Positions 1 through 33,323 of a DNA stretch of 33,323 nucleotides are shown here, piece by piece. This stretch comes from a virus. Taxonomy: Duplodnaviria > Caudoviricetes. Below the pieces are notes generated by a model. It saw nothing but the letters and a program-made list of their open reading frames with translations. It was not told the origin of the DNA and searched no databases. The stretch spans positions 1 through 33,323 of IMG/VR virus record IMGVR_UViG_3300030433_001502; one strand, 5' to 3'. The translations under genes were made by a program, and so were the position numbers. Position 1 is the stretch's first letter. Every line of letters begins with the position of its first letter.

Positions 1-9
1 GCTCATCTA

Positions 10-840
10 TTATTTTACAAAAAGTCTATTCTTATATTCTGATTCTGGAACTCCAAGTTTTTGTAACATACCTTCAACATCATCAAAAACTGCCCTAGCT
101 CCAATTTTTTCATCATCACTTAATCCTAAAGCTCCTAAAAATCCACCTCCGTCTAAAAAGTCAGCTCCCATGTCACTTCCAGCCATTTGTTTGTATAAAT
201 CCATAACTAAATTTTGTAGCTTTATTCTTTCTACATTATCAGGTGCAAGTCCTAATCTATTAACGTTCATAACAGCGCTTGCTAAATTAGCACCAAAATC
301 GTTGTATTTTGATATTAAATCAGATTCATTAAAACCTAAGCCCATAACACCTCTTTGCTCTCCTAAGAAATCAATAACTGATGGGTTAGCTCTAAAATTA
401 GGAGCTATATATTCCTTTCTTAACTTTTCTTTCTCTCTTTCTATTTGCTCTTTTACTTTCTTTTCATCTAAGCCATATTCTAATTTTATTCTTTCAAGCA
501 ATGCGTCATTTCCTGCTTTTATAGAGGCGACATTTTCATCGCTTTTTATTTGCATTCTTGCAAGTTCATTTGCGAATCTTGCAGAATCTTTTTTACTCTG
601 TTGATTTAACTGCAGTTCTAAAACTTTTAATTGATTTTCAAAATTTTTAGCTTGATTAGCAGAATCTATTTTTGCTTGTTTTTCAAATCTTGCAGAATCT
701 AATTTTGCTTTTTTATTAAACATTTCTCTTTCAAACTGCTTATCTCTTCTGTCTTTTGACCTAGCCTCTGCATTTTGTGTGTTTATTCTATTCTGAGCAC
801 CAACTTCATTAATTATTTGTCTTACAATTTCATTTTGCAT
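10..840 (-). CDS. Putative internal virion (ejection) protein, coiled-coil rich
   Basis: 276 aa, helical and rich in Q/K/E. It lies downstream of the nozzle-like gene, where podoviruses usually encode ejection proteins (positional inference). Confidence 0.45.
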   Translation of the reverse strand: MQNEIVRQIINEVGAQNRINTQNAEARSKDRRDKQFEREMFNKKAKLDSARFEKQAKIDSANQAKNFENQLKVLELQLNQQSKKDSARFANELARMQIKSDENVASIKAGNDALLERIKLEYGLDEKKVKEQIEREKEKLRKEYIAPNFRANPSVIDFLGEQRGVMGLGFNESDLISKYNDFGANLASAVMNVNRLGLAPDNVERIKLQNLVMDLYKQMAGSDMGADFLDGGGFLGALGLSDDEKIGARAVFDDVEGMLQKLGVPESEYKNRLFVK

Positions 841-1394
841 TATGAATTCCTTATCTGTTCTTTTCTTGTTTCTAAAGACATTATTCTATCAGAAGCTTGA
901 GCATCTCTTTCTAAATTCCTAGTAATAGTGTCTTGATAATTTATATTACTTTTATTAATAGCATTTTGTATTGCCTCTTTGCCTCGCATGTACCTACTAG
1001 AATCTTGTGCTAAATTACTGCTCATATTAATACTGCCTAGTATACCGCCAACTTTTTTGTTTTCGTTTAAATTAACACTATTAAATCTATCTAAAGCTAA
1101 TTTTTTAGTAGTAGCATTATTTTCATTAATATTGGCAATATCTTTATCTAAAGCATTAAGTAGCCCTCTTTTTCTATCTGCAGTAGTGCCACTTTCCCAT
1201 AGCCCAAGCATTTCACCACCTTCTCCAATTAATCCTTTTCGTCCAATATGTGTGTCCCAAAAAGTAGCTAATCCCTTACCAAGCTTTCCACTTCTACGAA
1301 TACCTTTTCCCACAGGATTGCCAAGATATTGATTTGCTCCAATACCTGCTAAGGTATAATAAAGCGCTTTCATCCCTGCTGTAAGTCCTACCAT
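840..1394 (-). CDS. Putative internal virion (ejection) protein
   Basis: 184 aa with a Gly-rich hydrophobic N-terminus followed by a helical region. Coupled to its neighbours by TAATG overlaps. Confidence 0.4.
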   Translation of the reverse strand: MVGLTAGMKALYYTLAGIGANQYLGNPVGKGIRRSGKLGKGLATFWDTHIGRKGLIGEGGEMLGLWESGTTADRKRGLLNALDKDIANINENNATTKKLALDRFNSVNLNENKKVGGILGSINMSSNLAQDSSRYMRGKEAIQNAINKSNINYQDTITRNLERDAQASDRIMSLETRKEQIRNS

Positions 1395-1966
1395 TAATAA
1401 CCTCCCCCTTTATTAAAAGTTTTTTGCAAAAAGCTTCCTTGTTTATCAGAGCCTATACCTACTGCTAATAAAGCAGAAAGCAATTGAACATAAGGATTAG
1501 CTATAGCTGTACCAATATTGCCTTGAGATGCCATATTATAAGCTTCTACTGGCATATCTTCATTTACAACTAAAGTATTTCTACCTTGTTTTTGAGCTAC
1601 TTCTCCTAAATCTCTCATTATGGTAAATTCTTCGCTTGGTGAATACATATTTTTTACCATACTAAACAGTCCATCATCAGGAGCACCATAGCCTGTTCTA
1701 GTTTGAGTACCTGCTATATCTGTAAATATTTTATTAGGATTATCATACTCTTCTTTAGCCCATTCAGGAGTTTTTCTTTGTTGATAATGGTCTGCAACTG
1801 TATGTCCAAATTTTGCTAACTCAGTATTTTTAGCAAGATAGCCAAAGCCTTTTAAGCCTGTATATAAAGTCAGGGCTTTATTTAAAAAATCTTCTTGATT
1901 TTTCTTACCAATATCATAATCGCTTTGAGCTTTTATATAATTAGTTGTTGGTTTGTATGCGCTCAT
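1394..1966 (-). CDS. Putative internal virion (ejection) protein
   Basis: 190 aa with a hydrophobic segment near the C-terminus (PYVQLLSALLAVGIG). Located after the tail nozzle genes. Confidence 0.4.
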   Translation of the reverse strand: MSAYKPTTNYIKAQSDYDIGKKNQEDFLNKALTLYTGLKGFGYLAKNTELAKFGHTVADHYQQRKTPEWAKEEYDNPNKIFTDIAGTQTRTGYGAPDDGLFSMVKNMYSPSEEFTIMRDLGEVAQKQGRNTLVVNEDMPVEAYNMASQGNIGTAIANPYVQLLSALLAVGIGSDKQGSFLQKTFNKGGGY

Positions 1967-1967
1967 A

Positions 1968-2405
1968 TTATTTCCTCATAATAGGTCTAAATGTAAATGT
2001 TATATCTGATAATATAAACCCTTCAAAATTACTAGATTCTTGACCAGTTGAGTCAATTTCAAATCTTATAGATATTGAACGACCTTTTGCTTTACCAGGT
2101 ATTATTAATTCAGCCGTACTTAATTTATTATTTGTTCTTTTAAATTTTGTTTTATTACTTCTTTTTACTACAAATGAATTTTTTGGCTCAGGATTAAAAT
2201 CTTTCCACTGGCTTTCATCATCTATTTTATATAAAGCAGTTAGTGGGCTAGCTCCAGTTCCTGATAAAGAATAAGTGACATGTACTCTGCTATAAGTTTT
2301 TATTAAACTAGCATCTCCTCCATCGTACTGTTTAGTAACTATGTGACCACTTGTTATATTTTTTTTACTTTTAGATAAAGCTTTTAATTTTATTTCAGTT
2401 CCCAT
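1968..2405 (-). CDS. Tail protein resembling the C-terminal beta domain of podovirus nozzle/stabilisation proteins
   Basis: The pattern TKQYDGGD..IKTYSRVHVTY ... KGRSISIRFE ... FILSDITFTFRP resembles the usual ending of P22 gp10 / T7 gp12-like proteins (recognised by eye). Confidence 0.5.
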   Translation of the reverse strand: MGTEIKLKALSKSKKNITSGHIVTKQYDGGDASLIKTYSRVHVTYSLSGTGASPLTALYKIDDESQWKDFNPEPKNSFVVKRSNKTKFKRTNNKLSTAELIIPGKAKGRSISIRFEIDSTGQESSNFEGFILSDITFTFRPIMRK

Positions 2406-5400
2406 TAGTTAGTCTCGTTTCTAAAAGCTCTATTATTTGTAGCAGATATACCACCAGATGCGTAACTAGGTTGATTTGTAGAAGCAGTTCCTATTCCACT
2501 ACTTTGAGCATTATTAAACTCTTCAGCCCACAACAATCTTCCATCTTTAGTTTGTACAAAGCCAGTTTTTTTAGACACATCAAATAAACCACTTGCTGAA
2601 CTAAAAGCCTTATTATTAAAAGAATAAATTAAAGTTTCATTATTATTTTGTGTATCTCTAGCTATTAAAACTTGATTCCAGTAAGCATCATATCCACAAT
2701 GCAATCTTTCTCCATAAAAATTTTCCCATTCTTGTTTAGATATAGTACTGCCATCTGGCGCTTCTGTTAGTCTTTGAATACTTTCACCAGTAAATATATA
2801 AACACCACTTCTACTTACCCAAAACAAACCATAAGGAGTTTGAGTAACTTGATTTTCAGATTTAATGCCTACATGATGAACAACTTGCTCAATAACTTCT
2901 CTAGTTTGCCCGTTTTCTAAAACTTTTACACCCATAATAGTTAAACTATTTCTTTTATATTGACATAATTTATTACCTACTACTTGCAAAGAAACTATTT
3001 CATCTCCGTCATTAACAGTTGCTTCTAAAAAATTACTTATGCCAACAGTACCATACATTCCTGTAGCTGATTTTAATATACCATCTGGCTTATAAGTTAA
3101 AGCACCGTCTTTTCCTACTATTCTAAAATTTCCATAGTAAGCTTTTCTATTAAAAATACAAGCAGTTTTCCAACCAGTGCCTCCAGCATCAAAGCCAATA
3201 TTATCTCTATAATCTAAACCATATCTATTATAAAAAGACTCAATTGTATTTGGGCTAGTAAAAATCATATAATTGTTTCTTTTATAATGATTAGTTCCAC
3301 TAGTAGGAATAAGCCCAGTAGTAAAAGCACTAACATTGTTTAATGTTAAAGTAGATAAATTTTGCCAATCTCCAGTTAAATTACTTTTCCATCCTTTATT
3401 TAAATCTATTTCACAAGCTAAATATATGTTGCTAGGGTCTGTTTTTGTATATTTAGCCCATATTTCAATACCAGTTAGTCTTTCATTATAAGAATTTGTT
3501 CCATCTCCACCTATTAACTGCTCTCCTACTACAACCATTAACCCTAAAGCTCTATTATCTTCTTTTGGGCTAGTGCTTTGGTAATTTGTACTAGTGCTTG
3601 ATGCATCAACTTGAAATCTTTTAGGCTTACTAACATAGCCACCTTTATAAACATAACTAAAATATAATTCTACAGACTCATCTTTAGTAAAAGTACCTGC
3701 AGTATTTGATGCCACACCACTACCTTCAGCCGTATCATCTAAAAATTGAGGATAAACTTTTAATCCTGCAACTTCTACAGAAAATCTTCTATGATTCCAA
3801 GCTCTTACAGCTATTTTTGATTTATTTTCATCTGAAGAGCCACCACTTCTAAAAAACAATTTTTCATCACCAGCAGTATATCCAGGTTTGCCACTCCATA
3901 AAGTAACAGCATCAAATGCATCTAAGCCCATATGAGACCACTGAGGGGTGTAATTTACGTTAGGTGGAACACCACTATCCTTTACTAAATTTCCGCTGTT
4001 TATAAGGTATTCAAAGGGCGTAGGCGCTAAATCTGTTTGTGTAAAGTTATCATCTAGTATATCTGCATCTAAGTATGTTTTATTAAATGATAAAAAACCG
4101 TACCATTTAGGTTTATTATTTGACCTAAACGACATATCTGCTACACTTAAATACCCTTCTGAATCAAAAAAAGATATATCTGCGTCATTAGTAGTATCTG
4201 TTTTATCAATTCTTAAATCTATTGTCCAATCTTGCCATTGGTCAGTATCTAAAGAATAAATACTTGCTTGAGAATTAGAATTACCAATAGCAACTAACCT
4301 ACTATATCTATCACCTGATGAAATTATATTAGCAAAATCTACTTCATTAGCTCTAGCAACAGTAATAGTTTTTATTCCATATGGTTTAAGAGTTCTTTGG
4401 TCTTGATAAATTTCTACGCCATTATCAACTCGTTTCCAATATATTTGCTGGTCAGAACTAACTCCATCTACTTTGTCGTCTCCACCGCCAAATAATCCGT
4501 TTACAACATCGTCTACAGATTCTCCTTGTAAATTTCTATAAGATAAAGTTACAGTAGATGTAGTAGTTTGAGCAAAATTAGTATAATACTCAATTGATAC
4601 GCTATAATCTGCTTGTTTATCATAAGGTATATTTTCTATACCATAAAGCCATTTACTATAAGCTCCAAATTCATCGCCAGGATACGAGCTACCTTTATTT
4701 GTAACTAACCAACCTAAATTAGCTCTGTTAAAATTAGAACCTTGGTTTTCTGCTTCTAAATTTATATCGTTCCAAGCTGTAGTAACAGAATCAAAAGTAA
4801 AGCCATTATTATTTAAGTGCGGAGAAAGCCATCCTATATTACTAATAGTATCAAAATTTATTTTACCATAATATTCAAATTCAGCTTCCATCCTCCAAAC
4901 AGGATATTGAGCAATATCTGGGCCAAAATCTGTATTAACATCTTCTCTTAAAACAACAAACCTATTTGTACCACCTACTTCATTACTATAAGCAGTTGTT
5001 GTAGATAATCTGTTGCTATTAGCAGTTCCACTAGGATTGTAACTAACAGCATCTACTGAATTAGAATCAAGTTTTTTCCAATTCCAAGGAATAGAACTAT
5101 TTGTTCCTCCGTTAGTTTTTTGATTTGCTAAATCTTCTAATTGCTTTACTGTTAAACCTTGAGCTTCTAAATCAGTATATTCGTCTAATTTATTTCCACT
5201 TAAATCTAAATAGTTATTAGGATTTTCTGGAACTGACCAAGAAAAAATATTTTCTCCATCTCTATCTAAGTTATTAACCTCAATAGTTCTGAGCAAATAG
5301 TCTCCTTTCCAAAGAGAACTTATCCAAAAAATTAATCTTGCTTGTTTAGGTGCTTGTTGTTCTGTAATTGTAGGCACTACAACATTGCTAGTTTGCCCAC

Positions 5401-5641
5401 TTATTTCAAAGTTATAATCAGTAGACCAAGAATGAATGTTTTTTTGTGAGCCAGTAGGTAAAACTTTATCTAAAGAATTTGTTGATAAATTAGAGCTATC
5501 TTGAACAGTGACTAACTGACCTATTGTATCAGAAATAAAGTTTTTTGACTCTACTAACTGGTTGTCTTTTAGGTTCTTTTTATTAGAACCCCTATTAATA
5601 CCACCACTAAAATCTCTTATTGATTGTTGCTGTTTAGCCAC
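2405..5641 (-). CDS. Tail nozzle / virion stabilisation protein (tail tubular protein B-like)
   Basis: 1078 aa, beta-rich. Starts with the IRDFSGGIN motif typical of podovirus nozzle proteins. C-terminal beta-propeller-like segments (DGDEIVSL, TPYGLFWVSRSGVYIFTG). Confidence 0.65.
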   Translation of the reverse strand: MAKQQQSIRDFSGGINRGSNKKNLKDNQLVESKNFISDTIGQLVTVQDSSNLSTNSLDKVLPTGSQKNIHSWSTDYNFEISGQTSNVVVPTITEQQAPKQARLIFWISSLWKGDYLLRTIEVNNLDRDGENIFSWSVPENPNNYLDLSGNKLDEYTDLEAQGLTVKQLEDLANQKTNGGTNSSIPWNWKKLDSNSVDAVSYNPSGTANSNRLSTTTAYSNEVGGTNRFVVLREDVNTDFGPDIAQYPVWRMEAEFEYYGKINFDTISNIGWLSPHLNNNGFTFDSVTTAWNDINLEAENQGSNFNRANLGWLVTNKGSSYPGDEFGAYSKWLYGIENIPYDKQADYSVSIEYYTNFAQTTTSTVTLSYRNLQGESVDDVVNGLFGGGDDKVDGVSSDQQIYWKRVDNGVEIYQDQRTLKPYGIKTITVARANEVDFANIISSGDRYSRLVAIGNSNSQASIYSLDTDQWQDWTIDLRIDKTDTTNDADISFFDSEGYLSVADMSFRSNNKPKWYGFLSFNKTYLDADILDDNFTQTDLAPTPFEYLINSGNLVKDSGVPPNVNYTPQWSHMGLDAFDAVTLWSGKPGYTAGDEKLFFRSGGSSDENKSKIAVRAWNHRRFSVEVAGLKVYPQFLDDTAEGSGVASNTAGTFTKDESVELYFSYVYKGGYVSKPKRFQVDASSTSTNYQSTSPKEDNRALGLMVVVGEQLIGGDGTNSYNERLTGIEIWAKYTKTDPSNIYLACEIDLNKGWKSNLTGDWQNLSTLTLNNVSAFTTGLIPTSGTNHYKRNNYMIFTSPNTIESFYNRYGLDYRDNIGFDAGGTGWKTACIFNRKAYYGNFRIVGKDGALTYKPDGILKSATGMYGTVGISNFLEATVNDGDEIVSLQVVGNKLCQYKRNSLTIMGVKVLENGQTREVIEQVVHHVGIKSENQVTQTPYGLFWVSRSGVYIFTGESIQRLTEAPDGSTISKQEWENFYGERLHCGYDAYWNQVLIARDTQNNNETLIYSFNNKAFSSASGLFDVSKKTGFVQTKDGRLLWAEEFNNAQSSGIGTASTNQPSYASGGISATNNRAFRNETN

Positions 5642-6395
5642 GTATTACTTTTCCTGCGTAAGAAGTAATTCCATCTACAATATTTAGAACTACTAAATTA
5701 AAATTACCATCATCAAATATGTCAACTAATCCAACATTATGACTCCAATTTGTTGGTCTTCCTTTTAAATAATCTTTAGTCATATCAGTTAAGCATCCCA
5801 TTGAATATGCCATGTGGCTTCCTGAGATGTGCGTGATTGTTGATTTTTGGGAATCGTGAGTGTGCCCATAGATGATGTTGCATCCCAACTGTAAGGCGTG
5901 AGTTCTTGCATGGGCAATACCCATATAATGCCCTCCGTGATAAGCGTGTAACTTGCTTCCGAATACTTTAAAGACCTCACCGTATTTATGCCATTCATAT
6001 CCACGTTCATCGAATTTAAAAGCTCTTCTTGACCCAAAATGTTCAAGGTATGGATTTTCTTCGACAAAGTGGTCAAACCATTTTTCGTGGTTTCCTTGTG
6101 CAAATTGTTTCTTTTTGCATCCAACCTTATCAAGCGCCTTGTCAATTCTGTCAAGTCCTTTATTACCTTCTTTAATTTCTTTTTTAATAGCTGGTAACTG
6201 GTACTCAAGAGGCGGTCTTTTTTTCTTAGACCATTGCCAATGACTGACTGATTCTCCATCAATTGTATCTCCTAATAGCAAAAATGCTGTAGGTTTTACT
6301 GCCTTTATAACATTTAAAGCGCATTTAAAAGCCTTTTCATCATGATTTGGGAAATGTATGTCTGGAAAGACGACAACTCTGTCTTTGATTCTCAT
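5634..6395 (-). CDS. Calcineurin-like metallophosphoesterase
   Basis: All five motifs are present: DIH (PDIHFP), GD (LLGDTIDG), GNHE, HG (AYHGG) and GHTH. Confidence 0.9.
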   Translation of the reverse strand: MRIKDRVVVFPDIHFPNHDEKAFKCALNVIKAVKPTAFLLLGDTIDGESVSHWQWSKKKRPPLEYQLPAIKKEIKEGNKGLDRIDKALDKVGCKKKQFAQGNHEKWFDHFVEENPYLEHFGSRRAFKFDERGYEWHKYGEVFKVFGSKLHAYHGGHYMGIAHARTHALQLGCNIIYGHTHDSQKSTITHISGSHMAYSMGCLTDMTKDYLKGRPTNWSHNVGLVDIFDDGNFNLVVLNIVDGITSYAGKVIRG

Positions 6396-6414
6396 TTATT
6401 ATCCTTACCATGCC

Positions 6415-6813
6415 CTATTCCTTGATTTCAAAATGCACTAAGTCATCAAAAGAATTATCCTTAGTGGTTCTTCTATTCTGGCTAAGACTAGAATCACTCC
6501 AGTCTCCTCCCCAACGAATATCAATGCCCATCTTAGATGCTACGCCCAAAACAAAACCACCAAGATAATGAAAATCATCTCTTGCATTCCAATCAATTGG
6601 ATAAGGTGCAATATCAACAGCTTTGCCTTGAACATGCTTTCCAAATTTAGTCTTGCTTTTACCTTGAGCAACAAGCTCATTTTGTCTTTCTTGACTACGT
6701 AGCCCCTCAATTACTGTTATATCAAAGTATTTTACTACTTCATTTAACACATTTACTAAACGACTATCAACGCCTTTTAGCCTACTTTTAGAGCGTTTAC
6801 CAAAACTTGGCAT
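6415..6813 (-). CDS. Endolysin, M15 family Zn peptidase (L-Ala-D-Glu peptidase-like)
   Basis: Motifs EGLRSQERQ, KH..GKAVD, IRWGGDW and DLVHFE match the Peptidase_M15_4 (T5-type) endolysin pattern. Confidence 0.9.
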   Translation of the reverse strand: MPSFGKRSKSRLKGVDSRLVNVLNEVVKYFDITVIEGLRSQERQNELVAQGKSKTKFGKHVQGKAVDIAPYPIDWNARDDFHYLGGFVLGVASKMGIDIRWGGDWSDSSLSQNRRTTKDNSFDDLVHFEIKE

Positions 6814-6905
6814 TAGTACTTCTTCCTTCTTTTAACTTTTGACTTTTTTTTAGTCTTAGGAGCTTTACTTTTTTTAGCACCACCTGACTTTTTACCGTAA
6901 GCCAT
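6813..6905 (-). CDS. 30-aa highly basic Lys-rich peptide (MAYGKKSGGAKKSKAPKTKKKSKVKRRKKY)
   Basis: Translated by hand; absent from the ORF track. It exactly fills the gap between its neighbours, with TAATG overlaps on both sides. Confidence 0.7.
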   Translation of the reverse strand: MAYGKKSGGAKKSKAPKTKKKSKVKRRKKY

Positions 6906-7138
6906 TAAAACTTCCAGACTAATTTAACAGCACTATATAAAACGTCCATACATTCTTTTGCCAGCTCCTGCTGTTCTTTTTTATCAATTTTACCGTCTTT
7001 TTTTGCTTCGTGATATTTAGCAAAAACTTCTTTAGCTTCCTTCATTAATGGCTTGTACTTTATGGCAACTCTCGCACTAACTGCGCCCATAATAATAACC
7101 ATTAAATAAGCAAAGTTTGATAAACTTAACCATTCCAT
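6905..7138 (-). CDS. Small membrane protein, holin candidate
   Basis: N-terminal hydrophobic helix (FAYLMVIIMGAVSA), a charged middle with DGKIDKKE, and a position close to the endolysin. Confidence 0.5.
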   Translation of the reverse strand: MEWLSLSNFAYLMVIIMGAVSARVAIKYKPLMKEAKEVFAKYHEAKKDGKIDKKEQQELAKECMDVLYSAVKLVWKF

Positions 7139-7139
7139 G

Positions 7140-7283
7140 TTATTTATTCCTTATGTTGTTAATTTTTAAAAATAAGTAAATTATTGTCATTATAGCTACT
7201 ATGCATTGTAAAAAAAGACTTACTTCTGCAAGAGATAATGTATAATTAAAAATACTAGCTGACGCTACTTTTACGCTGTCCAT
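7140..7283 (-). CDS. 47-aa membrane protein, holin candidate
   Basis: Translated by hand: MDSVKVASASIFNYTLSLAEVSLFLQCIVAIMTIIYLFLKINNIRNK. Hydrophobic helix with a basic C-terminus; TAATG coupling. Confidence 0.6.
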   Translation of the reverse strand: MDSVKVASASIFNYTLSLAEVSLFLQCIVAIMTIIYLFLKINNIRNK

Positions 7284-7405
7284 TATTTTTTAATCTTTTT
7301 AACCTTCCCATTATGCGTTCTAGCAAATTTATGAGTTTTAGTTTCTCTTATTAATGTGCCGTAATAACGTTTATTACCCCACAGCCAACTTACTCTTTTA
7401 GCCAT
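7283..7405 (-). CDS. 40-aa basic beta-rich protein
   Basis: Translated by hand: MAKRVSWLWGNKRYYGTLIRETKTHKFARTHNGKVKKIKK. AGGAG SD upstream; stop overlaps the next ATG. Confidence 0.7.
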   Translation of the reverse strand: MAKRVSWLWGNKRYYGTLIRETKTHKFARTHNGKVKKIKK

Positions 7406-7414
7406 AATTAACTC

Positions 7415-7732
7415 CTAATGTTTTCCATTTACTCTAGACAAACTGCCTTTTATTTCCGAAACCTGATTATCAAGGTCATTAATTTCCTTCGTAATCGAAT
7501 CAAACTTTCTGTCCAGCTTGTCGTCACTCTGATTCCAGCGGTTAATAAGCTTAATAACCATACCTTCCATGTTCTCAAGTGTTTCACTTTGACCCCTATT
7601 TTCTGTTTTTAAATCTTGCAAAGCTTCTGCTTGTTCGTTTCCTCTCTTGTTCATGGAGTAAACCATAAAAACAAACATAGCTCCTACTACACCTATCATA
7701 CCAGCTTCTGAGTATACTGCCATAAAATCCAT
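7415..7732 (-). CDS. Single-TM plus coiled-coil protein (BhlA-like holin candidate)
   Basis: N-terminal TM segment (AGMIGVVGAMFVFMVYSM) followed by a heptad-rich C-terminus; in the lysis cluster. Confidence 0.55.
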   Translation of the reverse strand: MDFMAVYSEAGMIGVVGAMFVFMVYSMNKRGNEQAEALQDLKTENRGQSETLENMEGMVIKLINRWNQSDDKLDRKFDSITKEINDLDNQVSEIKGSLSRVNGKH

Positions 7733-7824
7733 TACTCCTCCTCTTCTTTACATTTTTCACAAAACCAGCCATCAGTTGCACTAATTGGCTTATCGCATTC
7801 AAAACAATGATTCGGTATAGGCAT
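7732..7824 (-). CDS. 30-aa Cys4 zinc-ribbon mini-protein
   Basis: Translated by hand: MPIPNHCFECDKPISATDGWFCEKCKEEEE, with CxxC..CxxC. TAATG overlaps on both sides. Confidence 0.6.
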   Translation of the reverse strand: MPIPNHCFECDKPISATDGWFCEKCKEEEE

Positions 7825-7892
7825 TATCGAACTCTCCGCAACTCTCGATTAATAAAATATGTATGATTAAAGTCATCTTCTGTTAATATCAC
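7824..7892 (-). CDS. 22-aa micro-ORF (MILTEDDFNHTYFINRELRRVR)
   Basis: The GTG start overlaps the upstream TGA (GTGA) and the stop overlaps the next ATG, filling the gap exactly. Confidence 0.4.
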   Translation of the reverse strand: MILTEDDFNHTYFINRELRRVR

Positions 7893-8227
7893 TTTCTTTT
7901 CTTTTTCTTTTTTCCCCAAGATAAAGGATTTAAATTTAATTCTGTTTCGTACCATTCTAACTGTTCTTGCATTTTTGTTATTTTTATTTCTTCCTGCTCT
8001 ATATGCTTTTCTACAAGGTCTTCAATGTTAGTATCAGCAAGTTCCATTCTTCGCTCAAGGTCTCCAATGCGATTTGTAATCTGTATGTATCCATAAACAA
8101 TACCAGAAACGGCCATACAAATTTGTAAAAGCCACTTGATATTAAGATGAATACTAAGATTATCGTCCACCAGTCCTGTTTTGTAACTTCGTGCTGTCTG
8201 TGGATTGTAATCTTTCTCATCGCTCAT
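7889..8227 (-). CDS. Single-TM plus coiled-coil protein with basic tail (lysis-associated candidate)
   Basis: TM segment (WLLQICMAVSGIVYGYI), a coiled coil and a C-terminal KKKKRK. Confidence 0.55.
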   Translation of the reverse strand: MSDEKDYNPQTARSYKTGLVDDNLSIHLNIKWLLQICMAVSGIVYGYIQITNRIGDLERRMELADTNIEDLVEKHIEQEEIKITKMQEQLEWYETELNLNPLSWGKKKKKRK

Positions 8228-8240
8228 ACTTTAAAACCAA

Positions 8241-8324
8241 TTAACCTAATGGCACTAATAAAGCACAAAATACAAGAAAAAATAATATAATTTTAATTAT
8301 ATCTATTAAATCTTTTTTACTCAT
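8241..8324 (-). CDS. 27-aa hydrophobic micro-protein
   Basis: Translated by hand: MSKKDLIDIIKIILFFLVFCALLVPLG. Start overlaps the end of the upstream ORF. Confidence 0.4.
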   Translation of the reverse strand: MSKKDLIDIIKIILFFLVFCALLVPLG

Positions 8325-8649
8325 TACCTAAAGCTTCATAATCAGCTTTTATAGCTTCCCATGATTCTTTTTCAGCAGTCATTGCATCTATTTGACCTTG
8401 CAAATCTGAAATTTTATAATCAACTTCGCTTGGCATATATTCAATTACATCATCAGCTAACTTACTTCCTGTTTTAGGATTGTAAGCTTTTGTGCTTATT
8501 TTTATTTTTGAATAACTTTCTTCAGCTTGAGCTTCTTGAACAACATTTCCTTTGCTGTCTTGAACTTCTTCAACTGCTTCTTTTGTTATTACTTTTTCTT
8601 TACTAAGAACACTTCTTTTAGCTTTCTTAGATTCTTTATAGTCTATCAT
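8317..8649 (-). CDS. Hypothetical protein, possible tail fibre assembly chaperone
   Basis: 110 aa with a C-terminal coiled coil, GGAG SD, directly downstream of the long fibre gene. Confidence 0.5.
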   Translation of the reverse strand: MIDYKESKKAKRSVLSKEKVITKEAVEEVQDSKGNVVQEAQAEESYSKIKISTKAYNPKTGSKLADDVIEYMPSEVDYKISDLQGQIDAMTAEKESWEAIKADYEALGNE

Positions 8650-8658
8650 TATTTACTC

Positions 8659-11600
8659 CTATGTTGTACTATATGTTATTTTTTCAATTCTTATTTTTGA
8701 TTTTGTAGTATTAAAATATGCAGAACCAGTTTGTGTTTCTGTGTCAAGCAGTTCTGTATTTATTTTTACTCTCTCACCAGCATTAACAATTAATCTTATA
8801 CCGCCACCAAGACCACCACTATCGTAAGGTGCATTATCATCTCTAATATATGCACCACCAATTCCATAAGAATATATTGGCTGGTTACTTCCATTCATAT
8901 GAGTTACATATGCTAAAAAGTTTAATCTATCATTAGATGCTGAATCTGTTACTGCTAGTGTACAATAAATCATATACTCTCCAGCAGTTACAAATTGGAA
9001 ATAATATCCACCTTGACCAGCAGACCAAGTAATATGACTTGTATTGTGAGTACTCATAGTACTCCAATATAAATTTTCAGTAGAGTCATTAGCATCTTGA
9101 TAACCATTTAATGCAGATGATTGTAATACTACTGTTTTGCTAGGCACTACACTTACATCTAAGCCTGTAACAGAAGATTGTGTAAGGTCTACATCTGAAC
9201 CATTAAAATTAACTGTGTCATAAAATTGTGTTTGTGCATTTAATTCTAAATCTCCATCAACAGTTACATCGTTAGTAAAACTAGCATTACCAGTTGCTTT
9301 AAATGTTCCATTAACATGAAGTTTAGCACTAGGGTCTACTACACCAATACCTAACTGCCCAGTGTGGTCTAATGTCATTTTTTCTGCATTACTAATGTAA
9401 AATTTCATATCAGATGATTTACTAAATCTTATATTTTCGTAACTATCTGTATCTATTGACCAAGTAGCACTTCCAACATGACCTATTCTTAAACCTCCTG
9501 CATTTGGATTTATTCTAAACTTTCTATCTCCGTTCCCCCCTTGTAGGTATAATAAGTCATTTGTATAATCACCTTGTGCGTTGTGTGCTTGTAATTTTGC
9601 AGTAGGATTTGTTGTACCAACCCCAAAATTATTTCCTTTAAAAACTGCTCTAACTGAGTTATTAATTCTAAAATTTATTACTTTATTATCAGCAGAATTA
9701 AGGTCAGTTGTACCATCATTTGCTTGTCTTAAAGCATAATTATCCCCATATGTTCTTTGGTCATAATGACTAATTGTAGCATAATCAGATGACAAACTAT
9801 GTAAAGCGACTCTTCCAAATATTGATGTTCTATCTGAATCTGGTCTACCAAGTATTGTATGATTAGACATAGTAGTAGAACCAGGATTATGGTCACCCAT
9901 AAGAATATTATAAGACCCAGTGGTTACGGATGAACCTGCATCTGAGCCGATACCAATATTATCTGTACCTGTTGTAAGTCCTGAAAAAGTACGATTTCCT
10001 AAAGCAACATTGGCACCGCCTTGAGTAAGAGATGATAATGTTCTATAGCCCACACCAACATTATTATCTCCTGTAGTAGTTAAATGACCTGACTCTGTTC
10101 CTACAAATACATTATAGTTTGCAGTTGTAGGATTTTTCATTGCCTCATAACCAATTACAACATTACCAACTTGAGCATTAGAGCTTGTACCAAGTATTGC
10201 ATTTTGACCTATTGCAATATTTTTTGTTCCTGTATTATTATAATATAAAGCATTATTACCAATTCCAATATTGCTAGAGCCTGTAGCTATGCTATACATA
10301 ACATAATTACCGATTGCAACATTATTTGAAGTTGAATTACCACTAGATGCTCTTAATGCTTCATAACCAACTGCAACATTTTCGCTACCTGTAGAATTAT
10401 GTCTAAGTGACTGATAACCAATAGCTGTATTCCTATCACCAGTAGTAGTGTTAAGCATTGATTCATGCCCAATAGATGAGTTCCCTTGAGACCCGCTTGC
10501 TAAAGCATTACCTGCAGAACTACCATATACTGTGTTTTGTGTACCTCCATCATTATTAGATAAACTCATGCGAGAATCAAGATTAACAACAAATAAAGAA
10601 GTGTTATCATACTTCATTATATTTAAAATTTTATCAGAAACATTAGAGTCAGCTCTAGTATGTTTTACTTCTAAACCATATGCATTACCACTTGGATTAT
10701 CATTATATCCAGCTATTCTTATTCCATTATTAGACTGTAATACTAACCTTCCATTGTGACTACCAGTTCTTACACTATTAATGAAGTTTATTCTAAAAGT
10801 ATTTTGTATTGTACCACCGCCATTAGGCAAACCAGTACTAAAATCTATTGCACAATCAGCACTAGATTTACCAATACCAATTCTTGTTTCTGAACCAGTA
10901 CTTCTTATAGAAAACAAATCAAGTGAGTTATCAGCATCTCTAACATTAAAAATCTGACTAGGGGAACTTGTTCCAATACCAACTTTTCCAGTTGAAGTTA
11001 TAGTCATTCTAGTAGTGTCATTAGTACCAAAATAAAGACTAGCATTTTCTCTATTCCATACATATCCATGTGCTCCATTTAGACCAATATCTAACCCATC
11101 ATTAGCACCACCACCAGATGTATTATTAGTTACATGAATAAAATTAGAACCAGTTGTAGCACTATGAACATGCAATGGTGAAACTGGAGATGTTAACCCT
11201 ATACCAAGTCTTCCTGTATTAGTAATCCTTGCTTTTTCAGCATTGTTTGTTTTAAATACTACATTACCAGCTTGAGCTTCACTATTAGCACCACCACCTG
11301 CTACTGCTAAATCAGCTTGCCAAGTACCTTTAATTTGTAAAACACCAGCTATGTTGTTACCAACATACCCACTCATAGTACCATCGCCTTCTATTTCCCA
11401 CTGCAATCCACTAGCATTATATATTCTAAATAATTTGTCATTATTAGTAGTAGTGTTTTTATAAATTTCAAAGCTTGAAACAGGTGGAGTAGAAGCAGAA
11501 CGACCTATACCTACTTTTCCATCGTTTGTAACATATATGGTGTCTGTTGTTGCAGAATCTCCGCTTGCATTTTGAGATATTCTAATATCTCCACTATTAG

Positions 11601-14274
11601 ATGCAATTTGCATTGCACCACCTTGTGTATCATCAAAAATAACTTTTGGAAATTGATTTTCTATTTCAATATCTTTATAAAATTTATTTCCAGTAGAATG
11701 AAATAGAGCATTGTTAGCACCTTGAACCTGAAAATATAAACTTTGAGTATGACCATAGTTTCCAATAGCACTAGCTAAAGCACCGCTATTATTATAAAAT
11801 TCTACACCACCAAAATTAGTACCTGATGAAACTTGAATCCTCGCAACTGGACTTGTACCACTCAAATGGAACTGAGTTGCTGGTGAATCTGTACCAATTC
11901 CTACATTACCACTATTATTAATAATCATTCTTGAAGTACCAGCAATAAACCACTTATGGAAATAAGCACCAGCACTAGTTCTATGCATTTGATAATCTGT
12001 AGAAACAAATCCATTACTACTTACAGAGTTCCAACTTAACGCCCTAGTGTTAACTTGCATTGTAAGTTTATGTGTTATGTCATTTTGGTCTGTTTCTTCC
12101 CATGTAATTGCTGGTGCAGTTCCTTTTGCTTTAAGATTTGTTGCATTTATATCTCCTAAGACATCAAGTTCTGCACTAGGAGAAGTAGTTCCAATTCCAA
12201 CTCCAGTTGATTTTAATACAAGAGCGTTATCTGTACCCCCTGCTTTAAAAAACATTCCAGCGTTTCCAGCGTCAAATTTTATATGTTGATAGTCACCGCT
12301 ATTATAATTATTATGTGTTATATAACCAGCTTCGTCATTGTCAGTAACTATTGTCATGCCTGAGTTTGCACCACCATCAATTATTAACTCATTACCATTG
12401 GCACTCATACTAGCCCAAGTTTGACCATTATTATGAGTATTGCCTAACCATAGTTTTGAGTCAATATTTGCATCTCCAGCAACATCAAGTTTTGCACTAG
12501 GAGAAACTGTTCCAATTCCAACATTACCTGTATCGCCATCCATATGAAACTTTGTTCCAGCACCACTAGTAAGAACAAGGTCACCAGTTTGTCCATTTGT
12601 TCCATTAGAACCAGCAACTATGCGAACATTTCCTTTATTATCAGTAGATGCCCTTTGTCCTAAAATTATATATGAACCATTTCCCGCATTTACATTTCTT
12701 GGTGCAAAATAAAGATTACCATCACCCCCAGCTATACCACCATTTCCATGACCGAAAACTCCAAATCTTGTTGTAGAAGTTCCAACTTCAGGTCCTAGTA
12801 TAAGACCACTTGTTCCTTCGGCTCTAATAATACCACTAGATGTTATATCTCCACTTACATCTAGTTCAACACTAGGAGAAGTTGTTCCTATGCCAATCTT
12901 GCCATTTACACCATTAATAAATAATTTGTTTTGATGACTTGCAGTTCCTATACCTATGCTATTTGTACCATGTTTAGGATATATACTAATGTCTCCACCA
13001 CTAGTAGTACCAAGTCTATAGTTTCTTACTTGTATATCAAATGTACCAGCACCACTTGAATGTGCAATGTCTGTAGGTAAGTAAACTGCACCACCATATT
13101 CACTTACATAAAACCCTTGAGAACCCCAACTTCCAAGAACATCAAGTCTACCTCTAGGCGAAGTTGTCCCAATACCAATCTTACCTGTTTGAGAAATTAA
13201 AGTAGGGACAGAAGAACTACCACTATCCCAAATACCAACATAGGTACTACCAGCGTGTTCATATCCTATCATTCCACGATATGTAGAATTTCCTTCAGTA
13301 AATAAAATTCTCATATCATCGCTATTAACTAAATTAATATGAGAAGATGCTTTCATAGTTGCAACAGAAGTATTATCAAAAGCAACAGAAGGTCCACTTA
13401 TTTGGACACTACCATCAGTAGTAATTCGCATTCTTTCTGTATCTGTACCACTAGCTTTGGTGTTAAACTTTAACCCCATAGTGTTATTGTCAGTATTTAA
13501 ACATTGTATAGATTTATATGTAGATGAAGAACCACTAGTAAGAAAACCTAATGCACCAGTTACATGACCAGCTAATAAATTAAAATCAGACATAGTAGAT
13601 GCGATATAGTGATTGCTATTTATATCATGTTTAAATAGTATTTGTTTTGAACTATCACTATTTCTATGAACAAATCCATCTCTTGATACAAGATAATGAT
13701 TTAAAGAAGTTGACCAATAAGCATCATAACTTTTTGTATATATTTCGCTAGTTGCTAGACCAGTAAGTCTTAGTTTATGACTTGTTTGATTAGCATCAAG
13801 ATTTAATAAAATATTTCCATCAGCCTCAATAGCTTCTGAAGGATTTGTTACGCCACCAACACCAAGCTTTTGATTTTTAATTACTAAGGCTAAATCTTCA
13901 GTATAGTTATTATAGAAACTCCACTTACCATTGTCATCATTCTTAACTAATAGTTTACCACCAACACCAGCAAGTGTACCTTTAATTTGAAATCTTACAT
14001 TTTGATGATGAGAACCTTCTTGCTCATAAATAATCTGACCTAACGATTTATTAGCTTGAATATGGTTTGAATGAAAATCAAGTCTACCACCAGCAGTAAT
14101 AGAGCTATCACCACTTCTAGCATCTTCAAGTCTTATAACAGCATGACCATTATTTCCATTTTCTATATGTAAAGGAGCGCTAGGAGCAGACGTTAAGCCT
14201 ATACCAAGTCTTTGGCCTATTCTTACCTGTCCGCTACTAGCCTCCTCAACGACTATTTTCTTCCAAGAAGCCAT
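8659..14274 (-). CDS. Long tail fibre / receptor-binding protein
   Basis: 1871 aa with more than 10 copies of the G(K/N)(V/I)GIGTTSP fibre motif, a block of ~14-aa N(T/V)AIG-type beta repeats, and a C-terminal C1q/TNF-like beta sandwich (AGEYMIYCTL, LIVNAGERV). Confidence 0.85.
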   Translation of the reverse strand: MASWKKIVVEEASSGQVRIGQRLGIGLTSAPSAPLHIENGNNGHAVIRLEDARSGDSSITAGGRLDFHSNHIQANKSLGQIIYEQEGSHHQNVRFQIKGTLAGVGGKLLVKNDDNGKWSFYNNYTEDLALVIKNQKLGVGGVTNPSEAIEADGNILLNLDANQTSHKLRLTGLATSEIYTKSYDAYWSTSLNHYLVSRDGFVHRNSDSSKQILFKHDINSNHYIASTMSDFNLLAGHVTGALGFLTSGSSSTYKSIQCLNTDNNTMGLKFNTKASGTDTERMRITTDGSVQISGPSVAFDNTSVATMKASSHINLVNSDDMRILFTEGNSTYRGMIGYEHAGSTYVGIWDSGSSSVPTLISQTGKIGIGTTSPRGRLDVLGSWGSQGFYVSEYGGAVYLPTDIAHSSGAGTFDIQVRNYRLGTTSGGDISIYPKHGTNSIGIGTASHQNKLFINGVNGKIGIGTTSPSVELDVSGDITSSGIIRAEGTSGLILGPEVGTSTTRFGVFGHGNGGIAGGDGNLYFAPRNVNAGNGSYIILGQRASTDNKGNVRIVAGSNGTNGQTGDLVLTSGAGTKFHMDGDTGNVGIGTVSPSAKLDVAGDANIDSKLWLGNTHNNGQTWASMSANGNELIIDGGANSGMTIVTDNDEAGYITHNNYNSGDYQHIKFDAGNAGMFFKAGGTDNALVLKSTGVGIGTTSPSAELDVLGDINATNLKAKGTAPAITWEETDQNDITHKLTMQVNTRALSWNSVSSNGFVSTDYQMHRTSAGAYFHKWFIAGTSRMIINNSGNVGIGTDSPATQFHLSGTSPVARIQVSSGTNFGGVEFYNNSGALASAIGNYGHTQSLYFQVQGANNALFHSTGNKFYKDIEIENQFPKVIFDDTQGGAMQIASNSGDIRISQNASGDSATTDTIYVTNDGKVGIGRSASTPPVSSFEIYKNTTTNNDKLFRIYNASGLQWEIEGDGTMSGYVGNNIAGVLQIKGTWQADLAVAGGGANSEAQAGNVVFKTNNAEKARITNTGRLGIGLTSPVSPLHVHSATTGSNFIHVTNNTSGGGANDGLDIGLNGAHGYVWNRENASLYFGTNDTTRMTITSTGKVGIGTSSPSQIFNVRDADNSLDLFSIRSTGSETRIGIGKSSADCAIDFSTGLPNGGGTIQNTFRINFINSVRTGSHNGRLVLQSNNGIRIAGYNDNPSGNAYGLEVKHTRADSNVSDKILNIMKYDNTSLFVVNLDSRMSLSNNDGGTQNTVYGSSAGNALASGSQGNSSIGHESMLNTTTGDRNTAIGYQSLRHNSTGSENVAVGYEALRASSGNSTSNNVAIGNYVMYSIATGSSNIGIGNNALYYNNTGTKNIAIGQNAILGTSSNAQVGNVVIGYEAMKNPTTANYNVFVGTESGHLTTTGDNNVGVGYRTLSSLTQGGANVALGNRTFSGLTTGTDNIGIGSDAGSSVTTGSYNILMGDHNPGSTTMSNHTILGRPDSDRTSIFGRVALHSLSSDYATISHYDQRTYGDNYALRQANDGTTDLNSADNKVINFRINNSVRAVFKGNNFGVGTTNPTAKLQAHNAQGDYTNDLLYLQGGNGDRKFRINPNAGGLRIGHVGSATWSIDTDSYENIRFSKSSDMKFYISNAEKMTLDHTGQLGIGVVDPSAKLHVNGTFKATGNASFTNDVTVDGDLELNAQTQFYDTVNFNGSDVDLTQSSVTGLDVSVVPSKTVVLQSSALNGYQDANDSTENLYWSTMSTHNTSHITWSAGQGGYYFQFVTAGEYMIYCTLAVTDSASNDRLNFLAYVTHMNGSNQPIYSYGIGGAYIRDDNAPYDSGGLGGGIRLIVNAGERVKINTELLDTETQTGSAYFNTTKSKIRIEKITYSTT

Positions 14275-14277
14275 TAA

Positions 14278-14433
14278 TTACTTTTCAAGCTTTTTAACTT
14301 CTTTAGTAAAAATATCGTCCATTTTTTTAATTACAGTGCCTACATAAGCGCCATCTTCACCTTTAATGGTGACAGATTTTAAAGCACTAACAATAAATTG
14401 TAGTTCTTGCACATCTAATTCAACTTTCGCCAT
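14278..14433 (-). CDS. 51-aa helical protein, fibre-associated
   Basis: Translated by hand: MAKVELDVQELQFIVSALKSVTIKGEDGAYVGTVIKKMDDIFTKEVKKLEK. AGGAG SD; resembles the adjacent 64-aa protein. Confidence 0.7.
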   Translation of the reverse strand: MAKVELDVQELQFIVSALKSVTIKGEDGAYVGTVIKKMDDIFTKEVKKLEK

Positions 14434-14614
14434 CTATATTTCTCCTATGTATTTTAGATAGTTTGTTAATTACCTTATAAGCAATTTCAACTTCCGTTCC
14501 TGAAAACTGAGATTGCATTATAAGTTTTAATAAAAAGTCTGTATCTTTTACATTTAAAGATTCAACTTTTTCTTCTTGTTTTATTATGTGCGTTGTCTTT
14601 GCGTATCTAGACAT
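14420..14614 (-). CDS. 64-aa helical protein, fibre-associated
   Basis: LNVKDTDFLLKLI..SQFSGTEVEIAYKVINKL parallels LDVQELQFIVSAL..VTIKGEDGAYVGTVIKKM of its neighbour. Confidence 0.6.
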   Translation of the reverse strand: MSRYAKTTHIIKQEEKVESLNVKDTDFLLKLIMQSQFSGTEVEIAYKVINKLSKIHRRNIDGES

Positions 14615-15573
14615 TAAATATAAATATAAAAATTACCGTTATCTTTATCTGCAAAAAGCATACCATCGCCTCCATTTGGAGTGCCTGAAGGTGCATCAGT
14701 TCCAAATTGCATTACTGCTACTGGAATATCTTCAGTAATAGTAGATTTATAATCAGATAAAGTCCAACCAGTAAGCTCTCCAGCATTATCCCATTTAAGT
14801 TCAGGCCATTCTGCTTCTGTGCTACTAGCTTCAATTTGTATACCAGCTCCGTCTGCAGTAGTAGTTGTAGGCGTAGTAACGTTTGCTAATTTTACTAATT
14901 TATCTTCAACTTGTAAAGTACCAGTGTTTATAGTTACTGTATCTCCCTGAACAGTTAAATCACCAGCAATATATACATCGTCTTGTAAACGTATTGATGC
15001 TCCTGTACCAACACCACCTGCAACTAAATCAAGAGCAACTCCTGAAGCTGATTGAATTACTCCATTATTAAATGTTAAGTCATCAACAGTTAATTGAGCA
15101 AAGGTAGGAGTAGCAGTTGTTGCTACGTCTTGACCTATACTAAATTGAGTTCCACTAAGTGTTATGCCAGTACCTGCAGTATAGGTAGTATTAGTAAAAG
15201 ATGATGATATTGTTCCATCATTAGCAATAGTAACATTACTACCTGCAGTTAGTACCCCAGCTACCGCACTTGCAGTTACCTGATTAGCTACAACAAAATC
15301 CATGTCGTTGTTAGTATCATCATACGTAATAGTGATACCAGTTTTAGTACCACCTGAAGCTACTAAAGGCCCTGCTATATCTTGAACTTGCTCAGAAGAT
15401 AGCCCGCCTGAAGTCGCTGCCGAATCAATTTGAGCCTGTATACCTGATGTTACTCCGTTAAGATACCCAAACTCTGTATCGCTGACATTTGAGTCAATGT
15501 CTGTTGCACTAACATTACTATTTTTATAAGCACTATCATCACTGGTAGTGATTATTCGTTTCCAACTTGCCAT
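14614..15573 (-). CDS. Tail fibre protein (proximal/connector)
   Basis: Fibre motifs EFGYLNGVTSGIQAQID, YTAGTGITLSGT and GDLTVQGDTVTIN..VEDK; AGGAGG SD. Confidence 0.75.
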   Translation of the reverse strand: MASWKRIITTSDDSAYKNSNVSATDIDSNVSDTEFGYLNGVTSGIQAQIDSAATSGGLSSEQVQDIAGPLVASGGTKTGITITYDDTNNDMDFVVANQVTASAVAGVLTAGSNVTIANDGTISSSFTNTTYTAGTGITLSGTQFSIGQDVATTATPTFAQLTVDDLTFNNGVIQSASGVALDLVAGGVGTGASIRLQDDVYIAGDLTVQGDTVTINTGTLQVEDKLVKLANVTTPTTTTADGAGIQIEASSTEAEWPELKWDNAGELTGWTLSDYKSTITEDIPVAVMQFGTDAPSGTPNGGDGMLFADKDNGNFYIYI

Positions 15574-15595
15574 ATAATTACCCTCCTGTTTTTTA

Positions 15596-15874
15596 TTATT
15601 TGGCTATATATAAATCACCATCTATGTAAGCCAAATCTCCTACAGTAGGATTACTTGGTTGTGATGATTTTTCTTGTAAATTTAGTGTTCCTGAAACAAC
15701 AGATGTGCCAGTCATTTCTAGGCTATTAGAACCCATCCACAAAGGACTTCCAGTTCCATCGCCATCAAATATTCTTTTTCTGCTACTCGTAATACCTTCT
15801 CCTGCAGTACCACCATATAAATGTAGTAAATCAGGGTAAGTAGAAGCAATTGTTTTATTTCCAATATTAGCCAT
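15596..15874 (-). CDS. Short tail fibre / fibre anchor protein
   Basis: 92 aa with N-terminal TIASTYPDLL..DGDGTGSPL and a C-terminal PSNPTVGDLAYIDGDLYI knob-like motif seen in fibre proteins. Confidence 0.55.
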   Translation of the reverse strand: MANIGNKTIASTYPDLLHLYGGTAGEGITSSRKRIFDGDGTGSPLWMGSNSLEMTGTSVVSGTLNLQEKSSQPSNPTVGDLAYIDGDLYIAK

Positions 15875-16124
15875 TTAAAGCTCCTAAAGTTGATTGTGTA
15901 TTTGGAAAATTCTGTAAAGAACTTTGAGTCATTACAGAATCAATTAAATTTGATTGGACACTTGTATTTAGTGTAAGTAAGCTAGATACAACTGTTGGTG
16001 TTAAATCATTCCATATTGTTTCAAATGCTGACCAGTTTGTATTAACAGAGCCCCAAACATGCCCAAAAGTTACATCTACAGGTATATTATTAGCTTGTGT
16101 ATTTTCAATAGGGTTTAAACTCAT
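15867..16124 (-). CDS. Hypothetical virion-module protein
   Basis: 85 aa with periodic Trp (WGSVNTNWSAFETIW); in the operon. Confidence 0.55.
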   Translation of the reverse strand: MSLNPIENTQANNIPVDVTFGHVWGSVNTNWSAFETIWNDLTPTVVSSLLTLNTSVQSNLIDSVMTQSSLQNFPNTQSTLGALNG

Positions 16125-16508
16125 TTAAAATTCCCTTTGCATAATTTGTATACTGCTTTCTTCTGCTTTATGCGAATTTGCCTCTTTTTTCCCTTCCGCA
16201 CAAGCCATTTCAAATTTACCTAAAAAATATTGAGCTTGCTTTATGTCTCCTTGTTTTTCATAGCCATGAGCTATAGCTTTATATGTTATTGCCTCATGAA
16301 ACTCTACTGGTATTACAGGAGATTGACTAACTCCTATTTCTATTCTAACGCCACTACTATTTGTAGCTCCTGTGTTAGTACTTACAAAAGGAGCATCATG
16401 CCTTGAGCAATGTAATGTTAAAGTACCTGCTGTTGGCCCAGTTAGATTTCCATTTTCTTCATCTACTACACCTAATGCATCTTTATCTATCCAATAAACT
16501 TTTGCCAT
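16125..16508 (-). CDS. Head-tail adaptor-like protein (C-terminal half)
   Basis: PVIPVEFHEAITYKAIAHGY..AQYFLGKFE resembles the C-terminal helices of podovirus adaptor (tubular protein A-like) proteins. Confidence 0.55.
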   Translation of the reverse strand: MAKVYWIDKDALGVVDEENGNLTGPTAGTLTLHCSRHDAPFVSTNTGATNSSGVRIEIGVSQSPVIPVEFHEAITYKAIAHGYEKQGDIKQAQYFLGKFEMACAEGKKEANSHKAEESSIQIMQREF

Positions 16509-16819
16509 TATGTTCCATCCTTTTCTGGAGTACTTTGCAATCTTTTTATCCTATTGTTATTAAAATATACAATATTTATAGATACAATTTCATCATCTAC
16601 TTGATACCATCTTTGATTTTCTACAATTGTTTTTGTGAAAACTCCTCTTAAAATTTTTGTTTTTTTAGTAAATTCTCTTAGAGCTTGGTTTAAATATACT
16701 CTTATTTCATTTTCTAACATTGTTGGATGATGAGTTCTTACTAATTCTATCATTTGTTCTTGAGTTAATCCGTATCCATAACTAGGAGAGTTAGTTGTTG
16801 TAGCATTAACTTGTGCCAT
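16508..16819 (-). CDS. Head-tail adaptor-like protein (N-terminal half)
   Basis: LTQEQMIELVR..ENEIRVYLNQALREFTKKT followed by NQRWYQV resembles adaptor N-termini. Confidence 0.55.
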   Translation of the reverse strand: MAQVNATTTNSPSYGYGLTQEQMIELVRTHHPTMLENEIRVYLNQALREFTKKTKILRGVFTKTIVENQRWYQVDDEIVSINIVYFNNNRIKRLQSTPEKDGT

Positions 16820-17493
16820 TATTCTGCTCCTTCATTTTGTATTTGCATACCACCACCATTTAATTGATTTAACTCTATTAAGTACATATTGTTTAATAGT
16901 TGCATTTCATTTTGAACAACTTGAGATAATTCTACATCTTCATCATCATGTAATAATTTATTTAATTTATGCTGTAATAATCTAACTGCTGAACCTAAAA
17001 CGACAGCATACTCAGCCTCATCTGGGAAATTAGTAATAGATGTAGCTGTATTAGATATTGAACTTGGTATTGCTAAATGGTAAACAATTCCATTTTCTTG
17101 AGCAGAAGGGTTTGGTTTTATAAATAACTTTGCTCCACCCTCTACTGAACTTTGACCCTCTATAAAATAAACAGGGCTAGAATCTGTTGGTGAATATATA
17201 CTACTTGTTCCGCTTACTTTTGATTTCATTTCTAATGGAACTTCTACGCAACCTACATTATTTCTTAAAACTTTTACTAAAATTTTATTTTTAAAAGTAA
17301 GCCCATCACCATTGGTTATAGTTGCAGTTATAGCATTTTTAGCTAAGTAAGAATCGTCTAATACATCTAAAACATTTCTAGCAGATTGCAATAAGAAATT
17401 ATTTAACATATTTGTATACTCAGCTTCTTCTGCAGTAGTTGCAAATGAGCTTTTACCAGCTAAGTTTTCTATTTGTGTTCTAAAATTTGACAT
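16819..17493 (-). CDS. Head-tail adaptor / tail tubular protein A-like
   Basis: 224 aa directly after the capsid gene. Helix-beta-helix layout with LFIKPNP and FPDEAEYAVVLGSA motifs. Confidence 0.6.
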   Translation of the reverse strand: MSNFRTQIENLAGKSSFATTAEEAEYTNMLNNFLLQSARNVLDVLDDSYLAKNAITATITNGDGLTFKNKILVKVLRNNVGCVEVPLEMKSKVSGTSSIYSPTDSSPVYFIEGQSSVEGGAKLFIKPNPSAQENGIVYHLAIPSSISNTATSITNFPDEAEYAVVLGSAVRLLQHKLNKLLHDDEDVELSQVVQNEMQLLNNMYLIELNQLNGGGMQIQNEGAE

Positions 17494-17504
17494 TATACCT
17501 CACA

Positions 17505-17529
17505 GATAGGGGGCATAAAGCCCCCCATC
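17505..17529 (-). terminator. GC-rich hairpin after the major capsid gene (partial terminator or mRNA stabiliser)
   Basis: GATAGGGGGC-ATAAA-GCCCCCCATC inverted repeat 15 nt past the capsid stop. No clear U-tract on the minus strand. Confidence 0.6.
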
Positions 17530-17543
17530 ATTCATTTGCTTTG

Positions 17544-18896
17544 TTACGGAGTAACCATTAACGCATGACTCTCAAGAAGAGAAATACCAATGCCTTCATC
17601 AGACATATACTGGTCTTTCACACCATCATAATCGTTAGCTTGTATAGAAGCTTGGAATTGAGGTGCTCTGTACTGAGCATGGAATAGGTTATCATCATCT
17701 ACAATAAGCATATGCTTACTATAGTTATACCTAAAAGCAGGAGTTGGAATTAACTGAAGCATTCCATGAGGTGTTTCTAACATTCTGTAATTGAATCCTA
17801 ATGCATCTCTTTTCATGTCTCCAAGATTTACTGTCCAACTTGAACCTTTAGCCCAACCTGAATCATTACTTCCACCGCCTTGCTTAGAAAAGTATCCTAA
17901 AGCTCCAGGCCCAACAAAAGCTCTTTTAATGCCTGCTGTTGGTACATACTGGAATACTTTTTCCATTGCGTCAACAAATTCTGGATATGTATCAATATCA
18001 GCAGAAGCAAATACGTTTTGAGCATCTGAAGAAGAGCTACTATCACCGTATTTTTTCAAAGCTGAAACAATACCCATTGTTGAGCGAACAGCTTTACCGT
18101 TTTTATCAGATAAAGCTTCAATTTCAGAAAAGCCACCGCTTATTCCTTTTGGATTAGCTCCAAATAGGAAAGCTCTTTCTTTCTGAATCTTATGCTCTTG
18201 TGATTTCATTGTGCGAAGTCTAGCTAACTCTTTAGACTCACCACGAAGAGAAGCTTCGAGAAGAGTACCTGTAATTTCCAAAGGTGTTTTGAAAATCTGA
18301 CAAGAGTTATAGACAACGCTCAAGTCATCAGACCATGCTTGTGGAGAACCTGTTCCTTCACCGTGTGCGTTACCAATTACAGTTAAAACAACTCCATTAG
18401 CAAAATCAATACCGCCTGAATCATAAGAATTAAGAACTTTAACCTTAATTTTTTTATCGCCTGATTCATTTGGTGTTCCATCGCCATCAGCGTTATTAGT
18501 CCATTCAACAATAAGACCTTGCCCTAAGATTGCTCCTGCTGAAGTTGCAATATCAACTTCTAAGCCTTCCCAGTGAGGGCCTTCGCCTCCTACATTAGAA
18601 GATGCTGAGTATGATAAAAAGTTAGACGAAGAACCAACTGCAACATCATCATGACCTTCAGATATAGTTATTGTTTGGTTTACCCAAGGATTTCTGTGTT
18701 CAAACATTTTGAAAGTAGGGTCGCTCATACCACTGATTGTATTCTGATTAGCAATCACAGTAGTAAAAGGCGTTACATCAGTCCAAAGTTCCTTGACAAC
18801 GTTTGGCTTGATATAGAAATCCCTTCGGTCTGTGTAAAGTACACCACTTCCACCAAGATTCTTGGCGCCAGTGTTGCTACTAGCTACATTAGCCAT
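17544..18896 (-). CDS. Major capsid protein (HK97 fold, SU10/DUF5309-like)
   Basis: 450 aa following portal and scaffold. Motifs IGNAHGEG, YNSCQIFKTPLEITGT, EHKIQKERAFLFG and ETPHG. Confidence 0.8.
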   Translation of the reverse strand: MANVASSNTGAKNLGGSGVLYTDRRDFYIKPNVVKELWTDVTPFTTVIANQNTISGMSDPTFKMFEHRNPWVNQTITISEGHDDVAVGSSSNFLSYSASSNVGGEGPHWEGLEVDIATSAGAILGQGLIVEWTNNADGDGTPNESGDKKIKVKVLNSYDSGGIDFANGVVLTVIGNAHGEGTGSPQAWSDDLSVVYNSCQIFKTPLEITGTLLEASLRGESKELARLRTMKSQEHKIQKERAFLFGANPKGISGGFSEIEALSDKNGKAVRSTMGIVSALKKYGDSSSSSDAQNVFASADIDTYPEFVDAMEKVFQYVPTAGIKRAFVGPGALGYFSKQGGGSNDSGWAKGSSWTVNLGDMKRDALGFNYRMLETPHGMLQLIPTPAFRYNYSKHMLIVDDDNLFHAQYRAPQFQASIQANDYDGVKDQYMSDEGIGISLLESHALMVTP

Positions 18897-18908
18897 AGTT
18901 TATTTCCT

Positions 18909-19811
18909 TTATCGTTTACTTGCCATCAAGCCCATATTAAACAAGTCTTCCTCAGTGTACTGAGGCTCTGGCTGTCCAGAAACAACTCCTGCTGGAGTTG
19001 GAACTTTTGACATCTCAGAACGACTTGCCATTGATTGAGCTTTCTGCCTTATCGCTACTTCTTGCTGTGACGGAGCAGAACGAAGTTTATCTAGATTAAC
19101 TAAATTTTCTAGAGTAATTGAATCAGGAGACGAATAATACGACACAAACTCTTGCGCTTTTTCAGGAGTATAACCATAGTCGTTTACAAGTTGACCTAAC
19201 ATAGCATTTTTACTTTGCTCTGCTTGATATTGTGCTTGTTGTCTTTGTATTTCCTGTTCTTTAGCTTCAAGTTGTTGCATAGCTACGGCTTCTCTTTGCT
19301 CTTGGTAATCAATCATACCATCACGAAAATCTTCCATTGCTATTCTGTACTTATACGAATCACTATCTGCGTCCATTACTGCTTCAGTAGCATCATAGTT
19401 AGTTGGTTTGGTTGGACGGGTTGGCTTCTGTGGTAATTCCAACGATTTCTCTTGCGAGGGAACCGCTGGGGCATCACCAGAAAGTGAAGATGCAACGTTT
19501 TTGAGAACATCAGGATTACTTTGAATATAGTCCGCTATTGGAGCTATTTTCTCATAATCAGATAGTTTTTTACTCATTTCGTCAAACTCACTTGCCTTTT
19601 GGTCGTACCTTGATTGCCAATATTGATAGCGTTGTTGTTCTGTATCGCCTTCAATATTCTCTGGCATACTATCAGGTGTTTCACTGATAGGAGCTTGTTC
19701 AAGCTCAGAGGGTTCGCTTACATCATTTGTTTCAGTCCCTTCATCCCACATTAAATTATCTTGAGGGATTGAAGGTTCTTCAACAGCAATGACTTCTTGC
19801 TCTTCAATCAT
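18909..19811 (-). CDS. Capsid scaffolding protein
   Basis: Acidic disordered N-terminus, YWQSRYDQ motif and coiled coil; lies between portal and capsid genes. Confidence 0.7.
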   Translation of the reverse strand: MIEEQEVIAVEEPSIPQDNLMWDEGTETNDVSEPSELEQAPISETPDSMPENIEGDTEQQRYQYWQSRYDQKASEFDEMSKKLSDYEKIAPIADYIQSNPDVLKNVASSLSGDAPAVPSQEKSLELPQKPTRPTKPTNYDATEAVMDADSDSYKYRIAMEDFRDGMIDYQEQREAVAMQQLEAKEQEIQRQQAQYQAEQSKNAMLGQLVNDYGYTPEKAQEFVSYYSSPDSITLENLVNLDKLRSAPSQQEVAIRQKAQSMASRSEMSKVPTPAGVVSGQPEPQYTEEDLFNMGLMASKR

Positions 19812-19833
19812 CTTATTTCCTTTCTCCTATTCG

Positions 19834-22041
19834 TCACGAGACGGCAACAGGATTTGGTTGGTTGTTTTCGATTTCCCTTGTTTCTTCTTTGACTCTGCTT
19901 AATTCATCATTTAATCTCATCTCAAACATATTAGTTGCTTGTTCTGTTCTATTAGCTGACTTATTTAGCTTTGTCTTGAATTTTTCTACTTCTACACGCT
20001 TTCTATCGCTTGCAGATTCTCTTTGAGCTGTTTGTAAGTCACCTTCCAGCTCTTTAATTTTTTCTTCTTGTTGTTGTACTTGAGCTTGTAATTGTTGCAA
20101 CATGCTAGTTCTTTTTAATACGCCTTCAGTATCTGCAACTTCTGTTTGTTCAAGTACTTCTTGTTGGTCAATAATGCCTTTTTCGTATAAACTCATGTAG
20201 TAATCAAATCTTGCCCATCTATTAGAAGGCAATGTTCCTCCGCTTACCACAACTAAATCATATTGACCTATAGTAATGTCATTTACTCTTCCTAATATTT
20301 CATTTGTTAAGTCATCATAAATTGGGCTATTTATTGTTGTTTCTCTTTCTGTTCCGTCTGGCTTCATAACTCTTATTATTTTTTCATCTGTATATGTTTG
20401 CTGTATTAAAGAAACAATAATTCTACCCATTTGATTTAAAGCAGATTCTATATCATCTAACTTTGATTTAATTCTTCTTTGAGAGTATTCATCAATTGCA
20501 ACAGTTCCTTTGTAAGTACTAGGAGCAGAACCTGGGTCTCCATGCTGTAATGGATGAATGCCTAATATGTGATAAATACTTTGTTTTGCATCTTCTCTGT
20601 TTTTGTATAATTCATTTGGCAGAGGAACTGGCCCAGCGACAACTGGCTGTCCTAACTCTGGGTCAAACTCAATAACTCCAGTACCAGCACGAGACCATTC
20701 TTCTTCGAGCTGTTTTCTATTCATTGAGCCTCTTGGTATAAGTAGCTTTGTATTTGTAGAAGATGATGCGTGAGCAATAATAAGAGATGTAATCTTATTA
20801 ATATACTCTTGAATGGGCTTTACAAAACGAACATCACTCATAGGATAAGGATTTCTATTATGCCTATTCATCATAGTGACTATTGGGTAATCTTCAATGT
20901 CCATGATGTGCATAGCTATCAGCACTCTACCTATTGATAAGCATCTCTTTATCCTATCTACTAATACATTATTGCAAATGAGTATTCCCTCTGCCAATAA
21001 TTCTTCAAAAGAAACTATAGTTAATTTTGTTTCGCTTCCAGGTATAGCTTCTTCGTGCTCAGGGCCAGCCATTACAGAAGGTTGCCCTGTTTGCATGTCC
21101 ATCATCATGTGAAAAACTCCACCTGTTTGTTCATGCATTTGCATTAAGCTTTGAACTTCGTATTTGTCTGTCTCGTATTGAACTTGACCTTGATTTTCTA
21201 CGATTACTGCTGGTTGCATTAAAAATTCTTTATAATCTTCTTCGCTGTGGATATACTCATTGCCAGACGTTGTATCTAAGCAATGCCAAAATGGTAGTTT
21301 TACTTTTTCATATCTATCGATTACCTCATATGTTCTAATGTTTTGAACGTCATCTGTTATTGGCCCAACTGCTTGGTCTTCATTTCCTTCTCTACTAGAG
21401 CCTGGATATCTTTCATCTGCTGAAGGAGTCATTTGGTCAAGTAATGTACCTTTGTCTTTACCAAGCGGTTTATTAACAGAAGGATACATTGTTTTAATTT
21501 GAGTTTCTGTAAATAGCCTAGCAACTATCATATTACTAGCATCTCTACAAAAAGGGTCTCTAGAAGAAGGGTCTATATATAAATCAAGAGGGTCAATGCT
21601 TTTTATGCAAACTTCTCCTCTTCCAAAATCTTTCATAGGGTCAACATAAGCTTGCATAGCCCCCATGCCCTTTACATAATAATCATCTATGCATTGTTTT
21701 AATTCACTGTTTCCATTAGAAGTATCCCATATATAAGACATAACATCCGAAAAAATTCTACCAATTTTTGTATCACTATCATCACGACCTGTAGATTGAA
21801 ATTTAGGTTTATTTGCAGTAAGCAAAGCCTTAGCTTGTTCAACAGCAGGGTGTATAACATTATCAACAATTGGGGATTGCGCTCTTTCTCTTAAAATATT
21901 TTGCTGGGCGTTAGTCCACTGAGAGTTGTTTCTAAACTCATCATCTTCGAGGGCTTGACTAGCCCATAATTGGCGATGCTCTTGATAGTCATCTAAGAGC
22001 TCTTCCGATTTTTCTACTTCTTTGTGTAAAGGTGAGTGCAT
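19834..22041 (-). CDS. Portal protein (P22-like, with long C-terminal coiled-coil barrel)
   Basis: 735 aa after TerL. Motifs NVIHPAVE, IDPLDLYIDP, VKPIQEYINK and IGQYDLVV, with a Q-rich helical C-terminus. Confidence 0.85.
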   Translation of the reverse strand: MHSPLHKEVEKSEELLDDYQEHRQLWASQALEDDEFRNNSQWTNAQQNILRERAQSPIVDNVIHPAVEQAKALLTANKPKFQSTGRDDSDTKIGRIFSDVMSYIWDTSNGNSELKQCIDDYYVKGMGAMQAYVDPMKDFGRGEVCIKSIDPLDLYIDPSSRDPFCRDASNMIVARLFTETQIKTMYPSVNKPLGKDKGTLLDQMTPSADERYPGSSREGNEDQAVGPITDDVQNIRTYEVIDRYEKVKLPFWHCLDTTSGNEYIHSEEDYKEFLMQPAVIVENQGQVQYETDKYEVQSLMQMHEQTGGVFHMMMDMQTGQPSVMAGPEHEEAIPGSETKLTIVSFEELLAEGILICNNVLVDRIKRCLSIGRVLIAMHIMDIEDYPIVTMMNRHNRNPYPMSDVRFVKPIQEYINKITSLIIAHASSSTNTKLLIPRGSMNRKQLEEEWSRAGTGVIEFDPELGQPVVAGPVPLPNELYKNREDAKQSIYHILGIHPLQHGDPGSAPSTYKGTVAIDEYSQRRIKSKLDDIESALNQMGRIIVSLIQQTYTDEKIIRVMKPDGTERETTINSPIYDDLTNEILGRVNDITIGQYDLVVVSGGTLPSNRWARFDYYMSLYEKGIIDQQEVLEQTEVADTEGVLKRTSMLQQLQAQVQQQEEKIKELEGDLQTAQRESASDRKRVEVEKFKTKLNKSANRTEQATNMFEMRLNDELSRVKEETREIENNQPNPVAVS

Positions 22042-22087
22042 TCTGGTGGCGAATATACTAAAGGCGCCAAATGGAACATCAACGCTT

Positions 22088-23569
22088 TTATACAGTTAAC
22101 CAGTCTTTTGCTCTATGTAATACACTCTTTTTTAAGGCATGTGTCTCGACAACTTCATGATGTGGGCTATAAGAATTTTTATTAGCATAATACAATCCAT
22201 CTAATAAATCATCATGCTTTCCCCTAGGAAATAACGATAATTCATCTTTTAAATCTTGCATTGTGTCTAATATATGAACCTTTCCTCTAGAAAACATAGG
22301 TTGCATACTTTCAAGTCTTCTTGATTTACTGTTCCTAGGATTTTCTTTAATATTTAATCCAGGTATAAATATTTTTTCTTCTTCGCTTCTTTTTATAACA
22401 TACTCACGTAACATCTCTTGATATCCAACGCTTTCTATTCTTGTTCTCTCAGAGCGATATCGTTTATAATTTTTTACTATTGCCTCTGCTAAATTTAAGG
22501 GAGTAGCCCTTTCTCTGTAATAAGGCAAACAATATCTGTTTCCATCTTTATCAACTGCTATGTTAAATATCACAGAGTAATCAGCAGTTTGTTTCGTACT
22601 AGACGCAGGGTCTACTCCCGTAAATATATTAACTGGAACTTCTTTTACTTGTGGAAAAGTTAAATCTAATACAGCATTGCCTTCTGCATCGTGTCTTATT
22701 TCTCCTTTGTAATATTGCAAATCTTCTAGTTTAAACAACTGGTCTTCATCGCCTACAATTTCACACATGTATTCTCTATAAAATACAGAAAGCCTATTAA
22801 TTGAATCTAGTTCGTCTTTTTTCTGTTTTAATTTTTTTATAGACCACCAATCTTCCCATAAAGCATATCCCTTATCAAAATCTGGTTTGTAAGTTAAATT
22901 TAACCAGCCTTTCATATCCTTTAATGTTTCAACCATACAACGCTGATGTTGAGGCGTACCAACAATAATTATTCTTCCTTTTCTAGGGTCTAGTGACGGA
23001 ACTGCTGATTGTAGCAACCAACGTAAGTTGGACTCCATTGCTTCTGCTGTTTTAGTGTTATTTTCATCTTCAGGGTCATCAACAATAATTAGGCTAGGGC
23101 GCTGGTTCCCGATTTTTATTCCACGTAACTGCTGACCTGTCCCTTTGCAAATTATCATTGACCCATCTTTTAACTCTATTTCAGACTTAGCCCAGCTTTT
23201 AGCAGAATGTTGGCCCCAATAGCCAAACATTTCACGACACTGGTCGCTATAATCAAGTGTATCTTTTATTAAACCGAGTAATTTTACTGCATGGTCTTGA
23301 GTTCTAGATACCAGAACTATTAACTTTTTTCCTTCTCCAAAAAATAAATGATGCATAGGTAATATACCGCCAACAATAGAACTTTTAGCGTGACCTCTAG
23401 GAGCGACAATATTTATTTGCTTATTATCTAAATTCATTACATGTTTTGCTAGGTCGTAATGAAAATCAGGTGATTTAGCAGAAAACATATTTGGGATACA
23501 TATTTTCCCAAACATCATCATGTCGTCTCTTAATCTTAAAAGTATTTCTTTTCTTTTGGAGTCATCCAT
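22088..23569 (-). CDS. terL: Terminase large subunit
   Basis: Walker A APRGHAKS, Walker B IIVDDPE, coupling motif VGTP, and RNase H-like nuclease motifs GVDPA and HDDLLD. Confidence 0.93.
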   Translation of the reverse strand: MDDSKRKEILLRLRDDMMMFGKICIPNMFSAKSPDFHYDLAKHVMNLDNKQINIVAPRGHAKSSIVGGILPMHHLFFGEGKKLIVLVSRTQDHAVKLLGLIKDTLDYSDQCREMFGYWGQHSAKSWAKSEIELKDGSMIICKGTGQQLRGIKIGNQRPSLIIVDDPEDENNTKTAEAMESNLRWLLQSAVPSLDPRKGRIIIVGTPQHQRCMVETLKDMKGWLNLTYKPDFDKGYALWEDWWSIKKLKQKKDELDSINRLSVFYREYMCEIVGDEDQLFKLEDLQYYKGEIRHDAEGNAVLDLTFPQVKEVPVNIFTGVDPASSTKQTADYSVIFNIAVDKDGNRYCLPYYRERATPLNLAEAIVKNYKRYRSERTRIESVGYQEMLREYVIKRSEEEKIFIPGLNIKENPRNSKSRRLESMQPMFSRGKVHILDTMQDLKDELSLFPRGKHDDLLDGLYYANKNSYSPHHEVVETHALKKSVLHRAKDWLTV

Positions 23570-23733
23570 TAATAATCAGAGCCTATTAATCTATTTATAT
23601 CATCTTCATATGCATTTAAACCCATGTCTTCTGCAACTGCAACTAAGACCTTACTGAATGAATCAAGTTTCCTTGCATCTTCTTTTTTTGTTTCTACTAC
23701 AAAATGTTTTGATATTTTCTTATCATCCTTCAT
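23569..23733 (-). CDS. 54-aa hypothetical protein between TerS and TerL
   Basis: Translated by hand (MKDDKKISKHFVVETKKEDARKLDSFSKVLVAVAEDMGLNAYEDDINRLIGSDY); stop overlaps the terL ATG. Confidence 0.6.
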   Translation of the reverse strand: MKDDKKISKHFVVETKKEDARKLDSFSKVLVAVAEDMGLNAYEDDINRLIGSDY

Positions 23734-24487
23734 CTACGTCCTTAGTCCTTTCTAATTTTAACTGACGAGTTTCTTCTGTGGCTATCTCGTCAAGTATTTT
23801 TTTCGATACATCTATTTGTAATGTATCTGTTTGTTGTGTTTTTGAGGGCAACATGTCCATAATCTTTATATATTGCTCTGCACCACGTAACATATTACTA
23901 GGGTCAGCATTATTTCGAGCAATTGTTATTGCTTCTGCTATTACATCTAGCACATCTCCTTGATTTAGCTCTCTTTCGTCTAAATATCTTTGTATTTCTT
24001 GGTCTATCATACTTGTAATCCTTTTTTGTTTAAATAACCTTTTTGCAGTAACAGCAGGTTTAGCTTGGTCTGGTCTATATGCGCTACCAATTGCGTCCCA
24101 GTTGATTTTTCCAGTGCCAAGCATCATATTAACATATAGTTTTACAGCGTTTTTTGTACGTTGTAAGCTCGATTCTCTTTCATCCCATGTCCTAGTCCCA
24201 GTTTGGGAATATTGTCCCGTATCCCTATGAGGTTCGTACAATAATTTAGCATTATCATTAATCCACATCCTACCATACGGCATTACAATCTGATATGCTT
24301 CCTTATATTTAGCTTTTTTTAGGCATTCTGCTACATAATTATCATCTGACAGCGCTAATTGTCCAGTTTTAGCATCTTTCCAGTAAACAAAGTCCAATCC
24401 ACGCTCTTTTGCTTCCTGTTTTGTCATTATTGGGTAAGTTACTTCTTCCCAATTATTTATTTTTAGCTTTCTTGATAAAAAATCCAT
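23723..24487 (-). CDS. Putative terminase small subunit with extra N-terminal domain
   Basis: Upstream of terL. The C-terminal half has an HTH-like AYRP..AKRLFKQKRITSMI segment followed by an oligomerisation-type helical hairpin. Confidence 0.55.
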   Translation of the reverse strand: MDFLSRKLKINNWEEVTYPIMTKQEAKERGLDFVYWKDAKTGQLALSDDNYVAECLKKAKYKEAYQIVMPYGRMWINDNAKLLYEPHRDTGQYSQTGTRTWDERESSLQRTKNAVKLYVNMMLGTGKINWDAIGSAYRPDQAKPAVTAKRLFKQKRITSMIDQEIQRYLDERELNQGDVLDVIAEAITIARNNADPSNMLRGAEQYIKIMDMLPSKTQQTDTLQIDVSKKILDEIATEETRQLKLERTKDVDEG

Positions 24488-24493
24488 GCTTAT

Positions 24494-24558
24494 TACTGTA
24501 TATTATATATACTTCAGTTAATACTACTGTAATGTATATACTGTATATACACTACTGT
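24494..24558. repeat. AT-rich cluster of four TACTGT direct repeats and two GTATATAC palindromes
   Basis: TACTGT at 24494, 24525, 24539 and 24553; GTATATAC at 24534 and 24543. Confidence 0.75.
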
Positions 24559-24598
24559 TAAAAAAAGGCAATAATCTAATAGAATGTCAAGTGTTATT

Positions 24599-24784
24599 TT
24601 AGTCTTTTTCATCATATTTTAAATAATAGTCCTGTTTTTTTGCTAAAATATTTTTTTCTACCTCTTTTATTTGCTCTTCTGCTATGTGATAGTCTAAATA
24701 TAGTAAAAATTGCTCAACGTCTCCTTCTGTAGAATTTATCTTTTCCCATACTTTTTTAGTCGCATTCCATTTTTCTATATCCAT
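24599..24784 (-). CDS. Hypothetical protein, first ORF of the late arm
   Basis: 61-aa ORF with phage-like composition. Confidence 0.6.
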   Translation of the reverse strand: MDIEKWNATKKVWEKINSTEGDVEQFLLYLDYHIAEEQIKEVEKNILAKKQDYYLKYDEKD

Positions 24785-24901
24785 GCTGGAAAATACCTAA
24801 TGGTGATATGGAAACTCTAGTAAAAATTTCAAAAATTTGCTTTAGAATGCGTGTGAGAGATATACAGCATTACTACCCCCCACTCTTTGTTGCATGGTGG
24901 T

Positions 24902-24958
24902 AGACTTTTTCGTTGAGAATTGTCGTGAGTTACGTTGTGTCTCAACAGGAAGAAGTCT
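24902..24958 (+). other. Long imperfect hairpin in the divergent intergenic region
   Basis: AGACTTTTTC/GAAGAAGTCT and GTTGAGA/TCTCAAC arms. Confidence 0.6.
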
Positions 24959-25047
24959 CCCGCCTCCAACAAAAGTTGCCCCTGTACTGCGTAGCGTGTG
25001 TTTTCATACGTGTTTAATTCTTAATTAACTAATGAAAGAGGTATAAT

Positions 25048-25374
25048 ATGACCATTGATTTTAAGTTAAACGCTGTTAGTATTGGAAAGATTAATTCTAA
25101 AGTTTCTAAGGAATTGATTGATGCAAAGATTGAATCTTGGATAGACGTTTGTGATGCTATCTTTGTGTCTTGTTCTGATAAGGCTGATAAGGTTACTGAG
25201 GCTAAGAATACTTTAGTATCATTTGCTCAAGCTTGTAAGTTTGAACAGACTGAGCCTACTGAAGTAGAATCTAAGTATGAGGGTTCCAAAGTGTTTGTTT
25301 GTAATAAAGTCCCATTGAAAGATGTTGATGATAATACGAACTATGCTTTGAATCTCATAGGCAGAGGTAACTAA
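25048..25374 (+). CDS. Hypothetical protein, first early gene
   Basis: 108 aa, GAGGT SD, followed by its own terminator-like hairpin. Confidence 0.8.
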   Translation: MTIDFKLNAVSIGKINSKVSKELIDAKIESWIDVCDAIFVSCSDKADKVTEAKNTLVSFAQACKFEQTEPTEVESKYEGSKVFVCNKVPLKDVDDNTNYALNLIGRGN

Positions 25375-25382
25375 GGTTGATT

Positions 25383-25407
25383 AGGTCTAACGTATGTTAG
25401 GCCTTTT
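25383..25407 (+). terminator. Intrinsic terminator-like hairpin
   Basis: AGGTCTAAC-GTAT-GTTAGGCCT 9-bp stem with a short T run, 8 nt after the stop codon. Confidence 0.6.
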
Positions 25408-25450
25408 AAATCCGTGCATAAAAACAAATGCTTTATAACAGGAGGTCGAT

Positions 25451-25585
25451 ATCGCAGTTATTCAGGCGACTGAAAGATATTGGTTGATTGAGTCTGCTTT
25501 AGGCTCGTTTGTAGAAGTTAGTAGGGATGAATTTCCTACGCTTATACAAGCTATGGCTGAGGCTAGACGTCAATTGATTGATTGA
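25451..25585 (+). CDS. 44-aa ORF with a possible non-canonical ATC start
   Basis: Strong SD AGGAGGT 4 nt before ATC; in-frame TAA at 25436. Product: (M)AVIQATERYWLIESALGSFVEVSRDEFPTLIQAMAEARRQLID. Confidence 0.45.
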   Translation: MAVIQATERYWLIESALGSFVEVSRDEFPTLIQAMAEARRQLID

Positions 25586-25702
25586 TTTTAGTCATTATTG
25601 AATTAGATTCGGAGTGTAACGAGCTTGGCAACAGAAATGCGTTGATGTTAATTTTATTTTATTTATGAAGGCGATAAAAACGAAGATATTGTTATAAAAA
25701 GT

Positions 25703-25757
25703 CTCTGGCTAAACAGAGCGGAGGTTAAGTGGTTTCCTTGACTTATTAAAAAACCAC
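25703..25757 (+). ncRNA. Hairpin plus compact H-type pseudoknot candidate
   Basis: CTCTG/CAGAG hairpin; S1 AGGTTAAG(25722-29)/CTTGACTT(25737-44); S2 TGGTTT(25730-35)/AAACCA(25751-56); A-rich linker. Confidence 0.45.
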
Positions 25758-25773
25758 AAAGATTTATGATAGT

Positions 25774-26210
25774 GAGATTGCACTTGATATGTGTAACCAT
25801 TTTGCTATAGTAAGGTATAACGTAGACTAATCCTTTACGTCTTCCTAATTATGCTTATTGTCACTGATATAATGGCATGCATAAAAACGATAACAGTTGT
25901 AGTGACTGTAGTATGTGTAGTTGGGCTCCTAAAGAGTTGTGCTTCATACAAGCAATGTTAAGCTGTCGTTTGGTCGTATAATTTATATTCCTTATTACCG
26001 AAGATGGAGAAGTCCTATGTATCGGGTGAGTAGAAACAAGCCTTTGCAGTAAGGTCGCTCCTTGCTGTTTTTGTTATTCTGTCTTTGCTGTTTGCATTGA
26101 ATGTCTAACATAAAAGGTCTCATACGCAATGTAAACATGTTGTAAAGGCATGCATTGTTATAGCAAAACCGTAACGGGTATATCTAACCAACGGGGACAG
26201 GTGCAATCTC
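25774..26210 (+). ncRNA. Large (~437 nt) multi-branched structured RNA of unknown family
   Basis: End-to-end helices 25774-86/26198-210, 25787-92/26178-83 and 25800-18/26150-68 enclose five hairpin domains. Deviations from Watson-Crick pairing are mostly G-U on the plus strand. Confidence 0.75.
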
Positions 26211-26233
26211 TAATTAAAAAAGAAAGAAGTATT

Positions 26234-26437
26234 ATGTCAAAAGATAAAAATATAACCAAGTCAAATTATATAATGTTTGACGAGGAAGTAGTAAAAGTAT
26301 TGTATAAAATAATAGAAATGGTAGATGATGTAAAAACAAGATTTGACCACGTTAGAGGCGAGGTTGAGAATCGTGAAATAATGAAAGATGCATTGTCTAG
26401 AGCTATTGATATTATTGAACAAAAAGATTTTAAGTAA
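26234..26437 (+). CDS. 67-aa hypothetical protein (start revised from 26150)
   Basis: The ATG at 26150 lies inside the RNA closing helix. The ATG at 26234 follows an A/G-rich leader and gives a helical, protein-like sequence. Confidence 0.65.
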   Translation: MSKDKNITKSNYIMFDEEVVKVLYKIIEMVDDVKTRFDHVRGEVENREIMKDALSRAIDIIEQKDFK

Positions 26438-26442
26438 AAAAA

Positions 26443-26653
26443 TAAGCTGGCATTTGTTATCGCACACTTAGGCCAAAAACATTGCGAAACGAGGTCTGGA
26501 TGTATTTAATTCCTAGGATTAATTTCTTCCCACTTCAAAGTAACGTGTTTAATAGTGTAATCTAGTTATGAGCTAGTAGATAATTTTAAATGAACCTCTG
26601 TCAGACATGCGAAGTGCTCGGAGCCTCTCCATGAGTCAAGTTAAAACAGCTTA
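26443..26653 (+). ncRNA. Second structured RNA domain (~210 nt)
   Basis: Closing helix TAAGCTG(26443-49)/CAGCTTA(26647-53); inner TTAGGCC/GGTCTGG, CTAGTT/AGCTAG and GGAG/CTCC hairpins. No plus-strand ORF in the track. Confidence 0.45.
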
Positions 26654-26665
26654 GAATTTTTTTAA

Positions 26666-26804
26666 AACGGTGGTTGCTGTGACCTCCGCATTCTTTCCAT
26701 AACAGCAACCTCGTTATTACCATGCGCCATAGTGGTAGCTGGCAAATTATGGCAAAAGACGTTTTTCCTGTTTCTTTCCCGTCTTTTTTGATGCGTTTGT
26801 CAGC
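26666..26804 (+). ncRNA. Hairpin with pyrimidine-rich loop followed by a three-stem pseudoknot
   Basis: GGTTGCTGT/ACAGCAACC; TACCAT/GTGGTA; GCCATA/TATGGC (pseudoknot); GCTGGCAAAT/GTTTGTCAGC; AAAAGACG/CGTCTTTT. Confidence 0.6.
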
Positions 26805-26841
26805 ACAATTATTTTTAAAATAAAAAAGGAGAAAAATAAAA

Positions 26842-27003
26842 ATGAGCATAAATAAAGATGAGTTCATGCAGTATGAGAATTGTAGACTTGATGGTGATTA
26901 CAATATGTTTGACCCACGAGCTAGACAATCAACAAGCCTAGATAAGCATAAATGGTTATTTATTATGAGTAACTATGCTGATTTAGCAAAGAAATATTTA
27001 TAG
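26842..27003 (+). CDS. 53-aa protein, DUF5049-like
   Basis: Translated by hand: MSINKDEFMQYENCRLDGDYNMFDPRARQSTSLDKHKWLFIMSNYADLAKKYL. R..G..NMFD motif; AAGGAG SD. Confidence 0.7.
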   Translation: MSINKDEFMQYENCRLDGDYNMFDPRARQSTSLDKHKWLFIMSNYADLAKKYL

Positions 27004-27128
27004 TGCAGTATATAGATGAGCCAATTGTTATGATAACAATGCTGGTTGTAGGCTATGGTCTTGCTGTGCGTTTAATGTACATAGAGTACAAAGAAACTAA
27101 AGAGAAATGGAGGAGATATCGTGACTGA
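27003..27128 (+). CDS. 41-aa single-TM protein
   Basis: GTG start overlapping the previous stop: MQYIDEPIVMITMLVVGYGLAVRLMYIEYKETKEKWRRYRD. Confidence 0.5.
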   Translation: MQYIDEPIVMITMLVVGYGLAVRLMYIEYKETKEKWRRYRD

Positions 27129-27597
27129 TATTTATTCAACAAGAGCTGTTAAAATTCAGCAAGGTGATGTGTTATTAAATAAAATAGAAATAGGTACGCC
27201 TGAGTATCAAAAGTTTCTAGAAGAATCAGCTAATCCTAATTTAGAAGAAAGTGGTAGCTGGCATCATCAAACTAAAAAAGAGGCGTGGGAAAAGCGTCAA
27301 ACTACATTACAAAATAAAAAAGTAATTATGGCTTATGGTGAACATACTGGTCATCATCATAGGTTTGAAACACAAGATTGTAAAGGTTTTATAGTAGAAA
27401 ACTTTTATGCTTATTGGACAGATGAGCCAAAATATTTAGTTGTTACTAAAAATGAAACAGAAAAGACAACTGAAAAAGGCCCAAAGATGTATCATGAGGA
27501 GCACAATCCTGTTATTGTACCGCCTGGTATTTATAGGCGTGACATAGTTAGAGAATTTGACCACTTAATGCAAGATACAAGGAGGGTAGTAGATTGA
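27121..27597 (+). CDS. His-rich putative metal-binding protein (partner of the DUF6745-like gene)
   Basis: Motifs QQGDVLL, AYGEHTGHHH, HEEH and PPGIY..VREFD; GGAGG SD. Confidence 0.75.
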   Translation: MTDIYSTRAVKIQQGDVLLNKIEIGTPEYQKFLEESANPNLEESGSWHHQTKKEAWEKRQTTLQNKKVIMAYGEHTGHHHRFETQDCKGFIVENFYAYWTDEPKYLVVTKNETEKTTEKGPKMYHEEHNPVIVPPGIYRRDIVREFDHLMQDTRRVVD

Positions 27598-28649
27598 TAT
27601 TACGAGGAAGATATAATTATAGTTCAGTACCTCAAACTCTAGAAGGATTATTCTTTACCTTAACAAAAGCTGGTAAAGGTGCGTCTAAAGTAGATTGGAT
27701 TAATACAAATAGAACATTAATATATGTTTGTATGGATAAGCACACTGTTAATGCTTATTTAGATAATTCTTATTGGAATGACAATGATAATCCAAAAAAT
27801 AGAATAGCTTATACATTGAAAAAAGACAGAATAATAGTACATGATAGAGAGTGTTTAGGTAATTCTTGTTATTTATTAGGTCATAAATTTCATGAGAATG
27901 TTAAGCTTGTAAATAAATGGAGCATTAGAGACATTGCAGGTCAGGGTTATTTAACTGCAAAGAATGTTAAGAAGCCAATAGCTGTAGGCTGGGATGTTAT
28001 ATTTAACGAAAATGTAGATTATACAAATACATTAAGAAATGATGAAATTGGTTATTATAACATGCGCTATGCTCACAATAAAGACAAGATTGAAAGCGAA
28101 AGAAGAATACCATTAGTCTTTTCTTATGACGGTGATTTACTTGTAAAACCAAAGATTGGAAAATTCTTTATGAAAATTGATAAGTTATTTACTGAAGCTT
28201 CTAAAGATAATAGAAATAGACGTGCAAGGTCTAGATATCATAATTTAAGAGCTGAAGACCGTGTAGCTCATAAAGATTATAGAATGGAAGATGTATTCTT
28301 ATTGCATAATGTTTCTATTAGAAGAGAAGTAATTGAACATTTTGGCATGGACACTGTTCTAGCATCACTTGAATCAACTGTTCTAGATACTGATATTATT
28401 GACGGTAGAGAGTACAGTTTAGTGTCTGTTAAGATACCAGATATTAATGATGAATCTGGATTTAGACATGGTAATTATCTTAGAATGATAAATCCTTCTA
28501 CTGATGAAATTCATTTTGAGGGTGTTCCAAATAAATGGGAACCTGAAGTTTTTCAATCTCAAAGTTTGGAAGATAATACTGTGAGACATGCTTTAGCATG
28601 GCGTGATAACGAGCAAGACGGATATAATGTACCTGTGGTCTTAACATGA
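27594..28649 (+). CDS. Protein with C-terminal DUF6745-like domain
   Basis: NVSIRREVIEHFG, YLRMINPST...EGVP and ALAW motifs. The exact start codon is uncertain. Confidence 0.65.
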   Translation: MILRGRYNYSSVPQTLEGLFFTLTKAGKGASKVDWINTNRTLIYVCMDKHTVNAYLDNSYWNDNDNPKNRIAYTLKKDRIIVHDRECLGNSCYLLGHKFHENVKLVNKWSIRDIAGQGYLTAKNVKKPIAVGWDVIFNENVDYTNTLRNDEIGYYNMRYAHNKDKIESERRIPLVFSYDGDLLVKPKIGKFFMKIDKLFTEASKDNRNRRARSRYHNLRAEDRVAHKDYRMEDVFLLHNVSIRREVIEHFGMDTVLASLESTVLDTDIIDGREYSLVSVKIPDINDESGFRHGNYLRMINPSTDEIHFEGVPNKWEPEVFQSQSLEDNTVRHALAWRDNEQDGYNVPVVLT

Positions 28650-28855
28650 TTACAGAACAAGAAGTTATGCTCGATTATATGTACGCTGATATGTCTTTAG
28701 GGACATGGTTAGGCGATATTGAAGATAATGAAGTTAAACGTAAGGACGTTATACATTATATGATGGAAGACTTTAATATTAGTAAAGATATTGCTGAAAA
28801 GTTACTAGAAATGCATTATTTAAGCAATCTAGATACAGAACCACAGTGGAAATAA
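28646..28855 (+). CDS. Hypothetical acidic protein
   Basis: 69 aa, ATGA overlap with the previous gene. Confidence 0.65.
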   Translation: MITEQEVMLDYMYADMSLGTWLGDIEDNEVKRKDVIHYMMEDFNISKDIAEKLLEMHYLSNLDTEPQWK

Positions 28856-28860
28856 TGTAA

Positions 28861-28940
28861 TGTGTGGGGGTTGCATGGGGGATATCCGTTTATAAAGGGT
28901 CAAAGGCCATCCAGTCATGTAACCCTCCTATAATTGGAGG
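28861..28940 (+). promoter_or_regulatory. Intergenic stem-loop with an alternative SD-sequestering hairpin
   Basis: GGGGGTTGCATG(28866-77)/CATGTAACCCTC(28916-27), competing with CCTCC(28924-28)/GGAGG(28936-40). Confidence 0.5.
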
Positions 28941-28944
28941 ATAA

Positions 28945-29106
28945 ATGAAGAGAACTCGAGATAAATTATTATTTACCAAATATTTACTTAGAGAAATTGA
29001 AGTTTGTTATAAAGTTTTGCAAGAAATTGCTAACTGTTCAGACCAAGCTAATCCAATGTATTTAAGAAAAATTGCTAAAGAGCAACTAAGAAAAAGGAAG
29101 TACTAA
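28945..29106 (+). CDS. 53-aa basic hypothetical protein
   Basis: Translated by hand (MKRTRDKLLFTKYLLREIEVCYKVLQEIANCSDQANPMYLRKIAKEQLRKRKY); GGAGG SD; TAATG overlap with the next gene. Confidence 0.65.
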   Translation: MKRTRDKLLFTKYLLREIEVCYKVLQEIANCSDQANPMYLRKIAKEQLRKRKY

Positions 29107-29303
29107 TGGCAAAAATAAAAAATTATGATTTTAAAACATCAGAAGACGATATGGGATTAATACATGGCTATAAGCCAAATAGAATAAGTTTATATATAGT
29201 ATTATTAAATGCCAATCGTTTTGAAGAGTTGAATGATTTGCTGTATAAAGATATGGAAGAATATAAAATAAAAGACTCTGAATTAGCGCTTAGACACTTA
29301 TGA
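29106..29303 (+). CDS. Hypothetical protein
   Basis: 65-aa translationally coupled ORF. Confidence 0.65.
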   Translation: MAKIKNYDFKTSEDDMGLIHGYKPNRISLYIVLLNANRFEELNDLLYKDMEEYKIKDSELALRHL

Positions 29304-29530
29304 TTTACGATTATGAGGGTAAACCATTGCCTTGGTATTTTCAAGGCGGTAGAGATAAATCTAGACAGCTAAAAAAAGACAGAGATAATTACAAGGTTAA
29401 GTTTTGTGAGACTTGCAATAATGCATGGGAAACAGAAAGATATGATAATAGTAAAATATTAAAACATGAAGATTTTCCTTTGTTTGGATTAAAGAAAGAG
29501 GAATGTCCTCCTTGTTCTCGTAATACTTGA
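29300..29530 (+). CDS. Cys4 zinc-finger protein
   Basis: CETC ... CPPC motifs. Confidence 0.65.
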   Translation: MIYDYEGKPLPWYFQGGRDKSRQLKKDRDNYKVKFCETCNNAWETERYDNSKILKHEDFPLFGLKKEECPPCSRNT

Positions 29531-29556
29531 CACGTATGTATTTTTAACATTAAATT
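29527..29556 (+). promoter_or_regulatory. Sigma70-like promoter
   Basis: TTGACA (29527-32), 18-nt spacer, TAAATT (29551-56), just ahead of the ATG at 29567. Confidence 0.55.
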
Positions 29557-29566
29557 GGGAAAGAGT

Positions 29567-29878
29567 ATGGAAATAAAAAATGAAACTTTAGAAAAAATGT
29601 ATGCTATATCTTATAAAAGTATAGCTACTAAAAATGACAAGATGAGAGCCTTAATAAAAGGTGATAGTCATGCACAGAAAATACAAGAAATAAGGGCTAT
29701 GACTAAATATCAGTTGTCAGAATTTATCAGTGATTTACAAAAACAAAGTCACGTTAAATTAGCATTAAAGATTGCCCACTCAAATAGCTCTTCTAAGACG
29801 TATCGAATGTTAGCCTCGCATATTAAAAATGACATAGAGCTTATAAATTATGCCCGTAATAGGTTGTATGTCACTTAG
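29567..29878 (+). CDS. Hypothetical basic helical protein
   Basis: The track starts at TTG 29555; the in-frame ATG at 29567 fits the promoter better. Confidence 0.65.
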   Translation: MEIKNETLEKMYAISYKSIATKNDKMRALIKGDSHAQKIQEIRAMTKYQLSEFISDLQKQSHVKLALKIAHSNSSSKTYRMLASHIKNDIELINYARNRLYVT

Positions 29879-29887
29879 AAGAGTAGT

Positions 29888-29939
29888 TTTACAGCTCCCT
29901 CAGTTTTTTCTTTTTTATTTTTCCTGGGGGAGTTGTGAA
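29888..29939 (+). promoter_or_regulatory. 16-bp hairpin with a U-rich loop covering the SD and GTG start of the next gene
   Basis: TTTACAGCTCCCTCAG(29888-903)/CTGGGGGAGTTGTGAA(29924-39). Confidence 0.6.
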
Positions 29940-30138
29940 TAAACATATATTAAAAAAAATACAAGAAAGAATGGAAGTTGGCGCTAATAAATATGGTGCT
30001 GAACTTGATATAAACGATGGAAGAGACTGGTTGCAAGAGTCTATTGAAGAAGCTCTTGATAACATAGTTTACTTGTCCGCATTTTTATTACAAATACAAG
30101 AAAGAATAAATAATGAGAATAACACAAAGAAAGATTAA
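29935..30138 (+). CDS. Small all-alpha NTP pyrophosphatase (MazG-like) protein
   Basis: R...G..KYG ... DWLQESIEEALDNIVYL carries the E..EE..D acidic motif of MazG/HisE-type folds. Confidence 0.55.
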   Translation: MNKHILKKIQERMEVGANKYGAELDINDGRDWLQESIEEALDNIVYLSAFLLQIQERINNENNTKKD

Positions 30139-30319
30139 AGATATATTTAAAGAAAAAGGCGTTCAGTTAGGTAGTGGCTGTATGGACATGATAAATGAAC
30201 AGCTATTTTTAACCGTAAGAAATATGGCTACAGAATGCAAATATGGTAATGTAAAAAGATTAACACCAGATTTGTTTTACATAGCTTTAGGTAAAGCATA
30301 TAGTGGTAGCAATGAGTAG
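30113..30319 (+). CDS. Putative histone-fold protein (bacterial/phage-type histone)
   Basis: 68 aa: short helix RKIKDIFKEKG, loop VQLGSG, long helix CMDMINEQLFLTVRNMATECK, loop GNVKRLT, short final helix. The spacing parallels prokaryotic histone singlets. Confidence 0.65.
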   Translation: MRITQRKIKDIFKEKGVQLGSGCMDMINEQLFLTVRNMATECKYGNVKRLTPDLFYIALGKAYSGSNE

Positions 30320-30491
30320 TTTTATGACAGCAGATAAAATAGTCGATGTAGCTGGTGACGATTTTGTTTCATTTTTATATTGGCTAGTTGATGAAAATTA
30401 TATAAGCGATAACTCTAGAGCTATTGGATATGTGATAGAAAAACCATGGAAATACCAAAGAGAGTATGAGGTATTTTTAGATGAGCAATAA
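30312..30491 (+). CDS. Hypothetical protein
   Basis: The track ORF starts at GTG 30303; the in-frame ATG at 30312 is more likely. Contains a VIEKPWKY motif. Confidence 0.6.
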   Translation: MSSFMTADKIVDVAGDDFVSFLYWLVDENYISDNSRAIGYVIEKPWKYQREYEVFLDEQ

Positions 30492-30684
30492 AATATTTCC
30501 AAATATAGCAACTGATAGGTTTAAAAAGCTTGTAGAGTATTTAAGTGACCTAGAGGCTTGTGATAGACAAAGAATGTCAAGCTCAGGTAAAGAATATCTT
30601 GATAAAGTATGGGAGTTACTTGGCTTACCTACTTATGATGAGCATATAAACATGATAAATAAACGAAACGAGGAAGAAGAATGA
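30481..30684 (+). CDS. Hypothetical protein
   Basis: 67 aa, GAGGT SD, DRQRMSSSGKEYLD motif. Confidence 0.65.
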   Translation: MSNKIFPNIATDRFKKLVEYLSDLEACDRQRMSSSGKEYLDKVWELLGLPTYDEHINMINKRNEEEE

Positions 30685-31685
30685 GTCACATGATTGAAAA
30701 TATGTTTTATGTGGGGGATAAACCTTGGCATGGTTTAGGAACTTCTTTAGAAGACCCGCCTAAAATAGAAGATGCTTTAGAATTAGCTGGACTTAATTGG
30801 ACAGTTGAAAAAATACCTACTCATTATTATTATAAAGATGATAGTAATAATGTTGTTCAAAAACCTACTGGACATTTTGTAACTGTTAGAGATAATGGTC
30901 AAAAATTAGGTAATGTAGGTAGTAAGTATGAAATACTACAGAATATAGATGCTTTTGCACCATTTAACGTGATAAAAGATTACGGTTATACGTTAGAGAC
31001 TGCTGGCTCTATAGAAAACGGTAAAAGAGTATGGATACTTGCTAAAACTCCTGATGCATATCTTGTTGGTGATGATAAAATATTAGATTATGTTTTATTA
31101 TATACAAGTCATGATGGGAGTTCTGGTAGTTGTTTTAGAGATGTGTTTATACGTGTAGTTTGTCAGAATACACTGTCAGCGTCACTTTCTGGCAATAAGA
31201 CGTTTGAATACAAGCTTAGACATACTAGCAGTATTAATGATAGAGTAACTGAGTTAACTGATAAGTTAAAGAACCGTAAAGGTAATATATCTCAAGCAGT
31301 TGATTCAATGAATAGATTTCTTGATGTACCTATGGATGAAAAGACTCTTGATGTTTATTTAGAGGCAGTAATGCCATTCTTGATTAACAGAAATAGAAAA
31401 TCAAATAAAGAACTAGGTATTCTTACAAGAAACAAAGCGCTACCTGTGTATAATGCTATTAAACATGCATTTTATAGAGGTCGTGGAAATAAAGGTGAGA
31501 CATTGTGGGATGCATATAATGCAATAACTGAATATCATGACCACATGAAGACTCACAATATAGATTGGGTTCAATCAACTCAATTTGGCGCATCTAGCAA
31601 GTATAAAAGACAAGCTTTTTACATTGCATCTAAGATGGCTGAAAAATACAGAAAAACTAATATAACTACTGGAGGTACTGCTTAA
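30681..31685 (+). CDS. DUF932 / TIGR03299 phage-plasmid family protein
   Basis: Motifs PWHGLG, AGLNWTV, ETAGSI..GKRVW, TSHDGS, RVVCQNTL, RHT and TLWDAYNAITEY. Confidence 0.9.
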   Translation: MSHMIENMFYVGDKPWHGLGTSLEDPPKIEDALELAGLNWTVEKIPTHYYYKDDSNNVVQKPTGHFVTVRDNGQKLGNVGSKYEILQNIDAFAPFNVIKDYGYTLETAGSIENGKRVWILAKTPDAYLVGDDKILDYVLLYTSHDGSSGSCFRDVFIRVVCQNTLSASLSGNKTFEYKLRHTSSINDRVTELTDKLKNRKGNISQAVDSMNRFLDVPMDEKTLDVYLEAVMPFLINRNRKSNKELGILTRNKALPVYNAIKHAFYRGRGNKGETLWDAYNAITEYHDHMKTHNIDWVQSTQFGASSKYKRQAFYIASKMAEKYRKTNITTGGTA

Positions 31686-32527
31686 TGGAACAAATCCAAG
31701 CACTACATCCTTATCAGTTAAGTAATGAAAATTATGAGGCTGAAAAGGAAACGTTAAACACAGGTTATTCTGCAGATTATTTATCTTGGTCTATATGCTG
31801 GGATAAATTAAAGCAAATACACCCTACTGCCACACATGAAATGGTTATGTACGAATATGATGGCAAACCATATACTGGCATAATGCAACCAGATGGAAGC
31901 GTTATGGTTCATTGTCGTATTCATTACGAGACTGAAGATGGTAATACATATACTCATAACGAATATTTAGCTGTTAGAGATAAACGAAATAGAGCTTTAG
32001 TAAGTCCTGATTCTGCTAATGTAGAAAATACATATCGTAGAGCTTTAGCTAAAGGTGTATCAACTTTAACAGGTTATGGTATTAGTTTATGGATGAACGA
32101 AGACCTTCGTGAATTAATGACTCAAGAAACTAGGATGGATGGAACAACTCCTGCTCCTGGTGAATTGAGTGTTGAGCAGAACTTAAAGTTAGATAAACTT
32201 ATGCGTGACCCTAAGACTACTGATAGTGATAAAGATAGAATCAAAAAGCTTAAGCAAGATGATTACAAAATAAATGGCAAAGTCATTACAGACGTAATTG
32301 CTCAAAGTCTTATAGAAGATGTTGAAGCTGGTAGGCAAAACAACATGAAAGCAACTAAGAAATCAATTACTGAGTTAGGTAAGCACATTATGGAAAACGG
32401 AACATTGACAGATGATACAAAAGACAAAGCTCTTGAATGGTTGAATGTTGAAGGTAGGACAAAAGGTGATTTAATAAGTTTAATGACTAAACTTAAAATA
32501 GATAGGGAGGCGTTAAATGGCGTTTGA
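31685..32527 (+). CDS. Sak3 / DUF1071-like single-strand annealing protein
   Basis: YLSWSICW..LKQIHP and VENTYRRALAK..GYGISLW..ED motifs of Rad52-superfamily phage annealases. Confidence 0.75.
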   Translation: MEQIQALHPYQLSNENYEAEKETLNTGYSADYLSWSICWDKLKQIHPTATHEMVMYEYDGKPYTGIMQPDGSVMVHCRIHYETEDGNTYTHNEYLAVRDKRNRALVSPDSANVENTYRRALAKGVSTLTGYGISLWMNEDLRELMTQETRMDGTTPAPGELSVEQNLKLDKLMRDPKTTDSDKDRIKKLKQDDYKINGKVITDVIAQSLIEDVEAGRQNNMKATKKSITELGKHIMENGTLTDDTKDKALEWLNVEGRTKGDLISLMTKLKIDREALNGV

Positions 32528-33131
32528 TTTAACTAAAACATCTAATGGAGCATCTAATAGCGATTGGCCTAAAGGTGTTTACATTGATAAAGTTAAGATT
32601 ACTAAAGCAGAAAACAAAGATTCTACATGGAATGATTGTAATCTGTTTATAGAAGCTATTGATACATCTGGTAAAAGTAAGTATCCTAAGAAATTCTTTA
32701 TTGGCGGTAAGCACAAAAAGGATGGAAACAAGTTTGTTGATTGGGGTACTACTAGCAATGGTGTAACAGGCGGTAGCTGGAAAGTTAGAGATTTCTTTAT
32801 AGAAGCTGGTGTTGAAGTAACAGGTAATGTTATTTTAGAAGATGGCTCTATATCTGAAGAAATCTTAGCTGACTTGCTTGACCGTGAAGTTTTTGTATTG
32901 CAGTATGATTCTAATGGTAAGTATAGCCGTGAAACATGGTTTTACTTTGAATCAGGTAATAGCGAAACTGGTGTAAAAGATTTGTTAAACAGATGGAATG
33001 GGTTTGATGATAAGCCTAGTAAATATCTGCATGTTAACAAATCTAATGTTCAAAATAAGAAGTTAAATAATATGTGGGATAATTTACCTGCAAATAATAC
33101 TTCTAAAAGTGAGCTTGACAATATATTCTAA
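32517..33131 (+). CDS. Putative single-stranded DNA-binding protein
   Basis: Directly follows the annealase. PKGVY..VKI beta-rich start and an acidic/aromatic C-terminus (ELDNIF). Confidence 0.5.
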   Translation: MAFDLTKTSNGASNSDWPKGVYIDKVKITKAENKDSTWNDCNLFIEAIDTSGKSKYPKKFFIGGKHKKDGNKFVDWGTTSNGVTGGSWKVRDFFIEAGVEVTGNVILEDGSISEEILADLLDREVFVLQYDSNGKYSRETWFYFESGNSETGVKDLLNRWNGFDDKPSKYLHVNKSNVQNKKLNNMWDNLPANNTSKSELDNIF

Positions 33132-33323
33132 TGTCGTTTGACTTTAGTAAAGTTATCGCAAGAACCAATGGTACCAAGAAGCGTGGCAACTCTGTCATGC
33201 TTCTTGAGTTCCTTAAAGGCAAAAGAGGTACAACTATTGGTAATCATGTTATTCAAACAGAAGCTGTTATGTATATGAATAAATTATATAACAAGCCAGT
33301 TTCTCCAGATACTCTAAGTAGGT
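33131..33323 (+). CDS. Hypothetical protein, truncated by the window end
   Basis: TAATG-coupled ORF open to the end (MSFDFSKVIARTNGTKKRGNSVMLLEFLKGK...). Confidence 0.6.
   Translation, partial: MSFDFSKVIARTNGTKKRGNSVMLLEFLKGKRGTTIGNHVIQTEAVMYMNKLYNKPVSPDTLSR

Follow-up and report, generated by a model that had tools for sequence, protein, structure and literature searches.

A large structured RNA near the start of a marine podovirus's early arm: a new family of the GOLLD/ROOL kind

1. Introduction

Phages have yielded only a handful of large RNA-only classes (GOLLD and ROOL), and neither of the two has a known function (PMC12286853). Both assemble into nanocages held by kissing loops, some of which had initially been recorded as covarying pseudoknots; GOLLD has been recovered in a pull-down together with ribosomes, and the GOLLD copy env-38 lies downstream of a Met tRNA (PMC12286853). 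The candidates of Fremin et al. 2023 (PMC10690425) resemble the RNA described below in being predicted by covariation from intergenic regions of IMG/VR, but their motifs span 29–151 nt only. The whole of the present RNA therefore falls outside that set, in which a fragment of it could be included; the portion of the PMC10690425 supplementary data searched by motif or contig name holds no match.

The window analyzed here is the whole stretch of 33,323 nt that makes up IMG/VR record IMGVR_UViG_3300030433_001502. An original prediction, made from the sequence of the window, placed a large, branched, possibly new class of phage non-coding RNA at 25774–26210, and every sequence string that it quoted is present where it was placed. 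Full-text literature searches, with most subscription papers outside their scope, turned up no description of this RNA, nor is it mentioned in the main-text parts of 10.64898/2026.10.21.760802 and 10.64898/2026.09.22.753630 that were covered.

2. The Phage and Its Early Arm

As a linear virus record of about 71% completeness, the window represents an uncultured marine podovirus of the P22-like type. Its genes encode a P22-like portal, an SU10-type capsid protein, the large terminase, an endolysin and a Sak-like annealing protein. The structural genes occupy the minus strand up to about 24.8 kb, and the small and replication genes occupy the plus strand from 25.0 kb. The GC skew flips at ~25.0 kb, coinciding with the onset of the plus-strand arm, and the RNA lies in the first kilobase of this (early) arm. 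Expression at the start of infection, as originally proposed, would follow from this position; the RNA contigs described below give neither time nor strand. The features that frame the RNA are as follows.

22088–23569, minus strand: large terminase (PHROG 38, E 1e-80), divergent from the RNA
23723–24487, minus strand: likely small terminase (Terminase_2, E 0.008, below the cut-off), divergent from the RNA
25772–26210, probably plus strand: RNA gene, delimited by homology and RNA contig ends
26234–26437, plus strand: first ORF 3′ of the RNA, 67 aa, with its ribosome-binding region outside helix P1

The stretch is contained, whole or in part, in 20 of the 24 listed sequencing runs, and those that carry a label are marine or estuarine. 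No close cultured relative was found: the 25 top-ranked terminase matches listed are 24–27% identical, and blastn against 50,697 GenBank phages gave only short chance matches, each covering at most 8% of the query. A sigma-70 scan gave 15 sites vs 11.7 expected, which is what chance would yield, and no promoter was assigned.

Several other elements lie near the RNA. A near-perfect inverted repeat occupies 24526–24558, where the terminase genes and the early arm diverge, and a similar AT-rich palindrome is present in the related locus L204. A small ORF of ~48 codons (under the 60-aa cut-off) at 25436–25582 has relatives in 17 of 104 loci. At 25596–25650 there is a non-coding element conserved in close relatives and in locus L360; in L204 this element scores 15.8 bits as alpha-tmRNA, a very weak match that is probably due to chance. 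Just 5′ of the RNA, 25703–25760 contains two hairpins, for which compensatory changes were noted by eye in locus L203.

3. Extent of the RNA and Its Homologues

After identical copies were dropped, nine distinct sequences remained, namely those of the window and of loci L201, L203, L048, L004, L155, L002, L204 and L400. They are 72–98% identical and 388–437 nt long. The RNA is 437 nt in the window (25774–26210) and 388–396 nt in the seven homologues without an insertion in arm P8. Two pairs are close, L201 and the window at 98% identity and L204 and L002 at 96%, so that the nine sequences represent ~7 independent lineages. In all nine, homology stops at P1, and the flanks are AU-rich. In line with the original claim that no credible ORF is present, none of 60 aa or longer spans the RNA; one from 26150 overlaps its 3′ arm.

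The RNA was found in three of 80 terminase loci, only 30 of which had sufficient upstream DNA. Pattern scans of IMG/VR and JGI metagenomes yielded further homologues. In two of these scans three true loci were present among the at least 238 matches listed, the rest being mostly chance, and one further pattern scan gave zero matches. None of 34 cellular pattern loci is a homologue or matches model R1. Models R1 and R2 found no distant homologues beyond the nine sequences. The ninth sequence, L400, was found after the structure had been fixed.

4. Comparative Structure

The consensus structure, obtained with RNAalifold on eight sequences plus a pseudoknot spotted by eye, has 101 pairs in 17 helices. 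Across the eight, pairing holds in 99.3% of 807 cells and two-sided changes occur in 32 pairs; with L400 included, 99.0% of 909 cells pair and two-sided changes affect 33 of the 101 pairs, in keeping with the claim that selection acts on RNA. In the controls on nine sequences, none of 500 shuffles scored as high, and slid controls gave 30–46%. Further pair types were not above the shuffle level (316/500 shuffles). As the structure was derived from the same sequences as the counts, L400 is the cleaner test. At 74% identity to the window, it retains 98 of the 101 pairs and adds four new pair types; 29 pairs differ between the two, and 26 of these still pair. The predicted bias towards G-U is also seen, with 85 G-U vs 0 A-C among the 909 cells of a structure chosen for the plus strand.

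A rod, P1–P3, joins the ends of the RNA and closes a five-way junction of P3, P4, P7, P8 and P9. P4 in turn closes a four-way junction with P4a, P5 and P6, and P6 closes another. The parts are listed below, all entered on the probable plus strand.

25774–25809, plus strand: 5′ strand of rod P1-P2-P3, making 30 pairs with 26159–26209
25810–25995, plus strand: core domain closed by P4 (25810-15/25990-95), defined by RNAalifold, pair counts and model R1
25866–25872, plus strand: 5′ half of the pseudoknot, in the P5 loop, paired with 25983–25989 in 100% of cells
25872–25961, plus strand: 29-codon open frame rich in Val, Thr and Ile, inside P5-P6, probably incidental
25983–25989, plus strand: 3′ half of the pseudoknot, directly before the 3′ side of P4, placed by covariation
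25998–26025, plus strand: P7, including an inner hairpin with an invariant GAAG loop, placed by covariation
26026–26123, plus strand: P8, the variable arm, from comparison of nine sequences
26126–26158, plus strand: P9 hairpin, adjoining the 3′ strand of P3, placed by covariation
26159–26210, plus strand: 3′ strand of rod P1-P2-P3, with the invariant unpaired bulge ACCAACGGGGA at 26187–26197

The closing helices of the original prediction are upheld by covariation in nine sequences: two-sided changes occur in 4/12 pairs of P1 and in 5/9 pairs of P3, and there are none in the mostly invariant P2. Its second long helix survives in part. The outer 9 bp are P3, whereas the inner segment 25810-18/26150-58 is replaced by P4, with 4/6 pairs two-sided, and by P9 (26126-31/26153-58), whose inner 4/4 pairs are two-sided. 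The core domain contains hairpin P4a, an invariant CUUCC, P5 (3/11 pairs two-sided), the four-way P6 subdomain (5/25, inner helices included) and an invariant GGUCG.

Four of the five arms first drawn also stand, as P4a, P5, P6 and P7. The first of these, ACGTAGA/TTTACGT, varies in sequence, yet a hairpin folds there in all nine. P7 shows two-sided changes in 2/7 pairs (2/3 in its inner hairpin). The fifth arm was lost: its outer helix pairs in only 57% of cells in eight sequences, in 6/8 the alignment is gapped where the inner helix should have its 5′ strand, and one inner pair is broken even in the 98%-identical L201. It belongs to the single-sequence minimum-energy fold and fails comparison, and P8 and P9 take its place. 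In the window the comparative fold costs ~6 kcal/mol more than the minimum-energy fold, with the pseudoknot left out. P8 varies in kind. Its stem (26026-30/26119-23) has 4/5 pairs two-sided. In seven homologues the arm is a single hairpin with a self-complementary UAGCUA tip, and in the window and L201 it carries a branched insertion of ~45 nt, with a terminator-like hairpin (26046–26068) and no UAGCUA tip.

The first account had overlooked a helix and the 7-bp pseudoknot 25866-72/25983-89. Two pairs of this pseudoknot, or kissing contact, show two-sided changes, with exchanges among G-U, A-U and G-C at one end and between A-U and U-A at the other. The structure leaves 97 invariant unpaired positions, including CUUCC, GAAG, UGUU, GGUCG and ACCAACGGGGA, several of them mutually complementary; their conservation suggests tertiary contacts or a binding surface. 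The GAAG loop is complementary to the invariant CUUC at 25841-44, where there is no covariation. Further four-base pairings between invariant unpaired stretches show no covariation and were not counted. Some homologues have a stretch, AAGAUAUAGU, resembling the group I intron S element; this reading was rejected, as the stretch is taken up by P3 and P4.

Folding energy points in the same direction as the original prediction. The plus strand folds at -123.8 kcal/mol (z -3.0, 1/100 shuffles as good), and the minus strand gives z -1.05 (16/100 shuffles as good). By itself this is a modest argument, since the sense z of six homologues, at 15 shuffles each, ranges from -1.1 to -4.6 and in L204 the antisense strand gives the better fold. 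Overall, we regard 25774–26210 as almost certainly a functional structured RNA.

The open frame inside P5-P6 raises the idea that the RNA is a folded-back mRNA for a hydrophobic peptide of 29–33 residues. Type I toxin mRNAs and the mRNAs of branched-chain amino acid leader peptides are models for such an arrangement. The same frame opens with ATG or TTG in 8/8 sequences examined, and third positions make up 5/9 variable sites in its first 14 codons. However, 5/9 is near the one third expected by chance, and one-base indels shift the frame in 4/8. No Shine-Dalgarno sequence precedes the frame, although this phage's genes do have them, and the peptide matches no Pfam family over the cut-off and nothing in the PDB. 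Pairing explains most of the changes, and the first base of the start codon is itself a covarying pseudoknot position. We consider a peptide mRNA extremely unlikely, and the conserved fold is read in what follows as that of a functional RNA.

5. Presence in RNA Libraries

RNA coverage was examined over 24400–26800 in assembled contigs of four runs from four studies, X14, X17, X18 and X20, out of six RNA runs that contain the stretch (the others being X16 and X19); the runs were picked by a query, 25400–26900, that included the RNA, and RNA runs alone entered the comparison. In X14 a single contig, 25772–26198, has a depth of 243. Its neighbours have depths of 5.3 and 7.1, and 24400–25371 is without cover. 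The RNA thus stands ~35–45x above its neighbours, a level reached in this one run only. X17, X18 and X20 contain a small share of the query words; missing cover outside the RNA is no proof of silence there, and their four contigs (depth 2.6–3.7) all lie inside 25773–26194. The metatranscriptome check proposed with the original prediction accordingly shows a discrete, abundant species.

On the 5′ side, contigs begin at 25772 (X14) and 25773 (X18); on the 3′ side, they stop at 26198 (X14) and 26194 (X20). Contigs reveal neither strand nor true ends, and the two starts, one base apart at the 5′ end of P1 in two studies, are a weak hint of a defined end. The RNA is probably on the plus strand, given the G-U pairs, the gene direction, and the same-strand tRNA-like genes and GOLLD in relatives (see Section 6). 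In one X20 contig (depth 2.9), which is probably a strain variant, three different letters replace 26069–26115, a 47-base portion of the P8 insertion. One low-level contig lies upstream:

25414–25639, entered as plus strand (contigs are strand-blind): low-level upstream RNA contig, X14 depth 5.3, a possible precursor

Two nearby elements touch the X14 contigs. The first, at 25383–25430, consists of a hairpin, a T run and a conserved AATCCGTGCATAAAAA motif, recognized by eye in many relatives; the low-level X14 contig has one end at 25414, and the element is a possible promoter or processing site. The second, at 26480–26545, is a hairpin with a palindromic CCTAGG loop that overlaps X14 contig 26491–26652 (depth 7), and elements like it were seen by eye at other positions in L002 and L048.

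These data bear on a second reading, in which the RNA is a cis-acting leader, an antiterminator or attenuator, carrying RNA polymerase through the early operon. It does sit at the start of the early arm, it has a terminator-like hairpin plus T run inside it (26046–26068), and in 5/9 sequences a start codon follows ~25–50 nt downstream. Against this, the hairpin lies within an insertion present in only 2/9 and the X14 contig reads through it, the ribosome-binding region is outside P1, and the depth of the RNA far exceeds that of its neighbours. That most relatives have no copy of the RNA, and that different genes follow it, weighs further against the antiterminator role suggested in the original prediction. 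We judge a cis-acting leader very unlikely.

6. Distribution, Transfer and a Shared Slot

The RNA is present in 4/50 records searched over their whole length, one of the four having been included as a known carrier, and in 2/8 complete ones. All six carriers with a classed record are phages. Between copies of the RNA, the neighbouring genes differ on both sides. Record G059 carries the RNA with a terminase 66% identical to that of the window. Record G039 carries it at the head of its early arm, with a terminase 33% and a portal 29% identical to the window's; its RNA is 78% identical to that of the window and 87–88% identical to those of L002 and L204. Such similarity on such distant genomes suggests that the RNA has moved between distant podoviruses.

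The lineage of G039 was represented by 19 loci found via its small-terminase-like gene, and G039 alone among them has the RNA. In L343 the flanks are 75–83% identical to those of G039 on both sides, with a different folded sequence of 690 nt between them, and L343 vs L347 shows a clean replacement between conserved flanks. In L346 the slot holds a GOLLD on the same strand and between the same flanking genes as the G039 RNA. The two occupants are listed here.

L343 2640–3330, minus strand: 690-nt folded RNA, z -5.4, same slot
L346 1500–2345, minus strand: full-length diverged GOLLD, 118.9 bits, E 1e-30 (gathering score 150 bits)

The swap with GOLLD is real, seen once (1/19 loci) and below the Rfam gathering score; L345 5497–5554 contains only the first 58 bases of the L346 GOLLD. 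GOLLD was not found in the 50 records, which are mostly of the window's own lineage, by a method that is positive on L346. Nothing in Rfam at E up to 1, and nothing in 99 loci, matches the L343 RNA. A UAAUCUCA loop caps its last hairpin and is seen at the end of GOLLD too; the L343 RNA may be a GOLLD that has diverged far, or a further new family. In other relatives the slot holds many different hairpin clusters (rough folding, 5 shuffles), and it may be a general insertion hot spot.

Degenerate initiator-like tRNA-Met genes lie 7–10 nt upstream of the RNA in L004 and L048 (2/9); they are below standard thresholds, and ARAGORN at default misses them. In L026, positions 1–960 (minus strand) form a long hairpin-rich non-coding region directly after a tRNA-Met gene; it has no match to R1, R2 or Rfam.

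This distribution could also be that of a ribozyme or selfish RNA module spreading between phages. The patchy spread, the transfer between distant phages, the clean replacement in L343 vs L347 and the invariant unpaired core all fit such an element. On the other hand, no Rfam ribozyme or intron matches at E up to 10, the flanks are not exon-like, and the contigs have no splicing or circularization joint, a weak point. No linked reverse transcriptase was found in five carriers (three of them at least 90% complete), with a control positive in 3/14 genomes, or among the 42 proteins of the ~71% complete window. A selfish element is in our estimation decidedly unlikely.

A further candidate partner is a small gene nearby:

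26842–27003: 53-aa ORF, ~630 bases 3′ of the RNA

In another reading the RNA is a monomeric scaffold, folded into one compact particle that binds a particular protein, for which the phage's own 53-aa product is a possible candidate. The invariant unpaired positions would suit such a surface, and the ORF is present in the window and 4/5 other carriers vs 2/29 non-carriers. Yet three of those four carriers are close kin of the window and many non-carriers are fragments, so that kinship explains much of the co-occurrence. In G059 the RNA occurs without the protein, and in G051 and G009 it is the RNA that is missing; the gene is also near the large RNA in L343. The protein belongs to no Pfam family, DUF5049 being a weak lead only (0.82), and the Atlas gives unnamed viral clusters only. 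We think the scaffold reading unlikely.

7. Proposed Role

The reading that we prefer, and hold to be about evenly balanced between right and wrong, is that of a discrete, abundant, folded phage RNA that would act in trans in a GOLLD-like role during infection. Action in trans is suggested by the absence of the RNA from most relatives and by neighbours that differ on both sides. The RNA would likely be cut out of the first early transcript, presumably through cleavage of the AU-rich flanks by host nucleases or, for the two copies next to a tRNA-like gene, through tRNA processing. The 30-pair rod that joins its ends likely keeps it stable. Copies would then pair loop-to-loop to form a putative RNA-only particle. 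During takeover this particle might soak up or shield a putative host factor, for instance a defence protein that associates with ribosomes or binds RNA. Candidate loop contacts are the covarying pseudoknot and the self-complementary UAGCUA tip of 7/9 sequences. The pseudoknot can equally well be intramolecular, and a UAGCUA contact would be dispensable in some phages, given that the window and L201 lack the tip. The common slot would imply a common job with GOLLD.

A broader and tentative proposal, which we find possible though doubtful, is that marine podoviruses maintain a "large RNA slot" where their early region begins, in which the unrelated folds of GOLLD, the ~400-nt family and the L343 RNA interchange for the same job. 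The present RNA would then rank as the smallest natural RNA particle of this self-assembling kind known so far, an RNA-only tool for takeover or counter-defence. If GOLLD and the new RNA are interchangeable, a shared partner, oligomer or phenotype would point to the purpose of such RNAs. With ~390 nt and nine natural variants, the RNA is an easy target for probing and cryo-EM.

8. Comparison with Known RNA Families

At the Rfam gathering score there are 0 matches in the window and 57 loci, a threshold that is weak for diverged members, as it misses the L346 GOLLD and tRNAs. Lower thresholds do not change the outcome: no family matches the window RNA at E up to 10, and none lies over the RNA at E up to 3 in six further loci, which contain five homologues. 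The original prediction had seen no tRNA, tmRNA, RNase P or group I/II core, and it agrees here with ARAGORN (0 genes) and with Rfam, where even at E up to 10 the models of RNase P RNA, group I/II introns and known ribozymes give no match. In length and in its paired 5′ and 3′ ends the RNA resembles tmRNA and RNase P RNA, and the long irregular rod is like P2 of tmRNA. Unlike tmRNA, the RNA lacks a tRNA-like domain, a T arm and a CCA end.

ROOL is comparable: an abundant, multi-junctioned RNA of phages and prophages, found near tRNAs, with pseudoknots and with no known protein partner (PMC5737381, PMC12286853). Its Rfam model gives no match, and the new RNA differs from ROOL in architecture (~581 nt, six junctions, three pseudoknots in ROOL).

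The GOLLD model RF02032 does not match at the gathering score or at E up to 10, with the L346 GOLLD (118.9 bits) as positive control. A free GOLLD 5′ domain would lie outside that 416-position model. For this reading, R1 run unfiltered gave at best 7.7 bits (E 8.6), and R2 and nhmmer found nothing in the 5′ part of the L346 GOLLD, the one GOLLD 5′ domain compared, which folds as local hairpins. GOLLD often exceeds 800 nt (PMC12286853) and has separate 5′ and 3′ domains, whereas the RNA described here has 388–437 nt and one rod-closed domain. In other respects the two are alike: each is a large, ornate, abundant phage RNA with no partner gene. Some GOLLD copies lie near a Met tRNA, and a degenerate tRNA-Met-like gene, below standard thresholds, adjoins 2/9 of the present sequences; in the related phage L346 a GOLLD occupies the same genomic slot on the same strand. 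The claim of a possibly new class therefore holds for the family, but not for a new kind of thing. We conclude that the RNA is a new family of the GOLLD/ROOL kind: a fold unrelated to theirs, half the size of GOLLD, backed by covariation, abundant in the sea and apparently exchanged between distant phages.
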